Notes under the pieces: generated by a model | The model's input: the letters and a program-made list of their open reading frames with translations, nothing else | The model's database searches: none | Told to the model about the DNA's origin: nothing | Virus record (IMG/VR): IMGVR_UViG_2778261565_000018 | Span: 1-36,928 of that record | Strand: one strand, 5' to 3' | DNA: 36,928 nucleotides | DNA from: a virus | Taxonomy: Duplodnaviria; Heunggongvirae; Uroviricota; Caudoviricetes | Made by a program: the position numbers and the translations under genes | Shown: one piece after another, positions 1 to 36,928 of the stretch | How the letters are laid out: each line of letters opens with the position of its first letter | Position numbering within the stretch: position 1 is the first letter of the stretch

Positions 1-1284
1 TTACTTCTTCGCCTCTGCAACCACTTTGCTACCCACGCCGCGGTTATTGTATTCCCACATGCGGTTGTAGTTAGTGTCATTCAGATTGCGTTGTATTTCG
101 TCGCTATCGTCAACACTGCCGGTGTTACCTGCGAATGGACGATTGGAAATCACCGCATCGGCCCACGGTTTCGCCGTGTTAAAACCTTCGTTGATGGCGC
201 TATCACGGATCACCACCTGACCGTTGGTATTGGCATCAACATCCAGCGAGCGGCCCAGTTGCGCCACGCCATCACCGGAAGCATTGAAACGGCTGTTTAC
301 GGCGAGGAAACCGTAGTAAATGTTGGACAGCGTAGCCGGTGCAAACACATACGCTTCTTGCTGGGTACGGGAGTTCACCACGCGGAATTCGGTGTTATCG
401 AACACCACTGCGCCGCGACCAGAAACGATATCCACATCCCCTTCAATATAGCTGTTGGTCACCAGCGTACGCGGCTGACGATTCGTTTCCAGACGGTTCT
501 GCACACCGCTATTGGTGACAAAGAAGGTGTTCTGACGACCGAGAATGTTAACGTTGTTAATCTGTACCTGGTCACCATCAGTACGCAGTGCCACCGCCGG
601 ATGGTTACCCGCATCTACGCTATCACCCAGCGTGTTTTCGATGGTCAGGTTTTGCAGTTGCAGGCCATTGTTTTGTGACCAGAAGACCGCAGAGCAGAGA
701 ACACCGATACTGTCGCTGCGTTTGCTCTGGCAGCTATCGTACATATACCACGCTGGTTTACCTGGCATATATTTGCCGCGCGGGTTGACGTCGTGACGCC
801 AGTCGGCAGGGCTCATGCCCCCATCAAGGGAAAGCCCAATCTTCACATCAATCGGTTTTTCACCTGTACCGTACAGAGTAATTCCACCCGGAGCGGCAGG
901 GACATATACCGTTCCATGATACTCACCAGGCATCACGGCAATATACTGGCGCTTGTTGGTACGCTTGATAATTGCCGCATCTACCGCCGCCTGAATCGTG
1001 GTATGCGTTACACCTTGAGTACCCGCCGGGCCGACAACAAAGTCAGGTTGCGCAGGCAAGGTAATTGGGGAAGGATTCCACGCTGCCGCACCTGGTGTCA
1101 GGGATGCAAAATAGTGTTGAGCATCGAAATTCTGCGCTTCTTTTGCCGACAGAATCGGGCGTGAAGAGGTACCAGGCGCGGTTTGATCAGAAGGACGTTG
1201 ATCGGGCGGTGTTGAGCTACAGGCGGTCAGCGTCACGCCAAAAGCCAATGCCAGCGCCAGACGGGAAACTGAAAATGTGTTCAC
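1..1284 (-). CDS. ybhC: Host YbhC, pectinesterase-family acyl-CoA thioesterase lipoprotein (complete, 427 aa)
   Basis: Full ORF in track; N-terminal signal peptide with lipobox LTAC; recognised as the E. coli gene flanking attB-lambda. Confidence 0.8.
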   Translation of the reverse strand: MNTFSVSRLALALAFGVTLTACSSTPPDQRPSDQTAPGTSSRPILSAKEAQNFDAQHYFASLTPGAAAWNPSPITLPAQPDFVVGPAGTQGVTHTTIQAAVDAAIIKRTNKRQYIAVMPGEYHGTVYVPAAPGGITLYGTGEKPIDVKIGLSLDGGMSPADWRHDVNPRGKYMPGKPAWYMYDSCQSKRSDSIGVLCSAVFWSQNNGLQLQNLTIENTLGDSVDAGNHPAVALRTDGDQVQINNVNILGRQNTFFVTNSGVQNRLETNRQPRTLVTNSYIEGDVDIVSGRGAVVFDNTEFRVVNSRTQQEAYVFAPATLSNIYYGFLAVNSRFNASGDGVAQLGRSLDVDANTNGQVVIRDSAINEGFNTAKPWADAVISNRPFAGNTGSVDDSDEIQRNLNDTNYNRMWEYNNRGVGSKVVAEAKK

Positions 1285-1330
1285 AGGTTGCTCCGGGCTA
1301 TGAAATAGAAAAATGAATCCGTTGAAGCCT

Positions 1331-1418
1331 GCTTTTTTATACTAAGTTGGCATTATAAAAAAGCATTGCTTATCAATTTGTTGCAACGAACAGGTCACTA
1401 TCAGTCAAAATAAAATCA
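1331..1418 (+). other. attL: attL: lambda att core (1331-1345) plus P' arm with arm-type Int sites
   Basis: Exact 15-bp core GCTTTTTTATACTAA; downstream CAGGTCACTATCAGTCAAAATAAAATCATT matches lambda P' arm-type repeats; int follows. Confidence 0.9.
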
Positions 1419-2489
1419 TTATTTGATTTCAATTTTGTCCCACTCCCTGCCTCTGTCATCACGATACTGTGATGCCATGGTGTCCGACTTATGCCCGAGA
1501 AGATGTTGAGCAAACTTATCGCTTATCTGCTTCTCATAGAGTCTTGCAGACAAACTGCGCAACTCGTGAAAGGTAGGCGGATCCCCTTCGAAGGAAAGAC
1601 CTGATGCTTTTCGTGCGCGCATAAAATACCTTGATACTGTGCCGGATGAAAGCGGTTCGCGACGAGTAGATGCAATTATGGTTTCTCCGCCAAGAATCTC
1701 TTTGCATTTATCAAGTGTTTCCTTCATTGATATTCCGAGAGCATCAACATGCAATACTGTTGGGATGGCAATTTTTACGCCTGTTTTGCTTTGCTCGACA
1801 TAAAGATATCCATCTACGATATCAGACCACTTCATTTCGCATAAATCACCAACTCGTTGCCCGGTAACAACAGCCAGTTCCATTGCAAGTCTGAGCCAAC
1901 ATGGTGATGATTCTGCTGCTTGATAAATTTTCAGGTATTCGTCAGCCGTAAGTCTTGATCTCCTTACCTCTGATTTTGCTGCGCGAGTGGCAGCGACAGG
2001 GTTTGTTGTTATATGGCCTTCAGCTATTGCCTCTCGGAATGCATCGCTCAGTGTTGATCTGATTAACTTGGCTGACGCCGCCTTGCCCTCGTCTATGTAT
2101 CCATTGAGCATTGCCGCAATTTCTTTTGTGGTGATGTCTTCAAGTGGAGCATCAGGCAGACCCCTCCTTATTGCTTTAATTTTGCTCATGTAATTTATGA
2201 GTGTCTTCTGCTTGATTCCTCTGCTGGCCAGGATTTTTTCGTAGCGATCAAGCCATGAATGTAACGTAACGGAATTATCACTGTTGATTCTCGCTGTCAG
2301 AGGCTTGTGTTTGTGTCCTGAAAATAACTCAATGTTGGCCTGTATGGCTTCAGTGATTGCGATTCGCCTGTCTCTGCCTAATCCAAACTCTTTACCCGTC
2401 CTTGGGTCCCTGTAGCAGTAATATCCATTGTTTCTTATATAAAGGTTAGGGGGTAAATCCCGGCGCTCATGACTTCGCCTTCTTCCCAT
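1419..2489 (-). CDS. int: Integrase (tyrosine recombinase), lambda Int, 356 aa
   Basis: ORF track protein recognised as lambda Int; overlaps xis as in lambda. Confidence 0.97.
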   Translation of the reverse strand: MGRRRSHERRDLPPNLYIRNNGYYCYRDPRTGKEFGLGRDRRIAITEAIQANIELFSGHKHKPLTARINSDNSVTLHSWLDRYEKILASRGIKQKTLINYMSKIKAIRRGLPDAPLEDITTKEIAAMLNGYIDEGKAASAKLIRSTLSDAFREAIAEGHITTNPVAATRAAKSEVRRSRLTADEYLKIYQAAESSPCWLRLAMELAVVTGQRVGDLCEMKWSDIVDGYLYVEQSKTGVKIAIPTVLHVDALGISMKETLDKCKEILGGETIIASTRREPLSSGTVSRYFMRARKASGLSFEGDPPTFHELRSLSARLYEKQISDKFAQHLLGHKSDTMASQYRDDRGREWDKIEIK

Positions 2490-2685
2490 TTCTGATCCTC
2501 TTCAAAAGGCTACCTGTTACTGGTCGATTTAAGTCAACCTTTACCGCTGATTCGTGGAACAGATATTCTCTTCCATCCTTAACCGGAGGAGGGAATATCC
2601 TGCATTCGCGCACCCATCGACGAACTGTTTCAAGGCTTCTTGGGCGTCGCTGGCGAGCGTTCCACTCCTGAAGTGTCAAGTACAT
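2467..2685 (-). CDS. xis: Excisionase Xis, 72 aa
   Basis: 72-aa ORF MYLTLQEWNARQRRPRSLETVRRW matches lambda Xis; overlaps int start. Confidence 0.95.
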   Translation of the reverse strand: MYLTLQEWNARQRRPRSLETVRRWVRECRIFPPPVKDGREYLFHESAVKVDLNRPVTGSLLKRIRNGKKAKS

Positions 2686-2712
2686 CGCAAAGTCTCCGCA
2701 ATTACACGCAAG

Positions 2713-2732
2713 AAAAAACCGCCATCAGGCGG
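2713..2732 (-). terminator. Putative intrinsic terminator (CCGCC-tgat-GGCGG then T6 on minus strand)
   Basis: Hairpin plus T-run read on minus strand, overlapping stop of the small ORF upstream. Confidence 0.4.
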
Positions 2733-2892
2733 CTTGGTGTTCTTTCAGTTCTTCAATTCGAATATTGGTTATGTCTGCATGTGCTATCTGCGCCCATATC
2801 ATCCAGTGGTCGTAGCAGTCGTTGATGTTCTCCGCTTCGATAACTCTGTTGAATGGCTCTCCATTCCATTCTCCTGTGACTCGGAAGTGCAT
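2725..2892 (-). CDS. Small hypothetical protein (55 aa), lambda orf55-like
   Basis: Hand-translated minus-strand ORF MHFRVTGEWNGEPF...; below the ORF-track size cutoff; position between xis and ea8.5. Confidence 0.5.
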   Translation of the reverse strand: MHFRVTGEWNGEPFNRVIEAENINDCYDHWMIWAQIAHADITNIRIEELKEHQAA

Positions 2893-2980
2893 TTATCATC
2901 TCCATAAAACAAAACCCGCCGTAGCGAGTTCAGATAAAATAAATCCCCGCGAGTGCGAGGATTGTTATGTAATATTGGGT

Positions 2981-3262
2981 TTAATCATCTATATGTTTTG
3001 TACAGAGAGGGCAAGTATCGTTTCCACCGTACTCGTGATAATAATTTTGCACGGTATCAGTCATTTCTCGCACATTGCAGAATGGGGATTTGTCTTCATT
3101 AGACTTATAAACCTTCATGGAATATTTGTATGCCGACTTTATATCTATACCTTCATCTACATAAATACCTTCGTGATGTCTGCATGGAGACAAGACACCG
3201 GATCTGCACAACATTGATAACGCCCAATCTTTTTGCTCAGACTCTAACTCATTGATACTCAT
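2981..3262 (-). CDS. ea8.5: Ea8.5 b-region protein, 93 aa
   Basis: 93-aa cysteine-rich ORF at the lambda ea8.5 position and size. Confidence 0.8.
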   Translation of the reverse strand: MSINELESEQKDWALSMLCRSGVLSPCRHHEGIYVDEGIDIKSAYKYSMKVYKSNEDKSPFCNVREMTDTVQNYYHEYGGNDTCPLCTKHIDD

Positions 3263-3464
3263 TTATAAACTCCTTGCAATGTATGTCGTTTCAGCTAAAC
3301 GGTATCAGCAATGTTTATGTAAAGAAACAGTAAAATAATACTCAACCCGATGTTTGAGTACGGTCATCATCTGACACTACAGACTCTGGCATCGCTGTGA
3401 AGACGACGCGAAATTCAGCATTTTCACAAGCGTTATCTTTTACAAACCCGTATTCCTGCTCATA

Positions 3465-4016
3465 TCACTCTCCTTTGATGCGAATGCCTGTTGCAATGCT
3501 GTTTATGATGCTGTCAGTGCATGGGGTAGAAAGCTGGGCATCTCCAGCAATTCTCATGACCTCAACATCTGCATATCGAATACCGAGGTGTATCAGACCG
3601 GCTATACCTGACTTAAGCCGAGCATTTTCCATAAACAGATCCTTTGCCCGCTGTTTTTCTGCCTCAAGCTCAACGCGCAACTTCCCTACCGTTAACGCAA
3701 TCTCCTCGTTCTCCTGGTCGCGGCGTTTGATGTATTGCTGGTTTCTTTCCAGCTCATCCAGCAGCGCCAAGACGGTAGCGGGATTGGCTGCGGCGATGAA
3801 TTCAGCATTGGCCTGCTGTTCCATTTGGAAATCTTCATCGAAACCGCTTTCTGGATGCGCTCCTTCAATTCTGCAAATAGGAATATATCCAGCAACTTCA
3901 CGATGAATTAGCGCATCATCACCATCAAATCGGCTCTCTCCATATTCGAGCGACCACTCACCACACGTTGCTTTTTCTGCCTTGGCCCGCAGTGCCTGAG
4001 AGTTAATTTCGCTCAC
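3465..4016 (-). CDS. Ea22-like b-region protein, 183 aa
   Basis: N terminus MSEINSQALR and coiled-coil middle resemble lambda Ea22 from memory; correct position. Confidence 0.6.
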   Translation of the reverse strand: MSEINSQALRAKAEKATCGEWSLEYGESRFDGDDALIHREVAGYIPICRIEGAHPESGFDEDFQMEQQANAEFIAAANPATVLALLDELERNQQYIKRRDQENEEIALTVGKLRVELEAEKQRAKDLFMENARLKSGIAGLIHLGIRYADVEVMRIAGDAQLSTPCTDSIINSIATGIRIKGE

Positions 4017-4234
4017 TTCGAACCTCTCTGTTTACTGATAAGCTCCAGATCTTCCTGGCAACTTGCACAAGTCCGACAACCCTGAACGGCCAGGCGTCTT
4101 CGCTCATCTATGGGATCGCCACACTCACAACAATGAGTGGCAGATACAGCCTGGTGGTTCAGGCGGCGCATTTTTATTGCTGTGTTGCGCTGTAATTCTT
4201 CAATTTCTGATGCTGAATCAATGATGTCTGCCAT
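4013..4234 (-). CDS. TraR/DksA-family C4 zinc-finger protein (lambda Orf73-like)
   Basis: 73 aa with CxxC...CxxC motif (CCECGDPI...CRTCASC) typical of TraR/DksA-like proteins. Confidence 0.7.
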   Translation of the reverse strand: MADIIDSASEIEELQRNTAIKMRRLNHQAVSATHCCECGDPIDERRRLAVQGCRTCASCQEDLELISKQRGSK

Positions 4235-4332
4235 CTTCCATTAATCCCTGAATTGTTGGTTAATACGCTTGGGGGTAAATGCGAGCAATAAAAAAGGAGC
4301 CTGTAGCTCCCTGATAATTTTGCTTTTCATGT

Positions 4333-4548
4333 TCATCGTTCCTTAAAGACGCCGTTTAACATGCCGATTGCCAGGCTTAAATGAGTCGGTGTGAATCCCA
4401 TCAGCGTTACCGTTTCGCGGTGCTTCTTCAGTACGCTACGGCAAATGTCATCGACGTTTTTATCCGGAAACTGCTGTCTGGCTTTTTTGATTTCAGAATT
4501 AGCCTGACGGGCAATGCTGCGAAGGGCGTTTTCTTGCTGAGGTGTCAT
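4333..4548 (-). CDS. Hypothetical early protein (start ambiguous; alternative ATG at 4614)
   Basis: ORF track 4333-4614; in-frame Met at MTPQQENALR. Confidence 0.5.
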   Translation of the reverse strand: MTPQQENALRSIARQANSEIKKARQQFPDKNVDDICRSVLKKHRETVTLMGFTPTHLSLAIGMLNGVFKER

Positions 4549-4624
4549 TGAACAAGCCCCATGTCGGCAAGCATAAGCACACAGAATATGAAGCCCGCTG
4601 CCAGAAAAATGCATTCAGTGGTTG

Positions 4625-4972
4625 TCATACCTGGTCTCTCTCATCTGCTTCTGCTTTCGCCACCATCATTTCCAGCTTTTGTGAAAGGGATGCGGCTAAC
4701 GTATGAAATTCTTCGTCTGTTTCTACTGGTATTGGCACAAACCTGACTCCAATTTGAGCGAGGCTATGTGCCATCTCGATACACGTTCTTAACTCAACAG
4801 GAGATGCTTTGTGCATACAGCCCCCCCGTTTATTATTTATCTCCTCAGCCAGCCGCTGTGCTTTCAGGGGATTTCTGATAACAGAAAGGCCGGGAAATAC
4901 CCAGCCTCGCTTTGTAACGGAGTAGACGAAAGTGATCGCGCCTACCCGGATATTATCGTGAGGATGCGTCAT
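4625..4972 (-). CDS. Hypothetical early protein, about 115 aa
   Basis: ORF track; start chosen at ATGA overlap with exo stop. Confidence 0.5.
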
Positions 4973-5649
4973 CGCCATTGCTCCCCAAATACAAAACCAA
5001 TTTCAGCCAGTGCCTCGTCCATTTTTTCGATGAACTCCGGCACCATCTCGTCAAAACTCGCCATGTACTTTTCATTCCGCTCAATCACGACATAATGCAG
5101 GCCTTCACGCTTCATGCGCGGGTCATAGTTGGCAAAGTACCAGGCATCTTTTCGCGTCACCCACATGCTGTACTGCACCTGGGCCATGTAAGCCGATTTT
5201 ATTGCCTCGAAACCACCGAGCCGGAATTTCATGAAATCCCGGGAGGTAAACGGGCATTTCAGTTCAAGGCCGTTGCCGTCACTGCATAAACCATCGGGAG
5301 AGCAGGCGGTGCGCATACTTTCGTCGCGATAGATGATCGGGGATTCAGTAATATTCACGCCGGAAGTGAATTCAAACAGGGTTCTGGCGTCGTTCTCGTA
5401 CTGTTTTCCCCAGGCCAGCGCCTTAGCATTAACTTCCGGAGCCACACCGGTGCAAACCTCAGCCAGCAGGGTGTGGAAGTAGGACATTTTCATGTCAGGC
5501 CACTTCTTTCCTGAGCGGGGCTTTGCTATCACGTTGTGAACTTCTGAAGCGGTGATGACGCCGAGCCGTAATTTGTGCCATGCATCATCCCCCTGTTCGA
5601 CAGCTCTCACGTCGATCCCGGTACGCTGCAGGATAATGTCCGGTATCAT
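4969..5649 (-). CDS. exo: Lambda exonuclease (Red alpha), 226 aa
   Basis: Protein recognised as lambda Exo. Confidence 0.97.
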
Positions 5650-6431
5650 GCTGCCACCTTCTGCTCAGTGGCTTTCTGTTTCAGGAATCCAAGAGCTTTC
5701 ACTGCTTCGGCCTGTGTCAGTTCTGACGAGGCGCGAATGTCGCGGCGAAATATCTGGGAACAGAGCGGCAATAAGTCGTCATCCCATGTTTTATCCAGGG
5801 CAATCAGCAGAGTGTTAATCTCCTGCATGGTTTCATCGTTAACCGGAGTGATGTCGCGTTCCGGCTGACGTTCTGCAGTGTATGCGGTATTTTCGACAAT
5901 GCGCTCGGCTTCATCCTTGTCATAGATACCAGCAAATCCGAAGGCGAGACGGGCACACTGAATCATGGCTTTATGCCGTAACATCCGTTTGGGATGCGAC
6001 TGCCACGGCCCCGTGATTTCTCTGCCTTCGCGGGTTTTGAATGGTTCGCGGCGGCATTCATCCATCCACTCGGTAACGCAGATCGGATGATTGCGGTCTT
6101 TGCGGTAAATCCGGCATGTGCAGGATTCATTGTCCTGCTCAAAGTCCATGCCATCAAACTGCTGGTTTTCATTGATGATACGGGACCAGCCATCAACGCC
6201 CACCACCGGAACGATGCCGTTCTGCTTGTCAGGGAAGGCGTAAATTTCTTTCGTCCACGGATTAAGGCCGTACTGGTTGGCGACGATCAGCAATGCGATG
6301 AACTGCGCATCGCTGGCATCACCTTTAAATGCCGTCTGGCGAAGAGTGGTGATCAGTTCCTGTGGGTCGACAGAATCCATGCCGACACGTTCAGCCAGCT
6401 TCCCAGCCAGCGTTGCGAGTGCTGTACTCAT
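5646..6431 (-). CDS. bet: Bet single-strand annealing protein (Red beta), 261 aa
   Basis: Protein recognised as lambda Bet; ATGA overlap with exo. Confidence 0.97.
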
Positions 6432-6436
6432 CCGTT

Positions 6437-6853
6437 TTATACCTCTGAATCAATATCAACCTGATGGTGAGCAATGGTTTCAACCATGAACCGGATGTGT
6501 TCTGCCATGCGCTCCTGAAACTCAACATCGTCATCAAATGCACGGGTAATGGCTTTTTTGCTGGCCCCGCAGCGTTGTAAATGATCGATGCAGAGCGATT
6601 CAAACAAATGCTGGGGCAGGCCTTTTTCCATGTCGTCTGCCAGTTCTGCCTCTTTCTCTTCACGGGCGAGCTGCTGGTAGTGACGCGCCCAGCTCTGAGC
6701 CTCAAGACGATCCTGAATGTAATAAGCGTTCATGGCTGAACTCCTGAAATAGCTGTGAAAATATCGCCCGCGAAATGCCGGGCTGATTAGGAAAACAGGA
6801 AAGGGGGTTAGTGAATGCTTTTGCTTGATCTCAGTTTCAGTATTAATATCCAT
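6437..6853 (-). CDS. gam: Gam, RecBCD inhibitor, 138 aa
   Basis: [32 protein letters not shown] matches lambda Gam. Confidence 0.97.
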
Positions 6854-6951
6854 TTTTTATAAGCGTCGACGGCCTCACGAAACATCTTTTCATCGCCAAT
6901 AAAAGTGGCGATAGTGAATTTAGTCTGGATAGCCATAAGTGTTTGATCCAT
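6808..6951 (-). CDS. kil: Kil (FtsZ inhibitor), 47 aa
   Basis: [47 protein letters not shown] inside the longer track ORF; overlaps gam and cIII as in lambda. Confidence 0.85.
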
Positions 6952-7084
6952 TTTTTGGGACTCCTGGCTGATTAAGTATGTCGATAAGGCGTTTCCATCC
7001 GTCACGTAATTTACGGGTGATTCGTTCAAGTAAAGATTCGGAAGGGCAGCCAGCAACAGGCCACCCTGCAATGGCATATTGCAT
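6920..7084 (-). CDS. cIII: CIII (FtsH inhibitor), 54 aa
   Basis: Hand-translated [54 protein letters not shown]; overlaps kil 5' end by 32 nt. Confidence 0.85.
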   Translation of the reverse strand: MQYAIAGWPVAGCPSESLLERITRKLRDGWKRLIDILNQPGVPKNGSNTYGYPD

Positions 7085-7156
7085 GGTGTGCTCCTTATTT
7101 ATACATAACGAAAAACGCCTCGAGTGAAGCGTTATTGGTATGCGGTAACGCAGCGC

Positions 7157-7525
7157 TCAGGCGGCTTTGATAGTCATATCATCTGAATCAAATATTCCTG
7201 ATGTATCGATATCGGTAATTCTTATTCCTTCGCTACCATCCATTGGAGGCCATCCTTCCTGACCATTTCCATCATTCCAGTCGAACTCACACACAACACC
7301 ATATGCATTTAAGTCGCTTGAAATTGCTATAAGCAGAACATGTTGCGCCAGCATGATTAATACAGCATTTAATACAGAGCCGTGTTTATTGAGTCGGTAT
7401 TCAGAGTCTGACCAGAAATTATTAATCTGGTGAAGTTTTTCCTCTGTCATTACGTCATGGTCGATTTCAATTTCTATTGATGCTTTCCAGTCGTAATCAA
7501 TGATGTATTTTTTGATGTTTGACAT
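7157..7525 (-). CDS. ea10: Ea10 protein, 122 aa
   Basis: 122-aa ORF at the lambda ea10 position; N terminus MSNIKKYIIDYDWKASIEIE. Confidence 0.8.
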   Translation of the reverse strand: MSNIKKYIIDYDWKASIEIEIDHDVMTEEKLHQINNFWSDSEYRLNKHGSVLNAVLIMLAQHVLLIAISSDLNAYGVVCEFDWNDGNGQEGWPPMDGSEGIRITDIDTSGIFDSDDMTIKAA

Positions 7526-7544
7526 CTATTCATATCCTCATAGA

Positions 7545-7571
7545 TAAAAAATCGCCCTCACATCGGAGGGC
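7545..7571 (-). terminator. Putative intrinsic terminator (tL-type) upstream of ea10
   Basis: GCCCTC-6 nt loop-GAGGGC followed on minus strand by a T-run. Confidence 0.45.
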
Positions 7572-7689
7572 AAAGAAGATTTCCAATAATCAGAACAAGT
7601 CGGCTCCTGTTTAGTTACGAGCGACATTGCTCCGTGTATTCACTCGTTGGAATGAATACACAGTGCAGTGTTTATTCTGTTGTTTATGC

Positions 7690-7715
7690 CAAAAATAAAG
7701 GCCGACTATGCGGCC
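7690..7715 (-). terminator. Putative intrinsic terminator after the membrane-protein gene
   Basis: GGCCG-loop-CGGCC followed on minus strand by TTTATTTTT. Confidence 0.45.
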
Positions 7716-7720
7716 TGAAA

Positions 7721-8170
7721 TTACTTAACCAATGATGCTGCATATTCGATAAGGTAAAGCTTTGGGGCCAGCCAAATTTTTAACCAAGTCATATTGGTTA
7801 CTACACCAATAATAAAAATCCCCCACAGAGTCAAAACTCCAACCAATGGCATGATAAGAAGATTAATATCACCTTTGCTATCCCAAACCATTGTCGGCCT
7901 GTATTTGGGATTTCCTTTCTCCCATGAATATCCTTCATCACCGATTTTACCTGTCTCAACTCTTTGGCACTGCTTCTTCATAAACCAGAAAACCAGTGGG
8001 ATTGTTAGAATGGCCATTAATGTTTTAATCAGACTGTCAACCATATTCCATAGCAGCAACTGATGAACAACATCAGGAATCTGTGCCTGGCTAAATGAAA
8101 CAGCCGCGTCTATTCCATTACTGGCTTTTTGCAGTAGTTCTACGAGAATCTTGTTTGCTTGTTCTTCCAT
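7721..8170 (-). CDS. Hypothetical membrane protein at the ral/sieB position (possible superinfection exclusion)
   Basis: 149-aa ORF with hydrophobic helices (LMAILTIPLVFWFM, LLIMPLVGVLTLWGIFIIGVV); visibly AT-rich. Confidence 0.55.
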   Translation of the reverse strand: MEEQANKILVELLQKASNGIDAAVSFSQAQIPDVVHQLLLWNMVDSLIKTLMAILTIPLVFWFMKKQCQRVETGKIGDEGYSWEKGNPKYRPTMVWDSKGDINLLIMPLVGVLTLWGIFIIGVVTNMTWLKIWLAPKLYLIEYAASLVK

Positions 8171-8309
8171 ATATCACCTTGATTGTAATAAGCATGAAAT
8201 TATTTACGGACAAAAATAAAGGCCACCATCAGGCAGCCTTGTAGTTCTGTTTACCAAGTTCTCTGGCAATCATTGTCGTCGTTCGTATTGTCCACACCAT
8301 TGATTCTTA

Positions 8310-8396
8310 TCAATAGTCGTAGTCATACGGATAGTCCTGGTATTGTTCCATCACATCCTGAGGATGCTCTTCGAACTCTTCAAATTCTTCTTCCAT
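8310..8396 (-). CDS. Possible acidic micropeptide (28 aa, MEEEFEEFEEHPQD...YDYDY)
   Basis: Hand-found ORF with GAGGTGAG Shine-Dalgarno upstream of ATG; may be spurious. Confidence 0.25.
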   Translation of the reverse strand: MEEEFEEFEEHPQDVMEQYQDYPYDYDY

Positions 8397-8454
8397 ATCT
8401 CACCTCAAATAAGTGGTTTGCTGCCTAATTTCATTTTCTGGCGACCAACACAAG

Positions 8455-8727
8455 TCATCTTGCTGTCAGTTGTTTGGATTTCCGGTAGCCTGCCGCGTAA
8501 AGAGCTACGTTCGGAAGACAAGTTGAACCTTCATATTTTCTGGTCAACGTTGTCAGTGTTATTACTTCTGCTCTCATTGCTGGTTTGCGCTTGCATTGCA
8601 AGACCACTCGTGAAGGGGTTGGCCTGTGTAGCTTGTCGGAGCTGATCGCCTCCTGACTTTGCAGATTTGCGCGACGAGCTCTACGGCGAGAAGCTGCGGT
8701 GCCTTTAAATTCTGTTTTTCTGGACAT
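8455..8727 (-). CDS. N: N-like transcription antiterminator (P22 gene 24 type), 90 aa
   Basis: Arginine-rich motif GTAASRRRARRANL; C terminus VALYAAGYRKSKQLTAR resembles P22-type N; GGAGG RBS; sits downstream of nutL. Confidence 0.75.
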   Translation of the reverse strand: MSRKTEFKGTAASRRRARRANLQSQEAISSDKLHRPTPSRVVLQCKRKPAMRAEVITLTTLTRKYEGSTCLPNVALYAAGYRKSKQLTAR

Positions 8728-8752
8728 GGATTCCTCCCGAATAAACTTTGGC

Positions 8753-8800
8753 GATGCAATCTCGAAGCTCCTCCTGAGACGGTTGCTTCGGCATTGCATC
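8753..8800 (-). promoter_or_regulatory. Extended N-leader hairpin (candidate RNase III or translational control element)
   Basis: GATGCAAT..CGAAGC-16 nt loop-GCTTCG..ATTGCATC, about 14 bp of pairing between nutL and the N RBS. Confidence 0.35.
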
Positions 8801-8825
8801 CCACAGCTTATGTGGTTGGGTGATC

Positions 8826-8871
8826 TGGCTTTTCAGCCACGTAGTCGAGAGTCGACGTTGTTTAAAGAGCC
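8826..8871 (-). promoter_or_regulatory. nutL: nutL (boxA GGCTCTTTAA; boxB UGGCU-GAAA-AGCCA)
   Basis: Minus-strand read; near-identical architecture to nutR at 11505-11550. Confidence 0.6.
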
Positions 8872-8916
8872 TGCCAGTCTGTTCCATTTGGCTTCCAGCG
8901 TCCTGCTGACGGTTAA

Positions 8917-8995
8917 ATAGTACGATATGTACTTTACAAGATCAATACAATTTGTTGTAAGTTGGCGTGGTTTTTTATAACGCTTTGTATTTAAT
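8917..8995 (-). promoter_or_regulatory. pL promoter with OL operator region
   Basis: Minus-strand TTGATC (-35), 17 bp, TACTAT (-10); motifs ATATGTACTTTAC and ACGCTTTGTA shared with OR. Confidence 0.45.
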
Positions 8996-9130
8996 AGTGT
9001 TGTTTTTTAGCGTGGATGTATTGTCTCGGCGATGTAAGGAGAGATCAGAATTGCGTGGTTTAGTGGGTTGCATCTATTTATTTTTCAATAAATATAATTG
9101 GTTATGTGTTTTTAGGTGGGCGAACGTGAG

Positions 9131-9158
9131 GCAAAGAAAACCCGGCGCTGAGGCCGGG
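9131..9158 (-). terminator. Intrinsic terminator ending the cI-distal operon
   Basis: CCCGGC-6 nt loop-GCCGGG followed on minus strand by TTTTCTTTG, 5 nt after the 250-aa ORF stop. Confidence 0.6.
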
Positions 9159-9163
9159 TTGTA

Positions 9164-9916
9164 TTATGCTGCAAGTCTCTTAATCCAAGTCTCTCTTTTG
9201 GAGAATGGTAGAACTTGGCTTGATTCATGGAAGAGTAAGGAGAGTTGTTGCATTTGATCACCAATTGCTTCGCTGTCTATAACAACAAATCTGTTGTTAT
9301 ACTCCTCACTTGAAGCTTTAAGATCAATTAGTTTCCCAAGCAATGAGTAAGCACTATTCCAGCTTCCTCCGTGTTTCACGCTTGATGTAAAAACGTATTT
9401 AGGTATGTCGGTTTTTATTGTTACAGGGACGGTAATTTGATGTCCACTCAAGCCATATACGTTTTCACGAAGAGAAAGTGCGTCTCTAAGCTCTGTGTGA
9501 TATAGATAATCAATAACCATACTTTCAAACTTTTCAGCTTGAACTGGCTGATACCAGTCTAACGACAAAGTTGATGCGAGTATACCAGCTCTAATTATGT
9601 TCGATGTAATCGCACCGACATCCTTTTCTGTTGCCCAAGCAATGATTTCTCCTCGAGCATTGAGTTCTGCGCCTTCTTTAAGCAGTAATTGTCGTATCTC
9701 ATCAAGTCGTTTTTTGGTAAGCGAGATCCCTCTTGCCTCCATATTCATTAAGGCATCGCATCTGTCACTAACTAAATACCTACCATTGACTTCACGGATA
9801 AAGGCACCGACATGCTCTCCATCATCACAGTAAGTGAATGGACTGATAATTCTCAAGGTCTTGCCTATTGGATGGCATTCGAAACCTAGTTGTGAGATCA
9901 CTGTTGAGCACATCAT
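9164..9916 (-). CDS. Hypothetical protein B (250 aa), distal gene of rex-slot cassette
   Basis: ORF track; ATGATG start overlaps upstream ORF stop (ATGA); no family recognised; AT-rich. Confidence 0.6.
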   Translation of the reverse strand: MMCSTVISQLGFECHPIGKTLRIISPFTYCDDGEHVGAFIREVNGRYLVSDRCDALMNMEARGISLTKKRLDEIRQLLLKEGAELNARGEIIAWATEKDVGAITSNIIRAGILASTLSLDWYQPVQAEKFESMVIDYLYHTELRDALSLRENVYGLSGHQITVPVTIKTDIPKYVFTSSVKHGGSWNSAYSLLGKLIDLKASSEEYNNRFVVIDSEAIGDQMQQLSLLFHESSQVLPFSKRETWIKRLAA

Positions 9917-10470
9917 ATTCCAAACCCCATTTGCCCCGACTCATCTTCAAGCGGTAAAGGTATTCTCCCAGAGTAAGTTATGTTCAGATGTTTACAGAAG
10001 TAATTCCAATACCCTACCAGGTCATCTGGGTTTATGTCATCTTCGATTGGAAACGCTATTCTATCACTATAGTATCCAGCTTCTTCATAGTATACATGGT
10101 AGTGAGCACCGTAAATGATATCTTGGTACTTCGGATGATCGACCTTGTAACTATTCGTGTGTTTGTCAAAGTGATAGGTATCTACCGCGAAAACCCTCTT
10201 GTTATGATAGAAAGCAATAATATTTATTTTAGGGTAAGAAATCGGGTCATCAGGTTCTGAATCCTGATCTGGTTTCCATTTCAGTTCAAACTTTAGCCCT
10301 TGTATAGGTATACAATCCTCATCCAAGGGGATGATATGAGCTTGTAGCCACATATCAGAGCGACTTGGTTTCTGTTTCCATTTAACGCCAGAAAAGTTAA
10401 CTATTTTTTTACAATAAAGTACTTTATCAACTTCTACTTGGCTTGGCTGATAATCATCTATTTTTGCCAA
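9913..10470 (-). CDS. Hypothetical protein A (up to 185 aa), proximal gene of rex-slot cassette
   Basis: ORF track; co-directional with cI, 39 nt downstream; only a TTG start at 10470 or an internal ATG near 10353; no family recognised. Confidence 0.5.
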   Translation of the reverse strand: MAKIDDYQPSQVEVDKVLYCKKIVNFSGVKWKQKPSRSDMWLQAHIIPLDEDCIPIQGLKFELKWKPDQDSEPDDPISYPKINIIAFYHNKRVFAVDTYHFDKHTNSYKVDHPKYQDIIYGAHYHVYYEEAGYYSDRIAFPIEDDINPDDLVGYWNYFCKHLNITYSGRIPLPLEDESGQMGFGI

Positions 10471-10509
10471 TGTTTACCGCCCTGTAAATTGTAGATAAAA
10501 GTGGTTTCA

Positions 10510-11169
10510 TCACCCAAACGTCTCTTCAGGCCATTGGCTGGCGATAACTTTCCCCACAACGGAACAACTCTCATTGCATGGGATCATTGGGTATTGTGGG
10601 TTTAGTGGCTGTAGAAACACCTGACCGCTATCCCTGATCAGTTTCTTGAAGGTAAATTCATCACCACCAAGTCTGGCTATGCAGAAATCGCCGGGCTCAA
10701 CAGCTTGCTCAGGGTCAACCAGAATTAACATCCCGTCAGGAAAGCTGGGTTTGGAACCTGTTGGTGCGGTCATTGAGTTACCTTCAACCTCAAGCCAGAA
10801 TGCAGAGTCACTGGCTTTTTTGGTTGTGCTTACCAATCTCTCCGCATCGCCTTTGGTAAAGGTTCTGAGTTCTGGAGAGAACATCCCAGCCTGAACATGA
10901 GAAAAAACAGGGTACTCATATTGTTTTTTAACTGGGGCCGATGAGTATTCGCCAACAGGTGAAAATGTCCCGTCGTGGTTGAATGATATGTTATCAATAC
11001 CAAGGTATTTAAACACCACACCAATATCACTAAGAGATGGATGACGAGATCCGCGCAACCAGTGTCCAATCCCACCCTGCGTCATACCTAGCTCTTCGGC
11101 TAACTTCTCTTGAGTTATGCCGAGCTCTTTCATTCTGGATCTAGCCAGTTCATACCATTTCATTTTCAT
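10510..11169 (-). CDS. cI: CI-type repressor: XRE-family HTH N-domain plus lambda-cI-identical C-terminal S24 domain
   Basis: C-terminal about 135 aa ([21 protein letters not shown]...QWPEETFG) match lambda cI; N-terminal HTH differs; start taken at MKMKWYEL, alternatives upstream. Confidence 0.9.
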
Positions 11170-11278
11170 GTCCTTATTATTACGCTTTGTACTGGAACCA
11201 TCCATGCACAATGTGTATTTTTACTTGTATTCGTAAAGTACATATTGTATTTTTATTCGTGTTTACTATGGAGGGCAT
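11170..11278 (+). promoter_or_regulatory. OR operator region with divergent pR/pRM
   Basis: Between divergent cI and cro; TTGTAT-17 bp-TATTTT candidate pR; motifs GTAAAGTACATAT and ACGCTTTGTA shared with OL. Confidence 0.5.
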
Positions 11279-11494
11279 ATGAGCAACCTACGAAAATATC
11301 GAGAGTCACTGAATATCTCTCAAACAACACTTGCTAAGGCAGTTGGATGCACACAGGGAGCTATCGGACATTGGGAATCTGGTCGTCGCTTCCCAGACCT
11401 TAAAACATGCCGTGCTCTTGTTGCATGCCTAAACAAGTTAGGCGCAAAAGTCAGTCTTGATGACGTGTTCCCGCCGGAACACAAAGCCGCTTAA
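11279..11494 (+). CDS. cro: Cro-like repressor (HTH), 71 aa, non-lambda type
   Basis: HTH motif ISQTTLAKAVGCTQGAIGHWESG; first rightward gene from OR; GGAGGG RBS. Confidence 0.8.
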   Translation: MSNLRKYRESLNISQTTLAKAVGCTQGAIGHWESGRRFPDLKTCRALVACLNKLGAKVSLDDVFPPEHKAA

Positions 11495-11504
11495 TAAGCG
11501 GATC

Positions 11505-11550
11505 CGCTCTTTGTAACAACGGACATTCGTCCTACGTCGCTGAAAAGCGA
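11505..11550 (+). promoter_or_regulatory. nutR: nutR (boxA CGCTCTTT; boxB UCGCU-GAAA-AGCGA)
   Basis: boxA-like motif then GNRA-loop hairpin; mirrors nutL. Confidence 0.6.
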
Positions 11551-11579
11551 GTTCCAAGATATCTGACCAACTAAGGCCA

Positions 11580-11597
11580 TATGCGTTTCCACGCATA
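11580..11597 (+). terminator. Candidate tR1-region hairpin
   Basis: TATGCGT-ttcc-ACGCATA between nutR and cII; no strong T-run. Confidence 0.3.
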
Positions 11598-11635
11598 CCT
11601 TTCAACTAACTATTCACTATTGGAAATCTTAAGAA

Positions 11636-11932
11636 ATGGAAAGAACAAGTTACAGCAAACTATCACAGCGTGACGTTGATCGCGCAGAAACAGATTTACT
11701 TATCAATCTGTCAGCTATTACCCAGCGCGGTCTGGCAAAGATGATTGGCTGTCATGAATCGAAGATAAGCAGAACGGACTGGAGATTTATTGCTTCGGTC
11801 TTGTGTGCTTTCGGAATGGCATCAGACATAAGTCCGATTAGCAGGGCTTTTAAGTATGCGCTTGATGGATTCACCAATAAAAAACGCCCGGCGGCAACCG
11901 AGCGTTCTGAACAAATCCAGATGGAATTCTGA
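11636..11932 (+). CDS. cII: CII transcriptional activator (hybrid: lambda-identical C terminus)
   Basis: C-terminal NKKRPAATERSEQIQMEF matches lambda CII; N-terminal part differs. Confidence 0.85.
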   Translation: MERTSYSKLSQRDVDRAETDLLINLSAITQRGLAKMIGCHESKISRTDWRFIASVLCAFGMASDISPISRAFKYALDGFTNKKRPAATERSEQIQMEF

Positions 11933-11964
11933 GGTCATTACTGGATCAATCCACAGGAGTCATT

Positions 11965-12864
11965 ATGACAAATACAGCAAAAATACTCAACTTCTGCAGA
12001 GGTAACTTTGCCAAACAGGAGCGTAATGTGGCAGATCTCGATGATGGTTACGCCAGACTATCAAATATGCTGCTTGAGGCTTATTCGGGCGCAGATCTGA
12101 CCAAGCGACAGTTTAAAGTGCTGCTTGCCATTCTGCGTAAAACCTATGGGTGGAATAAACCAATGGACAGAATCACCGATTCTCAACTTAGCGAGATTAC
12201 AAAGTTACCTGTCAAACGGTGCAATGAAGCCAAGTTAGAACTCGTCAGAATGAATATTATCAAGCAGCAAGGCGGCATGTTTGGACCAAATAAAAACATC
12301 TCAGAATGGTGTATCCCTCAAAACGAGGGACAATCCCCTAAAACGAGGGATAAAACATCCCTCAAATTGGGGGATTGCTATCCCTCAAAACAGGGGGACA
12401 CAAAAGACACTATTACAAAAGAAAAAAGAAAAGATTATTCGTCAGAGAATTCTGGCGAATCCTCTGACCAGCCAGAAAACGATCTTTCTGTGGTTAAACC
12501 GGATGCTGCAATTCAGAGCGGCAGCAAGTGGGGGACAGCAGAAGACCTGACCGCCGCAGAGTGGATGTTTGACATGGTGAAGACTATCGCACCATCAGCC
12601 AGAAAACCGAATTTTGCTGGGTGGGCTAACGATATCCGCCTGATGCGTGAACGTGACGGACGTAACCACCGCGACATGTGCGTGCTGTTCCGCTGGGCAT
12701 GCCAGGACAACTTCTGGTCCGGTAACGTGCTGAGCCCGGCCAAACTCCGCGATAAGTGGACCCAACTCGAAATCAACCGTAACAAGCAACAGGCTGGCGT
12801 GACAGCCGGAAAACCAAAACTCGACCTGACAAACACTGACTGGATTTACGGGGTGGATCTATGA
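11965..12864 (+). CDS. O: Replication initiator O, 299 aa
   Basis: Protein recognised as lambda O; contains ori iterons. Confidence 0.95.
   Translation: MTNTAKILNFCRGNFAKQERNVADLDDGYARLSNMLLEAYSGADLTKRQFKVLLAILRKTYGWNKPMDRITDSQLSEITKLPVKRCNEAKLELVRMNIIKQQGGMFGPNKNISEWCIPQNEGQSPKTRDKTSLKLGDCYPSKQGDTKDTITKEKRKDYSSENSGESSDQPENDLSVVKPDAAIQSGSKWGTAEDLTAAEWMFDMVKTIAPSARKPNFAGWANDIRLMRERDGRNHRDMCVLFRWACQDNFWSGNVLSPAKLRDKWTQLEINRNKQQAGVTAGKPKLDLTNTDWIYGVDL
12312..12440 (+). repeat. ori-lambda: four about 19-bp iterons (ATCCCTCAAAACGAGGG-like) plus AT-rich region
   Basis: Four tandem iteron copies at about 12312-12399 followed by A-rich tract, inside O. Confidence 0.9.
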
Positions 12865-13562
12865 AAAACATCGCCGCACAGATGGTTAACTTTGACCGTG
12901 AGCAGATGCGTCGGATCGCCAACAACATGCCGGAACAGTACGACGAAAAGCCACAGGTACAGCAGGTAGCGCAGATCATCAACGGTGTGTTCAGCCAGTT
13001 ACTGGCAACTTTCCCGGCGAGTCTGGCTAACCGTGACCAGAACGAACTGAACGAAATCCGTCGCCAGTGGGTTCTGGCTTTTCGGGAAAACGGGATCACC
13101 ACGATGGAACAGGTTAACGCAGGAATGCGCGTAGCCCGTCGGCAGAATCGACCATTTCTGCCATCACCCGGGCAGTTTGTTGCATGGTGCCGGGAAGAAG
13201 CATCCGTTATCGCCGGACTGCCAAACGTCAGCGAGCTGGTTGATATGGTTTACGAGTATTGCCGGAAGCGAGGCCTGTATCCGGATGCGGAGTCTTATCC
13301 GTGGAAATCAAACGCGCACTACTGGCTGGTTACCAACCTGTATCAGAACATGCGGGCCAATGCGCTTACTGATGCGGAATTACGCCGTAAGGCCGCAGAT
13401 GAGCTTGTCCATATGACTGCGAGAATTAACCGTGGTGAGGCGATCCCTGAACCAGTAAAACAACTTCCTGTCATGGGCGGTAGACCTCTAAATCGTGCAC
13501 AGGCTCTGGCGAAGATCGCAGAAATCAAAGCTAAGTTCGGACTAAAAGGAGCAAGTGTATGA
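12861..13562 (+). CDS. P: Replication protein P (DnaB loader), 233 aa
   Basis: Protein recognised as lambda P. Confidence 0.95.
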   Translation: MKNIAAQMVNFDREQMRRIANNMPEQYDEKPQVQQVAQIINGVFSQLLATFPASLANRDQNELNEIRRQWVLAFRENGITTMEQVNAGMRVARRQNRPFLPSPGQFVAWCREEASVIAGLPNVSELVDMVYEYCRKRGLYPDAESYPWKSNAHYWLVTNLYQNMRANALTDAELRRKAADELVHMTARINRGEAIPEPVKQLPVMGGRPLNRAQALAKIAEIKAKFGLKGASV

Positions 13563-13849
13563 CGGGCAAAGAGGCAATTATTCATTACCTGGGGACGCAT
13601 AATAGCTTCTGTGCGCCGGACGTTGCCGCGCTAACAGGCGCAACAGTAACCAGCATAAATCAGGCCGCGGCTAAAATGGCACGGGCAGGTCTTCTGGTTA
13701 TCGAAGGTAAGGTCTGGCGAACGGTGTATTACCGGTTTGCTACTAGGGAAGAACGGGAAGGAAAGATGAGCACGAACCTGATTTTTAAGGAGTGTCGCCA
13801 GAGTGCCGCGATGAAACGGGTATTGGCGGTATATGGAGTTAAAAGATGA
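13559..13849 (+). CDS. ren: Ren, 96 aa
   Basis: Protein recognised as lambda Ren. Confidence 0.9.
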   Translation: MTGKEAIIHYLGTHNSFCAPDVAALTGATVTSINQAAAKMARAGLLVIEGKVWRTVYYRFATREEREGKMSTNLIFKECRQSAAMKRVLAVYGVKR

Positions 13850-13874
13850 CCATCTACATTACTGAGCTAATAAC

Positions 13875-13906
13875 AGGCCTGCTGGTAATCGCAGGCCTTT
13901 TTATTT
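13875..13906 (+). terminator. Intrinsic terminator (tR2-like) before nin region
   Basis: AGGCCTGC-8 nt loop-GCAGGCCT followed by TTTTTATTT. Confidence 0.75.
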
Positions 13907-13922
13907 GGGGGAGAGGGAAGTC

Positions 13923-14363
13923 ATGAAAAAACTAACCTTTGAAATTCGATCTCCAGCACATCAGCAAAACGCTATTCACGCAGTACAGCAAATCCTTCCA
14001 GACCCAACCAAACCAATCGTAGTAACCATTCAGGAACGCAACCGCAGCTTAGACCAAAACAGGAAGCTATGGGCCTGCTTAGGTGACGTCTCTCGTCAGG
14101 TTGAATGGCATGGTCGCTGGCTGGATGCAGAAAGCTGGAAGTGTGTGTTTACCGCAGCATTAAAGCAGCAGGATGTTGTTCCTAACCTTGCCGGGAATGG
14201 CTTTGTGGTAATAGGCCAGTCAACCAGCAGGATGCGTGTAGGCGAATTTGCGGAGCTATTAGAGCTTATACAGGCATTCGGTACAGAGCGTGGCGTTAAG
14301 TGGTCAGACGAAGCGAGACTGGCTCTGGAGTGGAAAGCGAGATGGGGAGATCGGGCTGCATGA
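13923..14363 (+). CDS. ninB: NinB (Orf family recombination protein), 146 aa
   Basis: MKKLTFEIRSPAHQQNAIHAVQQ matches lambda NinB. Confidence 0.9.
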   Translation: MKKLTFEIRSPAHQQNAIHAVQQILPDPTKPIVVTIQERNRSLDQNRKLWACLGDVSRQVEWHGRWLDAESWKCVFTAALKQQDVVPNLAGNGFVVIGQSTSRMRVGEFAELLELIQAFGTERGVKWSDEARLALEWKARWGDRAA

Positions 14364-14887
14364 CTATCAAATCAAATACGCCAGCACACGACAAGGACTG
14401 CTGGCAAACGCCGCTTTGGCTTTTTGATGCACTGGATATTGAGTTTGGATTCTGGCTGGATTCGGCAGCGAGCGACAAAAATGCTCTGTGTGCTCACTGG
14501 CTAACTGAGGCCGACGACGCGCTCAATTCTGAGTGGGTAAGCCACGGTGCAATCTGGAATAACCCACCGTACAGCAATATCAGGCCGTGGGTGGAAAAAG
14601 CCGCTGAGCAGTGCATACAACAGCGACAGACGGTAGTTATGCTTGTGCCAGAGGATATGTCAGTCGGATGGTTCAGCAAGGCTCTGGAGAGTATTGACGA
14701 AGTTCGCATCATCACTGATGGACGGATTAATTTTATCGAACCATCGACAGGGCTGGAGAAGAAGGGAAACAGCAAAGGTTCCATGCTGCTGATTTGGCGA
14801 CCGTTCATCAATCCTCGACGGATGTTTACTACCGTATCCAAAGCGGCATTGATGGCGATCGGGCAGGGCGTCAGGAGGGCAGCATGA
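14360..14887 (+). CDS. Phage-type DNA N6-adenine methyltransferase (Dam-like, orphan), 175 aa
   Basis: NPPY catalytic motif ([10 protein letters not shown]); occupies the lambda ninC/ninD slot; ATGA coupling with ninB. Confidence 0.8.
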
Positions 14888-15066
14888 GACGACAGCGACG
14901 AAGTATCACCGACATCATCTGCGAAAACTGCAAATACCTTCCAACGAAGCGCTCCAGAAATAAACGCAAGCCAATCCCAAAAGAATCTGACGTAAAAACC
15001 TTCAACTACACGGCTCACCTGTGGGATATCCGGTGGCTTAGAGAACGTGCGAGGAAAACAAGGTGA
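14884..15066 (+). CDS. ninE: NinE, 60 aa
   Basis: [30 protein letters not shown] matches lambda NinE. Confidence 0.85.
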
Positions 15067-15311
15067 TTGACCAAAATCGAAGTTACGAACAAGGAAGTGT
15101 CGAGCGAGCTTTAACGTGCGCTAACTGCGGTCAGAAGCTGCATGTGCTGGAAGTTCACGTGTGTGAGCACTGCTGCGCAGAACTGATGAGCGATCCGAAT
15201 AGCTCGATGCACGAGGAAGAAGACGATGTAAAAACGATGAATGTCGGGAATGGTTTCACCCTGCATTCGCCAATCAGTGGTGGTGCTCTCCAGAGTGTGG
15301 AACCAAGATAG
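15063..15311 (+). CDS. ninF: NinF variant (82 aa) with altered C terminus reading out of frame into the ninG region
   Basis: GTG start; first about 55 aa match lambda NinF, then continues across sequence that encodes Rap in another frame. Confidence 0.6.
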
Positions 15312-15814
15312 CACTCGAACGACGAAGCAAAGAACGCGAAAAAGCGGAAAAGGCAGCAGAGAAGAAACGACGACGAGAGGAGCAGAAACAGAAAGATAAA
15401 CTTAAGATTCGAAAACTCGCCTTAAAGCCCCGCAGTTACTGGATTAAACAAGCCCAACAAGCCGTAAACGCCTTCATCAGAGAAAGAGACCGCGACTTAC
15501 CATGTATCTCGTGCGGAACGCTCACGTCTGCTCAGTGGGATGCCGGGCATTACCGGACAACTGCTGCGGCGCCTCAACTCCGATTTGATGAACGCAATAT
15601 TCACAAGCAATGCGTGGTGTGCAACCAGCACAAAAGCGGAAATCTCGTTCCGTATCGCGTCGAACTGATTAACCGCATCGGGCAGGAAGCAGTAGACGAA
15701 ATCGAATCAAACCATAACTGCCATCGCTGGACTGTCGAAGAGTGCAGGGCCATCAAGGCGGAGTATCAACAGAAACTTAAAAAACTGCGAAACAGCAGAA
15801 GTGAGGCTGCATGA
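15203..15814 (+). pseudogene. ninG: ninG/rap homologous frame lacking a start codon (probable 5'-truncated pseudogene or unconventional expression)
   Basis: Frame encodes [28 protein letters not shown]...NSRSEAA (Rap-like) but opens directly after a TAG with no ATG/GTG/TTG until codon for V at 15614. Confidence 0.6.
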
Positions 15815-16482
15815 ATATCTACGAAAGAATTGATGGCAGCAAATACCGAAATATTTGGGTAGTTGGCGATCTGCACGGATGCTACACGAACCTGATGAAC
15901 AAACTGGATACGATTGGATTCGACAACAAAAAAGACCTGCTTATCTCGGTGGGCGATTTGGTTGATCGTGGTGCAGAGAACGTTGAATGCCTGGAATTAA
16001 TCACATTCCCCTGGTTCAGAGCTGTACGTGGAAACCATGAGCAAATGATGATTGATGGCTTATCAGAGCGTGGAAACGTTAATCACTGGCTGCTTAATGG
16101 CGGTGGCTGGTTCTTTAATCTCGATTACGACAAAGAAATTCTGGCTAAAGCTCTTGCCCATAAAGCAGAAGAACTTCCGTTAATCATCGAACTGGTGAGC
16201 AAAGGTAAAAAATATGTCATCTGCCACGCCGATTATCCTTGTGACGAATACGAATTTGGAAAGCCAGTTGATCATCAGCAGGTAATCTGGAACCGCGAAC
16301 GAATCAGCAACTCACAAGACGGGATCGTTAAAGAAATTAAAGGCGCGGACACGTTTATCTTTGGTCATACGCCAGCAGTGAAGCCACTCAAATTTGCCAA
16401 CCAGATGTATATCGATACTGGGGCAGTGTTCTGCGGAAATCTCACATTGATTCAGGTACAGGGAGAAGGCGCGTGGGCATAA
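15811..16482 (+). CDS. ninI: NinI Ser/Thr protein phosphatase (lambda PPase), 223 aa
   Basis: GDLHG and GNHE metallophosphatase motifs; recognised as lambda phosphatase. Confidence 0.9.
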
Positions 16483-16961
16483 GAGAACTAAACCTCACCA
16501 AAGAACAGCATGAGTGGCTGAATGGCTGGCTTGAACTGTGGGGCGCATGGGTTTATTCAGGTCGTCTGGAAAAGCGCATGAGCAGCGTAATAGCGACGTT
16601 CATGGAGAGCGTAGAGCCGGGAAGAGTTATGACAAGGCCAATGTGTAATGATGATGATGGAATGTTGATTTCTCAGGTCGTCGATTCCGTCATGTACATT
16701 GACAAGAAAGCCTTTGGAATCCTCCTCAGCTACTACGCTCATGGCTCTTCCAAGCACGCCATTGCATCTTACTATCATCGCGTCGCAAGACCTCGCAAGA
16801 TGTTATGCCGTGGCGGCGGGCGCATTCAAAAACCATCGCTCGCAACCTGTCGACGGGAAGTTGACGAAATCCTTAATGCCTCGTTGTTTATGATTTACCC
16901 GGTTCTGGATAGTGCGTTTAAAAATCGGAAACGTGTAGAGAAAATTAAACATGTAGCATAG
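16473..16961 (+). CDS. Q: Late-gene antiterminator Q (non-lambda type), about 162 aa
   Basis: Position between nin genes and lysis cassette; not lambda Q; GTG start overlapping ninI stop, start uncertain. Confidence 0.6.
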
Positions 16962-16966
16962 AACGT

Positions 16967-17048
16967 GTTGACATCATTGAGCAAATGAGCAACACTATTG
17001 GCATAAGCTGCCGTTAGTGACTCTTAAGTTGCAACGGTGGCTTTTTTT
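16967..17048 (+). promoter_or_regulatory. Putative late promoter PR' (TTGACA -35 at 16967-16972) and short-leader terminator (17007-17048)
   Basis: Consensus -35 just after Q; hairpin GCUGCCGUU-17 nt loop-AACGGUGGC followed by T7; -10 not cleanly defined. Confidence 0.45.
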
Positions 17049-17052
17049 ATTT

Positions 17053-17127
17053 GGGTCAGTCGTATAAAGGTCATTACGGAAGGCTGTTAACCTTCTTATC
17101 GTGGTTCGAGTCCACGCTGTCCCGCCA
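17053..17127 (+). tRNA. tRNA-like gene, anticodon GUU (Asn) by manual fold; one U-U mismatch in acceptor stem
   Basis: Hand-folded cloverleaf: 5-bp anticodon stem GAAGG/CCTTC, loop CTGTTAA, T-arm CGTGG-TTCGAGT-CCACG, 3' GCCA. Confidence 0.5.
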
Positions 17128-17132
17128 AATAT

Positions 17133-17208
17133 GCTGGTTTAGCTCCAATGGTAGAGCAGTCGCCTTGTAAGCGAATGGGTAGCGGTTCAAGTCCGTTAAC
17201 CAGCACCA
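17133..17208 (+). tRNA. tRNA, anticodon UGU (Thr) by manual fold, encoded CCA
   Basis: Perfect 7-bp acceptor stem GCTGGTT/AACCAGC, D-arm GCTC/GAGC, anticodon loop CTTGTAA, T-loop TTCAAGT, ACCA end. Confidence 0.65.
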
Positions 17209-17450
17209 TAACTGAGCCGTAGCCACTGGCTATCCTGAATTCATCAGTGATAGTTACGCTGCGGCATTCTACGCATGACCTTCGTGAAAGCGGGTGGCAA
17301 GAGGCTGCGCTAACAACCTCCTGCCGTTTTGCCCGTGCATATCGGTCACGAACAAATCTGATTACTAAACACAGTAGCCTGGATTTGTTCTATCAGTAAT
17401 CGACATTATTCCTAATTAAATAGAGCAAATCCCCTTATTGTGGGTAAGAC

Positions 17451-17774
17451 ATGAAGATGCCAGAAAAACATGACCTGTTAGCCGCCATTCTCGCGGCAAA
17501 GGAACAAGGCATCGGGGCAATCCTTGCGTTTGCAATGGCGTACCTTCGCGGCAGATATAATGGCGGTGCGTTTACAAAAACAGTAATCGACGCAACGATG
17601 TGCGCCATTATCGCCTGGTTCATTCGTGACCTTCTCGACTTCGCCGGACTAAGTAGCAATCTCGCTTATATAACGAGCGTGTTCATCGGCTACATCGGTA
17701 CTGACTCGATTGGTTCGCTTATCAAACGCTTCGCTGCTAAAAAAGCCGGAGTAGAAGATGGTGGAAATCAATAA
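17451..17774 (+). CDS. S: Holin/antiholin S (S107/S105 dual start), 107 aa
   Basis: [22 protein letters not shown] matches lambda S with Met1-Lys2-Met3 dual-start motif. Confidence 0.95.
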
Positions 17775-27697: not shown

Positions 27698-30600
27698 ATG
27701 AGTGTGGCGACATTACGTGAACTGATTATTAAAATCTCGGCAAATTCCCGGTCATTCCAGTCAGAGATCTCCCGGGCTTCGCGTATGGGGCAGGATTACT
27801 ACCGTACCATGCAGAACGGAGGCCGACAGTCCGCTGCTGCATCCCGTGAAATGCGGCGTGCACTGGCAGAAGTGACGGATCAGATAAATACAGCTAAATC
27901 TTCGGCACTGAACATGGCGGGGGCATTTGCCGGGGCTTTTGCTACCGGTCATCTTATTTCTCTCGTCGATGAGTGGAATTCAGTAAATGCCCGTCTGAAG
28001 CAGGCCTCACAGTCCAGTGATGATTTTCAGTCATCACAGCGTGAATTAATGGCGATCAGCCAGAGAACGGGGACGGCGTTTTCTGATAACGCCAGCCTTT
28101 TTGCCCGTTCTGCAGCTTCCATGCGGGAGTATGGTTACAGTTCTGAGGAGGTACTGAAAGTCACCGAGGCGATCTCCACGGGCCTGAAATTATCCGGTGC
28201 CAGTACAGCAGAAGCCAGTTCGGTGATCACGCAGTTCAGTCAGGCACTGGCGCAGGGAGTGCTGCGCGGTGAAGAGTTTAACTCGGTGAATGAGAACGGC
28301 GATCGTGTTATTCGTGCGCTGGCTGCGGGAATGGGGGTTGCCCGTAAGGATCTGAAGGCCATGGCGGATAACGGAAAACTGACCGCCGATAAGGTTGTTC
28401 CTGCACTGATTAGTCAGCTTGGGGCGTTGCGTGATGAATATGCAGCAATGCCTGATACGGTTTCATCCTCTGCAACCAAAGTTGAAAACGCCTTTATGGC
28501 CTGGGTTGGTGGTGCGAACGAGGCAAGCGGAGTGACGAAGACGCTCTCCGGTGTGCTGAATGGTATTGCAGGCAATATTGACACCGTGGCAACCGCTGCT
28601 GGTGCTCTGGTTGCCGTCGGGGTAGCCCGATATTTTGGCAATATGGCGTCGTCTGCTGGATCTGCAACTGCCGGATTAATTACTGCAGCCAGAAACGAAG
28701 TGGCTCTTGCTGAAGTGCAACTTCGGGGGACACAGATAGCAACCGCCAGGGCGCGTGCGGCGGTTTATCGTGCGCAACAGGCGGTTGTTGCTGCTCGCGG
28801 TACCGAAAGGCAGGCCGCAGCAGAAGCGAAGCTGACAGCTGCCCAGGTGTCACTTACCCGTAATATTGCGGCCAGAACAGCGGCACAGACAACGCTGAAT
28901 AATGTTACGTCAGTGGGGAGTCGTTTATTAAGTGGCGCGCTGGGGCTGGTTGGTGGTGTGCCGGGACTCGTCATGCTGGGGGCTGCGGCCTGGTACACGA
29001 TGTATCAGAATCAGGAGCAGGCCAGAGAATCTGCACGACAGTATGCCGCAACAATCGACGAAATTCGCCAGAAAACGTCGGCAATGTCGCTTCCTGAAGC
29101 GTCAGATAATGAGGAAAAGACGCGACAGGCACTGAAGGAGCAAAACAGGTTAATTGACGAGCAGAAAAGTAAGATTAAATCCTTACAGGAAAAAATTGCT
29201 GGCTATCAGTATGTGCTGGCAAACCCGGGCTGGACAACCGATAACGGTTTTATGATTAACCACATGACGTCGGTAAAAACTGTCACAGAAGGGCTTGCAG
29301 AAGCAACAAATCAACTGGCAGTTGAACAGTCTCGCCTCACTCAAATGCAGGGCAAAGCGCAATCCATTCAGGATGTGCTTGCCGGGCTGGAGGAGCGACG
29401 GGTGGCGTTGATCCGTCAACAGGCAGCGGAACAAAACAAAGCGTATCAGTCCCTGTTGATCATGAATGGGCAGCATACCGAGTTTAATCGCCTTCTCGGG
29501 CTCGGTAATGAATTACTTCAGCAGCGACAGGGGCTGGTGAATGTACCGTTACGGCTACCACAGGCAACCCTGGATGATAAACAGCAGACCGCACTGAATA
29601 ACAGCGAGCGCGAACTGGCTCTGTCCCGCCTGAAGGGGGAAGCTCGTGAGCGTGCCCGCCTGGGTTATGCTGCGGATGATCTCGGCTTTGTGGGAGAGGC
29701 GTATCAGACAGCAAGACTGAATTATATAAATAACTCACTGGATGCATGGCGAAATAACCAGGCAAATAAACCCAAAGCGCATAAAAAGACCGAAGCGGAA
29801 AAAATAGAAGATACTTATAAGCAACTGATTAAACAGCAAAAAGAGCAAATAGCACTGGCAGGGCAGAATACTGAACTGGCTAAGATGAAATATCAGGTCA
29901 GCCAGGGCGAATTATCAACCCTGTCAGAAGCGCAGAAAAAAACGCTTTTGCAGAATGCAGCACTCATCGACCAGAAAAAGATTCGTGAGCAGCTTGCTGC
30001 GTATGAGAGCAGTCTGGCGGACAGTAATGCCAGTGTCAGAGCATCAAATGAGGCTCAGTTACTGGGATATGGTGAAGGCTCACGGATGCGTGAACGACTT
30101 CAGGAAATGTGGAGCATCCGGCAGGAGTTTGAGCAGAAAAATAACGAGCTACTGAGACAGTATCAGGCCGGAGAAATTGAAGAAGCCCTGTGGAAACAGG
30201 AAAAATCTCTGAATGAAAAATATCTGGAAGAGCGTCTCAGCGATCAGCAGGATTATTATGCAAAGGCTGATGCTTTACGCAGTAACTGGAATGCCGGACT
30301 CCAGGAGGGACTGACGAACTGGGCAGACAGTGCCACCGATTATGCTTCGCAGGCGGCAGATGCTGTCGTTTCCACTATGGACGGGCTGGTATCAAATATT
30401 TCCGATGCACTGGCCGGAAATGTTGTGGACTGGAGAAACTGGGGGAGTTCAATTCTCCAGGAAGTTTCAAAAATTCTGATGAACGCTGCCATCGTTAACG
30501 GGCTGAAGTCACTTTCCAAAAGCATGTCCGGTGCCGGAGGATGGCTTGGTACAGTCGGCGACTGGCTTTCCGGTGCAGTGGCAAACGCAAAAGGTGGTGT

Positions 30601-30943
30601 TTATACATCGGCAAATCTGAGTGCTTACAGTAACACCATTGTGGATACCCCGACGTATTTTGCTTTTGCGAAAGGTGCCGGGCTGATGGGCGAGGCCGGG
30701 CCTGAAGCAATCATGCCACTGACACGGGCAGCGGACGGCTCTCTTGGGGTCAGGGCCATTGGAAATGTGAATGGTGGCGGTGGATTTGTTTATTCTCCCG
30801 TGTATCACATCAGCATTCAGAATCAAGGGAGCAATGGCGAGATAGATGCGCGCTCAGCCAGGGGACTGGTGGATCTGATCGACAGCAGGGTTGTGTCAAT
30901 TATGCAGTCATCACGTCGGGACGGAGGATTATGCAGTGCCTGA
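27698..30943 (+). CDS. Tail tape measure protein, 1081 aa
   Basis: Very long, Ala/Gln-rich coiled-coil ORF after G/GT. Confidence 0.9.
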   Translation: MSVATLRELIIKISANSRSFQSEISRASRMGQDYYRTMQNGGRQSAAASREMRRALAEVTDQINTAKSSALNMAGAFAGAFATGHLISLVDEWNSVNARLKQASQSSDDFQSSQRELMAISQRTGTAFSDNASLFARSAASMREYGYSSEEVLKVTEAISTGLKLSGASTAEASSVITQFSQALAQGVLRGEEFNSVNENGDRVIRALAAGMGVARKDLKAMADNGKLTADKVVPALISQLGALRDEYAAMPDTVSSSATKVENAFMAWVGGANEASGVTKTLSGVLNGIAGNIDTVATAAGALVAVGVARYFGNMASSAGSATAGLITAARNEVALAEVQLRGTQIATARARAAVYRAQQAVVAARGTERQAAAEAKLTAAQVSLTRNIAARTAAQTTLNNVTSVGSRLLSGALGLVGGVPGLVMLGAAAWYTMYQNQEQARESARQYAATIDEIRQKTSAMSLPEASDNEEKTRQALKEQNRLIDEQKSKIKSLQEKIAGYQYVLANPGWTTDNGFMINHMTSVKTVTEGLAEATNQLAVEQSRLTQMQGKAQSIQDVLAGLEERRVALIRQQAAEQNKAYQSLLIMNGQHTEFNRLLGLGNELLQQRQGLVNVPLRLPQATLDDKQQTALNNSERELALSRLKGEARERARLGYAADDLGFVGEAYQTARLNYINNSLDAWRNNQANKPKAHKKTEAEKIEDTYKQLIKQQKEQIALAGQNTELAKMKYQVSQGELSTLSEAQKKTLLQNAALIDQKKIREQLAAYESSLADSNASVRASNEAQLLGYGEGSRMRERLQEMWSIRQEFEQKNNELLRQYQAGEIEEALWKQEKSLNEKYLEERLSDQQDYYAKADALRSNWNAGLQEGLTNWADSATDYASQAADAVVSTMDGLVSNISDALAGNVVDWRNWGSSILQEVSKILMNAAIVNGLKSLSKSMSGAGGWLGTVGDWLSGAVANAKGGVYTSANLSAYSNTIVDTPTYFAFAKGAGLMGEAGPEAIMPLTRAADGSLGVRAIGNVNGGGGFVYSPVYHISIQNQGSNGEIDARSARGLVDLIDSRVVSIMQSSRRDGGLCSA

Positions 30944-31277
30944 GTCTGAAGTTTTTAACTGGATCCCCCGCGAGGGGATGGAGACGACACGAAAGCCATC
31001 TGTTATTACGGTAAAGTTCGGTGACGGATATGAACAGCGACGGGCTGGTGGTCTGAATGCAGATCTGAAAACGTTTAAACCGGTATTTCGTGTCACGGAT
31101 GAATATTCCCGTGCCGCGCTGGACAGTTTTTTATCCCGTCATGCCGGGGTTCGTGCTTTTTTGTGGCGTCCGCCAAAACACAACAGGACTGTCCGGGTTG
31201 TCTGCAGGGAGTGGAGCATTTCGGATAATGCCATGTATACCGATTTTAACTGTACCTTTGAAGAGGTCACTCACTGA
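30936..31277 (+). CDS. M: Minor tail protein M (start ambiguous: GTG 30936 preferred, ATG 30975 alternative)
   Basis: FGDGYEQR and FLWRPP motifs as in lambda M; GGAGG 8 nt before GTG. Confidence 0.8.
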   Translation: MPESEVFNWIPREGMETTRKPSVITVKFGDGYEQRRAGGLNADLKTFKPVFRVTDEYSRAALDSFLSRHAGVRAFLWRPPKHNRTVRVVCREWSISDNAMYTDFNCTFEEVTH

Positions 31278-31975
31278 TGCAGGATATACAGCAGGAAACA
31301 CTCAATGAGTGCACTAAAACGGAGCAATCCGCGCTGGTCGTGCTCTGGGAAATTGATCTGACAGAGGTCGGCGGAGATCGTTATTTCTTCTGTAATGAGC
31401 AGAACGAAAAAGGTGAACCAGTCACCTGGCAGGGGCGGCAGTATCAGGCCTATCCCATTCAGGGAAGTGGATTTGAGATGAACGGCAAAGGAGCCAGTGC
31501 AAGGCCAACGCTGAAAGTCTCTAATCTGCACGGCATGGTCACCGGGATGGCGGAAGACCTGCAGAGTCTGGTCGGCGGAACGGTGGTCAGGCGTAAGGTT
31601 TACGCCCGTTTTCTGGATGTGGTGAACTTCGTCAACGGAAACAGCGAAGCCGATCCAGAGCAGGAGGTGATCAGCCGCTGGCGCATCGAGCAGTGCAGCG
31701 AACTGAGCGCGGTGAGTGCCTCTTTTGTACTGTCCACGCCGACTGAAACGGATGGCGCTGTTTTTCCGGGACGTATCATGCTGGCCAACACCTGCACCTG
31801 GACCTATCGCGGCGATGAGTGCGGTTATAGCGGTCCGGCGGTCGCGGATGAATATGACCAGCCGACGTCCGATATCACGAAGGATAAATGCAGCAAATGC
31901 CTGAGCGGCTGTAAGTTTCGCAATAACGTCGGCAACTTTGGCGGCTTCCTTTCCATTAACAAACTTTCGCAGTAA
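31277..31975 (+). CDS. L: Minor tail protein L, 232 aa
   Basis: Recognised as lambda L; C-terminal Cys cluster. Confidence 0.9.
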   Translation: MQDIQQETLNECTKTEQSALVVLWEIDLTEVGGDRYFFCNEQNEKGEPVTWQGRQYQAYPIQGSGFEMNGKGASARPTLKVSNLHGMVTGMAEDLQSLVGGTVVRRKVYARFLDVVNFVNGNSEADPEQEVISRWRIEQCSELSAVSASFVLSTPTETDGAVFPGRIMLANTCTWTYRGDECGYSGPAVADEYDQPTSDITKDKCSKCLSGCKFRNNVGNFGGFLSINKLSQ

Positions 31976-31984
31976 TGGATTATG

Positions 31985-32006
31985 CCCACCATCAGGTGGG
32001 TTTTTT
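31985..32006 (+). terminator. Intrinsic terminator after L
   Basis: CCCACC-atca-GGTGGG followed by T6. Confidence 0.6.
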
Positions 32007-32366
32007 GTTGTCATCACCAAGATATTTCTGCTTATATTCCTCTGAAAGAGGAATTGATCTTTCAACCATGCTAATAAGTTTATCTACTTGTTTTTTCTGT
32101 TTTTCTATGATTTCTAAAAGTTGAGGTATAAGTTTTTCATGCTCGCTTTTATCATATTTTCTGTTTATCGCATCTAGTTGTTCTTTAAACTGCTGAACGA
32201 TAGGACCATCCTCCGGCCCAAAATCACGACAAACACGAATCGCCAACTCAAGCAGAGTGACAATCTCAGCATTCATAGAACGATTATTTTGTTTTGATGA
32301 CGCTTCAATTATTTTTTTTAATTCAACAGGAAGCCTAATCCGAAGTTGAGGGTCTTCTCTACTCAT
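31992..32366 (-). CDS. Mnt-like ribbon-helix-helix repressor with C-terminal extension, 124 aa
   Basis: N terminus MSREDPQLRIRLPVELKKIIEASSKQNNRSMNAEIVTLL resembles P22 Mnt RHH; divergent from the arc/ant operon. Confidence 0.65.
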   Translation of the reverse strand: MSREDPQLRIRLPVELKKIIEASSKQNNRSMNAEIVTLLELAIRVCRDFGPEDGPIVQQFKEQLDAINRKYDKSEHEKLIPQLLEIIEKQKKQVDKLISMVERSIPLSEEYKQKYLGDDNKKPT

Positions 32367-32409
32367 ACCATTAGTCCAAACAGGAAAAATTCACAATAAG
32401 TAAATTATG

Positions 32410-32472
32410 CCCCACGGTGGGGTTGACTTCAATGACGCACGGTGTGACAATTTTGATTGCCCCACAGTGAGG
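32410..32472 (+). promoter_or_regulatory. Divergent promoter/operator region: palindrome CCCCACGGTGGGG (32410-32422), TTGACT -35 (32423-32428), second half-palindrome GCCCCACAGTGAGG (32459-32472)
   Basis: Perfect 13-bp palindrome next to a -35 hexamer; related copy 50 bp downstream near the arc-like gene RBS. Confidence 0.55.
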
Positions 32473-32489
32473 CTATTTAAGGAGTGGAG

Positions 32490-32657
32490 ATGGAAAAAGC
32501 AAAAGACATGTATCAACGCAAGGTTCGTTTCCCAGAGGATGTAAGGAAGGCGATTGAAAGAAATGGAGAAAAAGAGTGTCGACAGTTCAACACGGAACTT
32601 ATTTATCAATTGAGAAAAGTGTACGGACTGATTGGAGAGAAGAATGCTAGGACATAA
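32490..32657 (+). CDS. Arc-like ribbon-helix-helix repressor, 55 aa
   Basis: Hand-translated MEKAKDMYQRKVRFPEDVRKAIERNGEKECRQFNTELIYQLRKVYG resembles P22 Arc; AAGGAG RBS 5 nt before ATG. Confidence 0.65.
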   Translation: MEKAKDMYQRKVRFPEDVRKAIERNGEKECRQFNTELIYQLRKVYGLIGEKNART

Positions 32658-32726
32658 AAATAGCGAAGCCCGACAGTGCGCGAACACAAATCGGGCTTCT
32701 ATGTCAGTAACTTCCAAGGAACTAAC
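32655..32726 (-). ncRNA. Predicted Sar-like antisense RNA covering the ant RBS
   Basis: Minus-strand promoter TTGATA-17 bp-TATACT (plus-strand 32733-32761) with -10 overlapping the ant start; minus-strand terminator is the perfect 9-bp hairpin at 32665-32699 plus T-rich tail. Confidence 0.5.
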
Positions 32727-32729
32727 GAA

Positions 32730-33650
32730 ATGAGTATAGCAACAGCGGTATCTACTATCAACGTGCCATTCCACGGCGCAGAGCTTTATGTCGTCAATCA
32801 CAACGGCGAACCGTACACCCCAATGAAACCTATCGTTGAGGGAATGGGTATGGATTGGGCTTCACAGTTTACAAAGTTAAAACAAAGATTTGCTAAAGGT
32901 ATTGTGGAAATCGCAATACCTTCAGTTGGCGGTATGCAGACCATGATTTGCCTTGCTTTGCGTAAACTGAATGGTTGGCTCCAAACCATCAGTCCTAACA
33001 AAGTCCGCCCTGAAATCCGCGAGAAGGTAATCCAGTATCAGGAAGAGTGTGACGATGTGCTCTACGAGTACTGGACTAAAGGCCATGTGATTAACCCGCG
33101 CAAAGCTAAAAAGGCGTTGCCGGGTAAAATCACCACTGAACAGCAGGAAGCCATTAAACAACTCGTCATGAGTCGCGGTCAGTCTCTGCCAAAAGAAAAA
33201 CAGGCTAAGGCGATGATCACCATGTGGTCGTCACTGAAATCCCATTTTGGATGTTCGTACAAAGAAATTAGTGAGGAGCAGTTTACCGAAGCACTGTCAC
33301 TTGCTGCTCGCGTTCCGCTTGAAGGTGAGTTCATTGGCAAACAAGAGAAGAAAACCAACGAGCTTTCCGCAAAAGAAGCAAACAGCCTTGTATGGCTGTG
33401 GGATTATGCTAACCGCTCACAGGCATTATTCCGCGAATTGTATCCAGCGCTAAAGCAAATTCAATCGAACTATTCCGGCAGATGTTACGACTACGGCCAT
33501 GAGTTCTCGTATGTTATTGGAATGGCGAGAGACGTTTTAATCAATCACACACGAGATGTTGATATTAATGAGCCAGATGGACCAACGAATCTTTCCGCAT
33601 GGGTAAGGCTTAAGAGCAAAGAGTTGCCGCCTTCACTGCATCACTACTAA
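32730..33650 (+). CDS. ant: Antirepressor Ant (P22 Ant-like N-terminal domain), 306 aa
   Basis: N-terminal region (LYVVNHNGEPYTPMKPIVEGMGMDW) resembles P22-type antirepressor; AAGGA RBS; downstream of arc-like gene. Confidence 0.7.
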   Translation: MSIATAVSTINVPFHGAELYVVNHNGEPYTPMKPIVEGMGMDWASQFTKLKQRFAKGIVEIAIPSVGGMQTMICLALRKLNGWLQTISPNKVRPEIREKVIQYQEECDDVLYEYWTKGHVINPRKAKKALPGKITTEQQEAIKQLVMSRGQSLPKEKQAKAMITMWSSLKSHFGCSYKEISEEQFTEALSLAARVPLEGEFIGKQEKKTNELSAKEANSLVWLWDYANRSQALFRELYPALKQIQSNYSGRCYDYGHEFSYVIGMARDVLINHTRDVDINEPDGPTNLSAWVRLKSKELPPSLHHY

Positions 33651-33668
33651 CAGATTACCAACGAAATG

Positions 33669-33692
33669 ACCCAGCCTCGGCTGGGTTTTTTA
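33669..33692 (+). terminator. Intrinsic terminator after ant
   Basis: ACCCAGC-ctcg-GCTGGGT followed by T5. Confidence 0.6.
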
Positions 33693-33704
33693 TCAGGAGT
33701 TCTC

Positions 33705-34442
33705 ATGCTCTATAGCAATATATTGGCACACGCCCGGCGGTGTGCGCCTGCGGAGTCGTGCGGCTTCGTGGTGAGAACGCCGGAGGGGGAGCGGTATATC
33801 CCTTGTGTGAATATCTCTGCAGAGCCGGAGGCGTATTTTCGTATTGCACCGGAAGACTGGCTGCGGGCAGAGATGCAGGGGGAGATTGTGGCGCTGGTCC
33901 ACAGCCACCCCGGTGGTCTGCCCTGGCTGAGTGAGGCTGACAGGCGGCTGCAGGTGCAGAGCGATTTGCCTTGGTGGCTGGTCTGCCGGGGTGAGATTCA
34001 TAAATTCCGCTGTGTGCCGCATCTTACCGGGCGGCGCTTTGAGCACGGGGTGACGGACTGTTACACGCTGTTCCGGGATGCTTATCATCTGGCGGGGATT
34101 GAGATGCCGGATTTTCATCGCGGGGATGACTGGTGGCGTCACGGTCAGAATCTCTATCTGGATAATCTGGAGGCCACAGGGCTGTATCAGGTGCCGTTGT
34201 CAGCGGCGCAGCCGGGCGATGTGCTGCTGTGCTGTTTTGGTTCATCGGTGCCGAATCATGCCGCCATTTACTGTGGTGATGGCGAGCTGCTGCACCATAT
34301 TCCTGAACAACTGAGCAAACGAGAGAGGTATACCGACAAATGGCAGCGACGCACACACTCCCTCTGGCGTCACCGGGCATGGCACGCATCTGCCTTTACG
34401 GGGATTTGCAACGATTTGGCCGCCGCATCGACCTTCGTGTGA
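33705..34442 (+). CDS. K: Tail assembly protein K (MPN/JAB plus NlpC/P60-like)
   Basis: Recognised lambda K motifs (HARRCAP..ESCGF, HSHPGG, DCYTLFRDAY); start after AGGAG; the track start at 33666 lies inside the terminator. Confidence 0.85.
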   Translation: MLYSNILAHARRCAPAESCGFVVRTPEGERYIPCVNISAEPEAYFRIAPEDWLRAEMQGEIVALVHSHPGGLPWLSEADRRLQVQSDLPWWLVCRGEIHKFRCVPHLTGRRFEHGVTDCYTLFRDAYHLAGIEMPDFHRGDDWWRHGQNLYLDNLEATGLYQVPLSAAQPGDVLLCCFGSSVPNHAAIYCGDGELLHHIPEQLSKRERYTDKWQRRTHSLWRHRAWHASAFTGICNDLAAASTFV

Positions 34443-34987
34443 AAACGGGGGCCGAAGCCATCCGGGCGCTGGCCACACAGCTCCCGGCGTTTCGTCAGAA
34501 ACTGAATGACGGCTGGTATCAGGTGCGCATTGCCGGGCGTGATGCAGGTGAAACCGAATTATCTGCCCGTCTTAATGAGCCGCTGGCAAATGGTGCCGTG
34601 ATCCATATCGTGCCGCGTCTGGCGGGAGCTAAAAGTGGCGGTGTGTTTCAGGTGGTGCTGGGGGCGGCGTTGATTGCGGTGGCATGGTGGAACCCTGTGG
34701 GCTGGCTGGGTGCCGCGGCTGTATCGGGCATGTATGCGGCAGGGGCCAGTATGATCCTGGGCGGTGTGGCGCAGATGCTGGCACCGAAAGCCAGGACGTC
34801 CACGGCAGCCAGTACAGATAACGGCAAACAGAACACCTATTTTTCCTCACTGGATAACATGGTTGCTCAGGGCAATGTTTTGCCTGTTCTGTACGGTGAA
34901 ATGCGTGTGGGGTCGCGGGTAGTTTCTCAGGAGATCAGCACGGCAGACGAAGGGGACGGTGGTCAGGTTGTGGTGATTGGTCGCTGA
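34340..34987 (+). CDS. I: Tail assembly protein I, 215 aa
   Basis: Recognised as lambda I; overlaps K 3' end. Confidence 0.85.
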   Translation: MAATHTLPLASPGMARICLYGDLQRFGRRIDLRVKTGAEAIRALATQLPAFRQKLNDGWYQVRIAGRDAGETELSARLNEPLANGAVIHIVPRLAGAKSGGVFQVVLGAALIAVAWWNPVGWLGAAAVSGMYAAGASMILGGVAQMLAPKARTSTAASTDNGKQNTYFSSLDNMVAQGNVLPVLYGEMRVGSRVVSQEISTADEGDGGQVVVIGR

Positions 34988-35047
34988 TGCAAAATGTTTT
35001 ATGTGAAACCGCCTCCGGGCGGTTTTGTCGTTTATGGAGCATGACGA

Positions 35048-36928
35048 ATGGGTAAAGGCAGCAGTAAGGGGCATACCCCGCGCGAAGCGAAGGACAACCT
35101 GAAATCTACGCAGTTGCTGAGTGTGATTGATGCCATCAGTGAAGGGCCGATTGAAGGTCCGGTGGATGGATTAAAAAGCGTGCTGCTGAACAGTACGCCG
35201 GTGCTGGACACTGAGGGGAATACCAACATCTCCGGTGTCACGGTGGTGTTCCGGGCAGGTGAGCAGGAGCAGACTCCGCCGGAGGGATTTGAATCCTCCG
35301 GCTCCGAGACGGTGCTGGGTACGGAAGTGAAATATGACACGCCGATCACCCGGGCCATCACGTCGGCAAACATTGACCGACTGCGTTTTACTTTCGGCGT
35401 GCAGGCACTGGTGGAAACCACCTCAAAGGGTGACAGGAATCCGTCGGAAGTCCGCCTGCTGGTTCAGATACAGCGTAACGGTGGCTGGGTGACGGAAAAA
35501 GACATCACCATTAAGGGCAAAACCACCTCGCAGTATCTGGCCTCGGTGGTGGTGGATAACCTGCCGCCGCGCCCGTTTAATATCCGGATGCGCAGGATGA
35601 CGCCGGACAGCACCACAGACCAGCTGCAGAACAAAACGCTCTGGTCGTCATACACCGAAATCATCGATGTGAAACAGTGCTACCCGAACACGGCACTGGT
35701 CGGCGTGCAGGTGGACTCGGAGCAGTTCGGCAGTCAGCAGGTGAGCCGTAATTATCATCTTCGCGGGCGCATTCTGCAGGTGCCGTCGAACTATAACCCG
35801 CAGACGCGGCAATACAGCGGTATCTGGGACGGAACGTTTAAGCCAGCATACAGCAACAACATGGCCTGGTGTCTGTGGGATATGCTGACCCATCCGCGCT
35901 ACGGCATGGGGAAACGTCTTGGTGCAGCAGATGTGGATAAATGGGCGCTGTATGTCATCGGCCAGAATTGCGACCAGTCGGTGCCGGACGGTTTTGGCGG
36001 CACGGAGCCGCGCATCACCTGTAACGCTTACCTGACCACGCAGCGTAAGGCGTGGGATGTGCTCAGTGATTTCTGCTCGGCGATGCGCTGTATGCCGGTA
36101 TGGAACGGGCAGACGCTGACGTTCGTGCAGGACCGACCGTCGGATAAGGTGTGGACCTATAACCGCAGTAATGTGGTGATGCCGGATGATGGCGCGCCGT
36201 TCCGCTACAGCTTCAGCGCCCTGAAGGACCGCCATAATGCCGTTGAGGTGAACTGGATTGACCCGGATAACGGCTGGGAGACGGCAACAGAGCTTGTGGA
36301 GGATACGCAGGCCATTCTCCGTTACGGTCGTAATGTCACGAAGATGGATGCCTTTGGCTGTACCAGCCGGGGGCAGGCACACCGCGCCGGGCTGTGGCTG
36401 ATTAAAACGGAGCTGCTGGAAACGCAGACCGTGGACTTCAGCGTGGGCGCAGAAGGGCTTCGCCATGTACCGGGCGATGTCATTGAAATCTGTGATGATG
36501 ACTATGCGGGGATCAGCATCGGCGGGCGTGTGCTGGCGGTGAACAGCCAGACCCGGACGCTGACGCTCGACCGTGAAATCACGCTGCCATCCTCCGGCAC
36601 CACGCTGATAAGCCTGGTTGACGGGCAGGGGAATCCGGTCAGCGTGGAGGTCCAGTCCGTCACCGACGGCGTGAAGGTGAAAGTGAGCCGGGTTCCTGAC
36701 GGCGTTGCCGGATACAGCGTGTGGGGGCTGAAGCTGCCGACGCTGCGCCAGCGCCTGTTCCGCTGTGTGAGTATCCGTGAGAATGACGACGGTGCGTATG
36801 CCATCACCGCCGTGCAGCATGTACCGGAAAAAGAGGCCATCGTGGATAACGGAGCGCACTTTGACGGCGACCAGAGCGGCACGGTGAATGGTGTCACGCC
36901 GCCAGCGGTGCAGCACCTGACCGCCGAA
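35048..36928 (+). CDS. J: Tail tip/host specificity protein J, 5' part (627 codons; continues beyond window)
   Basis: Hand-translated MGKGSSKGHTPREAKDNLKSTQLLSVIDAISEGPIEG... matches lambda J N terminus; open to window end. Confidence 0.9.
   Translation, partial: MGKGSSKGHTPREAKDNLKSTQLLSVIDAISEGPIEGPVDGLKSVLLNSTPVLDTEGNTNISGVTVVFRAGEQEQTPPEGFESSGSETVLGTEVKYDTPITRAITSANIDRLRFTFGVQALVETTSKGDRNPSEVRLLVQIQRNGGWVTEKDITIKGKTTSQYLASVVVDNLPPRPFNIRMRRMTPDSTTDQLQNKTLWSSYTEIIDVKQCYPNTALVGVQVDSEQFGSQQVSRNYHLRGRILQVPSNYNPQTRQYSGIWDGTFKPAYSNNMAWCLWDMLTHPRYGMGKRLGAADVDKWALYVIGQNCDQSVPDGFGGTEPRITCNAYLTTQRKAWDVLSDFCSAMRCMPVWNGQTLTFVQDRPSDKVWTYNRSNVVMPDDGAPFRYSFSALKDRHNAVEVNWIDPDNGWETATELVEDTQAILRYGRNVTKMDAFGCTSRGQAHRAGLWLIKTELLETQTVDFSVGAEGLRHVPGDVIEICDDDYAGISIGGRVLAVNSQTRTLTLDREITLPSSGTTLISLVDGQGNPVSVEVQSVTDGVKVKVSRVPDGVAGYSVWGLKLPTLRQRLFRCVSIRENDDGAYAITAVQHVPEKEAIVDNGAHFDGDQSGTVNGVTPPAVQHLTAE

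Follow-up and report, generated by a model that had tools for sequence, protein, structure and literature searches.

Small membrane proteins encoded by phages but not required for their growth include SieA from P22, the SieB proteins from lambda and P22, and Imm from T4. Determinants of exclusion and immunity tend to be non-toxic membrane proteins, which are expressed both in the prophage and early in infection and whose core is polymorphic within one host species. The sieB gene of lambda and P22 occupies the interval from N (gene 24 in P22) to orf28/ral but is encoded on the other strand, and the P22 record annotates a promoter for it. A further point of reference is the moron, which Juhala et al. 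in 2000 reportedly described as an extra, autonomous unit placed between two genes of a related phage.

The gene described here encodes a 149-residue membrane protein whose likeness to SieA, SieB and Imm is of kind only, SieA and SieB being without sequence similarity to it. It is homologous to Sf6 gp34 and the other members of PHROG 3054, among them proteins from CUS-3, HK633 and N7, the 'TM helix-containing protein' from HF4s, GALLYPH_30 from the Gally prophage, and gp220 from phi92; this match names the kinship of the protein, not its function. The gene is found in a 36,928-nucleotide stretch of viral DNA (IMGVR_UViG_2778261565_000018:1-36928), the whole of which is referred to as the window. 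The window is a lambdoid prophage, with its pL (early-left) operon on the minus strand. In the chromosome of E. coli strain CEA106S, an 801-bp query covering 7640-8440 was matched at 100% identity, and PGAP labels the identical locus there as 'hypothetical protein' and 'antirestriction Ral family protein, frameshifted'.

The ral-ea10 region of the window

The features of the early-left operon and its surroundings are as follows.

4969-5649, minus strand: exo
5646-6431, minus strand: bet
6437-6853, minus strand: gam
Between gam and cIII in the pL gene order, minus strand, listed without coordinates: kil
6920-7084, minus strand: cIII
7157-7525, minus strand: ea10 (DUF2528), the downstream neighbour of the 149-residue gene
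7573-7552, minus strand: hairpin preceding ea10, common to lambda
7699-7716, minus strand: terminator-like hairpin after the 149-residue gene, from folding and lambda alignment
7721-8170, minus strand: coding sequence of the 149-residue two-pass membrane protein (PHROG 3054, Sf6 gp34 family), from ORF, profile, hydropathy and AF2 (structure model)
8171-8218, minus strand: 48-nt leader running from the upstream hairpin to the ATG, with a Shine-Dalgarno sequence and a weak promoter-like element
8219-8240, minus strand: upstream terminator-like hairpin (ral terminator), from folding; matches the lambda ral-ea10 terminator
8229-8326, minus strand: ral pseudogene, from lambda and Sf6 alignment, translations and PGAP
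8310-8396, minus strand: orf28, encoding 28 acidic residues (PHROG 16060; lambda map)
8455-8727, minus strand: N antiterminator (Pfam N_peptide, E = 2e-32; PGAP coding sequence; lambda map)
Upstream of N and before the repressor, listed without coordinates: two genes in the rexAB position
10510-11211, beyond the genes in the rexAB position: cI-type repressor

As features of the sequence, both predicted ORFs were confirmed at their stated positions; their interpretation was borne out in part, without support in its details. The original prediction assigned the membrane protein to the ral/sieB position of lambda. The gene does belong to the accessory, variable portion of the pL operon, but its actual site is the ral-ea10 intergenic terminator and not that of sieB: it shares the strand of the pL operon and comes after ral, and since the gap between N and orf28 measures 58 bp, sieB is absent from the window. 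Neither has the gene taken the place of ral; it was added next to ral, of which a remnant persists at 8229-8326. The AT-richness ascribed to the region is real, with a GC content of 0.38-0.41 over 7200-8400 as compared to 0.50-0.54 in exo/bet, yet because ea10 is equally AT-rich, low GC is not special to the 149-residue gene. A search of Rfam revealed no known RNA inside 7690-8396.

The ral pseudogene, which is overlapped by orf28 and was overlooked by the original prediction, differs from the ral genes of lambda and Sf6 by an internal deletion of 103 bp between the microhomologies GGACAAT and GGGCAAT, with a resulting frameshift. The ORF that is left has 18 codons (MTTTIDKNQWCGQYERRQ*), whereas ral is intact in lambda at 66 residues, the approximate length of an intact Ral. 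The same 18-codon truncation is present in 23 of 142 orf28-containing loci, and in more than one sequence variant, which shows it to be an established allele and not an assembly error.

The acidic ORF of 28 residues located upstream (8310-8396, minus strand) has the peptide sequence MEEEFEEFEEHPQDVMEQYQDYPYDYDY and, as had been predicted, a good Shine-Dalgarno sequence, GAGGTGA at 8406-8400. It had been put forward as a possible micropeptide. The ORF does bear a coding-type pattern, but it is not new: its product is 100% identical in amino acids to that of the annotated lambda orf28 (lambdap47, NC_001416 34271-34357) and matches PHROG 16060 with E = 7e-19. An unannotated copy is also present in P22. 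The last 17 nt of orf28 overlap the start of ral, and both this overlap and the Shine-Dalgarno sequence are the same in lambda. Through a degenerate DNA pattern scan of viral contigs, 142 copies of orf28 were gathered, and across these the peptide is almost invariant. Outside of the ral overlap (nt 30-69) there are 14 variable sites, 10 of which fall on third codon positions (binomial p = 0.004). As this substitution pattern is of the coding type, orf28 is probably translated.

Translation need not imply a working peptide, and orf28 might be a mere leader ORF that feeds ribosomes to the overlapping ral start, in which case it would be a relic in the window, where ral is dead. Such an arrangement would agree with the 17-nt overlap and with the finding that ral, full or truncated, comes next in nearly every one of the 142 loci, its ATG lying 14 nt before the orf28 stop; moreover, CRISPRi in lambda has shown orf28 to be non-essential and dispensable for plaque formation (PMC10695390). 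A pure coupling device, however, requires neither a near-invariant peptide nor an excess of third-position changes, and the ORF remains intact where ral is truncated. A leader role without peptide function is thus rated as somewhat short of an even chance.

The 149-residue gene is bounded by two hairpins. Upstream, at 8240-8219, AAGGCTGCCTGATGGTGGCCTT is followed by TATTTTT (-17 kcal/mol, z = -3.3). Downstream, the gene has the minus-strand terminator of its own that had been predicted for it, a hairpin and U-tract at 7716-7699 consisting of AGGCCGCATAGTCGGCCT and then TTATTTTT, with a minimum free energy of -12.3 kcal/mol in a 46-nt fold (z = -2.3); the same hairpin recurs in 55 of 74 related loci. 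A 13-bp direct repeat, GCCTTTATTTTTG, is common to the two structures, one copy being contained in the upstream hairpin (8223-8211) and the second (7702-7690) comprising the 3' half of the downstream hairpin together with its U-tract, at a distance of about 521 bp. In the alignment, lambda has a single hybrid hairpin after ral, AAAGCTGCCTGATAGTG joined to GCCTTTATTTTTGGC, while the window, Sf6 and Gally each possess the same two hairpins, and in all three GCCTTTATTTTTG flanks the 149-residue-type gene on both sides. With two hairpins and a repeat around the gene, the locus is laid out like an accessory unit that was added. The alignments show an accessory cassette of about 521 bp, composed of leader, gene and terminator, that was inserted into lambda's ral-ea10 terminator.

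This is one of several sites at which the gene resides. Among 74 close relatives in viral contigs, an upstream terminator like that of the window was found in 30, the gene directly follows N in 17, and in 11 it replaces orf28-ral beside lambda-type sieB-side sequence, with other contexts making up the remainder. The starts of the 149-residue gene and of orf28 have a junction in common, AGGTGAKATATGGAAGAA, which corresponds to the ribosome-binding site and looks like the recombination joint where the gene displaces orf28-ral. In PhiR46_1, the orthologue is located between Rz and Nu1, the slot of bor in lambda.

The membrane protein and its family

The predicted ORF with hydrophobic helices was recovered at 7721-8170 on the minus strand, starting with an ATG at 8170-8168 that is preceded by the Shine-Dalgarno sequence AAGGTGA (8180-8174). 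Two hydrophobic stretches, at approximately residues 43-64 and 103-125, have 19-residue Kyte-Doolittle means of 1.9 and 2.45, and they divide the protein into a conserved N-terminal segment (1-41), TM1 (~43-64), a loop (65-102), TM2 (~103-125) and a conserved C-terminal helix (128-149). An AF2 model computed from 149 diverse sequences attained a pLDDT of 86, whereas input of 21 close sequences gave an unusable pLDDT of 64. The model contains helices at residues 2-68, 106-125 and 128-148, the first of which is the N-terminal segment continuing into TM1, and the last of which represents the C-terminal helices.

Family alignments show that the N-terminal 40 residues (…GIDAAVxFSQAQIPDVVxQLLxW) and the C-terminal motif WLKIWxAPKLYLxEYAASLxK are constant, with Phe26, Pro32, Gln37 to Leu39, Trp41, Ala135-Pro136-Lys137, Glu142 and Tyr143 being nearly invariant. 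Conversely, the loop between TM1 and TM2 ranges in length from about 7 to 70 residues and is also very variable in sequence. By alignment, hydropathy and the AF2 model, the window's protein carries the N-terminal segment (…FSQAQIPDVVxQLLxW), the two TM helices and the C-terminal motif, and the constant segments and two-TM layout of the Sf6 gp34 family are the same as its own. The N-terminal helical segment and the C-terminal amphipathic helix of PHROG 3054 are on the same side of the membrane, which is assumed to be the inner one. As for which side this is, the loop has a lysine and arginine density of 0.16, the N-terminal segment one of 0.04 and the C-terminal tail one of 0.12, and counts by member favor an N-in/C-in orientation for short-loop members and the opposite for long-loop members.

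The 149-residue protein matches PHROG 3054, a family of unknown function, with E = 4.2e-64, its residues 1-149 aligning with positions 1-137 of the 137-position profile, and the same match was obtained for all 42 diverse family members aligned. Its close homologues number 516, come from Enterobacteriaceae, and are without exception labeled hypothetical, those from Gally and HF4s being 97-98% identical to it. When 1.84 billion cluster representatives (50% identity) were searched with a profile, 2,477 of them scored E ≤ 1e-3 and 1,112 scored E ≤ 1e-10. With this number of relatives, the ORF is more than a product of chance. The core type found in the window occurs in 132 of 5,426 complete E. coli genomes.

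Using tblastn, the family was located in 181 phage records. Its lambdoid and P22-like carriers include Sf6 (gene 34), CUS-3, HK633, N7, HF4s, Gally and some Stx2a phages, and further carriers are N4-like Schitoviridae, phi92-like myoviruses (phi92 gp220), and Vibrio and Pseudomonas phages; a jumbo phage of Ralstonia carries a member of PHROG 3054 as well. Early or middle gene clusters are the setting of the gene in N4-like and phi92-like phages. These phages are presumably virulent, and because they carry the family, its function is not tied to lysogeny. Members in these two groups are sometimes found beside other small envelope proteins. No conserved partner gene was found in other phages, where the upstream and downstream neighbors vary, several of them being envelope proteins.

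Database searches yielded little beyond the family itself. Scans of the 149-residue and 28-residue proteins against Pfam, NCBIfam and PADLOC gave no match, and a Pfam scan of the 42 diverse family members returned only scattered single weak matches that reflect TM composition. A profile search of PDB sequences produced nothing other than TM-hairpin noise (best E = 0.012). Foldseek searches with the AF2 model retrieved no match from the PDB, and from BFVD only members of the family. No paper was found in the literature on the PHROG 3054 family. The anatomy and family assignment of the gene are nevertheless solid.

The homology to SieB and other exclusion proteins that the original prediction had offered for checking did not materialize: in hhalign comparisons, the family scored a probability of 0.4% against P22 SieB, 0.2% against lambda SieB and 0.2% against P22 SieA, with no match in Pfam, PADLOC or NCBIfam. 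The scores against SieB, together with the missing Pfam match, rule out membership of the protein in the SieB family. The broader proposal, that it is a SieB family member or a functional replacement at the SieB/Ral position, would account for a membrane protein being encoded in the accessory region from N to cIII when the lambdoid phage has no sieB. Yet in its usual place, between N and orf28, sieB is oriented the other way and in P22 has an annotated promoter of its own, and in 11 of the 74 loci the gene comes after lambda's sieB-adjacent sequence, from which its co-occurrence with sieB seems probable. Taken with the hhalign and Pfam results, these observations make the proposal highly improbable. 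A role as a holin was likewise rejected, as the gene belongs to the early-left operon, has no Pfam holin match, and is transcribed in a lysogen without evident harm.

Comparison of the window's gene with Sf6 g34 and the HK633 allele reveals an uneven distribution of similarity. Nucleotide identity amounts to 97-100% over codons 1-38 and 93-100% over the last ~15 codons, whereas the TM-loop-TM core between them is only 20-50% identical, and thus effectively unrelated. Differential constraint alone is insufficient to explain such mosaic alleles, because the synonymous sites at the ends are identical as well. The TM-loop-TM cores have been exchanged among E. coli phage alleles via recombination.

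Transcription of the gene

A standard scan of the region upstream of the 149-residue gene detected no sigma-70 promoter. The best candidate under relaxed settings has AATAAT at 8204-8199 as its -10 element, a poor -35 element, and 8 of 12 matches. The 48-nt leader of the Gally gene differs from that of the window by one base and is enclosed by the same two hairpins, and RNA-seq data are available for this prophage in E. coli LF82, in which GALLYPH_30 is the orthologue, 97-98% identical to the 149-residue protein (PMC9928086, tables S1 and S4).

Expression values in that study are given as log2(fpkm+5) (PMC9928086). In stationary-phase LB cultures, GALLYPH_30 is at background (4.5 / 3.87; PMC9928086). 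After 6 h in DMEM, it reaches 7.12 / 6.99 as compared to 3.88 / 4.14 for N, with raw counts of 539 and 466 for GALLYPH_30 and of 26 and 32 for N, while the gene downstream of it is at 4.83 / 4.87, recT at 4.24 / 4.48 and cro at 4.04 / 4.2 (PMC9928086). In macrophages, GALLYPH_30 is at ~7.0 at both 1 h and 6 h, and N is at 6.71 / 6.62 at 1 h and 4.46 / 5.08 at 6 h (PMC9928086). Altogether, GALLYPH_30 is up about 8-fold in DMEM and macrophages versus LB (log2FC 3.04, q = 4e-14; PMC9928086). The authors of that study scored Gally as being without a moron, from LB only (PMC9928086).

After 6 h in DMEM, the signal of the orthologue thus exceeds that of N by ~10-fold and drops ~5-fold after the GALLYPH_30 terminator, with the lytic genes remaining quiet. 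In our analysis, this peak appears best explained by a promoter belonging to the gene itself, combined with termination at its own terminator. It could also represent a stable RNA fragment bounded by the hairpins, in place of the product of a dedicated promoter, or it could arise from H-NS-type derepression of AT-rich DNA. Under the first explanation, the data suggest that a lysogen may transcribe the gene as a separate unit, which a prophage exclusion gene requires.

The induction also bears on whether the protein could be a lysogenic-conversion or host-fitness factor, that is, a prophage membrane protein which aids the bacterium in cell-culture medium or in the macrophage vacuole and is unrelated to other phages. 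The ~8-fold increase in DMEM and macrophages over LB would agree with such a factor, as would the position of one orthologue in the Rz-Nu1 slot, where bor lies in lambda. The family is, however, widespread in phages taken as virulent and in marine Vibrio phages, where such a role makes little sense, and mosaic polymorphic cores within one species are unexpected for a factor of the housekeeping type. A contribution to host fitness is therefore regarded as unlikely.

In the 17 of 74 loci in which the gene comes right after N, there is no room for a promoter, and where it directly follows N or is part of a phage operon its expression must be that of any other early gene. In the mechanism proposed for the window, the gene would be read early in lytic growth from N-antiterminated pL transcripts, whereas in the lysogen a weak, condition-dependent promoter of its own would be responsible for its transcription, with the transcripts ending at its own terminator.

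The gene has features in common with the lambdoid morons. Like them, it is an extra gene, missing from lambda at this site, that possesses its own terminator, and its near-identical counterpart in Gally appears to be transcribed independently of the lytic cascade. Unlike them, it yielded no consensus promoter, the Gally orthologue is silent in LB, and N4-like and phi92-like phages have the gene as a regular member of an operon, while in other phages it stands directly after N.

Candidate functions of PHROG 3054

Together, these observations raise the possibility that the 149-residue protein protects the cell expressing it from secondary phage infection, as an exclusion or immunity protein with a function like that of T4 Imm or P22 SieA. 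This role is favored because a protein of this type is tolerated in a lysogen and transcribed there without the lytic cascade, and because the family is represented among the early genes of phages taken as virulent and varies from allele to allele in a single host species. The constant ends would then be the working or docking part of the protein, and the swappable core would set its specificity. No exclusion phenotype was found in the literature for any PHROG 3054 member, and the Pfam scan of the protein matched none of the superinfection-immunity families, returning no family at all. Exclusion is accordingly proposed here tentatively, as a possibility well short of an even chance. The missing consensus sigma-70 site, the silence of the orthologue in LB, and the 17 of 74 loci with the gene directly after N are observations that count against both exclusion and a separate promoter.

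Conserved ends, along with loops of only ~7 residues in some alleles, suit binding to a conserved partner of host or phage origin no less than they suit the recognition of varied incoming phages. This raises the question as to whether the protein is instead an early lytic accessory, acting in host takeover or counter-defence. It would be made from pL with N antitermination and inserted into the membrane, where it would neutralize either a membrane component of the host or a defence system that acts at the membrane, and it would be grouped functionally with ral, gam, kil and cIII, among which the gene is in fact placed. The lack of a consensus promoter is in keeping with such a role, as are the direct succession to N in 17 of the 74 loci and, in 11, the replacement of the orf28-ral anti-restriction unit by way of junction AGGTGAKATATGGAAGAA. 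The N4-like and phi92-like phages, taken as virulent, hold the gene in early clusters and have no lysogens to protect, and the conserved ends suggest a conserved target. Yet in a lysogen, a protein of this nature should either be silent or prove toxic, while in Gally the orthologue exceeds N by ~10-fold and its signal falls ~5-fold past its own terminator with the lytic genes uninduced; in addition, there is no PADLOC match and no recognizable anti-defence homology. Early takeover or counter-defence is thus doubtful, though nearly as likely as exclusion, and a role in host fitness is less likely than either.

The window itself adds nothing new, being one more copy of a protein that is identical or near-identical to hundreds of database entries labeled hypothetical, and orf28 has been in the lambda annotation for decades. 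PHROG 3054, however, is a large and clean 'known unknown', for which neither a Pfam entry nor a solved structure nor any paper was found. The family could conceivably, though improbably on present judgment, form a new and widespread class of phage immunity or exclusion proteins in temperate and virulent phages alike. A constant helical module, facing the cytoplasm or the periplasm, would be combined with a swappable TM-loop-TM core that chooses the competitors to be blocked or the membrane target in the host, and the window would possess a single allele of this polymorphic 'membrane immunity' locus. The pairing of constant ends and exchangeable cores, the movement from slot to slot, and the condition-dependent transcription in the lysogen together make the family a cheap and well-defined target for functional study.

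The start junction shared by orf28 and the membrane gene

In the window, orf28, the 28-aa acidic ORF, and the gene for the 149-aa membrane protein have a ribosome-binding-site/start junction, AGGTGAKATATGGAAGAA, in common, and the remnant of ral lies between its two copies.

8168-8185 (minus strand): shared junction AGGTGAKATATGGAAGAA at the membrane gene
8394-8411 (minus strand): the same junction at orf28; also present in many related loci
8229-8326 (minus strand): ral pseudogene, an 18-codon ORF left after a 103-bp internal deletion

In phages that carry the membrane gene in place of orf28-ral, the sequence 5' of the gene is exactly that of orf28. The junction has the appearance of a recombination linker.

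The ral deletion in the window lies between GGACAAT and GGGCAAT, and a truncated ral of the same form is found, in more than one sequence variant, in 23 of the 142 viral loci with orf28. In P22 (NC_002371), a homologue of orf28 lies directly upstream of ral at approximately 29527-29613 on the minus strand, where the reference record carries no annotation for it.

Orthologues of the membrane protein in other phages

PhiR46_1 encodes an orthologue of the membrane protein with 76% identity (2501-2950 of the locus), in a slot quite unlike that of the window, with the lysis genes R and Rz on one side and the terminase gene Nu1 on the other; approximately 25 nt 5' of the gene have moved along with it. 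At 2501-2866 of its locus, HK633 encodes a complete member of the family, 121 aa long and with a loop of about 7 residues. The annotation of HK633 shows no more here than gp42, a fragment of 58 aa, and the overlapping gp43, and so looks like a probable mis-annotation.

Neighbouring genes in the window and in E. coli CEA106S

Between N and the cI-type repressor, at the position held by rexAB in lambda, the window carries a pair of genes:

9164-9916 (minus strand): DUF1828 protein, 250 aa
9913-10470 (minus strand): DUF6978-like protein, 185 aa

The pair matches two PADLOC models of candidate defence systems, PDC-M24B (E = 6e-10) and PDC-M24A (E = 5e-4), and may serve in defence of the prophage's host, transcribed together with the repressor. 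A putative 60-aa "hypothetical protein" called by PGAP (8705-8887, minus strand) overlaps the 5' end of N. The start of cIII (7039-7097, minus strand) matches the lambda cIII thermoregulator RNA element in Rfam (RF01804, 88.5 bits, E = 1e-21).

The copy of the prophage region in the E. coli CEA106S chromosome contains IS3-family insertions (984-2594 and 7497-7801 of the locus). One interrupts gam, which is intact in the window; another is located at the truncated cII fragment.

Expression of Gally accessory genes

In Gally, the prophage of E. coli LF82, several further accessory genes (GALLYPH_20-22, _52 and _13-_17) are also up in DMEM and in macrophages, while the core lytic genes remain low (PMC9928086, S1 Table). 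The conclusion of that study that there are no morons in Gally is valid for LB only.

What the first reader, a model, noticed from the sequence alone, without database searches (positions are those of the whole stretch)
8826..8871. Matching nutL and nutR sites with GAAA-loop boxB hairpins
Both sites share the layout GCTCTTT..AACAACG..CTACGT followed by a 5-bp stem with a GAAA loop (UGGCU-GAAA-AGCCA at nutL; UCGCU-GAAA-AGCGA at 11537-11550). This supports an N-dependent antitermination system matched to the P22-type N encoded here. The same sequence in both orientations on either side of the immunity region is hard to explain by chance.
Basis: partly seen in the sequence, partly recalled or inferred. 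Interest (0 to 1): 0.4.

Follow-up and report, generated by a model that had tools for sequence, protein, structure and literature searches.

The report
Phage nut sites with tetraloop boxB
These are the two RNA signals (nutL and nutR) that let a lambda-like E. coli phage's N protein override transcription terminators; this is an ordinary, well-understood system, with the modest twist that the protein-binding hairpin has a true four-base GNRA loop instead of the five-base loop of lambda, P22 and H-19B.

Summary
An identical motif frame occurs exactly twice, at 8826-8870 (minus strand) and 11506-11550 (plus strand), against 0 expected by chance. The sites lie where lambda has nutL (between pL and N) and nutR (between cro and cII). 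Across 14 distinct relatives both hairpins covary: 97% of cells pair, 6 of 10 pairs change on both sides, and 0 of 500 shuffles reach that score. The nutR-tR1 segment is 93% identical to the experimentally studied H-19B nutR/tR1. It differs in boxA and by one loop base (GACAA to GAAA). The "P22-type N" label holds only for the C-terminus. The arginine-rich motif (GTAASRRRARRANLQSQ) is a separate class, and in every lineage checked it goes with a GNRA tetraloop boxB (GAAA or GCAA), including Pantoea prophages found through the protein alone. P22, H-19B/HK97 and lambda-type motifs go with pentaloops. This is a known mechanism with an unannotated specificity variant, present in about 16% of complete E. 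coli genomes. No binding or read-through was tested.

The parts
8858..8871 (-). nutL boxA, rrn/consensus type (GGCUCUUUAAACAA)
   Evidence: rrn boxA is UGCUCUUUA followed by the spacer ACAAUUUA, and lambda boxA is CGCUCUUA (PMC2724277).
8844..8856 (-). nutL spacer hairpin GUCGA-CUC-UCGAC
   Evidence: Relatives covary here (GUCGA/UCGAC, GGUGA/UCACC, GAAGAU/AUCUUC): 94% of cells pair and 3 of 5 pairs change on both sides.
8840..8843 (-). Conserved UACG linker between the spacer hairpin and boxB
   Evidence: The linker is also present in H-19B nutL and nutR and in HK97.
8826..8839 (-). nutL boxB: UGGCU-GAAA-AGCCA, a 5-bp stem with a GNRA tetraloop
   Evidence: The stem is 100% paired across 14 distinct relatives, with 3 covarying pairs.
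11505..11519 (+). nutR boxA (CGCUCUUUGUAACAA), starting 11 nt after the cro stop codon
11521..11532 (+). nutR spacer hairpin GGAC-AUUC-GUCC, identical to that of H-19B and HK97 nutR
   Evidence: In H-19B this spacer is footprinted by NusA and by Rho (PMC3526286).
11533..11536 (+). UACG linker
11537..11550 (+). nutR boxB: UCGCU-GAAA-AGCGA. It has the same stem as H-19B nutR boxB but lacks the loop C.
8455..8727 (-). N antiterminator gene (90 aa from MSRKTEF, preceded by GGGAGGA). The ARM is GTAASRRRARRANLQSQ and the C-terminus is CLPNVALYAAGYRKSKQLTAR. The longer in-frame ORF runs up to 8799.
   Evidence: Pfam N_peptide PF25694, E = 2e-32. PHROG 271. 41% identity to H-19B N. Homologues start at the equivalent Met.
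8917..8945 (-). Putative pL (-35 TTGATC, 17 nt, -10 TACTAT) overlapping an operator-like GTAAAGTACATATCGTA (8921-8937). The conserved leader CAGCAGGACGC lies at 8898-8909.
   Evidence: Promoters and operators are annotated at equivalent positions in NC_004913.
11225..11253 (+). Putative pR (-35 TTGTAT, 17 nt, -10 TATTTT) overlapping the operator-like GTAAAGTACATATTGTA (11233-11249)
11551..11635 (+). tR1-equivalent segment between nutR and cII, near-identical to the Rho-dependent tR1 region of H-19B. It includes the hairpin AUGCGUUUCCACGCAU at 11581-11596.
   Evidence: PMC3526286.
8219..8240 (-). First intrinsic-terminator-like hairpin downstream of N in the pL operon (tL1 position). Further ones lie at 7699-7716, 7552-7573 and 7114-7133.
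   Evidence: One search found 10 terminator-like sites against 3.5 expected.
13875..13898 (+). Intrinsic-terminator-like hairpin with a U-tract after the O, P and ren-like genes in the pR operon (tR2-like position)

Best explanation
The two sites are the nutL and nutR RNA elements of a lambdoid E. coli phage. Transcripts from pL (leftward, minus strand) and pR (rightward, through cro) each contain four parts: an rrn-like boxA, which binds NusB/NusE; a short spacer hairpin plus a UACG linker, the region bound by NusA in lambda and H-19B; and a boxB hairpin. The arginine-rich N-terminus of the phage's own N protein, encoded just downstream of nutL, binds boxB. N then assembles with the Nus factors on RNA polymerase and makes it resistant to termination. 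That lets polymerase pass the Rho-dependent tR1 before cII, the intrinsic terminator after ren, and the series of terminators downstream of N on the left. The architecture is the H-19B/HK97 type (long spacer with a hairpin). The recognition module is a separate specificity class: boxB carries a canonical GNRA tetraloop (GAAA, or GCAA in relatives) rather than a GNRNA pentaloop with one extruded base, and it is paired with its own ARM class (F-x-G-[TS]-[AS]-x-x-RRR-x-x-R-x-x-LQ). What is shown: the sequences, positions, folds, covariation, homology, and the association between ARM and loop. What is inferred: N binding to boxB, Nus factor use, read-through, and non-cross-reactivity with other N proteins.
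For: The motif is present exactly twice, in divergent orientation, against 0 expected. The gene order N <- nutL <- pL ... cI | cro -> nutR -> cII-O-P matches annotated lambda. A shared operator-like element overlaps sigma70-like promoters for both transcripts, and the pL leader is conserved with lambda, P22 and H-19B. N matches Pfam N_peptide at 2e-32. The nutR-tR1 region is 93% identical to H-19B nutR/tR1, where N-dependent antitermination and the N, NusA and Rho footprints were shown experimentally (PMC3526286, PMC4499122). In a viral-contig scan that fixed boxA and CTACG but left the hairpins free, about 150 of 169 sites carry a 5-bp stem with a GNRA loop. On 14 distinct sequences, 97% of cells pair, 6 of 10 pairs change on both sides, 0 of 500 shuffles reach the score, and slid controls pair at 17-46%. 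ARM and loop go together. Eight distinct ARM variants of this class all sit with tetraloops. These include Pantoea prophages found by protein alone, one of which has a lambda-type C-terminus. P22-type (E. albertii), H-19B/HK97-type and lambda-type (Winslowiella) ARMs sit with GACAA, GACAA and GAAAA pentaloops. Within single phages nutL and nutR both carry tetraloops: L024 has GCAA and GCAA, L025 and L030 have GAAA and GAAA. Terminator-like hairpins lie downstream in both operons. The module is carried by phages deposited under their own names (ev017, PhiR57_1, Stx2 phages 1717 and 2851) and by 856 of 5426 complete E. coli genomes.
Against: There is no experimental evidence for this particular N/boxB pair. 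No public record I inspected annotates the sites, and I found no paper on them. The relatives are not phylogenetically independent, so the covariation counts overstate the number of independent events. The viral-contig set was selected by boxA and CTACG, which ties it to this scaffold. For lambda N, published data favour GNRNA pentaloops (PMC12027372), so tetraloop recognition here is inferred, not demonstrated. In isolation the 61-nt RNAs are predicted to prefer a fold that disrupts boxB by about 0-3 kcal/mol.
Confidence: 0.9

Rival explanations
1. These are nut sites, but the GAAA loop is just a tolerated one-base deletion of the H-19B/P22 GACAA loop. On this reading it is not a separate specificity class: this N and H-19B, P22 or lambda N would cross-react on each other's boxB.
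For: The stem and context of nutR are identical to H-19B and HK97 apart from the loop C. The extruded pentaloop base is reported not to contact lambda N (PMC12027372, citing Legault 1998). The ARM core RRRxRRAxxQxQ resembles that of lambda.
Against: The ARM differs from H-19B and P22 across most of its length. The association between ARM and loop is perfect in every lineage checked, even where the N C-terminal modules have been swapped. Both nut sites of a given phage always carry the tetraloop. Relatives vary the loop only within GNRA (GAAA or GCAA).
Confidence: 0.3
2. The two similar segments are a leftover of recombination or duplication between the arms of the immunity region, or they are generic hairpins (terminators, RNase III sites), with no role in N action.
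For: Lambdoid phages are highly mosaic. The hairpins are short. The z-scores for the 61-nt folds are modest (-0.9 and -1.9).
Against: Similarity is confined to the functional blocks, and the spacer hairpins differ in sequence while keeping their pairing. No U-tract follows boxB. The positions match the lambda nut sites exactly. The site is homologous to a nut site proven functional in H-19B (PMC3526286). The compensatory changes argue for selection on the structure.
Confidence: 0.03
3. The nutL segment is part of a protein-coding ORF (8705-8887, minus strand, 60 aa; or the 114-aa extended N ORF starting at 8799), and its conservation reflects coding constraint.
For: Both ORFs exist mechanically. 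Several public records annotate N as the 114-aa form.
Against: The ATG at 8887 is not conserved in relatives with the same leader (ACG in E. albertii). Some relatives have only the 90-aa ORF (L015). The substitution pattern is compensatory base pairing, not codon-wise. The nutR copy lies in the cro-cII intergenic region with no ORF. The Shine-Dalgarno sequence GGGAGGA precedes the MSRKTEF start.
Confidence: 0.02

Closest known systems
H-19B / HK97 / 933W-type nut sites with their N protein (Neely & Friedman 1998, 2000; work from the Sen laboratory, PMC3526286 and PMC4499122)
   Same: The architecture is the same: boxA, spacer hairpin, UACG, then a 5-bp boxB. The nutR spacer hairpin, boxB stem and tR1 region are nearly identical (93% over 180 nt). 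The N proteins share the central HRPTxSR segment and the C-terminal CLPNVALYAAGYRKSKQLTAR.
   Different: The boxB loop is GAAA, not GACAA. The ARM is GTAASRRRARRANLQSQ, not GNSRSRRRERLKAKALANG. boxA is a near-consensus rrn type (CGCUCUUUG / GGCUCUUUA), whereas H-19B nutR has CGCUAUUUU and I saw no obvious boxA in H-19B nutL. N is 90 aa rather than 127 aa and lacks a ~37-residue central insert.
Lambda N / nutL and nutR
   Same: The genomic positions, boxA-spacer-boxB order and U-A closing pair are the same, as is a GNRA-type loop fold (lambda's pentaloop folds as GNRA with one base extruded, per PMC12027372). The ARM core RRRxRRAxxQxQ is shared.
   Different: Lambda has a 5-nt loop (GAAAA or GAAGA), a short unstructured spacer, boxA CGCUCUUA, and Trp18 in the ARM. 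Here the loop is 4 nt, the spacer is a hairpin, and no Trp is present. phmmer does not connect this N to any solved structure.
P22 gp24 (N) / nut sites
   Same: The pL leader is similar (CAGGACGCTGG.AGCCAAA.GGAA), boxA is consensus-like (CGCUCUUUA), and the C-terminal ~24 residues of N match.
   Different: P22 boxB is GCGCU-GACAA-AGCGC, there is no spacer hairpin, and the ARM is GNAKTRRHERRRKLAIER.
E. coli rrn antiterminator boxA
   Same: GCUCUUUAACAA is almost exactly reproduced: nutL has GCUCUUUAAACAA (PMC2724277).
   Different: In rrn the order is boxB-boxA-boxC and no N protein is needed. Here boxA precedes a hairpin and an N-specific boxB.

Membership tests
Lambdoid N-utilisation (nut) site | A boxA-like element (CGCUCUU(U)A) lies 5' of boxB on the transcript | tested here: met
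   GGCUCUUUA at nutL and CGCUCUUUG at nutR. The consensus is taken from PMC2724277.
Lambdoid N-utilisation (nut) site | boxB is a short stem-loop with a GNRA-type loop fold | tested here: met
   The stem is 5 bp with a GAAA loop. It is 100% paired with 3 covarying pairs in relatives, and the loop varies only within GNRA. It is a true tetraloop, not the canonical pentaloop.
Lambdoid N-utilisation (nut) site | One copy lies between pL and N, and one lies between cro and tR1/cII, each on the sense strand of its operon | tested here: met
Lambdoid N-utilisation (nut) site | [quoted passage not shown] | tested here: met
   Pfam N_peptide at 2e-32 and PHROG 271. The ARM is visible.
Lambdoid N-utilisation (nut) site | N binds boxB RNA and confers terminator read-through | not testable with these tools
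   This needs EMSA or fluorescence binding assays and reporter assays. It has been shown only for the homologous H-19B system (PMC3526286, PMC4499122).
H-19B/HK97-type nut | A long spacer with a hairpin (dyad symmetry) lies between boxA and boxB, followed by UACG | tested here: met
H-19B/HK97-type nut | GACAA pentaloop boxB | tested here: not met
   The loop is GAAA in both sites.
H-19B/HK97-type nut | H-19B-type ARM (GNSRSRRRERLKAKALANG) | tested here: not met
   Only the C-terminal 24 residues match (79% identity).
Lambda-type N/boxB | GAARA pentaloop and an ARM with Trp18 | tested here: not met
   A genuine lambda-type pair (Winslowiella L130) keeps both the Trp and the GAAAA loop.

The most novel reading that the evidence does not exclude
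This N/boxB pair is a further, orthogonal lambdoid antitermination specificity class beyond those compared here (lambda, P22, H-19B/HK97). Its ARM recognises a canonical GNRA tetraloop with no extruded base. Because published structures report that NusA contacts boxB in the lambda N complex (PMC8632103), the missing extruded base may change how NusA is engaged. If so, the pair would give a natural test of what the fifth loop base is for, and a compact new orthogonal peptide-RNA tethering pair.
Probability: 0.45. Interest if true: 0.45.

Novelty: new variant of a known kind. Interest (0 to 1): 0.3.

Why it matters
N/nut antitermination is textbook biology, so finding nut sites in a lambdoid phage is expected. 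Three things add modest value. First, these sites, and often N itself, are unannotated in public records, although the module sits in about 16% of complete E. coli genomes and in several Stx1- and Stx2-converting phages, where early-operon read-through is needed to reach Q and hence toxin expression. Second, the natural tetraloop boxB with its own ARM shows that specificity can be switched by a single-base loop change plus ARM replacement on an otherwise identical nutR/tR1 scaffold. That is a clean example of RNA-peptide co-evolution and of module shuffling in N. Third, it may provide an additional orthogonal boxB/N-peptide pair for RNA tethering tools.

Tried and rejected
1. Rfam (E <= 1, 7000-13000) has no nut or boxB family. 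Its only significant hit is the cIII thermoregulator, so Rfam cannot confirm or refute the sites.

2. phmmer of N against PDB sequences returned nothing, even at E <= 10. I did not attempt structure prediction, because N is reported to be intrinsically disordered (PMC8632103) and the question concerns an RNA complex.

3. I tested the alternative fold that pairs boxA with the boxB loop and 3' arm. It is the MFE only for the AGGCUCUUU and CCGCUCUUUG variants, by about 0-3 kcal/mol, and is absent from many relatives, so I rejected it as a conserved feature. It remains a possible local regulatory detail, reminiscent of the title of Neely & Friedman 2000.

4. That paper is not held in the library. 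What I say about H-19B beyond PMC3526286 and PMC4499122 rests on its title and on the sequences I read myself.

5. Four literature searches found no description of a natural GNRA-tetraloop boxB. That is absence from an incomplete library, not proof of novelty.

6. The sigma70 scan did not call pL or pR at its 9-of-12 threshold. I assigned them by eye at 8 of 12, supported by the shared operator, the conserved leader, and the annotation in NC_004913.

7. nutR was not located in the two Pantoea loci.

Full report
OBSERVATION. The two sequences exist as described. Read on the minus strand, 8870->8826 is GCTCTTTAAACAACGTCGACTCTCGACTACGTGGCTGAAAAGCCA. On the plus strand, 11506-11550 is GCTCTTTGTAACAACGGACATTCGTCCTACGTCGCTGAAAAGCGA. 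The composite pattern matches exactly these two places, against 0.00 expected in 100 dinucleotide-preserving shuffles. The CTACG+boxB half, allowing 2 mismatches, also finds only these two, against 0.01 expected. Each 14-nt boxB folds as a 5-bp stem with a GAAA loop (-6.3 and -5.7 kcal/mol, z = -2.8 and -4.6).

ANATOMY. It is in fact a second hairpin: GUCGA-CUC-UCGAC at 8844-8856 and GGAC-AUUC-GUCC at 11521-11532. The full layout is boxA, spacer hairpin, UACG linker, then boxB. boxA is GGCUCUUUAAACAA at nutL and CGCUCUUUGUAACAA at nutR. That is the consensus or rrn type (rrn UGCUCUUUA plus ACAAUUUA) rather than the lambda type (CGCUCUUA), going by the sequences tabulated in PMC2724277.

CONTEXT. 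The surrounding genes are a standard lambdoid early region:
- N at 8455-8727, minus strand (Pfam N_peptide, 2e-32)
- a LexA-family cI at 10510-11211, minus strand
- cro at 11279-11494
- cII at 11636-11932
- O and P downstream

This is the same order as annotated lambda, where Nutl lies between oL and N and Nutr lies between cro and cII. An operator-like element, GTAAAGTACATAT[C/T]GTA, occurs in divergent orientation at 8921-8937 and 11233-11249. At each place it overlaps -35/-10-like hexamers. The Stx1-converting phage record NC_004913, which encodes an identical N, annotates promoters and operators at the equivalent places but no nut sites. The leader CAGCAGGACGC downstream of pL is shared with lambda, H-19B and P22.

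Terminator-like hairpins follow in both operons. On the left they lie at 8219-8240, 7699-7716, 7552-7573 and 7114-7133, on the way to cIII, which is marked by an Rfam Lambda_thermo hit at 7039-7097. On the right there is one at 13875-13898, after ren.

IDENTITY OF THE PHAGE. The 3.3-kb region is 99.6% identical to phages ev017, ev207 and PhiR57_1. The N/nut/cI-cro-cII parts, but not the two ORFs between pL and cI, are about 97% identical to Stx2 phages 1717, 2851, YYZ-2008 and others. The N+nutL segment occurs in 856 of 5426 complete E. coli genomes, where PGAP labels the ORFs 'hypothetical protein'.

HOMOLOGY TO A CHARACTERISED nut SITE. H-19B (AF034975) nutR reads CGCUAUUUUCACAAUGGACAUUCGUCCUACGUCGCUGACAAAGCGA. 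The window's nutR-to-cII segment aligns to it at 93% column identity. The differences cluster in boxA, plus one indel in the boxB loop (GACAA in H-19B, GAAA here). HK97 is the same as H-19B in this respect. H-19B nutL also has a spacer hairpin (GAUUC-GAAUAU-GAAUC), then UACG, then GCGCU-GACAA-AGCGC.

[quoted passage not shown] The window's site is therefore a direct homologue of an experimentally validated nut site.

COVARIATION. I scanned viral contigs with a pattern that fixed boxA and CTACG but left the spacer and everything downstream free. This gave 169 sites in 119 loci. About 150 of them carry a 5-bp stem with a GNRA tetraloop directly after CUACG. The boxB variants are:
- UGGCU-GAAA-AGCCA
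- UCGCU-GAAA-AGCGA
- UGGCU-GCAA-AGCCA
- UGGCC-GCAA-GGCCA
- UGGCC-GCAA-GGUCA
- CAGCU-GAAA-AGCUG

The spacer hairpin changes sequence and loop length but keeps its pairing: GUCGA/UCGAC, GGAC/GUCC, GGUGA/UCACC, GAAGAU/AUCUUC. On 14 distinct sequences, 97.1% of cells pair against 84% when shuffled. Six of 10 pairs change on both sides, 0 of 500 shuffles reach the covariation score, and slid controls pair at 17-46%. boxB alone is 100% paired with three covarying pairs. Two caveats apply. Many of these phages are close relatives, and win_nutR is misaligned in the spacer columns, which accounts for the few 'unpaired' cells.

THE N PROTEIN AND THE 'P22-TYPE' LABEL. N is 41% identical to H-19B N, sharing the central HRPTxSR segment and the C-terminus CLPNVALYAAGYRKSKQLTAR. 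Only the last ~24 residues match P22 gp24. The ARMs differ:
- window: GTAASRRRARRANLQSQ
- H-19B and HK97: GNSRSRRRERLKAKALANG
- P22: GNAKTRRHERRRKLAIER
- lambda: DAQTRRRERRAEKQAQWKAAN

The closest core is lambda's (RRRxRRAxxQxQ), but without Trp18. 'P22-type N' is therefore correct for the C-terminal segment only and wrong for the RNA-recognition module.

ARM AND LOOP GO TOGETHER. Downstream of every tetraloop nutL, the N ORF has the ARM pattern F-x-G-[TS]-[AS]-x-x-RRR-x-x-R-x-x-LQ. This covers several diverged proteins of 47-86% identity. Sites with the same boxA/hairpin/CUACG scaffold but a different downstream hairpin (GGUGC-CGAGAAC-GCACC) go with other ARMs (NAKSRRNARRAEEAI, NAATRRHQRRAAEAI).

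An independent scan of bacterial genomes anchored on the conserved N C-terminal peptide, with no nut pattern, gave four informative loci:
- Pantoea conspicua (L124): ARM GSASGRRRERRAHLQS, a lambda-like C-terminus (...GKSIPLI), and upstream UGGCU-GAAA-AGCCA
- Pantoea sp. (L126): the same ARM class and the same boxB
- E. albertii (L127): the P22 ARM with CGCGCU-GACAA-AGCGCG and no spacer hairpin
- Winslowiella (L130): a lambda-like ARM with Trp (EKQAAWKQAN) and GCGCU-GAAAA-AGCGC

Within single phages both nut sites carry tetraloops. L024 has GCAA at nutL and nutR, L025 and L030 have GAAA at both, and L015 has GCAA at one and GAAA at the other. These include nutR copies that the original pattern had not selected. 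Loop length therefore follows the ARM class and not the rest of N, as expected if the ARM reads the loop.

MECHANISM (inferred by homology). NusB/NusE bind boxA. NusA binds the spacer. The N ARM binds the GNRA-tetraloop boxB. The remainder of N contacts NusA and RNA polymerase to give a termination-resistant complex. That complex reads through tR1 and the tR2-like terminator on the right and the tL terminators on the left. Lambda N is reported to prefer GNRNA loops that fold as GNRA with one base extruded, and that base does not contact N (PMC12027372). A canonical GNRA loop is therefore a structurally plausible target for a lambda-like ARM core. Whether this pair is orthogonal to the pentaloop systems, and whether losing the extruded base alters NusA engagement, has not been tested.

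ALTERNATIVE FOLD. For the 61-nt RNAs, the MFE structure pairs boxA with the boxB loop and 3' arm, enclosing the spacer hairpin. The base before GCUCUUU (G at nutL, C at nutR) even matches the differing boxB stem base. However, the energy advantage is only about 0-3 kcal/mol, and many relatives do not form this fold at all. I treat it as unproven and not as a conserved feature.

NOVELTY. The mechanism and architecture are known. The specific tetraloop-boxB/ARM class is not annotated in the records I inspected, and I did not find it in four literature searches. The library is incomplete, and the key H-19B paper is not held. I rate this as a new variant of a known kind, of modest interest.

Noticed in passing
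window 9164-9916 and 9913-10470 (minus strand), with a terminator-like hairpin at 9139-9160: Two overlapping ORFs (250 aa with DUF1828 / phrog_1960; 185 aa with a weak DUF6978 hit / phrog_2017) occupy the rexA/rexB position between cI and pL. They are replaced by other genes in the Stx phages that share the N/nut and cI-cro modules. They are candidates for prophage-expressed exclusion or defence genes.
   Followed up: partly
window 7039-7097 (minus strand): A strong Rfam hit to the lambda cIII thermoregulator RNA (RF01804, 88.5 bits) at the start of the cIII ORF (6920-7084), downstream of four terminator-like hairpins in the pL operon.
   Followed up: no
window 11881-11908 (minus strand): A strong intrinsic-terminator-like hairpin (12 pairs plus a U-tract) lies antisense within the 3' end of cII, with a promoter-like site at 11990-11962. 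This resembles the lambda oop antisense RNA arrangement.
   Followed up: no
window 8826-8871 (minus strand) and 11504-11551 (plus strand): The predicted MFE fold pairs boxA with the boxB loop and 3' arm. The base before GCUCUUU (G at nutL, C at nutR) matches the one boxB stem position that differs between the sites. The fold is not conserved in many relatives and is only about 0-3 kcal/mol more stable.
   Followed up: yes
window 11487-11501 (plus strand): A 6-bp hairpin, CCGCUU-AAU-AAGCGG, spans the cro stop codon immediately upstream of nutR boxA. It is absent from H-19B at this position.
   Followed up: no
window 8801-8815 (minus strand): The hairpin CCACA-UAAGC-UGUGG lies about 10 nt after nutL boxB in the N leader. 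Lambda, P22, H-19B and Pantoea leaders have a CCAAAG...CUUUGG hairpin at the comparable place.
   Followed up: no
L034 5841, L041 4763, L044 (minus strand), L075 2206: These sites have the same boxA / spacer-hairpin / CUACG scaffold, but it is followed by a different hairpin (GGUGC-CGAGAAC-GCACC, a 7-nt loop). They are paired with N proteins carrying other ARMs (NAKSRRNARRAEEAI, NAATRRHQRRAAEAI). This looks like another boxB/ARM specificity class on the same chassis.
   Followed up: partly
L124 (Pantoea conspicua) and L130 (Winslowiella arboricola): N proteins are modular chimeras. L124 combines the tetraloop-class ARM with a lambda-type C-terminus (...GKSIPLI). L130 combines a lambda-type ARM with a P22/H-19B-type C-terminus (...AAGHRKSENVTAR).
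   Followed up: partly
window 8455-8799 (minus strand); E. coli RefSeq hits H86-H93; NC_004913; NC_049943: Annotation is inconsistent. N is called as 114 aa from an upstream ATG in some phage records and as 'hypothetical protein' in PGAP-annotated E. coli genomes. The Shine-Dalgarno sequence and the homologues support the 90-aa form starting MSRKTEF.
   Followed up: partly
L123 and L128 (JAJXBQ010000280 and JAJXBQ010000254): Two short contigs with E. coli lambdoid-phage N genes (one 98% identical to the window's N) are binned in a MAG labelled Segatella copri. This is probably binning contamination.
   Followed up: no

Follow-up and report, generated by a model that had tools for sequence, protein, structure and literature searches.

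The question raised by positions 8917-8995 of the 36.9-kb window (the whole stretch of DNA that was analysed, identified as a lambdoid prophage) is whether they hold sites for the prophage's own cI and Cro proteins and, if they do, which bases make up those sites. These positions are intergenic DNA upstream of N, the position expected for OL. The partner region at 11170-11278 lies between cI and cro, the position expected for OR, and the distance between the two regions is 2.26 kb; cII, O, and P follow downstream of cro. A first-pass annotation had noticed two words shared by the regions, GTAAAGTACATAT and ACGCTTTGTA, and had taken them for likely cI and Cro binding sites. We predict with high confidence that OL and OR are the cI/Cro operator regions of a lambdoid prophage. 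The placing of both regions in the switch was right in kind, but the quoted words are not the operators.

Six Dyad Sites in OL and OR

Reading OL and OR for dyad symmetry revealed six 15-bp pseudo-palindromes with TAC-N5-GTA cores (Table 1), which follow the consensus A-R/W-TAC-N5-GTA-Y-T or, with flanks, wA(G/A/T)TAC-N5-GTA(C/T)Tw. The 17-mer at OL1 (8918-8934) is TAGTACGATATGTACTT. A motif search for three operators per region had been suggested as a check on the shared words, and it returned three in OL and three in OR. When the window was scanned with a half-site PWM, the six sites scored 15.7-21.3, the best non-operator position scored 9.6, and these six were the only dyad sites of this type in the window. 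The PWM was also rebuilt for each site from the other five and run over 36,912 positions. In these leave-one-out scans OR1 ranked 1, OL1 ranked 3, OL2, OL3, and OR3 each ranked 6, and OR2 ranked 8, which makes it the weakest of the six sites by this measure. Neither a fourth site nor a mirrored OR2, 25 bp away from OR1, was found in the window, by eye or with the PWM.

The centre-to-centre distances, counted from O1, are 25 bp (OL1-OL2) and 33 bp (OL2-OL3) in OL and 32 bp (OR1-OR2) and 26 bp (OR2-OR3) in OR, so that the two regions do not mirror each other in geometry. Along the plus strand, a close pair comes first and a wide gap second in each region. The near mirror image that had been described for pL and pR does hold for the O1 and O2 pairs. 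It extends neither to the spacing nor to OL3 and OR3, which are identical at 13 of 15 positions in direct orientation and at 8 of 15 when one of them is mirrored.

Table 1: Features of the OL-OR interval and its neighbours, ordered by position in the window.
Feature	Position	Strand	Sequence elements	Remarks
N antiterminator	8455-8727	-		Gene driven by pL; Pfam N_peptide, E=3e-32
Lambda-like boxB hairpin	8839 to 8826	-	TGGCTGAAAAGCCA	Candidate nutL
Small hairpin	8844-8856	-	GTCGAGAGTCGAC	Candidate nutL; between the boxA-like and boxB-like elements
boxA-like element	8870 to 8862	-	GCTCTTTAA	Candidate nutL
Candidate pL	8917-8945	-	-35 TTGATC (8945 to 8940), 17-nt spacer, -10 TACTAT (8922 to 8917)	
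OL1	8919-8933		Core AGTACGATATGTACT	Perfect AGTAC-N5-GTACT palindrome
OL2	8944-8958		Core AATACAATTTGTTGT	Shares 2 nt with pL -35
OL3	8977-8991		Core ATAACGCTTTGTATT	Contains ACGCTTTGTA (8980-8989)
ORF, 250 aa	9164-9916	-		Pfam DUF1828 (E=5e-8), PADLOC PDC-M24B (E=6e-10)
ORF, 185 aa	9913-10470	-		Weak matches: Pfam DUF6978 (E=2e-4), PADLOC PDC-M24A (E=5e-4)
cI repressor, 219 aa	10510-11169	-	ATG at 11169	Pfam HTH_3 and Peptidase_S24
Candidate PRM	11176-11204	-	-35 TGGATG (11204 to 11199), 17-nt spacer, -10 AATAAT (11181 to 11176)	
OR3	11179-11193		Core ATTACGCTTTGTACT	Contains ACGCTTTGTA (11182-11191)
OR2	11205-11219		Core TGCACAATGTGTATT	Abuts PRM -35
Candidate pR	11225-11253	+	-35 TTGTAT (11225-11230), 17-nt spacer, -10 TATTTT (11248-11253)	
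OR1	11237-11251		Core AGTACATATTGTATT	Shares 4 nt with pR -10
cro, 71 aa	11279-11494	+		Pfam HTH_3

The Words Shared by OL and OR

The longer word, GTAAAGTACATAT, forms an inverted pair between OL and OR as the first-pass annotation had stated, and it is exact at both places: at 8925-8937 on the minus strand, where the plus-strand form is ATATGTACTTTAC, and at 11233-11245 on the plus strand. Just these two matches occur in the 36.9-kb window, even when up to 2 mismatches are allowed, and the word does lie inside the spacers of both pL and pR, as had been noted. The shorter word, ACGCTTTGTA, is likewise exact in both regions, although its OL coordinates, first given as 8981-8990, were off by one (Table 1); the match around it extends to 16/18 identity (family D10). 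Chance sharing was gauged by resampling the two AT-rich regions 3000 times with a first-order Markov model. The sharing of the 13-mer is non-random, since an exact shared word of at least 13 nt appeared in just 0.27% of the resamplings. A shared word of at least 10 nt appeared in 6.3% of them, and the sharing of the 10-mer, taken alone, is only suggestive. Laid over the dyads, GTAAAGTACATAT consists of a GTAA flank (4 nt) followed by the first 9 nt of O1 (AGTACATAT), and ACGCTTTGTA spans the centre of O3 together with the adjoining 2 nt of its left half and 3 nt of its right half.

Candidate Promoters

The hexamers and 17-nt spacers that had been proposed for pL and pR were all found as described (Table 1). 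Candidate pL has a predicted start near 8910, with transcription towards N, and candidate pR reads into cro. A generic sigma-70 scan with a threshold of 9/12 reported neither of them, because pL matches the consensus at only 8 and pR at only 7 of 12 positions. The promoters were assigned from geometry and from conservation in relatives. By consensus count alone, a rival register for pR that lies 6 nt upstream (TTTACT-17-TATTGT) is equal to the one proposed. The proposed register is the one annotated in NC_004913 and is also backed by the layout of the relatives; since the TTGnnn/TAnnnT layout is present in all four of the distant relatives described below, it is favoured over the alternative 6 nt upstream. 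Candidate pR matches the 'putative major rightward promoter' of NC_004913, and the -35 of candidate PRM is that of the 'putative maintenance promoter for CI' in the same record.

OL1 and OR1 each overlap the first 4 nt of the -10 hexamer, of pL and pR, respectively. OR2 is centred at about -43 from the predicted PRM start, and OR3 lies within the PRM spacer, with a 3-nt overlap with the PRM -10. The candidate PRM -10 is 6 nt from the cI ATG, an arrangement that suggests a leaderless, lambda-like cI mRNA.

The Sites Belong to the VT2-Sakai/PST1 Immunity Type

The novelty implied for these sites was not borne out. Going by their sequence, the six sites are already known: database features and published tables list them as operators predicted for the VT2-Sakai/PST1 immunity type. 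The predictions for the VT2-Sakai type are said to go back to Fattah et al. 2000 and Sato et al. 2003. The record NC_004913.3 (Stx1-converting phage, Morioka V526) carries six 17-bp 'putative operator' features, which correspond to the six window cores plus one base on each side, together with a putative pR and PRM. Compared with the published 17-mers, OR1 (AAGTACATATTGTATTT), OR2 (ATGCACAATGTGTATTT), and OL1, which is identical to the published and annotated OL1 of the VT2-Sakai type, show 0 mismatches, whereas OL2, OL3, and OR3 show 1 each. The window has GTTGT where the published OL2 (CAATACAATTTGTTCTA) has GTTCT, ATAAC where the published OL3 (TACAACGCTTTGTATTT) has ACAAC, and T for C in the centre of the published OR3 (TATTACGCTCTGTACTG). 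All three of these single-nucleotide alleles were found in other IMG/VR loci, and the window thus carries common natural variants of the sites.

The same six 17-mers are given as putative PST1 operators by Yin et al. 2015 (Table S5 of PMC4587872) and as VT2-SA operators in Table S1 of PMC10742460; both papers refer to Fattah et al. 2000 and treat the sites as predictions. In Table S5 (Additional file 6 of PMC4587872) the L/R labels are apparently swapped with respect to gene order when judged against NC_004913, the N-adjacent sites being called OR1-3 and the cI-cro sites OL1-3. The sole binding data found were from an EMSA of lambda CI on VT2-SA oligonucleotides, which gave a micromolar apparent affinity, and according to PMC9803871 there is no published CI-DNA structure for VT2-SA or Stx2 I. 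For the cognate repressor, the literature searched yielded neither footprints nor EMSA data, nor any mapped start sites.

This immunity type is common among E. coli lambdoids; the Stx2a prophage of Sakai has it, as do many other Stx phages, in which the predicted operators would bear on induction thresholds. In practical terms, the analysis gives precise positions in the window prophage for the six sites, pL, pR, and PRM, and the comparative data back the sites more strongly than did the original prediction by eye. Beyond correct annotation the result means little.

The cI and Cro Proteins

In tblastn searches, residues 1-90 of cI were 100% identical to those of the NC_004913 Stx1-converting phage, PA4/PA18, Nil2, WGPS8, and 2B8 and 98.9% identical to those of VT2-Sakai. 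The N-terminal domain is also 100% identical to that of 1717-type phages and of several Stx2a phages. Residues ~85-219 are near-identical to the lambda repressor (3BDN, 1F39, 1KCA) over a stretch that takes in the cleavage-site region as well as the C-terminal domain, an S24 domain of the self-cleaving type (Peptidase_S24). The cI protein is a mosaic of a VT2-Sakai-type HTH N-terminus and the lambda hinge and C-terminal domain, its residues ~85-219 corresponding to lambda 102-236, and it joins the cooperativity and cleavage module of lambda to another DNA specificity. The N-terminal domain of cI is 35% identical to Cro (E=1e-12), and the HTH domains of the two proteins are homologous, with recognition helices one residue apart (TQGAIGHW in Cro and TQGGIGHW in cI). 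The immunity region as a whole is 99.6% identical to those of phages ev207, ev017, and PhiR57_1.

The Interval between cI and N

The two ORFs between cI and N overlap and occupy the rexAB position, and a terminator-like hairpin on the minus strand at 9160-9139 follows the pair. The pair is probably a candidate defence cassette, expressed by the prophage in one transcript with cI. Other cargo occupies this position in Stx2 phages of the same immunity type. A candidate nutL (8826-8870, minus strand) was recognised in the pL-N leader from sequence alone, and its elements are listed in Table 1.

Natural Variation among Homoimmune Loci

An IMG/VR scan with the cI N-terminal domain gave 80 homoimmune loci with 97-100% identity, among which there were 29 distinct OR and 33 distinct OL sequences. 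Intergenic alignment columns were sorted into half-site columns (operator positions 1-5 and 11-15), centre columns (positions 6-10), and spacer columns. Variable columns made up 15% of the 60 half-site columns, 33% of the 30 centre columns, and 50% of the 115 spacer columns, and the difference between half-site and spacer was significant (Fisher p=3e-6). Of these loci, the 62 in which both O1 sites were recognised were tabulated. The OL1 core was invariant in 62/62 and the OR1 core was the same in 61/62, and the TTG of the -35 hexamers was essentially fixed. TTGA of the pL -35 is kept in homoimmune loci, as TTGATC or TTGACC. At OL2 the half-site columns are mostly kept, with changes falling in the centre and in the weak right half.

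The 6-nt stretch that separates the -35 from the O1 core varies (TCGTAA, TTGAGA, TCGCAA, TCAAAA, TTAATG, and others). Since GTAA is hypervariable among homoimmune loci, we infer that this part of GTAAAGTACATAT is unconstrained and that the identity of OL and OR over it is peculiar to the allele combination of the window and is not part of the operator. The flanks of OL1 and OR1 were also compared within genomes; they matched at 1-5 of 8 positions, with no consistent pattern. Concerted evolution, or an extended operator at the O1 flanks, was dropped for lack of consistent flank co-variation.

Distant Relatives with Homologous Repressors

The repressors of SPN9CC, Midgardsormr38, Vibrio H8, and ST64T are 45-55% identical to cI in the N-terminal domain and 46-69% identical over the full length. 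Their OR regions are compared in Table 2; those of loci L085-L088 (L087 being ST64T) were read by eye. The three-site layout of OR, with spacings of 26 and 32-34 bp, recurs in 4/4 relatives, and a positional equivalent of OR3 is present in each. A CAC-N5-GTA site at 26 bp from O3 was found in 3/4, the left half being degenerate in Vibrio H8.

Table 2: OR sites of the window and of four relatives with homologous repressors.
Phage	O3	O2	O1	Spacing (bp)
Window	ATTACGCTTTGTACT	TGCACAATGTGTATT	AGTACATATTGTATT	26, 32
Salmonella SPN9CC	TATACAATTTGTATC	GTCACAAATCGTAAA	AATACGATGTGTATA	26, 33
Erwinia Midgardsormr38	CATACAATCTGTATT	GACACATTTTGTATA	GATACGAAATGTATA	26, 32
Vibrio H8	ATTACTCAGTGTAAT	Left half degenerate, right GTAAT	ATTACGAAATGTAAT	26, 32
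ST64T (phage L type)	ATTACGAGATGTATT	CACACATATTGTATT	AGTACGAAATGTATT	26, 34

In all four relatives a TTGnnn hexamer is followed after 16-17 nt by TAnnnT, which begins with the TA in the right half of O1. A -10-like hexamer also overlaps the cI-proximal half of O3 in 4/4, at 6-7 nt before an ATG, and by analogy with lambda this suggests that their PRM transcripts may be leaderless as well. The layout of pR and PRM is thus the same as in the window, whereas the bases of the centres and flanks differ, and SPN9CC has a different preference at half-site positions 2-3 (ATAC). The recognition helix of the ST64T repressor, TQGAIGHW, is the same as in the window Cro and is one residue from that of the window cI, and the operators are very similar. 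At positions 611-700 of its locus, the ST64T OR reads AGTACGAAATGTATT, CACACATATTGTATT, and ATTACGAGATGTATT, very close to the OR sites of the window. Partial cross-recognition between the ST64T and window immunity types seems possible from these sequences.

Operators, Shared Words, or Promoter Cores

It is very improbable that recognition rests on the asymmetric words GTAAAGTACATAT and ACGCTTTGTA themselves, each present once in OL and once in OR. Each word does occur without mismatch in both regions of the window, and a shared 13-mer is rare by chance. Yet in loci whose cI N-terminal domain is 100% identical, GTAA is replaced by GAGA, GCAA, AAAA, TTAA, or AATG, while AGTACATAT-GTA is fixed, and the O3 centre GCTTT varies as well, with GCTCT prevailing at OR3 and GCATT found in part of the OL3 alleles. 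The two words would moreover leave OL2 and OR2 unexplained, though both of these sites are backed by the PWM and by the relatives. We likewise give hardly any credence to the idea that the likeness of OL and OR comes from shared promoter cores, or from a duplication of pL/pR, in which there are no repressor sites. The strongest shared stretch is indeed inside the promoter spacers, and OL1 and OR1 do overlap the -10 hexamers. The conserved positions, however, are the dyad TAC/GTA half-sites and not the -35 and -10 hexamers, the DNA between the -35 and O1 varies freely, and the same dyad is found at OL3, OR3, OL2, and OR2, not all of which are promoter cores. The sharing of a recognition helix by the HTH domains of cI and Cro also speaks against promoter cores, as does the functionally analogous phage 933W, whose footprinted 15-bp operators have the same GTAC-N5-GTAC geometry.

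Proposed Switch

Taking the six dyads as cI/Cro operators, the lambda paradigm and the geometry of the sites lead to the following model. Dimers of cI would bind all six sites. At O1 and O2, cI would repress pL and pR, with the O1-bound dimer blocking RNA polymerase at the -10 and the OL2-bound dimer covering part of the pL -35. Bound at OR2, beside the PRM -35, cI may activate its own transcription, and bound at OR3 it would repress PRM, so that negative autoregulation would result. Cro would fill these sites in reverse order, with PRM as the first promoter to be shut. RecA-stimulated self-cleavage of cI would induce the prophage, and cI dimers would interact through pairwise cooperativity and through looping of the 2.26 kb between OL and OR. 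Self-cleavage, cooperativity, and looping are all expected because the hinge and C-terminal domain of cI are those of lambda. The lambda-style cooperativity at OR1-OR2 is assumed by analogy, for a spacing of 32 bp versus 24 bp in lambda.

The spacing bears on a further alternative, in which the operators are real but the switch follows a logic other than that of lambda, either without cooperativity between OR1 and OR2 or with pairing of OR2-OR3 and OL1-OL2 (25-26 bp). We regard this as unlikely. The spacings (OL 25/33, OR 32/26) are unmirrored and unlike the 24/23 of lambda, the OR pattern of 26 and 32-34 bp is kept across the repressor family, and the 933W repressor is reported to be non-cooperative (PMC3317979). 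On the other hand, the lambda C-terminal domain mediates cooperativity via a flexible linker, and 32 bp is close to three helical turns, which would put both dimers on the same face of the DNA. There is also a small chance that this repressor family, joined in the window to the cooperativity domain of lambda, has a conserved non-lambda layout of OR3-26-OR2-32/34-OR1, with OL as a translated copy and the O3 pair in direct orientation, and a different cooperative or looping logic. If true, the three-turn pairing of OR1 with OR2, or the pairing of OL1-OL2 and OR2-OR3, would amount to a non-lambda logic. Some residual novelty may lie here, limited to the geometry of OL and OR and to dimer pairing.

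Comparison with Known Switches

In lambda the sites are spaced 24/20 and 24/23 bp. A lambda-like O1-O2 spacing of about 24 bp on both sides was not found in the window, where OL1-OL2 comes close to it but OR1-OR2 does not. The layout is nevertheless of the lambda type: cI and cro diverge around three dyads, and another three dyads lie upstream of N. As in lambda, the operators are tripartite on both sides of cI, with about 2.3 kb between OL and OR. By their geometry, O1 would lie over the first 4 nt of the lytic -10, OR2 beside the PRM -35, and OR3 over PRM, and the cI ATG follows the candidate PRM -10 by 6 nt; in its hinge and C-terminal domain the repressor is essentially identical to that of lambda. 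Unlike in lambda, the cores are TAC-N5-GTA, to which the lambda sequence (TATCACCGC...) is unrelated, OR2 of the window is clear of the pR -35, and Cro, an HTH_3 protein, is a paralogue of the N-terminal domain of cI.

The window shares with 933W a 15-bp dyad with xG(T/A)AC half-sites. The 15-bp operators of 933W have been footprinted by the Koudelka lab (PMC3317979); in each half-site, positions 4-5 are an invariant A-C and positions 2-3 are G/T. Its oR1, CGTACTGAAAGTACG, shares the GTAC-N5-GTAC geometry with OL1 of the window; the 933W operators are at 4776-4846 of its locus (L002). A 933W immunity type was rejected for the window, as the repressors are 19% identical and the Cro proteins gave no alignment. 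933W has only two OL sites, whereas the window has three. Its OR1-OR2 and OR2-OR3 distances are 24 and 32 bp, so the order of the gaps is the reverse of that in the window, although the 32-bp gap is common to both. The 933W residues S41 and K46, reported to contact bases, align with Q31 and H36 of the window cI in a pairwise alignment. The likeness between the 933W and window dyads could reflect distant common ancestry or convergence.

In VT2-Sakai (Sp5), NC_004913, and the PST1 Stx2a phages, the order of the operators relative to N, cI, and cro is the same as in the window, and NC_004913 also has the same proposed pR and PRM hexamers. The window prophage differs from the VT2-Sakai/PST1 phages in its cargo between cI and N, which is the DUF6978/DUF1828 pair. 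Its cI has a full lambda-type C-terminal domain, whereas cI is present as fragments in the VT2-Sakai record.

Follow-up and report, generated by a model that had tools for sequence, protein, structure and literature searches.

Comparison of related prophages points to a precisely bounded, hypervariable cargo slot that reaches from the stop codon of the cI repressor gene to the terminator tM, and positions 9161-10507 of the window (the whole 36,928-nucleotide stretch of DNA analyzed here) are one allele of it. This allele holds two genes, ORF-A and ORF-B, and quite probably represents an anti-phage defense or exclusion module that is expressed in the lysogen. On balance we also favor the fuller reading, in which a lysogen-expressed, exchanged cargo module of the cI-tM slot would protect the lysogen from other phages. 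That the two genes act as a toxin-antitoxin-like abortive-infection pair is a weaker and tentative proposal. Two computational screens already predict the cassette or its family as defensive, and the cassette is a credible, already-predicted defense candidate. An earlier note on this DNA had proposed a candidate defense or exclusion cassette, and this proposal gains computational support, with PADLOC PDC-M24 and DefensePredictor in agreement and defense-type genes found in the same slot of 933W. The note had also called the cassette unrecognized, which holds for its function but not for its genes, as these are already listed in published prediction tables.

Layout of the immunity region

The window is a lambda-like E. 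coli prophage, at the beginning of which ybhC of the host and an integrase gene are found. ORF-A and ORF-B, both on the minus strand, occupy the interval from the cI stop codon to oL. The features of the region are:

8455-8727/8799, minus strand: N, with a Pfam match to the N peptide (E 2e-32)
8916-8960, no strand assigned: oL/pL operator region, 3' of the terminator and ahead of N; its inverted repeats I1 and I9 match oR
9131-9160, minus strand: intrinsic terminator of the tM type, which closes the cI-A-B transcript and marks the downstream boundary of the cargo slot
9164-9916, minus strand: ORF-B, 250 aa, WP_000968517.1, ATG start; a DUF1828 domain and a PD-(D/E)xK-fold domain
9913-9916, minus strand: ATGA overlap of the ORF-A stop and the ORF-B start; translational coupling
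9913-10470, minus strand: ORF-A, 185 aa, WP_001062368.1, TTG start; beta-rich
10471-10509, minus strand: spacer of 39 nt from cI to ORF-A, with a Shine-Dalgarno-like AGGGCGG and without a terminator-like site
10510-11205, minus strand: cI repressor, with HTH and S24 peptidase domains (Pfam Peptidase_S24 1e-28, HTH_3 2e-10); upstream boundary of the slot
11214-11263, no strand assigned: operator region oR/pRM/pR, which separates cI from cro; direct repeat D8 and inverted repeat I1 in common with oL
start at 11279, plus strand: cro, followed by cII, O and P

Several lines of evidence mark the two ORFs as genuine genes. The gene models and coordinates given in the earlier note, a co-directional pair of 185 and 250 aa that directly follows cI and is joined by ATGA, were confirmed; the RefSeq models of both genes have identical coordinates (RefSeq labels the 696-bp cI gene a "LexA family protein"). 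Full-length homologue families were found for both proteins, which belong to PHROG families 1960 and 2017, and the ATGA junction is kept in 10 of the 11 homologous loci examined. In eight pairwise comparisons per gene, pN amounted to 0.14-0.43, far below a saturated pS of 0.71-0.89, which shows that ORF-A and ORF-B are both under purifying selection.

The TTG start of ORF-A had been flagged as a weak point of the gene model. All full-length ORF-A homologues start at the same MAK/MGK position, and GTG or TTG serves as start codon in 10 of 12 lineages (the window counted), with ATG in only two. From this it follows that the TTG start is genuine, and that the weak start is a conserved feature rather than a gene-model error. 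A GGAG or GGA element lies about 7-10 nt 5' of the ORF-A start in homologous loci.

At the downstream end, the predicted terminator that was said to close the cassette ahead of pL held up in every respect, with a G+C-rich hairpin and U-run typical of rho-independent terminators, a significant folding energy and conservation in relatives. The hairpin begins three bases past the ORF-B stop codon; its stem (9160-9139) comprises eight pairs, six of them G-C, followed by TTTTCTTTG down to about 9131. It folds with -17 kcal/mol (z = -3.5), a value that none of 200 shuffled sequences equalled. The element is homologous to the site annotated in 933W as "tM; putative terminator for pM transcript", where the terminator region is 82% identical over window positions 9040-9158.

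ORF-A and ORF-B share the strand of cI and are located between cI and tM, upstream of pL; they should therefore be made from the pRM/pRE transcripts and not from the lytic promoters. An internal promoter comparable with lambda pLIT was rejected, as five promoter-like sites were found where 6.3 were expected in shuffled sequence, and neither promoter nor terminator calls were statistically enriched in the region. An Rfam scan of positions 8300-11700 returned nothing at E≤1, which excludes a hidden RNA gene there.

Exchange of the cargo and its distribution

The terminator is common to five aligned examples, which include 933W, PhiR11_1 and a further two E. coli prophages whose cargo differs, and their similarity starts exactly at the stem. 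On the other side of the slot, 776 complete E. coli genomes have the same cI/cro type, but only 237 of these contain the cassette; in the remaining roughly 540, homology ends at the cI stop codon. PhiR11_1 illustrates both breakpoints, being 98.6% identical to the window over 8455-9160 and 98.9% over 10508-12000, with two genes unrelated to ORF-A and ORF-B between these matching flanks. It is these near-identical flanks, together with terminator homology that sets in at the stem, from which we derive the precise bounds of the slot. The suggestion of horizontal acquisition is thereby borne out in the form of an exchanged module with exact breakpoints, and so is the position likened to that of lambda rexAB, between the cI stop and the terminator of the pRM transcript, upstream of pL.

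Base composition, which had been offered as a sign of acquisition, is less telling. With 39.5% GC the cassette is indeed A+T-rich in comparison with cI (46.2%), N (49.6%) and the whole window (49.6%). However, ea10 and orf149, two early-left genes nearby, have 38-40% GC and are as A+T-rich as the cassette, so composition alone says little.

Other E. coli prophages fill the slot with a pair of genes of 144 aa and 104 aa, with a gene for a DUF2335 protein, or with a tRNA-like gene and small ORFs. At least four alternative cargoes occur in E. coli prophages that share cI and the terminator, and at least five different cargoes overall. In 933W the order is cI-L0084-L0083-stk-L0081-tM; there, stk, the gene of a Ser/Thr kinase known for exclusion, matches the models of the PD-T4-6 defense kinase, and L0084, a DUF3024 protein, matches PDC-S43. 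A DUF3024 gene is also found between cI and ORF-A in Izhakiella and Providencia prophages.

The cassette itself is present in 239 of 5,426 complete E. coli genomes (about 4%), in each with at least 99% identity. Among its carriers are ATCC 25922 and APEC O1, both reference strains, and it is also found in the phages ev017, ev207, PhiR57_1, PhiR63_2 and Stx1_121427. Outside E. coli, 13 loci were checked, from Aeromonas caviae, Pectobacterium, Izhakiella, Yersinia, Providencia (two species), Xenorhabdus, Pantoea, Thorsellia and the Pseudomonas phage phPA-G; one more match, on a contig of 518 bp, was too short and was left out of this count. All 13 have the order cI, A, B: A directly adjoins B, and 5' of A, in the same orientation, lies the gene of a cI-type repressor with HTH and S24 domains. 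Identity of these repressors to the cI of the window amounts to no more than about 30-57%, or they escape BLAST altogether. ORF-A and ORF-B thus always travel together and always adjoin a cI-type repressor. A genome-wide locus search with the ORF-B alignment returned close relatives only.

The two proteins and how they might act

Profile and structure searches, which the earlier note had recommended for both proteins, recognized the folds of ORF-B but left ORF-A without a recognizable one. Both are soluble and acidic, and no DNA-binding domain was detected in either by Pfam. NCBIfam gave no match for A or B, and PDB sequence and profile searches yielded nothing credible. One PDB profile match with the A3 profile, to the designed Kelch-like repeat protein 8pjr (E 3e-12), was rejected as a summed repeat artifact, since no single stretch of it passed.

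The ORF-A family is small: among 1.84 billion proteins, it accounts for 20 clusters at 50% identity. Its members comprise 76-184 aa and apparently stand alone, and the shortest resemble fragments. Residues K22, W31, R92, D97, N106, G121, H123, H125, F158 and P173 are invariant, and H104 is nearly so. The C-terminal tail, SGQxGxxL or GQxxLL, is conserved and disordered (pLDDT below 50). Neither a structural relative nor a known toxin fold was found for ORF-A. It matches Pfam DUF6978 with E 2.2e-4 and 22 bits, below the 29.6-bit cut-off, in the C-terminal third that contains the HxN...HxH region; its match to PADLOC PDC-M24A (E 4.8e-4) is partial and weak. Across the family, 5 of 15 members matched DUF6978, and the three PDC-M24A models gave seven matches in total.

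The AF2 model of ORF-B (pLDDT 78.5) has two domains. The first, a DUF1828 domain, spans residues 1-116 and has a fold like that of type III secretion chaperones and YbjN, on which fold similarity and the Pfam match agree. Residues from about 125 to 250 adopt a PD-(D/E)xK fold with its alpha-beta-beta-beta-alpha-beta core. In the DefensePredictor tables, HHblits assigns residues 155-241 to DUF1829, of the PDDEXK clan, with 98.8% (PMC13092281); plain hmmscan gave no DUF1829 match in ORF-B. We compared 21 sequences from an enterobacterial and a Pseudomonas clade, with identities as low as 22%, and took catalytic-motif positions from secondary structure, without superposition. Read in this way, a conserved acidic residue at the start of beta-2 and a (D/E)xK in beta-3 are both absent. 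G155, S157, G158, H159, W186, G194 and D198 are invariant, R209 is nearly so, most members keep K195, and residue 214 is acidic throughout; H159, K195, D198, R209 and the acidic residue 214 could form a non-canonical nuclease site. A hydrolase of the GxSxG type, which the GxSGH sequence might bring to mind, was rejected, because the motif lies in a beta-hairpin and not in a strand-turn-helix.

At its C terminus, ORF-B ends in LAA in 34 of 41 enterobacterial homologues, and in LAA or xAA in about 110 of 118 overall. We take this end to resemble the ssrA tag and the ClpX C-motif 1 and regard it as a lead. However, a helix is predicted to include the terminal LAA, which may be purely structural.

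If the cassette works as an abortive-infection pair, ORF-A would be the effector, as its invariant D/H/N/HxH cluster looks enzyme-like, and the conserved GTG/TTG start would hold its level low. Coupling of the two reading frames would ensure that ORF-B is made whenever ORF-A is made, and ORF-B might serve as its stoichiometric regulator and sensor. Here, the chaperone-like DUF1828 domain of ORF-B could hold the conserved disordered tail of ORF-A, and the PD-(D/E)xK-fold domain would have lost its canonical catalytic residues. The ssrA-like LAA terminus might render ORF-B labile to ClpXP. Host shut-off or perturbed proteolysis upon infection would then set ORF-A free.

In the main rival reading the roles would be reversed, with ORF-B as a Shedu-like effector nuclease that cuts phage or host DNA through a non-canonical site of H159, K195, D198 and E/D214, and ORF-A as its sensor, activator or inhibitor. 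The clan assignment by HHblits and the invariant polar residues that persist in the C-domain are in agreement with such a nuclease, and the domain found most often in the newly validated DefensePredictor systems is PD-(D/E)xK (PMC13092281). We nevertheless consider this assignment unlikely, as both clades are devoid of the conserved beta-2 acidic residue and of (D/E)xK in beta-3, neither PADLOC nor Pfam returned a match to a Shedu or other nuclease model, and the conserved weak start of ORF-A and its enzyme-like cluster would be left unexplained.

Other readings place the function within the prophage itself. An overlapping two-gene architecture with a weak start, a possibly labile LAA-ended partner and tight linkage of the pair to the immunity region would all suit an addiction or stabilization toxin-antitoxin module, which kills or arrests cells that lose the prophage and has no role against other phages. 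We regard this as very improbable: the slot is freely exchangeable, and from the roughly 540 of 776 same-cI E. coli genomes without the cassette it follows that prophage maintenance can dispense with it. Moreover, distant relatives are found inside BREX, DISARM and type I RM loci, and both defense predictors score the cassette as defensive. It is likewise improbable that the pair regulates the prophage's own lysis-lysogeny decision or has another lysogenic-conversion function unrelated to phages. Its position would place it in one transcript with cI, and RexA also biases the lambda switch (PMC11077077); yet ORF-A and ORF-B lack similarity to RexA and RexB and a detected DNA-binding domain, the same cI/cro works in prophages with other cargo, and the repressors next to the pair differ widely in sequence. 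That the slot can be dispensed with, and its cargo exchanged beside the same cI/cro, makes both an addiction-only and a switch-regulating role less likely.

Should the preferred reading as a lysogen-expressed defense module hold, about 4% of complete E. coli genomes would carry an uncharacterized immunity module from a prophage repressor operon, which bears on the host range in phage therapy and on competition among prophages. The interval from the cI stop to tM is also a ready-made catalogue of further candidates, and the mechanism could define the function of DUF1828, DUF1829, DUF6978 and PADLOC PDC-M24.

Comparison with known systems

Like lambda rexA and rexB, the cassette consists of two co-directional genes after cI and upstream of oL/pL that are, by position, expressed with the repressor in the lysogen. 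The likeness ends at the proteins. BLASTP of ORF-A and ORF-B gave nothing better than E 0.99 for RexA/RexB and nothing at E≤10 for lambda RexA, and Pfam showed no RexA match (PF15969). RexB is a multi-pass membrane protein, whereas ORF-A and ORF-B have no hydrophobic segment: the Kyte-Doolittle maxima over 19 residues are 0.45 and 1.19 for ORF-A/ORF-B and 2.39 for RexB, and windows of 19 residues above 1.6 number 51 in RexB and none in either ORF. RexAB homology is thus ruled out by BLASTP, Pfam and hydropathy, and in proteins without a membrane segment a mechanism by membrane depolarization is not expected.

The only PADLOC matches are to PDC-M24 (FAM_00129>>FAM_00065), one of 145 "phage defence candidates" that were derived from genes within loci for BREX, DISARM and type I RM (Payne et al. 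2024, bioRxiv 10.1101/2024.01.29.577857). It has the same adjacent, co-directional arrangement of A and then B. ORF-B matches the PDC-M24B model PDLC04540 with E 6.1e-10 over nearly its full length (residues 2-248 against profile positions 4-253 of 256) and PDLC04539 with 1.3e-7, and a Pseudomonas homologue of ORF-B reached 3.5e-5. In contrast to this shared architecture, the matches are distant, PDC-M24 is itself a candidate system, and ORF-A stays below the Pfam threshold. The settings differ as well, since PDC-M24 genes are embedded in BREX, DISARM or type I RM loci, whereas the branch to which the cassette belongs always adjoins a prophage repressor. PADLOC models other than PDC-M24, such as Shedu or lactococcal Abi, gave no match at E≤0.1.

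DefensePredictor (Science 2026, PMC13092281) lists WP_000968517.1 and WP_001062368.1, accessions that we assigned to ORF-B and ORF-A via the identical RefSeq locus, each as "Predicted novel defense gene". Against a log-odds cut-off of 4, they score 6.26 and 5.42 in its Table S10, which covers 3,000 E. coli genomes; in Table S5, WP_000968518.1 and WP_001062368.1 of an ECOR-type strain score 5.64 and 4.90 (PMC13092281). Both accessions are absent from the 118 cloned units of its Table S6, and the overall validation rate of the screen was 45% (PMC13092281). In the main texts of the literature searched, no functional study of PhiR57/PhiR63, PDC-M24, DUF1828, DUF6978 or the accessions of ORF-A and ORF-B was found, and the supplements of Vassallo et al. 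2022 do not mention them.

The same work newly implicates DUF1829 in defense through the validated system DS-6/HipAD, whose DUF1829-bearing protein was proposed as an antitoxin-like, DNA-binding partner of a HipA-like kinase (PMC13092281). DS-6B thus shares with ORF-B the DUF1829 domain found by HHblits. In DS-6, however, the partner is that HipA-like kinase and not a DUF6978-like protein, and DS-6B has DUF3037 where ORF-B has DUF1828. With Shedu (SduA, DUF4263), ORF-B has in common an N-terminal domain of regulatory type followed by a PD-(D/E)xK fold; it differs in that no Shedu model matches, the canonical catalytic motif is not conserved, and the cassette contains a second, obligatory gene.

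The stk region of 933W is a parallel of place, as it shares the slot and the terminator and contains cargo of defense type, while its proteins are entirely different. BstA (PMC8585504) is likewise prophage defense cargo next to the repressor, and the validated DefensePredictor unit DS-34 consists of a CI repressor and an adjoining gene (PMC13092281). Defense cargo carried by prophages beside the repressor is a known theme (rexAB, 933W stk, BstA, DS-34).

Cargoes of the cI-tM slot

The region between the cI stop codon and the tM-type terminator carries different genes in different prophages. A 113-aa DUF3024 protein is encoded immediately 3' of cI in phage 933W, where it is named L0084, and in the Izhakiella and Providencia prophages, in which the gene order is cI, DUF3024 gene, A-B pair. 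L0084 matches the PADLOC phage defence candidate PDC-S43 (E 4e-41). The DUF3024 protein is a recurrent companion cargo, located in the same slot as A-B. Four further loci, which share the cI type of the window, hold other alleles, and their cargoes are candidates by position. For the 283 aa + 163 aa pair, neither Pfam nor PADLOC gave a match.

Slot cargoes in comparison loci (positions within each locus)
L009 5044-5385, L011 5053-5394, L012 5052-5393: DUF3024 protein, Izhakiella and Providencia prophages
L018 4295-4636: L0084, phage 933W
L019 3061-4441: 283 aa + 163 aa gene pair
L020 2708-3453: 144 aa + 104 aa overlapping gene pair
L021 2386-3232: 'tRNA-OTHER' feature and small ORFs
L022 2614-3147: DUF2335 protein

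Integration site and a possible second slot

The window begins with ybhC, followed by a tyrosine integrase, and the prophage is therefore integrated beside this host gene, in the classical neighbourhood of the lambda attachment site. Between ea10/DUF2528 and N lies a 149-aa ORF that has no Pfam match and features strongly hydrophobic segments (Kyte-Doolittle 19-residue maximum 2.45). E. coli 90-3040 likewise has a 149-aa hypothetical gene at this position, while in PhiR57_1 and PhiR11_1 ral and sieB replace the ORF. The interval thus looks like a second variable slot, and its cargo might be a membrane exclusion protein.

Window features, minus strand
1-1284: ybhC, host gene
1419-2489: tyrosine integrase
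7721-8170: 149-aa ORF, phrog_3054

The A-B pair in other genomes

E. coli 2013C-3342 carries the cassette at 100% identity to that of the window. This prophage copy probably is defective, because the neighbouring replication gene O is a RefSeq pseudogene with an internal stop (L008 6834-7733) and sieB has an IS66 element to its left. In the window, by contrast, O is an intact ORF (11965-12864).

In Pseudomonas phage VB_PaD_phPA-G, only the ORF-B homologue of the pair is annotated. An ORF-A homologue (MAKQK...GQMGFDV; L017 4483-5004, PP083311.1 about 14512-15033), joined to the start of the ORF-B homologue by an ATGA overlap, is missing from the annotation of PP083311.1. Upstream of the pair, the phage encodes a CI-like repressor and a 216-aa protein that weakly matches PDC-S48.

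The A/B junction is also encoded on a 518-bp contig of an Actinomadura rugatobispora assembly (NZ_JBHSON010000334.1). Its A/B fragments share 64-82% identity with the E. coli proteins, and the contig probably represents enterobacterial contamination.

The ORF-A C-terminal tail is conserved yet disordered. ORF-B terminates in ...RLAA (window 9164-9175). An LAA or xAA ending, of the type seen in the ssrA degradation tag, is present in about 110 of 118 homologues, among them Pseudomonas proteins that are about 25% identical.

Follow-up and report, generated by a model that had tools for sequence, protein, structure and literature searches.

The immunity region at positions 10510-11932 of the window, the whole 36,928-nt stretch of viral DNA that was analysed, is best read as a functional lysis/lysogeny switch from a lambda-like E. 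coli prophage, put together from four interchangeable modules, a reading to which we assign a probability of about 0.88. The first module, which would set specificity, comprises the HTH-containing N-terminal domain of cI together with OR1-3, OL1-3 and cro, all of the type found in Stx2 converting phage II (Stx2 II), 1717 and VT2-Sakai ('cI2c/cro4'). The second is the lambda/HK97-type C-terminal domain of cI, which would provide dimerisation, cooperative contacts and RecA-stimulated self-cleavage at an Ala-Gly bond, and the third is a cII body of the 21/HK97/HK022 type. The fourth, a set of lambda-type replication genes, begins where the oop antisense RNA has its 3' end and runs through O and P, and thus also supplies the last 19 codons of cII. 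The window carries intact ORFs for cI, cro, cII, N, O and P, and those of cI, cro and cII had been placed correctly in the initial annotation (Table 1). The mosaic immunity type is widespread and already published, hence the chimera represents no new event.

Table 1. Features of the immunity region and its surroundings, in window coordinates
Feature	Position	Strand	Details
cI repressor ORF	10510-11205	-	231 aa, as annotated in RefSeq and GenBank
cI C-terminal dimerisation/cooperativity/autocleavage domain	10510-10920	-	lambda/HK97-type module; 135/136 aa identical to lambda
cI N-terminal HTH DNA-binding domain	10921-11169	-	non-lambda specificity module, 'cI2c' type; 98.9% aa identity to Stx2 II and PhiR57_1
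Mosaic joint inside cI	10915-10925		at hinge; nucleotide identity to lambda and HK97 begins/ends at 10920
Candidate PRM	11176-11204	-	putative; -35 TGGATG 11204-11199, -10 AATAAT 11181-11176; placed as in AP005154
Candidate OR3	11178-11194		TATTACGCTTTGTACTG; overlaps candidate PRM -10; 1 nt off 'putative operator' of AP005154
Candidate OR2	11204-11220		ATGCACAATGTGTATTT; abuts candidate PRM -35; identical to operator annotated in AP005154
Candidate PR	11220-11248	+	putative; -35 TTTACT 11220-11225, -10 TATTGT 11243-11248; 8/12 consensus matches
Candidate OR1	11236-11252		AAGTACATATTGTATTT; overlaps candidate PR -10; top-scoring site in window
cro	11279-11494	+	'cro4' type, 71 aa; HTH_3/XRE-type protein, outside lambda Cro family
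nutR boxB-like hairpin core	11539-11548	+	GCTGAAAAGC; twin at nutL
cII transcriptional activator	11636-11932	+	98 aa; Pfam Phage_CII (PF05269) E=4e-33, full length
cII body	11636-11870	+	21/HK97/HK022/Stx2 II type; 88-94% aa, 93-94% nt identity to those phages
PRE-like CII box	11645-11658	-	putative; TTGCTGTAACTTGT; one mismatch to TTGC-N6-TTGC; cII codons 4-8, as the lambda cII repeat
Mosaic joint inside cII	11866-11871		left 21/HK97/Stx2 II type, right lambda type; three-way alignment
oop antisense RNA homologue	11878-11954	-	77 nt by homology with lambda; tO terminator hairpin 11908-11881
Replication genes O and P	11965-13562	+	lambda-type module beginning at cII joint; 98.9% nt identity to lambda; Pfam Phage_rep_O
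N antiterminator	8455-8799	-	non-lambda type; Pfam N_peptide E=2e-32; 100% aa identity to Stx2 II N
nutL boxB core	8837-8828
Candidate PL	-35 at 8945-8940, -10 at 8922-8917	-
Candidate OL1	8918-8934		corresponding operator annotated in AP005154
Candidate OL2	8943-8959		corresponding operator annotated in AP005154
Candidate OL3	8976-8992		corresponding operator annotated in AP005154
Slot of lambda rexA-rexB	9139-10470	-	two genes: 9913-10470 (185 aa), 9164-9916 (250 aa)

The cI product was recognised as a lambdoid CI/LexA-family (S24) repressor, with an N-terminal HTH (Pfam HTH_3, residues 23-70, E=2e-10) followed by an S24 peptidase domain (Peptidase_S24, residues 99-221, E=1e-28) that carries a cleavage site and a Ser/Lys dyad, and it matched the lambda repressor of PDB entry 3bdn with E=2e-96. 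Residues 96-231 correspond to lambda cI residues 102-237 (initiator Met counted), the sole change being W to L in 'AERW/LVST' (local tblastn, 99.3% identity, E=6e-93). The repressor retains VQAGMF with its Ala-Gly cleavage site, as well as the catalytic Ser (in GNSMTAP) and Lys (in FTFKKL), at positions identical to A111-G112, S149 and K192 of lambda, and from this near-complete identity RecA-stimulated autocleavage and SOS induction of the repressor would be expected. The C-terminal domain had been described as identical to that of lambda, and while this was true of the protein at all but one residue, it was not true of the DNA, where 10509-10920 aligned with lambda without gaps at 93.4% identity (27 mismatches). 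Among the differing codons 26 were synonymous and one was non-synonymous, a pattern which points to strong purifying selection and which marks the domain as an old shared module and not a recent piece of lambda; a DNA divergence of 6.6% likewise argues against a recent origin from lambda itself. DNA identity over the same domain was 94.3% with HK97, 98.5% with Stx2 II and 100% with PhiR57_1.

In contrast, the N-terminal part of the repressor differed from lambda, as had been claimed. Residues 1-95 were only 28% identical over 53 residues to lambda, and likewise 28% to HK97, with no nucleotide similarity to lambda, so that alignment did not return the lambda-identical N-terminal domain that would have contradicted the initial annotation. 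No significant similarity was detected to the repressors of 21, HK022 and P22, and the N-terminal domain of the 434 repressor, compared through PDB chains only, gave no match at E<=0.01. The recombination breakpoints proposed within cI and cII were recovered as sharp joints, one at the cI hinge (~10920) and one close to the end of cII (~11866-11871). The cI joint was not peculiar to this repressor, as three classes of N-terminal domain were found joined to the lambda-type C-terminal domain at the same hinge motif. In one repressor cluster, P0040, the joint falls within the C-terminal domain. The ORF as deposited probably begins too far upstream: homologues in other genera start with MKWYEL, MKTEWYEL or MNWYDI, suggesting that the deposited start codon should give way to the ATG at 11169 (MKMKWYEL..., 219 aa), which is probably the true start.

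The remaining parts of the specificity module were also unlike lambda. The predicted Cro, stated earlier to be non-lambda, showed no detectable similarity to lambda Cro (E=0.9) and was assigned to HTH_3/HTH_31 instead of the lambda Cro family (HTH_3, E=4e-12). It was 100% identical in amino acid sequence to the Cro of Stx2 II, 1717, 2851 and others, and 69% identical to that of Salmonella phage L. Its best structural match was 28tn_A (E=4.5e-17), with weak matches to P22 C2 and 434 repressor (E=0.009-0.3; the 434 chains, the only form in which 434 was compared, gave E=0.25-0.3). The boxB core GCTGAAAAGC occurred exactly twice in the window, against 0.17 copies expected, once downstream of cro and once upstream of N. 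At gathering thresholds, Rfam returned no families for oop or nut sites in the window, and only the cIII thermoregulator and two tRNAs.

Operators different from lambda OR and OL had been anticipated, and this was borne out by six predicted non-lambda 17-bp pseudo-palindromes, three at OR (11178-11252) and three at OL (8918-8992), with a consensus of ~TAGTACRnTTTGTAYTT. Nucleotide similarity to lambda was absent across OR, OL and cro. A loose operator pattern (TACRNNNYGTA, <=1 mismatch) was not enriched across the window (30 found versus 28.5 expected) and was replaced by a leave-one-out weight-matrix test, in which each of the six sites ranked 1-7 among 36,912 window positions. Thus only the clustering (3+3) and the weight-matrix test are significant for the operators. 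No paper with published footprints for a cI2c-type repressor was found. The repressor of an O104:H4 phage (BAA2326, '61% identical to lambda') was considered as a member of the same type and rejected, as the operators footprinted for it (ATAACTGTGCGTAATG and others) differ from those found here and therefore denote another immunity type.

For the candidate promoters PR, PRM and PL, agreement with the sigma-70 consensus is limited to ~8/12 positions, and none was found in a scan requiring >=9/12 matches, so their positions rest on these weaker matches and on agreement with AP005154, in which a rightward promoter is annotated at about the position of candidate PR. Transcription from candidate PRM would begin close to the ATG at 11169 and so, by analogy with lambda, give a leaderless cI mRNA. 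The layout of the lambda switch was shared, with three OR and three OL sites ~2.3 kb apart, divergent PRM and PR, and OR2 ~42-43 bp from the cI start (centre of candidate OR2 at ~-43 from the ATG at 11169). The spacing of the candidate operators, however, was not that of lambda: the centres of OR1 and OR2 lie 32 bp apart, compared with 24 bp in lambda, and those at OL 25 and 33 bp apart, so lambda-like pairwise cooperativity is not guaranteed.

By analogy with lambda and from the geometry of the sites, repressor dimers would bind the six TACR-N3-YGTA-type operators, and occupancy of OR1/OR2 and OL1/OL2 would shut off PR and PL. Repressor at OR2 would activate the weak PRM, yielding the probably leaderless message, while OR3, lying over the PRM -10, would allow negative autoregulation. 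SOS-activated RecA would lead to cleavage of the repressor and induction, Cro would occupy the same operators in lytic growth, and CII would activate PRE, PI and PaQ, with OOP RNA keeping CII in check. Perfect TTGC-N6-TTGC boxes were located where PI and PaQ would be expected, at 2698-2711(-) and 16785-16798(-). Matches with one mismatch are common by chance in the window, and support for the PRE-like box is thus positional only.

As claimed, the N-terminal part of cII differed from that of lambda; the similarity of residues 1-79 was marginal (33% over 36 aa, E=0.17), with none at the nucleotide level in the body of the gene, although the whole protein matched lambda CII 1xwr in the PDB with E=3e-9. 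The body was, however, 88-90% identical in protein sequence to cII of phage 21, HK97 and HK022, and is foreign only relative to lambda, being of a common type. The C terminus had been reported as a lambda-identical half; the identity was exact, but was confined to the last 19 codons (TNKKRPAATERSEQIQMEF). Identity to lambda starts at 11871 and continues at ~99% through O, P, ren and ninB. The joint lies ~7 nt from the oop 3' end, and its position agrees with published descriptions of where the classical imm21 substitution ends on the right. The oop region (11871-11964) was 96.8% identical to lambda and contained a terminator-like site (tO hairpin and U-run, 11908-11874(-)) and a two-hairpin fold (z=-3.1), and the oop homologue overlaps the 3' end of cII, an overlap given as 55 nt (PMC3349717).

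Comparison with known phages placed the region in the cI2c/cro4 type, as its DNA-binding domain, Cro and operators match that group, and outside the lambda immunity group (imm-lambda). Smith et al. 2012 (PMC3430580) described a repressor of this type as sharing its C-terminus with lambda, under the designation 'cI2c / cro4 / N2', which is the immunity type of Stx2 II (AP005154), Stx1 converting phage (AP005153), 1717 and VT2-Sakai. Against Stx2 II, amino acid identity was 98.9% for the cI N-terminal domain and 100% for the cI C-terminal domain, Cro and N; the cI joint with the lambda-type domain was the same, OR DNA was 93.7% identical, and three of the six operators were identical while the other three differed by 1 nt. 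Stx2 II differs in having an HK022-like cII tail and replication genes (last 19 residues 63% identical, O gene unrelated) in place of the lambda-type tail, oop, O and P of the window, and in the genes of the cI-OL slot. The whole arrangement (N, OL, a two-gene cassette, cI, OR, cro, chimeric cII and lambda-type O/P/ren/ninB) was shared with PhiR57_1 and PhiR63_2 (ECOR-derived), ev207 and ev017, which were 99.6% identical over a 1.6-kb query (10400-12000) and differ from the window in this stretch by point differences only; over 6 kb (8455-14500) identity to PhiR57_1 was 98.7%. The cII design recurs in lambda imm21 (OM418625), where a body of the 21 type ends in a ...TERSEQIQMEF tail that overlaps oop, and lambda-type O/P follow (11604-14363, 97.5% identical). 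Phage 21 itself has the same tail and a cII 90% identical in nucleotide sequence, but in repressor, cro, N and operators it is unrelated to the window or only distantly related, its repressor being 46% identical to the window cI in the C-terminal domain with no significant match in the N-terminal domain.

Lambda and HK97 share the cI C-terminal domain with the window, and lambda differs in DNA-binding domain, operator sequences, cro family, N and cII body, and in having rexAB. In the phage collection, the nearest distinct specificity modules were the c2-cro regions of Salmonella phages L/ST64T (cro 69%, repressor N-terminal domain ~55%), which are too diverged for shared operators to be predicted and come from a different host genus. 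As had been proposed, immunity specificity would be expected to differ from that of lambda, in keeping with how this repressor type is interpreted in print (PMC3430580), and a lysogen should be immune to Stx2 II/1717/PhiR57_1-type phages while remaining sensitive to phages of the lambda, 21, 434, P22-type and HK022 immunity types.

Three other explanations were weighed against this modular switch. One is that the region is a decayed, non-functional remnant specifying no immunity; the cI of VT2-Sakai is truncated by a SNP creating a premature stop (Smith et al., PMC3430580), and a Nissle 1917 prophage with this region has been reported as non-inducible. In the window, however, all six ORFs are intact and all six predicted operators are present, the cI C-terminal domain appears to be under strong purifying selection, and near-identical regions occur in records deposited as the complete phage genomes PhiR57_1, ev207, ev017 and 2G7b, making decay very unlikely. 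We regard as even less probable a recent one-off cross between lambda itself and a heteroimmune phage, in which the chimera would be new to this genome. The right-hand part (O-P-ren-ninB and the cII tail with oop) is 97-99% identical to lambda and therefore a close relative of lambda's module, but the cI C-terminal domain, with its 26 synonymous changes, stands further from lambda than from Stx2 II and PhiR57_1 (93.4% versus 98.5-100%). Moreover, the complete arrangement is found at 98.7-100% identity in isolated phages and hundreds of genomes, and N-terminal domains of three classes, from several genera, all meet the C-terminal domain at this cI joint.

The least probable account dispenses with recombination altogether and invokes only more rapid divergence of the cI N-terminal domain, cro and the cII body from a lambda ancestor, with conservation of the C-terminal parts. 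The weak HTH similarity of the cI N-terminal domain to lambda (28% over 53 aa, E=6e-5) would fit such a history, and cII can be aligned with lambda CII along its length. Gradual divergence is hard to reconcile, however, with the loss of all detectable identity (from 93%) over ~15 nt in cI and ~5 nt in cII, with a cII body 93% identical in nucleotide sequence to 21/HK97/HK022 whose tail switches partner to lambda, or with N-terminal domains that form discrete classes sharing one joining motif.

The modular switch is an example of textbook lambdoid modular evolution, with one joint at a domain boundary in cI and the other at an RNA-gene boundary in cII. Of 5,426 complete E. coli genomes, 773 carried the immunity module and 629 had at least 80% of the region; E. 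coli J31 was 100% identical over the 1.6-kb query, but has an IS1 absent from the window and differs in the Q-to-lysis region. Since this mosaic is already known from hundreds of genome sequences and from publications, the region is ordinary and matters little as a discovery. Its practical value lies in annotation, the prophage being of a Stx2 II/1717/PhiR57_1-like and not a lambda immunity type, and the operator coordinates could be used for predicting cross-immunity among E. coli and Shiga-toxin prophages.

The lambda-type cI C-terminal domain was found in 1,435 copies in 1,211 E. coli genomes, with up to three per genome, compared with 802 copies of this specificity module. As a domain 135/136 identical to lambda is joined to at least three DNA-binding classes and can be present up to three times in one genome, it could be envisaged, though we consider it rather unlikely, that heteroimmune prophages resident in one cell have repressors that combine into mixed dimers or higher oligomers. 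If so, the repression strength or induction thresholds of formally 'heteroimmune' prophages would be coupled, a cross-prophage interference that the classical immunity-group picture does not predict.

The two genes that occupy the place of lambda rexA-rexB gave a Pfam DUF1828 match and a weak DUF6978 match, together with weak PADLOC PDC-M24A/B matches. They are followed by a terminator-like hairpin (9160-9139) with 90% identity to lambda, and lambda similarity resumes on either side of the slot, at 9039-9160 and at 10509.

The initial annotation had described cI and cII as chimeras with lambda C-terminal halves and foreign N-terminal halves, beside a non-lambda cro, and comparison with the lambda reference (NC_001416) confirmed this description. 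Residues 96-231 of cI were identical to lambda cI 102-237 (initiator Met counted) at 135 of 136 positions, the sole change being W-to-L, and the final 19 residues of cII were those of lambda. Residues 1-95 of cI, in contrast, showed 28% identity to lambda over 53 residues, representing generic HTH similarity only, and sequence comparison detected no similarity to lambda Cro in the window cro. At the DNA level, lambda matched two stretches, 10509-10920 (93.4%, ungapped, 27 mismatches) and 11871-14363 (99.0%), with no lambda DNA match between 10920 and 11871. These data supported the interpretation of the region as recombinant and probably heteroimmune. Overall, the window is a lambda-like prophage, and lambda matched about half of its first 25 kb at ~97%.

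Features of the immunity region and related elements, in window coordinates
Feature	Position	Strand	Remarks
cI	10510-11205	-	231-codon ORF as deposited; Pfam HTH_3 and Peptidase_S24
cro	11279-11494		71-codon ORF; Pfam HTH_3
cII	11636-11932		98-codon ORF; Pfam Phage_CII
N antiterminator	8455-8799		Neighbour of immunity region; Pfam
Replication protein O	11965-12864		Neighbour of immunity region; Pfam
Candidate OR sites	11178-11194, 11204-11220, 11236-11252		
Candidate OL sites	8918-8934, 8943-8959, 8976-8992		
Candidate PR	-35 11220-11225, -10 11243-11248		-10 within OR1
Candidate PRM	-35 11204-11199, -10 11181-11176	-	-35 abuts OR2; -10 within OR3
Candidate PL	-10 8922-8917		Within OL1
tO hairpin and U-run	11908-11874	-	
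CII boxes, perfect	2698-2711, 16785-16798	-	Expected PI and PaQ positions
rex-slot cassette	9164-10470	-	Two overlapping genes of unknown function
cIII thermoregulator	7039-7097	-	Rfam, 88.5 bits
Asn-GTT and Thr-TGT tRNA genes	17053-17208	+	Adjoining

Breakpoints inside both cI and cII were found, as predicted, and the DNA was compared segment by segment with the immunity regions of lambda, imm21, P22, HK97 and HK022, among others. The DNA of the cI C-terminal domain matched lambda at 93.4%, HK97 at 94.3%, Stx2 converting phage II (Stx2 II; AP005154) at 98.5% and the sequenced Escherichia phage PhiR57_1 at 100%. The cI N-terminal domain, OR and cro matched Stx2 II at 99.3, 93.7 and 98.1%, respectively, and also PhiR57_1, with no DNA match in lambda, imm21, HK97, HK022 or P22. 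The cII body matched imm21, HK97, HK022 and Stx2 II at 93-94% and lambda not at all; the cII tail with oop matched lambda at 96.8% and Stx2 II, HK97 and HK022 at 81%, and O-P matched lambda at 98.9%. Phage 434 was compared through solved structures only, among which its repressor N-terminal domain showed no relation to the window cI at E<=0.01, while the window cro gave E=0.25-0.3 with 434 and E ~0.01 with P22 C2. In the phage collection, Salmonella phages L and ST64T carried the closest specificity modules that were still distinct, with 69% identity for cro and ~55% for the repressor N-terminal domain.

Codon-by-codon comparison placed the start of lambda identity in cI at the TAT of Tyr96 (window ~10920), and the match to HK97, which carries a lambda-type cI, ran over 10514-10920 and ended at the same point. 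Downstream of the joint, 27 codons differed from lambda, 26 of them synonymously. When the C-terminal domain alone was used as a database query, 308 clusters were recovered at E<=1e-30, and N-terminal classes were sorted among 88 full-length representatives carrying the joint motif: the window type accounted for 35, a 'MKTMHEIIGERIK...' type for 33 and the lambda type for 20. In all 88, across the three classes, the joint lay directly before [YF]xYPxFS. The C-terminal-domain DNA was present as 1,435 copies in 1,211 complete E. coli genomes (up to three per genome), and the N-terminal-domain/OR/cro module as 802 copies in 776. Thus, the C-terminal domain is an old, shared module under strong purifying selection and not a recent import from lambda. 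One E. coli repressor (P0040, 214 aa, outside the window) has the third class of N-terminal domain, and its C-terminal domain is divergent over the first ~45 residues and lambda-identical thereafter; this second mosaic joint lies inside the C-terminal domain, and joints are therefore not restricted to the hinge. Co-resident prophages whose heteroimmune repressors carry identical oligomerisation domains could interfere with each other, the only idea here of some novelty.

In the three-way alignment, cII followed Stx2 II to ~11866-11870 and lambda from 11871 on. This joint lies ~7 nt past the point where the oop antisense RNA ends (3' end); the 81-nt stretch gave a two-hairpin fold (z=-3.1). The C-terminal part of cII that is identical to lambda is thus physically part of the oop-O-P replication module. 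The position of the joint agrees with the published description of the classical imm21 substitution at its right-hand boundary. The cII body protein was 88-90% identical to those of phages 21, HK97 and HK022; phage-21 cII was 90% identical to the window cII in nucleotides and shared its ...TERSEQIQMEF ending. By these comparisons, the outlier among the phages compared is the cII body of lambda. The two perfect CII boxes (TTGC-N6-TTGC), with the PI position assigned by coordinate mapping to lambda, suggest that the 21-type CII body may serve lambda-type target promoters. At the PRE position, the box had one mismatch.

The expectation that the operators would differ from lambda OR/OL also held, in that six candidate 17-bp sites shared a pseudo-palindrome, ~TAGTACRnTTTGTAYTT, unrelated to lambda's TATCACCGCCAGTGGTA. 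AP005154 annotates putative operators and promoters at matching positions, and its six operators mapped to the window, three exactly and three with one substitution. With a symmetric weight matrix the candidates were the top six of the window (scores 15.6-20.7; next 11.3), and each ranked 1-7 among 36,912 positions in leave-one-out tests. The candidate promoters, inferred from weak matches, bear on the start of cI. The deposited start (ATG 11205, MDGSS...) places candidate OR3 and the PRM -10 within the coding sequence, while ATG 11169 or 11163 (MKMKWYEL or MKWYEL) agrees with the operator and promoter layout and with homologues in Kluyvera, Salmonella and Citrobacter, which start at the equivalent of 11163-11169; inconsistent N-terminal annotation was remarked on by Smith et al. 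(PMC3430580). Transcription from candidate PRM would start at about ATG 11169; the cI mRNA would then be leaderless, as it is in lambda, and would encode 219 residues, the first of them MKMKWYEL. The OL-OR distance (~2.3 kb) is the same as in lambda, and the OR2 centre would lie ~43 bp from ATG 11169 as against 42 bp in lambda. Since the C-terminal domain is lambda-identical, including the Ala-Gly site and Ser/Lys dyad, we infer lambda-like dimerisation and RecA-dependent induction. Binding is probably cooperative, although less certainly so because OR1 and OR2 are spaced by 32 bp versus 24 bp in lambda.

The immunity region is an ordinary, previously published case of lambdoid mosaicism. Its 1.6 kb matched E. 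coli J31 in full (100%). Identity was 99.6% with phages ev207, ev017, PhiR57_1 and PhiR63_2, and 96-97% with Stx2 phage 1717, Stx2 II, the O157:H7 'PA' Stx2a phages and the Morioka Stx1 phage; the 62-kb 'PST1-1' PA phages are reported to be the Stx2a prophage of O157:H7 Sakai (PMC4587872). PhiR57_1 was 98.7% identical over 8455-14500, so that a phage already sequenced carries the full combination. The 'cro4' type is common to 1717, Stx2 II and VT2-Sa (Smith et al., PMC3430580). At least 80% of the region was found in 629 of 5,426 complete E. coli genomes, among them APEC O1 and Nissle 1917 (99.6% identical). EcN_1294, a gene of the Nissle 1917 prophage that Bury et al. (2018) cloned as a 'phage repressor (pr)', was reported to cut plating of lambda and Stx phages >200-fold (PMC5987069). 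Exact matches to its cloning primers lie at 11590-11608 and 11939-11958 of the window, and the qPCR primers matched 11833-11891. The cloned gene is therefore the cII homologue, with oop sequence, and not the cI repressor, and the reported protection may stem from overexpression of CII (or OOP) instead of repressor immunity.

Downstream of cI, the slot of lambda rexA-rexB holds a cassette bounded by 9039-9160 on one side and on the other by the stop codon of cI (10510). A terminator-like hairpin, 90% identical to lambda's, follows this slot. Its products, of 185 aa (weak DUF6978 match, phrog_2017) and 250 aa (DUF1828, phrog_1960), weakly matched PDC-M24A/B, a candidate defence system in PADLOC (E=5e-4 and 6e-10). 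Of the 5,426 complete E. coli genomes, 241 had a single copy of the cassette at 99% identity or more, and PhiR57_1 carries it as well. Its position in the rex slot suggests a lysogen-expressed exclusion or defence module; no publication on it in the context of phage defence was found.

The non-lambda N, read as 114 aa, is a clear antiterminator (N_peptide in Pfam, E=2e-32) and shares 100% identity with the N protein of Stx2 II. Matched boxB cores, GCTGAAAAGC, occur just twice in the window, once at nutL and once at nutR. In the identical stretch of J31, RefSeq has two 'hypothetical proteins' in place of N (window 8455-8727 and 8705-8887). The thermoregulator element lies where the 5' end of cIII would be by correspondence with lambda. 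The J31 prophage carries a porin gene where the window has the tRNA pair.

Follow-up and report, generated by a model that had tools for sequence, protein, structure and literature searches.

A probable orphan GATC-type Dam methyltransferase gene in the ninC/ninD position of a lambda-like prophage

Between ninB and ninE, where phage lambda carries ninC and ninD, the prophage studied here has a single short reading frame, which raises the question of what its product is, whether it has a restriction partner, and what it would do in a host, E. coli, that has its own Dam. The benefit of a phage dam in a Dam+ E. coli is not obvious. The window, by which we mean the whole stretch of DNA that was analysed (36,928 nucleotides), begins with host flank carrying ybhC (1-1330), and homology to lambda starts from the attachment site, window 1331 being equivalent to lambda 27724, so that we regard the element as a prophage integrated at att-lambda. 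The left arm resembles that of lambda apart from several swapped cassettes, and the right arm matches phage PhiR49_2 in the terminase, portal, capsid and tail genes. A search for this exact mosaic in complete E. coli genomes or phage records returned none, the best coverage being 62-65%, in the left part.

The reading frame and the ninC/ninD slot

The preliminary description had reported a 175-aa ORF with an NPPY motif in the slot where lambda has ninC and ninD. Frame and motif are both present at the locus, where the features are as follows.

13923-14363, + strand: ninB (orf), recombination mediator gene; Pfam NinB E=2e-54, phrog_72, 99% DNA identity to lambda
14360-14887, + strand: dam ORF, 528 nt, that is 175 codons plus TGA
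14561-14572, + strand: catalytic motif NPPY (motif IV), dam residues 68-71 in the translation
14364-14890, + strand: mosaic replacement segment (blastn), in place of lambda 41085-42096 (ninC and ninD)
14884-15066, + strand: ninE; Pfam NinE E=3.2e-43

In blastn comparisons, window 11871-14363 corresponds to lambda 38592-41084 at 99% identity, with homology ending exactly at the ninB stop codon, and it resumes 7 nt inside ninE, where window 14891-15814 corresponds to lambda 42097-43043. The lambda annotation places NinC at 41081-41953 and NinD at 41950-42123, in the same interval of the PR operon between ninB and ninE, and the proposed placement of dam in this slot therefore proves exact, with junctions at 14363/41084 and 14891/42097. 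NinC, which is PAPS-reductase-like, and NinD are unrelated to dam in sequence and in predicted activity, which points to a cassette swap and not to divergence. The gene is a stand-alone modification gene and belongs to the cassettes that replace one another in the nin region, exchanged here at gene boundaries for ninC and ninD together.

At both of its ends dam overlaps its neighbour. The ninB TGA (14361-14363) and the dam ATG (14360-14362) share an ATGA at 14360-14363, and the dam TGA (14885-14887) and the ninE ATG (14884-14886) share a second one at 14884-14887, while a GGAG at 14346-14349 lies 10 nt 5' of the dam ATG. It had been claimed that dam is coupled to ninB: the overlap behind this claim is there, and its layout is as expected for translational coupling, although the coupling itself we infer. 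Such ATGA overlaps are typical of tightly packed lambdoid nin regions (phage L paper, PMC8022706). A GATC at 14349-14352 overlaps the GGAG that precedes the dam start codon.

The maximal dam frame in the ORF listing opens at an in-frame GTG at 14300 and would give 195 aa. This start was rejected, since the homologues seen are annotated with 175 aa and the extra codons lie inside ninB. ATG 14360 is the annotated start in every dam homologue inspected (175 aa), and it is further supported by the PF05869 and TIGR01712 models, which start at dam residues 2-4. An antisense 174-aa ORF (14494-15018) has no family match and was taken as a chance ORF. For dam itself a chance origin can be dismissed on the strength of its Pfam match (E=1.6e-64) and of its comparison with the VT2-Sakai gene, in which synonymous changes make up five of the seven nucleotide differences.

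Family, probable target and orphan status

The product matches the Pfam family PF05869 (Dam) with 217.1 bits (cut-off 28.1, E=1.6e-64, profile positions 1-167 of 169) and the NCBIfam equivalog TIGR01712 (phage N-6-adenine-methyltransferase) with 265.5 bits (cut-off 97.05, profile positions 1-165 of 165). It also matches phrog_111 'DNA methyltransferase', its best PADLOC matches are orphan methyltransferase (oMTase) models, and no Pfam family besides PF05869 was matched at E<=0.01. The reading as an N6-adenine methyltransferase is borne out by the first two of these scores, and the domain search that had been suggested as a check assigned a methyltransferase family with no competing Pfam family.

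At 173 of 175 positions (99%) the protein is identical to VT2-Sakai orf32 (NP_050531), which has the REBASE name M.EcoVT2Dam. Both substitutions (I112V and N151S) are conservative, at positions outside the invariant columns of 45 homologues. NPPY is invariant across these homologues and occurs in HP1 Dam and T1 Dam as well, and all 46 invariant family residues are present, in columns that were defined on an alignment including the dam product. M.EcoVT2Dam further has the same length (175 aa), the same ninB-dam-ninE position and the same overlapping stop and start codons, and apart from the two substitutions the difference lies in the carrier, here a non-Stx prophage at att-lambda. In PMC6602927, which cites Radlinska & Bujnicki 2001, the target of M.EcoVT2Dam is given as 5'-GATC-3'. 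Stx phages including Phi24B and Min27 carry identical copies of this enzyme, and copies at 98-99% are listed for HK97 and others. In the Phi24B study the gene goes by the name dam, the identical protein is listed for VT2-Sakai and Min27, and HK97, 933V and others appear with copies at 98-99% identity (PMC3342100). We consider it very probable that 14360-14887 is an orphan Dam gene of the GATC type found in lambdoid phages. The N6-adenine methylation activity and the GATC specificity of its product are both carried over, by sequence likeness, from M.EcoVT2Dam, for which GATC specificity is known here through a secondary citation.

HP1 Dam and T1 Dam, at 35% and 32% identity respectively, are more distant relatives in PF05869; they share with the dam product its orphan status and the motifs DxWxTP, LDxxA, W-x-NPPYS and GRxxFI. 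T1 Dam differs in an N-terminal extension of about 45 aa, an internal insertion and a virulent carrier, and HP1 Dam in being carried by a P2-like phage. Both are reportedly GATC-specific, in studies attributed to Auer & Schweiger (in 1984) and to Piekarowicz & Bujnicki (in 1999). The Dam enzymes of E. coli and T4 and DpnM, of class alpha, are another matter: their structure-based identity to the dam product is 8-13%, a likeness at the level of the fold only, and they have a dedicated DNA-recognition domain, whereas the 175-aa protein is without one. The latter has no Pfam match besides PF05869 and lies outside the E. coli/T4 Dam family, although it would probably have the target and the mode of action of E. 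coli Dam. Lactococcal M.Phi93DAM, in which NPPY is the sole recognisable motif, methylates GATC and gives protection from DpnII (PMC4190342); we liken it to the dam product by description, and common family membership is not assumed.

A PDB search, run both with the one sequence and with a profile of 45 sequences, gave chance matches only and no solved homologue, and the fold comparison was therefore made on a predicted model. The model, in which the fold is confident, is a bare class-I SAM-dependent methyltransferase core whose nearest folds are those of N6-adenine methyltransferases, and it has no separate DNA-recognition domain. The segment from the LDSAAS strand (31-34) to the NPPY strand (64-67) has no modelled secondary structure and low confidence; it may, speculatively, have a role in cofactor or DNA binding. 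Enzymes of this class transfer a methyl group from SAM to the N6 of a flipped-out adenine that is held by NPPY. The dam product would accordingly be a minimal 175-aa SAM-dependent enzyme, little more than a catalytic Rossmann-type core with the NPPY adenine-binding motif, that methylates the N6 of adenine in GATC. As a predicted near-minimal DNA methyltransferase without a recognition domain, it may appeal to enzymologists.

The neighbours of dam are Ren, NinB, NinE, NinF, a start-less NinG, NinI and Q, and no cognate endonuclease lies beside it. We scanned the ORFs of the non-lambda segments, which comprise an N-like protein, a DUF1828/DUF6978 pair, a cI-type repressor, Cro, CII, a Q-family antiterminator, an HNH protein, an Ant-like antirepressor and an Arc-like protein. 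Among these scanned ORFs no restriction-enzyme family was found, bar weak matches confined to an HNH motif, and two of them, at 7721-8170 (-) and 32391-32801 (-), gave no family match. The HNH gene is the following.

18741-19091: HNH endonuclease, 116 aa; weak PADLOC REase_II and mREase_IV matches, E about 1e-5, to the HNH motif only

It lies just 5' of the small terminase gene (19240-19722) and about 3.9 kb from dam, in what we take to be the usual position of an HK97-type packaging HNH gene. The HNH protein is not the restriction partner of dam. The earlier statement that no endonuclease partner is visible thus holds, given the NinB and NinE flanks, the lack of a restriction-enzyme family in the scanned ORFs and the PADLOC oMTase assignment.

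Other readings of the gene and its activity have to be set against this one. It is extremely improbable that dam forms a restriction-modification pair with an endonuclease overlooked within the window: the HNH ORF with its weak REase_II/mREase_IV matches and several small ORFs without family would be candidates, but dam is flanked by NinB and NinE through overlapping stop and start codons, the HNH gene lies about 3.9 kb away, just 5' of the small terminase gene, with matches confined to the HNH motif, and ninB-dam-ninE occurs in many otherwise different phages with no adjacent annotated endonuclease in the records inspected. That the product is an adenine methyltransferase of other or relaxed specificity, like Hia5, M.EcoGII or PhiOS31_p25 of a Serratia prophage, is a very unlikely reading. 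Phage-borne adenine methyltransferases of this kind do exist (PMC3299994, PMC5778455, PMC7556043), the dam product has no recognisable target-recognition domain, and small changes alter specificity in some methyltransferases (PMC6602927). However, its 99% identity is to an enzyme reported, by secondary citation, to be GATC-specific, the two differences being conservative and at variable positions. M.EcoGII is moreover a class beta enzyme (PMC7544214), and with PF05869 as the only Pfam family matched, the dam product falls outside the M.EcoGII/Hia5 family; a kinship with these non-specific enzymes, which we had considered, was dropped for the same reasons. There is also the highly improbable case of an inactive relic or a non-catalytic product. 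Redundancy with host Dam could relax selection, and other nin genes of this prophage are damaged (the ninG start is lost and ninH is absent), but the dam frame is full-length, its invariant residues are complete (46 of 46, in columns defined with the dam product in the alignment), the differences from the VT2 gene are mostly synonymous (5/7) and the predicted fold is confident. A solitary, GATC-specific and intact Dam is the reading that we retain.

Expression and possible role

Upstream of ninB the window has a feature that bears on when dam would be read.

13875-13908, + strand: tR2-like intrinsic terminator in the ren/ninB interval; 8-bp GC-rich stem AGGCCTGC...GCAGGCCT, then TTTTATTT

It lies inside the DNA that is 99% identical to lambda 38592-41084, and from established lambda biology we take it to be lambda tR2. 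Its location 5' of ninB places ninB-dam-ninE in the part of the PR operon that depends on N antitermination, and by the lambda paradigm dam would be read only after N has acted. In Phi24B, whose dam product is 100% identical to NP_050531, induction brought a significant change in the qPCR profile of dam, and profiles tied to the lytic cycle were seen for four of the five CMAT genes tested (PMC3342100). This behaviour on induction agrees with the position of dam behind tR2. By analogy with lambda and with Phi24B, dam is probably a delayed-early lytic gene, whose product would most likely be made after N antitermination, at induction or infection, and not in a quiet lysogen.

Host Dam is reported to leave the virion DNA of lambda and P22 under-methylated, possibly since replication outruns modification (PMC8022706). 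The probable job of the dam product would be to keep fast-replicating phage DNA fully Gm6ATC-methylated when host Dam lags, and methylation-sensitive, GATC-cutting restriction systems of the next host, and possibly the nicking enzyme MutH, would then spare progeny DNA. We infer that completing GATC methylation on replicating phage DNA is the best-supported role, a conclusion much less certain than the identity of the gene. In the window, GATC is mildly under-represented, with 119 sites observed against 159.8 +/- 11.6 expected from dinucleotide-preserving shuffles, of which 100 out of 100 had at least 119. A phage that methylates all of its GATC sites would not need such a deficit, and the deficit neither supports nor refutes the methylation-completion role.

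An epigenetic or regulatory role of the same activity, in which the enzyme supplements host Dam in the lysogen and stabilises lysogeny or tunes phage or host promoters, seems unlikely to us. Host Dam was reported to be necessary for stable 933W lysogeny, the Phi24B authors proposed that phage Dam might supplement host Dam in lysogens, and Phi24B Dam protein was detected in lysogen cultures by CMAT (PMC3342100). However, dam lies behind the tR2-like terminator in the PR operon, which by the lambda paradigm is repressed in the lysogen, and the response of Phi24B dam to induction and the lytic pattern of four out of five CMAT genes also speak against it; in view of these induction and lytic-cycle qPCR profiles, the CMAT detection in lysogen cultures can be attributed to spontaneous induction. 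Rather unlikely, too, is a counter-defence or anti-repair gene, for which rapid methylation of new phage DNA would blunt MutH nicking, SeqA sequestration or an unrecognised defence, the targets being systems that act on un- or hemi-methylated GATC rather than classical restriction. No features pointing specifically to such a role of dam were found in the window. Whatever the merits of these two readings, completion of GATC methylation in the lytic cycle is the role we favour. In practical terms, prophage-borne copies of Dam can confound the interpretation of methylomes, and they may rescue GATC methylation in dam mutants during induction.

Distribution of the gene and other cassettes of the prophage

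The gene was found at the DNA level in 1566 of 5426 complete E. coli genomes (about 29%), with up to five copies per genome, and in the listed E. coli records it bears the RefSeq name 'phage N-6-adenine-methyltransferase' and adjoins NinB and mostly NinE. The ninB-dam-ninE-ninF block matches 422 phage records, again at the DNA level, among them 434, SfI, Sf101, HK544, HK140, mEp043, IME10 and many Stx phages, and in the phage records inspected dam is flanked by ninB and ninE. At the protein level, relatives occur in 2131 phage records, and in a large protein database homologues at 61-98% identity bear the names of many Enterobacterales genera. A dam gene in the ninC/ninD position is therefore not unusual, being among the commonest nin-region alternatives. 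The phage Dam enzyme of VT2 is said to have been described by Radlinska & Bujnicki in 2001, and 'phage N-6-adenine-methyltransferase' is the name already given by automated annotation. Gene, family, nin position and, by citation, GATC specificity are all on record already, so that the interpretation offered in the preliminary description is supported but the gene is a well-known and ordinary one.

In Klebsiella phages Seifer and Soft and Hafnia phage Enc34, tblastn matched CDSs whose label is 'phosphoadenosine phosphosulfate reductase', which suggested a NinC-like/Dam fusion. The Seifer CDS (NC_048732, 2456-3166) has 236 aa, and the Dam-like match takes up about 200 of these residues at 28.8% identity; we therefore discarded the fusion in favour of a matter of labelling. 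The Seifer label is probably an annotation error, and those of Soft and Enc34 are similar.

Elsewhere in the nin region, a 23-bp deletion relative to lambda within window 15195-15814 has removed the ninF stop and the ninG start codons. By reading on in another frame, the ninF ORF reaches 82 aa. The frame of ninG is unbroken (Pfam NinG 296 bits, 15203-15811), its first start being a GTG at 15614, and the sequence makes it probable that ninG (rap) is inactive. The prophage has no ninH, window 15814 being equivalent to lambda 43043 and 15820 to lambda 43233, and the ninI phosphatase gene (15811-16482) follows directly on the end of ninG. In place of lambda Q there is a 162-aa protein of the Phage_antitermQ family (16473-16961), and 3' of its gene come a tRNA-Asn (17053-17127), a tRNA-Thr (17133-17208) and then lambda-like S/R lysis genes.

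Two further cassettes lie outside the nin region. At 9164-10470 (-), in the position of lambda rexA/rexB and between the cI-type repressor gene (10510-11211) and the N-like gene (8455-8799), are ORFs of 250 aa (DUF1828) and 185 aa (weak DUF6978) that match PDC-M24B (E=6e-10) and PDC-M24A (E=5e-4), a candidate defence pair in PADLOC. The two ORFs may form a candidate defence cassette, their position being the classic slot of exclusion genes. In the right arm, a 1.75-kb insertion relative to PhiR49_2 (window 31977-33723) separates tail-tip gene L from tail-tip gene K. Encoded on it are a P22 Ant-like antirepressor (32676-33650, +) and an Arc-like repressor (31992-32366, -), together with the ORF without family at 32391-32801 (-), and it looks like an immI-like module within the tail operon.

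Follow-up and report, generated by a model that had tools for sequence, protein, structure and literature searches.

Rap, the NinG protein of phage lambda, is a Holliday-junction/D-loop endonuclease (PMC2082072). Deletion of rap leaves the plaque size of lambda unchanged, while RecA-dependent recombination (exchange with prophages) falls by about 300-500-fold and Red-dependent recombination by 3-6-fold (PMC3945230). The laboratory rap-deletion and nin5-deletion mutants of lambda resemble the locus described here, as the same gene is affected at the same place, between ninF and the phosphatase/Q genes, and its loss is tolerated. They differ from it in that ours appears to be a natural null allele, which spans 23 bp, gives NinF a tail of 27 codons and circulates in wild prophages. 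The E. coli host has RuvABC, which, together with the dispensability of Rap for lytic growth, would allow a rap-null allele to be tolerated.

The window, i.e., the whole stretch of 36,928 nucleotides that we analysed, consists of E. coli chromosome followed by a lambda-like prophage. The chromosomal gene ybhC (1-1284, minus strand) matches complete E. coli genomes at 99.9%, the integrase of the prophage occupies 1419-2489, and phage lambda matches about half of the first 25 kb of the window at ~97%. The early-right operon has the order cII, O, P, ren, ninB/orf, dam, ninE, ninF, the rap position and a Ser/Thr phosphatase gene, after which come a 162-aa Q, tRNA-Asn, tRNA-Thr, holin and endolysin; HK97-type head genes and lambda-type tail genes stand 3' of the lysis genes. 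The same gene order, with ninG intact, is present in the prophage of E. coli MEI1A-0323 (L005). The genes exo, bet, gam and orf/ninB are all kept in our prophage.

We consider that the locus is best explained, with a probability of about 90%, by a natural 23-bp repeat-mediated deletion that would have left a rap-null pseudogene and a chimeric NinF in an otherwise intact prophage. Such an event would be an ordinary gene-inactivating mutation in a dispensable accessory gene, involving no new mechanism, and a natural knockout of this kind agrees with laboratory work in which growth did not require Rap.

Loss of 23 bp between direct repeats

The original prediction held that the 3' end of ninF and the MAKPA start of ninG had been deleted between short repeats of 7 bp. 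Alignment to the ninF-ninG region of lambda showed that lambda does not share the junction and has an extra 23 bp there, as do near-identical E. coli prophages, and the Gly56 codon and TAA of ninF and the MAKPA codons of ninG are indeed gone from the window; the length of the repeat had to be revised, to 10 bp (GAAGACGATG). The gap, located at the ninF/ninG overlap, is the sole indel both against lambda, where DNA identity over the region is ~94.5% with the gap set aside, and against relatives that are identical over the stretch from ninF to 5' ninG. Several E. coli prophages equal the window over 358 bp save for the gap (381 aligned columns, 94.0% = 358/381). Among the matches listed, all phage and complete-genome sequences carry the 23 bp, which read GCTAAACCAGCGCGAAGACGATG.

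The ancestral-type sequence contains two perfect 10-bp direct repeats, 13 bp apart, as in relative L002, where GAAGACGATG-N13-GAAGACGATG occupies 18157-18189 and the junction reads ...GAGGAA GAAGACGATG GCTAAACCAGCGC GAAGACGATG TAAAAACG... The size of the gap is the sum of one repeat (10) and the spacer (13), and one repeat is left: in the alignments the sole remaining copy, at 15219-15228 on the plus strand, is the deletion junction. Lambda itself has an imperfect first copy of the repeat (GAAGATGATG), and the closest relatives have a perfect one; of 80 IMG/VR relatives, 76 had their junctions read, and 45 of these carry the perfect repeat. The gap is missing from all 80, whose ninG begins in the wild-type manner at its 5' end; in some of them the gene that precedes ninG is a different one, and in one the ninG ATG is replaced by ATA. 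In this last relative (among L011-L090), whose junction reads ...CCATAATAGCTAAACC..., GAAGAAGATG takes the place of the second repeat, and the relative may represent a different loss of the rap start codon.

The ancestor would thus have had the normal lambda layout, in which ninF ended with ...GAAGACGATGGCTAA and overlapped the ninG/rap start (ATGGCTAAACCAGCGCGAAGACGATGTAAAAAC...). As judged from the footprint, the two copies of GAAGACGATG presumably mediated a slipped-strand or microhomology deletion, by which one copy and the spacer were removed. Deletions between short direct repeats by replication slippage are known from the classic lacI-type deletions, in which likewise one repeat and the spacer are lost and one repeat is kept; nothing about the present deletion is unusual in this respect.

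The scar of a mobile HNH or moron insertion was also considered, given that relatives have insertions of this kind at the ninF/ninG boundary, and was ruled out, as the footprint is exactly the repeat and spacer of an uninterrupted wild-type junction. The lambdoid module insertions rearrange the same boundary but keep an intact ninG with its own ATG, whereas the start is destroyed in the window. Two relatives illustrate these insertions. In L004 (764-1033), the ATG of GAAGACGATG, at the position of the ninG start elsewhere, opens a 270-nt gene of unknown function that reaches the displaced ninG start with TAATGG at its end. In L003 (742-987), ninF is broken up by a partial HNH endonuclease gene, so that a frameshifted ninF and a second copy of ninF are present.

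Reading frames across the junction and possible routes to Rap

Because 23 cannot be divided by 3, the frames shift: ninF, without its final codon and stop, now reads through rap in the wrong frame for 27 extra codons, while rap lost codons 1-5 and its ribosome-binding site and ATG now open an ATG TAA in the third frame. The chimeric ORF, ninF' (15063-15311, plus strand), starts with GTG, comprises 82 codons against 56 in normal ninF and ends at TAG 15309-15311. As had been proposed from the letters alone, the ninF ORF runs on for about 27 codons: ninF' consists of NinF residues 1-55 (...MHEEEDD) and 27 codons of the 5' end of rap read out of frame. With the Gly56 codon and TAA deleted and the 27 foreign codons gained, ninF' has neither the native length (56 aa) nor the native stop that overlaps the ninG start. 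It is still matched by the Pfam NinF profile (PF05810; 46.4 bits, cut-off 27.5) over residues 18-42. The exact 82-aa protein is present in a collection of 15 billion proteins as STK70892.1 of GCA_900449475.1, "NinF protein [Escherichia coli]", and for the sake of annotation hygiene it should be noted that this entry and identical calls are a chimera of NinF and out-of-frame rap. Upstream, ninE (14884-15066, plus strand; 60 codons) is intact, and its stop overlaps the ninF start; the same 183-nt gene is annotated NinE in L005 and L002, and PF05322 was found on the product called in carrier loci.

The Rap-homologous frame, which is -1 relative to ninF, is open for 203 codons on the plus strand, from 15203 to TGA 15812-15814 (15203-15814). 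It is matched by the Pfam NinG profile (PF05766) with 295.7 bits (cut-off 25.4, E 2e-88) over profile positions 6-192 of 193, the homology beginning at ~15218. Only the M-A-K-P-A codons are missing, so 199 of the 204 codons are in place; RRRCKNDEC... and everything downstream is kept, and the translation retains both the N-terminal Cys cluster (C-X4-C...C-X3-C) and DAGHY...CVVCNQHK. Compared with the intact ninG of L005, the frame has one substitution (Arg to Cys, at 15719). A search of the PDB by sequence returned no relative of Rap.

The start signals of this frame were found as predicted, base for base: it opens after a TAG (15200-15202, plus strand), and its first ATG, GTG or TTG is the GTG at 15614-15616 (plus strand), which has no Shine-Dalgarno (SD) sequence (anti-SD duplex +1.1 kcal/mol) and would give a 66-aa C-terminal fragment. 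The claim that ninG has no start holds for the Rap frame, but it overlooked an SD-preceded ATG that survives in the third frame. The former ninG SD, GAGGA (15213-15217, plus strand; anti-SD duplex -5.9 kcal/mol), which also precedes the annotated ninG ATG in L002, is retained together with the ninG ATG (15226-15228), and TAA (15229-15231) follows directly, forming a start-stop at 15226-15231 on the plus strand. What the Rap frame lacks is, at the N-terminus, an initiation codon that is in frame and served by a ribosome-binding site, and on this ground we regard it as a putative pseudogene of the NinG/Rap family, without functional membership. In every carrier locus, gene callers placed no gene between ninF' and the phosphatase gene, and ~600 bp of near-intact rap is left unannotated in carrier genomes.

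If no ribosome is delivered into the Rap frame, no Rap Holliday-junction/D-loop endonuclease would be made; we infer that the protein is absent and that the allele is neutral. Three options had been put forward originally, namely a pseudogene, a sequencing error and an unconventional mode of expression. The pseudogene is the one that our results support. Unconventional expression found no support, since the overlap has no slippery heptamer, no in-frame start and no downstream fold above chance, and the sequencing error is excluded by the carriers described below.

The most specific route to Rap would be a NinF-Rap fusion made by -1 slippage of Lys-tRNA on A_AAA_A (15230-15234), with GAGGA as the stimulating element as in dnaX. 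The Rap frame does lie at -1 relative to ninF, the AAA at 15231-15233 can re-pair with the AAA at 15230-15232, 12 nt separate the ninG SD from the A5 run that follows it in the ninF frame, and the allele persists in apparently intact prophages. SD-like elements at a spacing of the 12-nt type favour -1 shifts in dnaX, so that the -1 relation, the A-run and the SD-like element are all points of likeness to dnaX-type frameshifting. Unlike dnaX, however, the window site has no heptamer, no above-chance downstream structure and no conservation, and it is not a member of this class. No X_XXY_YYZ heptamer occurs in the ninF frame across the overlap (15201-15309), and within 15203-15311 only a single-tRNA slip is available. 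The RNA downstream of the A-run folds no better than dinucleotide shuffles (z = 0.14 for 65 nt and 0.36 for 105 nt), and the same is true of local folds. The arrangement is not conserved among relatives, given the wild-type ninG 5' end in 80/80 IMG/VR relatives, and would be an accident of a recent deletion. Moreover, the product would have Val for Cys9 (TGT 15227-15229), the first of the four N-terminal cysteines, and the Arg-to-Cys change is already present in the Rap frame. A trace of NinF-Rap fusion is conceivable, yet we judge slippage to be a very improbable source of Rap.

Termination-reinitiation would instead yield a truncated Rap, with ribosomes passing from the ninF' TAG (15309-15311) to the in-frame ATA at 15308 or to GTG 15614. 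The ATA overlaps the ninF' stop (A-TAG) and is preceded by a purine-rich, SD-like stretch (duplex -6.5 kcal/mol), and nin-region genes are normally translationally coupled through ATGA overlaps. However, ATA is a very poor initiator in E. coli, and the product would be without residues 1-36, which include all four N-terminal cysteines (C9, C14, C28 and C32). Reinitiation at GTG 15614, a codon without SD (+1.1 kcal/mol), would give a 66-aa product that starts inside the conserved DAGHY...CNQHK region and is without the upstream His. This route is just as improbable as slippage. The other alternative starts in the Rap frame are ATA, ATT and ATC only, and all but ATA 15308 are without SD. As for read-through of TAG 15200, the frame that this TAG closes has no ORF of 30 codons or more. 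Even with frameshifting, alternative initiation and TAG read-through added together, it is very unlikely that Rap is still made. That the deletion should by chance have produced a functional recoding or coupling site (-1 slippage or ATA reinitiation), giving some NinF-Rap fusion or truncated Rap, is a long shot; if true, it would explain the persistence of the allele in several hetero-immune phages.

The downstream Ser/Thr phosphatase gene (NinI-like; 15811-16482, plus strand; Metallophos profile match) has an ATG that overlaps the rap stop (ATGA) and its own SD (duplex -6.2 kcal/mol), because of which polarity is probably limited and the phosphatase is probably still expressed. As is established for lambda, N-antiterminated transcription should also resist Rho.

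Carriers of the junction and spread of the allele

A sequencing or assembly artefact, with the 23 bp present in the real DNA and ninF and ninG both normal, was considered as a rival, and scans for the junction seemed at first sight to point to a singleton. The exact junction GAAGAAGAYGATGTAAAAACGATGA had 0 matches each in GTDB representative genomes, IMG/VR and JGI metagenomes; a megablast of the 40-nt junction had no match in 5,426 complete E. coli genomes; and the junction was not found in the INPHARED phage set, where all best matches carry the extra 23 bp. As a control for the low-complexity filter, a wild-type 40-mer of the same composition was used, which matched 342 genomes, so the negative result in the complete genomes is real.

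The view of a singleton or artefact was overturned by exact-protein look-ups. At least 24 contigs encode the identical 82-aa product, for which the index lists 31 blocks. The ten carrier places among the matches listed come from ten different ENA, NCBI and Logan samples, which were obtained with different technologies and include a PacBio genome: a 5.16-Mb chromosome contig (GCA_900449475.1), a draft genome (GCA_002459685.1), an ENA gut metagenome scaffold, which equals the window over 6.2 kb, and seven Logan assemblies of separate SRA runs. The carriers comprise several haplotypes with three immunity types, and a 23-bp loss bounded by 10-bp repeats is atypical of platform error. Because the same junction and its 82-aa product recur in many independent datasets, an artefact, and with it the sequencing error considered originally, is excluded for practical purposes.

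The carriers contain at least three different sets of N, repressor and cro genes, i.e., immunity regions. The first set, that of the window, encodes a 217/231-aa repressor and a 71-aa Cro; the second a 234-aa repressor, a 77-aa Cro and a 127-aa N; and the third a lambda-type 237-aa cI and a PF09048 Cro. From 13093 to 18270 (5.2 kb; nin-Q-lysis), the carriers differ at 3 sites only. In 11600-13092, comparison with L093, L094, L096 and L097 gave 33 variable sites in cII-O-P, in mosaic patterns typical of recombination. The differences in the region shared among carriers thus all cluster in cII-O-P, next to a nearly invariant segment (13093-18270), a distribution that places a recombination boundary close to the 5' part of P.

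One of the 3 variable sites lies in the Rap frame. The codon at 15719-15721 (plus strand) is TGC (Cys) in the window and most carriers and CGC (Arg) in the carriers L093, L094 and L007 as well as in all intact relatives examined, including 74/74 IMG/VR relatives where the site was found. This non-synonymous change arose after the deletion, within the deletion lineage. As a single event, it fits relaxed constraint on the Rap frame. The frame is still fully open, and the 3 variable sites among carriers in 5.2 kb are too few to gauge selection.

The absence of the junction from the 5,426 complete E. coli genomes, GTDB representatives, IMG/VR and JGI metagenomes points to a rare and recent allele. 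Most simply, the junction would have a single origin, after which the right-arm module joined different left arms. The allele would thereby have travelled in an almost clonal nin-Q-lysis-head segment and reached at least three lambdoid prophages that are hetero-immune. It might be asked whether the loss of rap was adaptive rather than neutral, for example through less junction cleavage or less recombination with resident prophages. Such an advantage would account for the association of the allele with several immunity types, as it is found with at least three immunity regions and in at least ten samples. Against this, carriers vary at just 3 sites over 5.2 kb of their almost clonal right arm, which makes the spread recent and in keeping with hitch-hiking; none of the 5,426 complete genomes has the allele, while the intact-junction 40-mer matches 342 of them; and no recurrent independent origin was seen, though 45 of the 76 junctions of IMG/VR relatives carry the perfect repeat. 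We consider an adaptive loss unlikely and favour a neutral allele.

The junction is a unique 23-bp marker of a nearly clonal nin-Q-lysis-head module that is joined to at least three immunity regions. The spread of this module would offer a small and clean example of recent modular exchange, for which the junction can serve as a lineage marker. As wild-type relatives differ from the window by 3 substitutions in ~2 kb, they provide a ready-made isogenic contrast for the part of Rap in prophage mosaicism.

Neighbouring genes of the prophage

Several features elsewhere in the window are worth mentioning. A tRNA-Asn(GTT) and a tRNA-Thr(TGT) (17053-17127 and 17133-17208, plus strand) lie between Q (16473-16961) and the gene for the holin (17451-17774) and presumably belong to the leader of the late transcript; the pair is also present in relatives L002 and L005. 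An HNH endonuclease gene (18741-19091, plus strand), with PF01844/PF14279 on the product called in carrier loci, stands directly 5' of the small and large terminase genes (19240-19722 and 19722-21479), which is the usual HK97-type packaging layout.

At the rexAB position, beside the repressor gene (10510-11211, minus strand), two genes of 250 aa and 185 aa (9164-9916 and 9913-10470, both minus strand) match the PADLOC candidate defence system PDC-M24 (component B, E 6e-10; component A, E 5e-4). Other deletion carriers have different gene pairs at this position. A P22 antirepressor-like gene (32676-33650, plus strand; P22_AR_N, E 1e-44; P22_AR_C, E 6.5e-30) is found among the tail genes, flanked by tail protein L (31277-31975) and a K-like JAB/NlpC protein (33666-34442). 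The lambda cIII thermoregulator RNA element (Rfam RF01804, 88.5 bits) is located at 7039-7097 on the minus strand.

Follow-up and report, generated by a model that had tools for sequence, protein, structure and literature searches.

The prophage under study carries, at the head of its late operon, two genes which on sequence-based prediction encode functional elongator tRNAs, tRNA-Asn(GUU) as well as tRNA-Thr(UGU), with processing and aminoacylation being likewise predicted. The best explanation for the whole arrangement, and one that we regard as reasonably probable, is that these are functional late-operon tRNAs of which the Thr tRNA (and the Asn tRNA) would replace host tRNAs cut by nucleases. 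Both tRNA genes were already known and annotated, and the sole new element of the present analysis is a testable suggestion on the Asn gene. Phage tRNAs are now seen as countermeasures to tRNA-cutting defence systems, and the Thr tRNA described here belongs to the handful of tRNAs from temperate phages for which experiments directly support a role in counter-defence.

The two tRNA genes and their place in the late operon

The window, by which we mean the whole stretch of 36,928 nucleotides (36.9 kb) that was analysed, was annotated from Pfam and represents a prophage which encodes λ-type exo, bet and gam and HK97-like head and tail genes. The prophage is integrated in the λ attB region adjoining ybhC, its λ-type integrase being encoded at 1419-2489, and the tRNA cassette is located approximately 15 kb away from the attachment site, within the late operon. 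When the whole window was compared with the E. coli collection, the top match extended over just 61-64% of the first 24 kb, and the exact mosaic prophage is therefore absent from that collection. The features of relevance are the following:

6437-6853, minus strand: λ Gam, a RecBCD inhibitor (Pfam PF06064 Gam, 209.5 bits)
16473-16961, plus strand: late antiterminator Q of the phage 21 type, counterpart of phage 21 Q (Pfam PF06530 Phage_antitermQ, 88 bits)
16968-17003, plus strand: late promoter pR', with -35 at 16968-16973, -10 at 16991-16996 and start site at 17003 (from phage 21, OL657228)
16976-16991, plus strand: Q-binding element, placed after its annotation in phage 21 (curated record OL657228)
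17005-17052, plus strand: late-leader intrinsic terminator tR' (hairpin and U-tract), identical to the phage 21 terminator
17053-17127, plus strand: tRNA-Asn(GUU), 75 nt, G73 and CCA encoded (ARAGORN and Rfam)
17128-17132, plus strand: inter-tRNA spacer AATAT, 5 nt (read from the sequence)
17133-17208, plus strand: tRNA-Thr(UGU), 76 nt, A73 and CCA encoded, equal to 'tRNA-Thr21' (ARAGORN and Rfam)
17209-17450, plus strand: untranslated stretch from the tRNAs to the holin, in which phage 21 homology stops near 17270 (mosaic joint)
17451-17774, plus strand: λ-type holin S (ORF; homologues annotated in Sf6 and HK446)
17758-18234, plus strand: R-type endolysin (ORF; homologues annotated in Sf6 and HK446)
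18231-18698, plus strand: Rz with embedded Rz1 (ORF; homologues annotated in Sf6 and HK446)

Analysis of the entire window with ARAGORN identified these two tRNA genes and no others, both on the plus strand. The first-pass annotation of this DNA had described two cloverleaf sequences at 17053-17208, 5 nt apart, with anticodons GUU (Asn) and UGU (Thr); ARAGORN and Rfam gave identical boundaries, and ARAGORN made the same anticodon calls. The T-loops that it had listed as TTCGAGT and TTCAAGT (UUCGAGU in the Asn tRNA and UUCAAGU in the Thr tRNA) and the encoded CCA ends are likewise seen in the sequence. Against Rfam model RF00005, for which the gathering score is 29, the Asn tRNA scored 55.3 bits (E-value 1.9e-9) and the Thr tRNA 61.5 bits (E-value 4e-11). 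These values lie 12-17 bits below those of host asnT (72.6 bits) and thrU (73.8 bits) and are similar to those of the genuine host genes tyrU (53.4 bits) and glyT (64.9 bits).

Each of the two tRNAs departs from fully canonical stems or from A14, a base that is nearly universal in tRNAs. The Rfam alignment marks a non-canonical U4·U69 in the acceptor stem of the Asn tRNA and a D-stem of 3 bp owing to U13·U22, thereby bearing out the U-U acceptor mismatch and the 3-bp D-stem already pointed out in the first-pass annotation. Additional features that were not mentioned in that annotation are C9 and a variable loop of 4 nt in the Asn tRNA and, in the Thr tRNA, C14 and a G27·A43 mismatch, likewise marked in the Rfam alignment, which leaves 4 bp of the anticodon stem (GUCGC/GCGAA). 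The anticodon stem of the Asn tRNA, GAAGG/CCUUC, has its full 5 bp. The elements by which E. coli AsnRS identifies its substrate are G34, U35 and U36 together with the discriminator G73, and all four are present in the phage Asn tRNA, the anticodon loop of which (CUGUUAA) is that of host asnT; by these identity elements it is a predicted substrate of AsnRS. Similarly, the identity elements of ThrRS, G1-C72, C2-G71, G35 and U36, are all present in the phage Thr tRNA, and its anticodon loop (CUUGUAA) is that of host thrU.

Base for base, promoter pR' with its Q-binding element and start site, and tR', are those of phage 21, at an offset of 15,449 and with no indels, the phage 21 terminator annotation being based on PMID 1704887. 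In the curated record of that phage these elements directly precede its own Asn and Thr tRNA genes. The end of tR' at 17052 is one base ahead of the Asn gene, and the minimum free energy fold of the RNA from 17003 to 17215 consists of a hairpin at 17005-17043, then UUUUUUUAUUU, then two cloverleaves, so that the position directly past the late-leader terminator, as originally proposed, is upheld by both the phage 21 features and the fold. The position between Q, named 'antiterminator Q family protein' by PGAP in identical E. coli loci, and the lysis cassette is equally confirmed by the Pfam match of the former and the λ-type holin gene that opens the latter. A scan of 16800-17600 for consensus sigma-70 promoters and terminators found nothing, which for the promoter is due to its non-consensus -10 hexamer (AACACT) and for the terminator to a loop longer than the scan allows. 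Relative to phage 21 the mismatches are concentrated from 17271 on, and the rest of the untranslated stretch, past ~17270, is by BLAST coverage Sf6-/HK446-type sequence located upstream of the λ-type S gene. The lysis cassette (17451-18698) comprises the first protein genes on the late transcript.

From these positions RNA polymerase would start at pR' (17003) and halt at tR' (17005-17052) unless modified by Q, and homology, sequence and position together suggest that upon Q antitermination the tRNAs would be the first genes to be transcribed. Release of the two tRNAs would be expected to proceed by RNase P and 3'-end processing, CCA being already encoded, with the 5-nt spacer presumably cut away in the process.

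Selection on the cloverleaves

The two tRNA genes are real and under selection, and their non-canonical pairs are maintained features. Among 82 distinct haplotypes nucleotide diversity was 0.010 for the Asn gene, a value that is biased downwards as the search pattern fixed 24 Asn bases, and 0.032 for the Thr gene, which is free of such bias, as compared to 0.14 for the spacer and 0.22-0.33 for the flanks. Across approximately 125 viral contigs, representing 21 distinct alleles per tRNA, compensatory changes on both sides of a stem were observed at 5 base pairs in each tRNA, a number matched by just 0-2 of 500 shuffles, while slid-register controls gave 0-2. In the Asn tRNA 4:69 is unpaired in 20 of the 21 alleles and 13:22 in all 21, with G27-C43 being paired in 21/21, and in the Thr tRNA 27:43 is unpaired (G27·A43) in 20/21. 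Pairs next to 4:69 and 13:22 in these Asn stems, by contrast, show compensatory double changes. Being conserved among alleles, the non-canonical pairs of both tRNAs and C14 are to be regarded as variants rather than as signs of decay.

It was considered whether one or both genes might be decaying pseudo-tRNAs which hitchhike with the Q-lysis module, a reading to which the Rfam scores (55.3 and 61.5 bits, 12-17 bits short of the 72.6 and 73.8 of host asnT and thrU), the mismatches in three stems together with Thr C14, and the true lack of a recognisable Thr gene in ST64T-type phages all lend something. The compensatory stem changes, a diversity 10-30 times below that of the flanks, mismatches that are conserved instead of scattered, and the fact that the Thr sequence works in vivo (PMC12445682; bioRxiv 10.64898/2026.07.10.737580) speak against it, and we deem it highly improbable. 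The pseudo-tRNA reading was rejected on low diversity, compensatory pairs and conserved mismatches, and for the Thr gene it is largely refuted. The first-pass annotation had left it open whether the Asn gene is a variant or a pseudo-tRNA; of these the latter is unsupported, given the maintained mismatches, the compensatory changes, the AsnRS elements and the 55-bit Rfam score. That annotation was thus right on identity, too cautious on functionality and out of date on function.

Distribution and composition of the cassette

Both tRNAs are 100% identical to genes of phage 21, Sf6 and HK446, and the same cassette is present in phage 21, Sf6, SfI, BTP1 and HK446. In the Sf6 record both are annotated as similar to phage 21, whose tRNA genes date, in the account given within the SfI paper (PMC3636060), to a 1991 late-region study. 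Of the complete E. coli genomes, 5,426 in number, 369 (~7%) matched the 156-nt Asn-Thr pair alone, whereas a 501-nt query including flanks gave 1,387/5,426; among the matches listed, the E. coli genomes carry RefSeq labels of tRNA-Asn and tRNA-Thr for the two genes. At an identity of at least 95% the pair occurs in ~42 phage records, and also in a few phage-plasmids. The spacer differs among relatives, being AATAT in the window and AACAT in phages 21 and Sf6. The pair was found 3' of differing Q types (21-type in the window, λ-type in HK446) and 5' of differing lysis genes, and it therefore crosses mosaic joints as one small module.

For a survey of cassette composition, 127 loci with the Asn gene, almost all of them on IMG/VR viral contigs, were collected by means of an Asn anticodon-arm pattern. 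A pattern made up of T-arms alone (GGTTCGAGTCC N55-80 GGTTCAAGTCC), run against viral and genome contigs, yielded, among the matches listed, neighbouring tRNA genes of a generic kind from across the bacteria. Some relatives of the cassette add Arg(UCU), Phe(GAA) or Gly(UCC), as is seen from the arrangements among the 127 loci:

Asn-Thr: 96 loci
Asn-Phe-Thr-Arg(UCU): 6 loci
Asn-Phe-Thr: 3 loci
Asn-Thr-Arg: 2 loci
versions with Gly(UCC): 10 loci
Asn alone: 7 loci

A Lys(UUU) gene was found neither in the window nor in any of the 127 surveyed Asn-carrying loci.

The Thr tRNA and the P2 OLD nuclease

Govande et al. 2025 (PMC12445682) showed for phage 21 that its 'tRNA-Thr21' confers protection from P2 OLD, a Toprim nuclease that cuts the anticodon stem. 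Thr6 and Thr21 are the OLD-resistant replacement tRNAs described in that study. Thr21 is cleavage-resistant and has a short anticodon stem and the changes C28U/G42A, and OLD resistance of the Thr tRNA requires both the alteration of the CNG motif and the shortening of the anticodon stem (PMC12445682). The ACA codon is decoded by tRNA-ThrU only, and phage Thr(UGU) tRNAs rescue cells in that ThrU is replaced and ACA decoding restored; host Asn(GUU) is cut by OLD more slowly than ThrU (PMC12445682). When rescued by the Thr tRNA alone, Old+ Gam+ cells still form small colonies (PMC12445682). OLD is triggered by Gam (PMC12445682; bioRxiv 10.64898/2026.07.10.737580). In a preprint of July 2026 (bioRxiv 10.64898/2026.07.10.737580) the Thr(UGU) tRNA of HK446 brought the plating of OLD-sensitive phages near to the wild-type level, which extra host Thr tRNA did not, while λ was not rescued by the Thr tRNA alone and HK446 also needs, or at least has, the protein inhibitor Oad2; its authors doubt that the HK446 tRNA is chiefly anti-OLD, and Asn is not named among the main OLD targets. 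The preprint credits HK446 with 'a single' tRNA (bioRxiv 10.64898/2026.07.10.737580), where ARAGORN found both the Asn and the Thr tRNA. As the window Thr tRNA is identical to those of phage 21 and HK446, the OLD results apply directly to it.

Host tRNA sequences for a comparison of anticodon arms were fetched from K-12. In both tRNAs the anticodon loops of host and phage are identical and the stems alone differ, as set out below by positions 28-30/40-42, positions 36-41 and the state of 27:43:

host thrU: CUG/CAG; UAAUCA; 27:43 paired (5 bp)
phage Thr: UCG/CGA; UAAGCG; 27:43 a G·A mismatch
host asnT: CGG/CCG; UAAUCC; 27:43 paired (5 bp)
phage Asn: AAG/CUU; UAACCU; 27:43 paired (5 bp)

The phage Thr tRNA thus has the anticodon of host thrU, an altered CNG and an unpaired 27:43. 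That it resists P2 OLD and stands in for host ThrU was established by others on an identical sequence, and the same is predicted for the copy in the window. OLD, set off by the prophage's own Gam, an early product, would cut the anticodon stem of host tRNA-ThrU, and the phage Thr(UGU) tRNA would resist this cleavage and take over ACA decoding, such that late proteins would still be made. A Gam-encoding prophage may in this manner be able to translate its late proteins in a P2 lysogen. Approximately 49 ACA codons are present in the late genes, of which the holin gene has 2, the major capsid gene 4 and the tape measure gene 15.

Codon usage and alternative explanations

The classical view of phage tRNAs is that they boost codons which are used more by the phage than by the host, and the first-pass annotation had held of phage tRNAs at this position in lambdoid phages that they aid late-gene or moron translation, and had called for a codon-usage comparison. 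This was run against late and early genes, expressed per thousand codons, with 41 K-12 genes as host reference:

ACA: late 10.2, early 15.6, host 5.4 (late 1.9-fold, p = 9e-4)
Asn AAC + AAU: late 44.2, early 41.7, host 37.7 (late 1.17-fold, p = 0.05)

For early genes the ACA odds ratio relative to the host was 2.9 (p = 3e-10). Late genes are also enriched 5-fold in AGA, 8-fold in AGG and 2-fold in AUA (the latter 6-fold in early genes), and ARAGORN found no matching tRNA for AGA, AGG or AUA in the window. The proposed support of late translation is upheld in part only, to a modest degree for ACA and hardly for Asn, and the more strongly enriched AGA, AGG and AUA codons are left without a tRNA. 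Codon supply is a partial explanation for the Thr gene and a poor one for the Asn gene.

As the only function of the cassette, codon supply appears unlikely. It draws on the enrichment of ACA in both late (1.9) and early (2.9) genes and on the location at the head of the late operon, as well as on the same ACA bias being reported in the SfI paper (PMC3636060) and on ACA being read by tRNA-ThrU only (PMC12445682). The SfI genome paper agrees on codon supply as a partial account (PMC3636060), but its authors left the Asn gene unexplained. The ACA bias, however, is strongest in early genes, which are translated before late-operon tRNAs appear; Asn codons are up by just 1.17-fold (p = 0.05); and AGA, AGG and AUA are enriched equally or more without a tRNA in the window. 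E. coli has several Asn tRNA genes. Furthermore, in OLD assays the phage Thr tRNA protected whereas additional host ThrU did so barely or not at all (PMC12445682; bioRxiv 10.64898/2026.07.10.737580), and sequence therefore matters, not dose alone. A modest additional supply of ACA-reading tRNA may well be a secondary benefit of the cassette.

Two further explanations were considered. One assigns the tRNA block a service to RNA or genome, either as a site at which RNase P processing would part the lysis mRNA from the terminator leader, or in the form of a joint for mosaic recombination; the block is indeed kept across Q types (21-type, and λ-type in HK446) and holins, and mosaic breakpoints at ~17043 and ~17270 flank it, but such a role would be a by-product of any conserved tRNA, and it leaves unexplained both the conservation of anticodon and identity elements and the recurrence of Asn and Thr in the unrelated contexts of P1, N4 and T5, on which grounds we hold it to be very improbable. 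Many prophages use tRNA genes as integration sites, and the other explanation is that the cassette makes up for a tRNA gene of the host that was impaired when the prophage integrated, as has been proposed for HK446 (bioRxiv 10.64898/2026.07.10.737580). The carriers SfI and the DX6 prophage adjoin thrW, in keeping with this; thrW, however, encodes Thr(CGU) and not UGU and is annotated as intact in strain DX6, and the carriers examined show no consistent disruption of thrU or an asn gene. The prophage studied here is at λ attB by ybhC with no tRNA gene involved, and a cassette ~15 kb from the attachment site and in the late operon would be expressed unlike a host tRNA gene. Compensation at the integration site was rejected as the prophage sits at ybhC/λ attB, and its probability is in our view negligible.

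A candidate role for the Asn tRNA

Among functional late-operon tRNAs that would replace nuclease-cut host tRNAs, the Asn tRNA is the less understood partner: its significance was considered 'not clear' in 2013 (SfI paper, PMC3636060), our literature search for a link of the lambdoid Asn gene with OLD or PARIS found none, and both recent OLD studies overlooked the phage Asn tRNA. We tentatively propose, at somewhat less than even confidence, that it may be a nuclease-resistant replacement for host tRNA-Asn against OLD-family nucleases, i.e. the same kind of stand-in for host tRNA-Asn as the Thr tRNA is for ThrU. The paired CNG that constitutes the OLD motif is lost on both strands in the phage Asn and Thr tRNAs. 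The phage Asn tRNA has the anticodon of host Asn and an altered CNG, and its 27:43 stays paired.

A second nuclease is of relevance, as AriB of the PARIS system cuts host Lys(UUU) and Thr(UGU), and secondarily Asn(GUU), at 40|41 within U36-A-A-U-C|N (Belukhina et al. 2025, PMC12409363). In tRNA-Lys a change of U39 abolishes AriB cleavage and a change at position 41 reduces it (PMC12409363), and in the phage Asn and Thr tRNAs the AriB-site positions 39 and 41 are both changed as compared to the host. The Lys(UUU), Thr(UGU) and Asn(GUU) tRNAs of T5 jointly neutralise PARIS (PMC11464382, PMC12409363). Relative to this T5-type anti-PARIS set the cassette is incomplete, with Thr and Asn altered at 39/41 and Lys(UUU) missing. 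Bypass of B185 PARIS requires Lys(UUU) (PMC12409363), and because it has no Lys(UUU) the cassette is unable alone to beat B185 PARIS. With comparable reserve, and again below even confidence, we suggest that the Asn-Thr tandem may constitute a Q-switched two-tRNA counter-defence cassette against the OLD-family Toprim tRNases P2 OLD and PARIS AriB, in which the oddities of the Asn tRNA (G31-C39, U4·U69 and U13·U22) would act as anti-determinants. The missing Lys(UUU), the failure of Thr alone to rescue λ, the presence of Oad2 in HK446 and the doubts of the preprint's authors count against this suggestion, as they do against the best explanation given at the outset.

Asn(GUU) and Thr(UGU) co-occur in P1 (in tandem), N4, T5, the T4-like phage teqdroes and the Klebsiella phage Mulock, and the paired CNG is missing from the Asn and Thr tRNAs of these phages, save for the Mulock-type Asn and the P1 Thr. 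This pairing of Asn(GUU) with Thr(UGU) in independent coliphage lineages argues for the Asn tRNA as a replacement, as does the place of host Asn(GUU) among the secondary targets of OLD as well as of AriB. Against it stands the 5-bp anticodon stem, whereas the Thr tRNA required shortening as well as the CNG change (PMC12445682). A Mulock-type Asn allele, with C28-G42 and CAG/CUG, restores the CNG on both strands at ~17 of the ~125 loci, which likewise weighs against the proposal, and the preprint bioRxiv 10.64898/2026.07.10.737580 omits Asn from the main OLD targets. If the two-tRNA cassette were to hold true, it would account for the co-travel of Asn and Thr in P1, N4, T5 and lambdoid phages, and lambdoid phages would carry a two-component anti-nuclease kit with the Asn tRNA as a resistant stand-in for host tRNA-Asn.

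Comparison with known systems

The closest known system is that of phage 21, in which both tRNAs, the promoter, the Q-binding element and the terminator are identical and occupy the same slot between Q and the lysis genes; it differs from the window by one spacer base (AACAT versus AATAT), and past ~17270 by a pinholin where the window has a λ-type holin; the structural genes of the window, moreover, are HK97-like. An equivalent place downstream of Q in a lambdoid phage, with the late promoter/terminator on one side and late genes on the other, is taken by the ileZ-argN-argO set of Stx phages of the 933W type, whose tRNAs carry rare-codon anticodons (Ile AUA, Arg AGA/AGG) that suit the idea of codon supply, an idea to which Asn(GUU) of the window is, in contrast, ill-suited. 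A 1997 paper on ileX is cited in the SfI genome paper (PMC3636060).

In T5, which is lytic and has about 24 tRNAs, two of the three anticodons of relevance are common to the window, position 39 being changed in both phages. At positions 36-41 T5 has UAAGCA and UAAGUU, the window UAAGCG and UAACCU, and the host UAAUCA and UAAUCC. The tRNA sequences of T5 and the window are unrelated, however, and the window has a two-gene late-operon cassette without Lys(UUU). P1 shares with the window both anticodons and the Asn-Thr order, its genes being 2 nt apart, but its Asn tRNA is unrelated, the genes are located in the context of the C1-controlled ban operon region, and in the P1 Thr tRNA neither the CNG pair nor the 5-bp stem is lost. 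In the Asn-Ser-Thr array of N4 the Asn tRNA is similarly unrelated to that of the lambdoid phages, whereas the Thr tRNA is 86% identical to that of the window and has the same acceptor stem.

The tRNA pair and its relatives

The Asn gene of the window recurs in HK446 (L003), where ARAGORN found an identical tRNA-Asn(GUU) gene at 1511-1585, directly upstream of tRNA-Thr(UGU). The 2026 preprint (10.64898/2026.07.10.737580) credits HK446 with a single tRNA. At position 14 of tRNA an A, which pairs with U8 in the tertiary fold, is almost universal, whereas the lambdoid Thr gene has C14 (window position 17146). Among lambdoid Thr alleles position 14 is C, U or G, in contrast to the related Thr gene of phage N4, which has A at this position. 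According to the literature, the lambdoid tRNA-Thr is functional despite C14.

Where the cassette continues into a Gly(UCC) gene, the Thr slot between Asn and Gly is occupied by a hybrid tRNA-like sequence, composed of the 5' part of phage Thr joined to an anticodon arm and 3' half that resemble host thrU, the tRNA-Thr(UGU) gene of K-12. The hybrid lies at 481-556 of the extracted regions in L351, L256, L262, L316, L318, L330, L339 and L338. Its anticodon stem comprises 3 bp only (ACUGA/UCAUC), and ARAGORN rejects the hybrid. L349 carries a clean chimera, with the 5' half from phage Thr and the 3' half from host thrU. The adjacent Gly(UCC) tRNA carries an unusual GUAU...UUAC D-arm, which it shares with phage Asn.

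In ST64T-type phages (ST64T itself, L247, and L331) the Asn gene is intact. The second gene, at 1281-1349 in ST64T, resembles a tRNA but has diverged, and its anticodon loop has 4 nt. It scores 42.1 bits against Rfam, and ARAGORN makes no call on it. The sequence is a dead tRNA-Thr gene or else something different.

The T4-like phage teqdroes (L353) encodes a tRNA-Asn(GUU) at 1533-1606 with the anticodon stem AUCGC/GCGAU, which has a UCGC/GCGA core in common with the lambdoid Thr(UGU) stem (GUCGC/GCGAA). This common core may reflect convergence onto a sequence that avoids the nucleases.

Other genes of the prophage

An Rfam match confirms that a λ-type cIII lies where the recombination region starts:

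7039-7097, minus strand: Lambda_thermo (cIII thermoregulator) RNA element, 88.5 bits

In the slot held by rexAB in λ, the window instead has a gene pair adjoining the repressor:

9164-9916, minus strand: candidate defence gene, PDC-M24 component match (PADLOC)
9913-10470, minus strand: candidate defence gene, PDC-M24 component match (PADLOC)
10510-11211: cI-like repressor

For the PADLOC candidate defence system PDC-M24, the match to the B component has E = 6e-10 and that to the A component E = 5e-4. Pfam returned DUF1828 and DUF6978 and nothing else, and the two genes are possibly a prophage-encoded defence pair.

The tail operon is broken up within 31271-33650, and no L-like tail gene was identified in it:

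27698-30943: tape measure, upstream of the interruption
30891-31277: minor tail protein M, after the tape measure
31271-32065, minus strand: unknown ORF, first in the interruption
32676-33650: P22-type antirepressor-like ORF (Pfam P22_AR_N/C), second in the interruption
33666-34442: tail K-like gene, next after the antirepressor-like ORF

Two further genes were assigned:

14300-14887, plus strand: phage Dam-type N6-adenine methyltransferase (Pfam PF05869, 216 bits), in the nin region
18741-19091, plus strand: HNH endonuclease, directly upstream of the small terminase

An HNH endonuclease ahead of the small terminase is typical of HK97-like packaging modules, and the window has the same arrangement.

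Follow-up and report, generated by a model that had tools for sequence, protein, structure and literature searches.

A probable P22 immI-type antirepressor cassette between tail genes L and K of a lambda-like prophage

The immI region of phage P22 (NC_002371, 14519–16035) contains, in order, the leftward gene mnt, the Pmnt/Pant promoters with the operators Oarc and Omnt, arc, the leftward sar RNA with its terminator, ant with the promoter Psar inside it, and the terminator t_ant. The targets of P22 Ant include the repressors of phages P22, L, lambda and 21, and cross-induction of co-resident prophages has already been proposed for it (PMC3121763). The late-operon placement of the P22 region was described by Villafane, Casjens and co-workers in 2008 as an "ant moron" (PMC2629481). 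Such inserts of the morphogenetic operon vary, are under regulation of their own and usually contain an ant homologue, and their regulators turn over fast (ten types in sixteen genomes; PMC2629481). We examined whether the same can be said of an insert between tail genes L and K of a lambda-like prophage, using the whole 36,928-nt stretch of IMG/VR record IMGVR_UViG_2778261565_000018 as the window. Very probably this slot carries an intact P22 immI-type antirepressor cassette, or ant moron. All of the elements in the preliminary description of this DNA (two RHH genes, a divergent control region, ant and the terminators) were found where it had placed them; a sar-like antisense RNA, absent from that description, was added.

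In an alignment to lambda, the stop of L and the ATG of K are 5 nt apart. When the boundaries of the insert were checked against this junction, the 5-nt spacer was found to be replaced by a 1.72-kb A+T-rich insert (31976 to ~33700). On the left flank, outside the insert, lies tail gene L (31277–31975, + strand; Pfam Phage_tail_L, 2.1e-99), and the alignment to lambda L holds through its 3' end to the TAA stop at 31975. On the right flank lies tail gene K (33705–34442, + strand; 245 aa; Pfam Prok-JAB and NlpC/P60); translation and alignment showed its first five codons to be unlike those of lambda K, and similarity to lambda picks up a few codons in, at ~33720. The K start was corrected to the ATG at 33705; the open reading frame start at 33666 overlaps the terminator. 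The A+T-richness noted previously was borne out: G+C is 43.0% in the insert and 38% in its regulator half, and the tail genes on either side have 52% and 59%. The three open reading frames of the cassette are intact. This is an insert and not a core component of the tail cluster, as the L–K junction is uninterrupted in at least 4319 of the 5426 complete E. coli genomes, a count which is a lower bound.

The Mnt-like repressor (31992–32366, − strand; 124 aa) has an N-terminal RHH domain and a long helical C-terminal part. The minus-strand Mnt-like RHH gene of the preliminary description was confirmed by a Pfam Arc match (3e-7; 30.6 bits, gathering cut-off 20.4), by 33% identity to P22 Mnt over residues 1–43 (pairwise E 2e-10), and by a top PDB match to Mnt itself (1MNT). 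The AF2 model has a pLDDT of ~90 at residues 11–40, with helices at 14–26, 31–49, 55–70 and 73–115; the last two, modelled with moderate confidence, make up a C-terminal part having no sequence similarity to the C-terminus of P22 Mnt. Full-length homologues with 80–99% identity are present in E. coli, Salmonella and Citrobacter, and the scan of species-representative genomes with this protein returned relatives of the N-terminal RHH domain only (residues 1–40). The C-terminal residues KKPT are conserved, and KKPT with the stop is encoded by the opposite strand of the terminator that follows L, in its stem and A-run.

The putative small Arc-like repressor (32490–32657, + strand) is 55 aa long, or 57 aa if translated from the alternative start at 32484. 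The open reading frame claimed for it and a weak similarity to P22 Arc (33% identity over 40 aa, pairwise E 2e-5) both stood; its assignment to the RHH family by Pfam was borderline, the Arc match of 19.1–19.2 bits falling just below the 20.4 cut-off. Its relatives form a conserved Enterobacteriaceae family of 55-aa proteins, many of them named Arc family by NCBI and some passing the Pfam cut-off. The AF2 monomer (pLDDT 67) has a non-helical segment at residues 10–15 and helices at 16–25 and 27–44, and this topology, in a model of moderate confidence, would fit an RHH fold. Foldseek gave no match of this short, moderate-confidence model to the PDB, and a sequence search of PDB chains returned designed proteins only, which was not considered meaningful. 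NCBIfam had no specific family for the Mnt-like protein, the Arc-like protein or Ant. Two other readings were tried and set aside: a toxin-antitoxin reading of the RHH proteins, where a weak FitA-like match stayed under cut-off and no toxin-like partner was present; and a defence-system reading, rejected because neither the Mnt-like protein nor Ant matched any PADLOC model.

The third gene encodes the antirepressor Ant (32730–33650, + strand; 306 aa, or 324 aa from the alternative start at 32676). Both P22 antirepressor domains were found by the Pfam search, P22_AR_N (PF10547) at 1e-44 and P22_AR_C (PF10548) at 6.5e-30, in full agreement with the 306-aa antirepressor claimed. No relative with a solved structure was found for Ant. 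Identity to P22 Ant is 57% over the full length and is unevenly spread, being 47% for residues 1–125, 22% for residues 126–190 and 89% for residues 191–306. Given the low identity of the N-terminal and middle parts, the repressors targeted by this Ant may differ from those targeted by P22 Ant. By analogy with P22 Ant, a predicted action on the repressors of other prophages is plausible.

Promoter-like sites on both strands and three operator-like sites were found within the 124-nt spacer between the mnt-like and arc-like genes, as had been proposed for a divergent promoter/operator region. The leftward site, which would serve the mnt-like gene (32404–32432, − strand; TTGAAG-17-CATAAT), matched the consensus at 9 of 12 positions. 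The rightward site (32423–32451, + strand; TTGACT-17-GACAAT with an extended TG), also identified by consensus scan, would serve arc-ant as the equivalent of P22 Pant; it aligns with the Pant region of P22 and is invariant in a 75%-identical relative. The three operator-like sites share CAC-N-GTG, a motif that occurs 10 times in the 36.9 kb; 3 of these copies fall in this spacer with a period of exactly 25 bp, against an expectation of 0.03, so that the cluster is more than chance. O1 (32410–32422, centre 32416), a perfect palindrome CCCCAC-G-GTGGGG in the spacer of the leftward promoter, is kept as CCTCAC-C-GTGTGC in the 75%-identical relative, and the sequence to its left, toward the mnt-like gene, diverges. 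O2 (32433–32449, centre 32441; TGACGCAC-G-GTGTGACA) lies in the spacer of the Pant-like promoter at the position of P22 Oarc; the outer positions of its half-sites are unlike those of O1 and O3, and we infer that this putative operator belongs to the Arc-like protein. O3 (32460–32472, centre 32466; CCCCAC-A-GTGAGG) covers roughly positions +2 to +14 relative to the rightward promoter. In the alignment to P22 it stands in register, column by column, with the Mnt operator GTCCACGGTGGAC, and it is a perfect palindrome in one relative (L114). All three sites and the adjoining promoter are kept in the 75%-identical relative.

The predicted promoters stand back to back, their −35 hexamers overlapping; those of P22 are fully superimposed. 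Because of this different geometry, taken from the consensus scan, the Mnt/Arc logic may differ from that of P22, for example with Mnt acting through O1 to repress the promoter of its own gene. In both repressors, the beta-strand residues that contact DNA are also unlike those of P22. No LexA box (CTGT-N8-ACAG, at most 1 mismatch) was present between 31976 and 33700, and SOS control of the cassette was thereby ruled out.

The terminators said to bracket the module after L and after ant were both found as + strand hairpins followed by T-runs. The terminator after L (31984–32007; stem 31984–32001) forms the left frame of the cassette. It is unrelated to the P22 mnt terminator; the junction TAA-TGGATTATGCCCACCRTCAGGTGGGTTTTTT is present in 6 of 6 L/K cassettes compared and absent from lambda. 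The terminator after ant (33668–33693; hairpin 33668–33687) forms the right frame, and AGGAG and the start of K come next. Its sequence is almost that of the terminator annotated for P22 ant, t_ant, and is identical in all L/K cassettes compared.

Between arc and ant, a sar-like antisense RNA of ~71 nt (32656–32726, − strand) is predicted, with ends taken from its promoter and U-run. It would fold into a 5' hairpin with an anti-Shine-Dalgarno loop, UCCUUGG, complementary to the Shine-Dalgarno sequence of ant, followed by a 3' terminator hairpin and U-run. The fold (−28.1 kcal/mol, z −4.9) takes the two-hairpin form of P22 sar, which aligns to this region at 74%. Both hairpins folded alike in 8 of 8 diverged variants, with compensatory changes in five pairs of the terminator hairpin. 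The Psar-like promoter (32733–32761, − strand; TTGATA-17-TATACT with an extended TG) lies inside the first ant codons, at the position annotated for P22 Psar; it is the best promoter match of the region (10 of 12) and its −10 hexamer is conserved in relatives. An Rfam scan of 31500–34200 (E ≤ 1) gave no match, sar included; therefore, the prediction of this RNA rests on the comparison with P22 and relatives.

With the antisense RNA in place, no named part of P22 immI lacks an equivalent here, order and orientation agree, and the P22 immI-like module of the preliminary description can be considered a full homologue of the P22 region. The three open reading frames and the small RNA are thus a P22-type immunity I cassette, and are neither tail genes nor a new circuit. 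The cassette is probably functional.

An antirepressor insert between L and K is of an already known, annotated kind in many E. coli prophages. The ant–K junction was present in 461 of the 5426 complete E. coli genomes (about 8%), including that of Stx phages 2851, 1717 and YYZ-2008, which have existing annotations for it. Among 80 viral contigs the same Ant occupied the P22-like slot in 58 and the L/K slot in 14, a comparison in which the K reference was translated one base out of frame, so that tblastn matches to it denote DNA homology to the K region and not protein similarity. The regulator pair of this cassette is rare: it occurred in 2 of the 5426 complete E. coli genomes and in none of the isolated phages of the collection, the closest being TL-2011b at 75%. 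Two other E. coli genomes have the cassette itself at 98% identity, and four viral contigs also carry it. The L/K cassettes of lambdoid prophages and long-tailed Stx phages (2851, 1717, YYZ-2008, Stx2a_WGPS, O157 prophages) have the same junctions, terminators and sar region, and an Ant of ~89–92% DNA identity to this one, but a different regulator pair, i.e., a leftward 106-aa and a rightward 57-aa Arc-family protein; they are annotated as L, Arc family, Arc family/Arc-like repressor, Ant and C40 peptidase. The interior therefore varies among L/K cassettes whereas junctions and terminators are fixed. A sister L/K cassette in strain EC12 has a LexA-like S24 repressor instead of Mnt. The ClpP-like, Arc and YlcI regulator sets seen at L/K occur as well in the slot between genes 16 and 9, and in a third slot, within a Salmonella baseplate cluster, the same Mnt/Arc-type regulators drive a Bro-N protein. 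The L/K cassette itself is neither described nor tested in any paper that we found; what was found comprises genome annotations, the ant moron and the Gifsy work.

From P22, the following course can be proposed. In a lysogen, the Mnt-like repressor made from the leftward promoter would bind the CCAC-N-GTGG operators over the rightward promoter and keep arc-ant silent. Upon entry into a Mnt-free cell, the rightward promoter would fire and give a short burst of the Arc-like protein and Ant, whereupon the Arc-like protein would shut this promoter. The sar-like RNA would pair with the ribosome-binding site of ant and block translation from leftover transcripts and from late transcripts reading through. 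Ant would bind cI/C2-type repressors non-covalently and, because it would inactivate them in trans, could tune the balance of lysis and lysogeny at infection and derepress resident lambdoid prophages. The flanking terminators would isolate the cassette from the tail genes, and Q-modified late transcription would read through both of them to K, I and J. For SOS induction of the prophage itself Ant is dispensable: the prophage encodes a cI-type repressor of its own (233 aa), in which an S24 self-cleavage domain is present, as well as a Q antiterminator.

Several other accounts of the locus were weighed. In a broader one, which we think unlikely, Mnt/Arc-type control of an antirepressor-like gene, recurring in three tail architectures that are unrelated to each other (16/9, L/K and the Salmonella baseplate cluster), would be more than a tolerated insertion and reflect a selected link to late transcription: read-through might, for example, reset the Mnt/Arc/sar switch or titrate sar, affecting progeny or co-resident prophages or tuning the dosage of distal tail genes, and swappable sensors (RHH, LexA-like, ClpP-associated) would time the release of Ant.

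The preliminary description had proposed that tail-gene transcription could be coupled to derepression of resident prophages. Under that account, Q-antiterminated transcription from L enters arc-ant, Ant is made with the tail proteins, and neighbouring prophages are induced in the late phase. The account has some appeal, as ant has the same orientation as L and K and, from lambda biology, a late polymerase modified by the Q present here should ignore the terminator after L; furthermore, P22 Ant hits heterologous repressors and its cross-induction has been proposed (PMC3121763). It was nevertheless unsupported by what was found. The conserved anti-Shine-Dalgarno antisense RNA over the ant ribosome-binding site would silence read-through mRNA, and conserved terminators bracket the cassette; P22, with the same layout, needs Ant neither for induction nor for lytic growth (PMC3121763). 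Moreover, a cell expressing late genes is already committed to lysis, so that inducing a neighbour at this time would bring little obvious gain. We regard this coupling as quite improbable. With a conserved antisense RNA, and with terminators conserved in all L/K cassettes compared, the design points to insulation of ant from late read-through transcripts and not to coupling.

Alternatively, the insert could matter in cis, its terminators and convergent transcription setting how much late transcription reaches K, I and J, with Ant incidental. Terminators and junctions are conserved in every L/K cassette compared even though the regulators are swapped, and the P22 ant moron has been suggested to have a similar, possibly accidental, effect on tailspike level (PMC2629481). 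Most lambda-like prophages, however, do without the insert (the junction being uninterrupted in at least 4319 of 5426 genomes), and the 86–98% identity of Ant across both the P22-like and L/K slots argues for selection on the protein. A Q-modified polymerase is highly resistant to terminators, which also counts against a role in cis, and we consider this account very unlikely. Equally slight in probability is the view that recombination with a P22-like phage left an inert cassette behind, its function lost, for although degraded ant morons are known in some P22-like phages (PMC2629481) and this regulator pair is as rare as 2 in 5426 E. coli genomes, the three open reading frames are full length with full-length homologues, and no part is broken among the predicted promoters, the operators and the two hairpins of the RNA, whose structure has been maintained by compensatory change.

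With the locus read as an antirepressor cassette of the P22 type, its annotation is settled as three open reading frames and one unannotated small RNA. Fixed junctions combined with swappable regulator sets make the L/K slot a clean natural case of modular exchange in a morphogenetic operon. Should the Ant of an L/K cassette inactivate Stx prophage repressors in the same cell, the induction of toxin phages would be affected; no paper was found testing such an Ant on Stx prophage repressors.

Compared to other described antirepressors, the cassette shares a general mode with those under LexA control (Gifsy GfoA/GftA, Fels-1 FsoA, N15 AntC and 186 Tum), which bind and inactivate repressors with possible prophage cross-talk (PMC3121763); the proteins are unrelated, and control there is by the SOS regulon whereas here it would be by RHH repressors and an antisense RNA. 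The closest system is P22 immI itself, from which the present cassette differs in detail. P22 sieA and orf59a are without counterparts here; the Mnt-like protein has 124 aa in place of the 83 aa of P22 Mnt, with C-terminal parts unrelated in sequence; both repressors are ~33% identical to their P22 counterparts, within the RHH domain only; and three related operator-like sites at a 25-bp period stand where P22 has one Oarc and one Omnt. The two regions are alike in gene order and orientation, in having operators between divergent promoters, in an antisense promoter inside ant with an antisense terminator in the arc-ant spacer, in homologous ant terminators, and in their place within the late operon, directly before a tail gene. 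The slot is between genes 16 and 9 in P22, and between L and K of a lambda-type long-tailed phage here; thus, whereas the ant moron description covers P22-like short-tailed phages only, the L/K position is a second slot with fixed junctions of its own.

The tail-gene run of the window is interrupted between L (Phage_tail_L by Pfam, 31277..31975, plus strand) and K (JAB+NlpC/P60, ATG at 33705, plus strand; Pfam and alignment to lambda). The ORF list returned three genes in the insert, at the coordinates of the preliminary description: a 124-aa Mnt-like ORF on the minus strand (31992..32366), and on the plus strand a 55-aa Arc-like ORF (ATG 32490, end 32657) and the 306-aa Ant (ATG 32730, end 33650). 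The segment had been described as A+T-rich, and its G+C is indeed 43.0% (38% in the regulator half), compared with 52% and 59% for the adjoining tail genes. When both ends of the insert were aligned with lambda, where only ATCCC separates the L stop from the K ATG, foreign sequence followed directly upon the L stop at 31975 of the window, and lambda K similarity returned a few codons inside K. The true start of K is the ATG at 33705 (MLYSNILAHARR... in the window vs MTQTESAILAHARR... in lambda); the ORF start at 33666, which overlaps a terminator, was rejected.

Domain searches supported two of the three assignments outright. The 124-aa protein matched Arc/RHH at 30.6 bits (Pfam cut-off, 20.4); its residues 1-43 are 33% identical to P22 Mnt, its top match among solved structures was Mnt (1MNT), and in its AF2 model an RHH core predicted with confidence precedes a series of long helices. 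The 55-aa protein fell slightly below the Arc cut-off (19.1 vs 20.4 bits); it shares 33% identity with P22 Arc across 40 residues, belongs to a conserved 55-aa Enterobacteriaceae family mostly named Arc family by NCBI, and its AF2 monomer, at moderate confidence, is compatible with an RHH fold. Ant matched P22_AR_N (1e-44) and P22_AR_C (6.5e-30) in Pfam and is 57% identical overall to P22 Ant; identity reaches 89% over the C-terminal 116 residues, against 47% for the N-terminal domain and 22% for the middle part.

A consensus scan placed a rightward promoter-like site at 32423-32451 (plus) and a leftward one at 32432-32404 (minus), and terminators after L (31984-32001, plus) and after ant (33668-33687, plus), bearing out the divergent promoters and bracketing terminators noted earlier. 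Motif counting found ten copies of CAC-N-GTG in the entire window, three of which lie at an exact 25-bp period in 124 nt (expected 0.03), forming operator-like sites centred at 32416 (O1), 32441 (O2) and 32466 (O3). O3 aligns with the P22 Mnt operator, and O2 is within the promoter spacer, the place of the P22 Arc operator. O1 lies inside the spacer of the leftward promoter, a position that suggests autoregulation of the Mnt-like protein through this site. In a relative at 75% overall identity, the promoter and all three sites were conserved and the sequence leftward of O1 had diverged.

The best promoter match of the region was a Psar-like site on the minus strand (32761..32733), inside the first ant codons. 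From this promoter and a hairpin followed by a U-run, which stops at the arc-like stop codon, a sar-like antisense RNA of about 71 nt is predicted (minus strand, start near 32726, end near 32656); it was absent from the preliminary description and is also unannotated. It folds into two hairpins (-28.1 kcal/mol, z = -4.9), the same shape as P22 sar, and at the DNA level it aligns with the sar region of P22 at 74% identity. The hairpin-1 loop, UCCUUGG, is complementary to the ant Shine-Dalgarno sequence. Together, 80 viral contigs and a further five annotated loci supplied 34 distinct ant-upstream sequences, among which the two-hairpin fold was kept in eight diverged types despite differing stem sequences, and RNAalifold detected compensatory changes in five terminator-stem pairs. 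Rfam did not detect the sar-like element. At 32730-32738 of the window, the start codon of ant adjoins the Psar -10 hexamer (ATGAGTATA), and all other variants aligned have one additional codon there (ATGAAAAGTATA and similar); the antisense RNA of the window type is therefore predicted to start 4 nt upstream of the ATG rather than at it.

The right terminator is almost identical to the P22 ant terminator; the left one shows no relationship to that of P22 mnt. The left terminator (31984-32007; the same in comparison loci L003-L005) is also protein-coding: KKPT plus a stop are specified by its A-run and stem, and thus unrelated leftward regulators adjoining it (window, O157 and EC12 LexA-like types) have a common ...KKPT C-terminus, which marks a recombination joint. 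The junctions at either end, terminators included, were identical across the L/K cassettes compared, and differing regulators stood upstream of the same Ant; judged from these sequences, the pattern fits one ancestral L/K insertion whose interior was swapped afterwards.

In the E. coli EC12 locus (L005, 1693-3778), with the same junctions and Ant, a 269-aa LexA-like repressor (HTH plus an S24 self-cleavage domain) takes the place of Mnt, and Ant release there may be SOS-triggered. A similar HTH+S24 regulator lies upstream of a P22AR_C protein in another locus, L115. E. coli MS 196-1 (L006, 1733-4013) and phage PhiR12_1 (L007, 1733-3745) carry a leftward ClpP-like gene (Pfam CLP_protease, 2e-11) with two and one Arc-family genes, respectively, and a 46-aa YlcI/Arc protein upstream of Ant; among the viral contigs this ClpP-like set was found in the P22-type slot between gene 16 and 9 homologues too. 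In four Salmonella enterica loci (L116-L119, about 2250-4375 each), a Mnt-like protein at 83% identity, with the same 55-aa Arc-like partner, controls a 187-aa Bro-N protein and an ORF of 248 aa. This cassette lies within a baseplate/tail cluster (Dit_like, Pam3_gp18 ... Sheath_initiator, Baseplate_J), so that immI-type cassettes are found in a third kind of tail architecture.

Of the 5426 complete E. coli genomes, at least 4319 had an uninterrupted lambda-type L-K junction, 461 had the ant-terminator-K junction, and only 2 had the Mnt-like/Arc-like pair of the window; none of the isolated phages in the phage collection carried this pair. Existing annotations of Stx phages 2851, 1717 and YYZ-2008, WGPS phages and O157 prophages already show this layout, with a different Arc-family pair. 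For the 80 viral contigs with the most similar Ant (76-98% identity), the cassette occupied the 16/9 slot in 58 and the L/K slot in 14, and 8 were cut too short to tell; identical regulator sets were found in both slots.

The window itself is a mosaic lambda-like prophage that occupies the lambda attachment site, with a ybhC-like host gene (1..1284), a lambda-type integrase (1419..2489), an early region that matches lambda at 97% identity across 61% of its length, and HK97-type head genes (19240..24677; terminase, portal, S78 protease, capsid). Strain Res13 (L003) has a near-identical cassette, but in a prophage with lambda-type head genes. Besides a Q antiterminator, the prophage encodes a cI-type repressor of its own that carries an S24 self-cleavage domain, so its SOS induction does not require Ant; no LexA box was found within the cassette. 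Two minus-strand genes directly downstream of this repressor, in the lambda rexA/rexB position (9164..9916 and 9913..10470), matched Pfam DUF1828 and DUF6978 and the PADLOC candidate PDC-M24 (B protein, 6e-10; A protein, 5e-4), and may be a prophage-expressed exclusion or defence pair.

The proposed working starts from the observed gene content, motifs, RNA structure and junctions, and takes binding partners, timing and Ant targets by analogy. By homology with P22, the Mnt-like protein would hold arc-ant silent in lysogens; where Mnt is missing, a burst of Arc and Ant would come from the rightward promoter before Arc shut it, and Ant would inactivate cI/C2-type repressors in trans. The sar-like RNA would pair with the ant ribosome-binding site and block Ant translation, as described for sar (PMC7968456). 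The repressors of P22, L, lambda and 21 are all targets of P22 Ant, and cross-induction of neighbouring prophages by Ant has already been proposed (PMC3121763); deletion of P22 immI lowers lysogeny frequency (PMC11016777). The preliminary description had further proposed that the L/K position could couple tail-gene transcription to Ant action on resident prophages. We consider such coupling to Ant production unsupported and improbable, since the conserved antisense RNA and conserved flanking terminators point instead to an Ant insulated from late read-through. The 'ant moron' of P22-like phages has been described, with the suggestion that it may incidentally affect the expression of tail genes downstream (PMC2629481). 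On a less likely reading, the repeated occurrence of such cassettes in tail operons of unrelated architecture, with exchangeable sensors, may mean that a connection to late transcription is under selection.

Systems of this type are well known, and hundreds of database records carry annotations of the L/K location; the literature searches found no paper analysing or testing that location. In the annotated P22 genome, immI runs mnt (minus), superimposed Pmnt/Pant with Arc and Mnt operators, arc, sar (minus), ant and the ant terminator, with the sar terminator inside the arc-ant spacer and Psar within the first ant codons; late gene 16 lies upstream and the tailspike gene 9 follows the ant terminator. 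Every one of these parts has its counterpart in the window, so the identification as an immI-like module holds. The window differs from P22 in that its promoters are back to back by consensus scan rather than superimposed, and both repressors differ from their P22 counterparts in the DNA-reading residues; these departures may alter mechanistic details. A late-operon location is native to the cassette in P22 and is no new feature; specific to the window are the rare regulator pair and the unannotated sar-like RNA.
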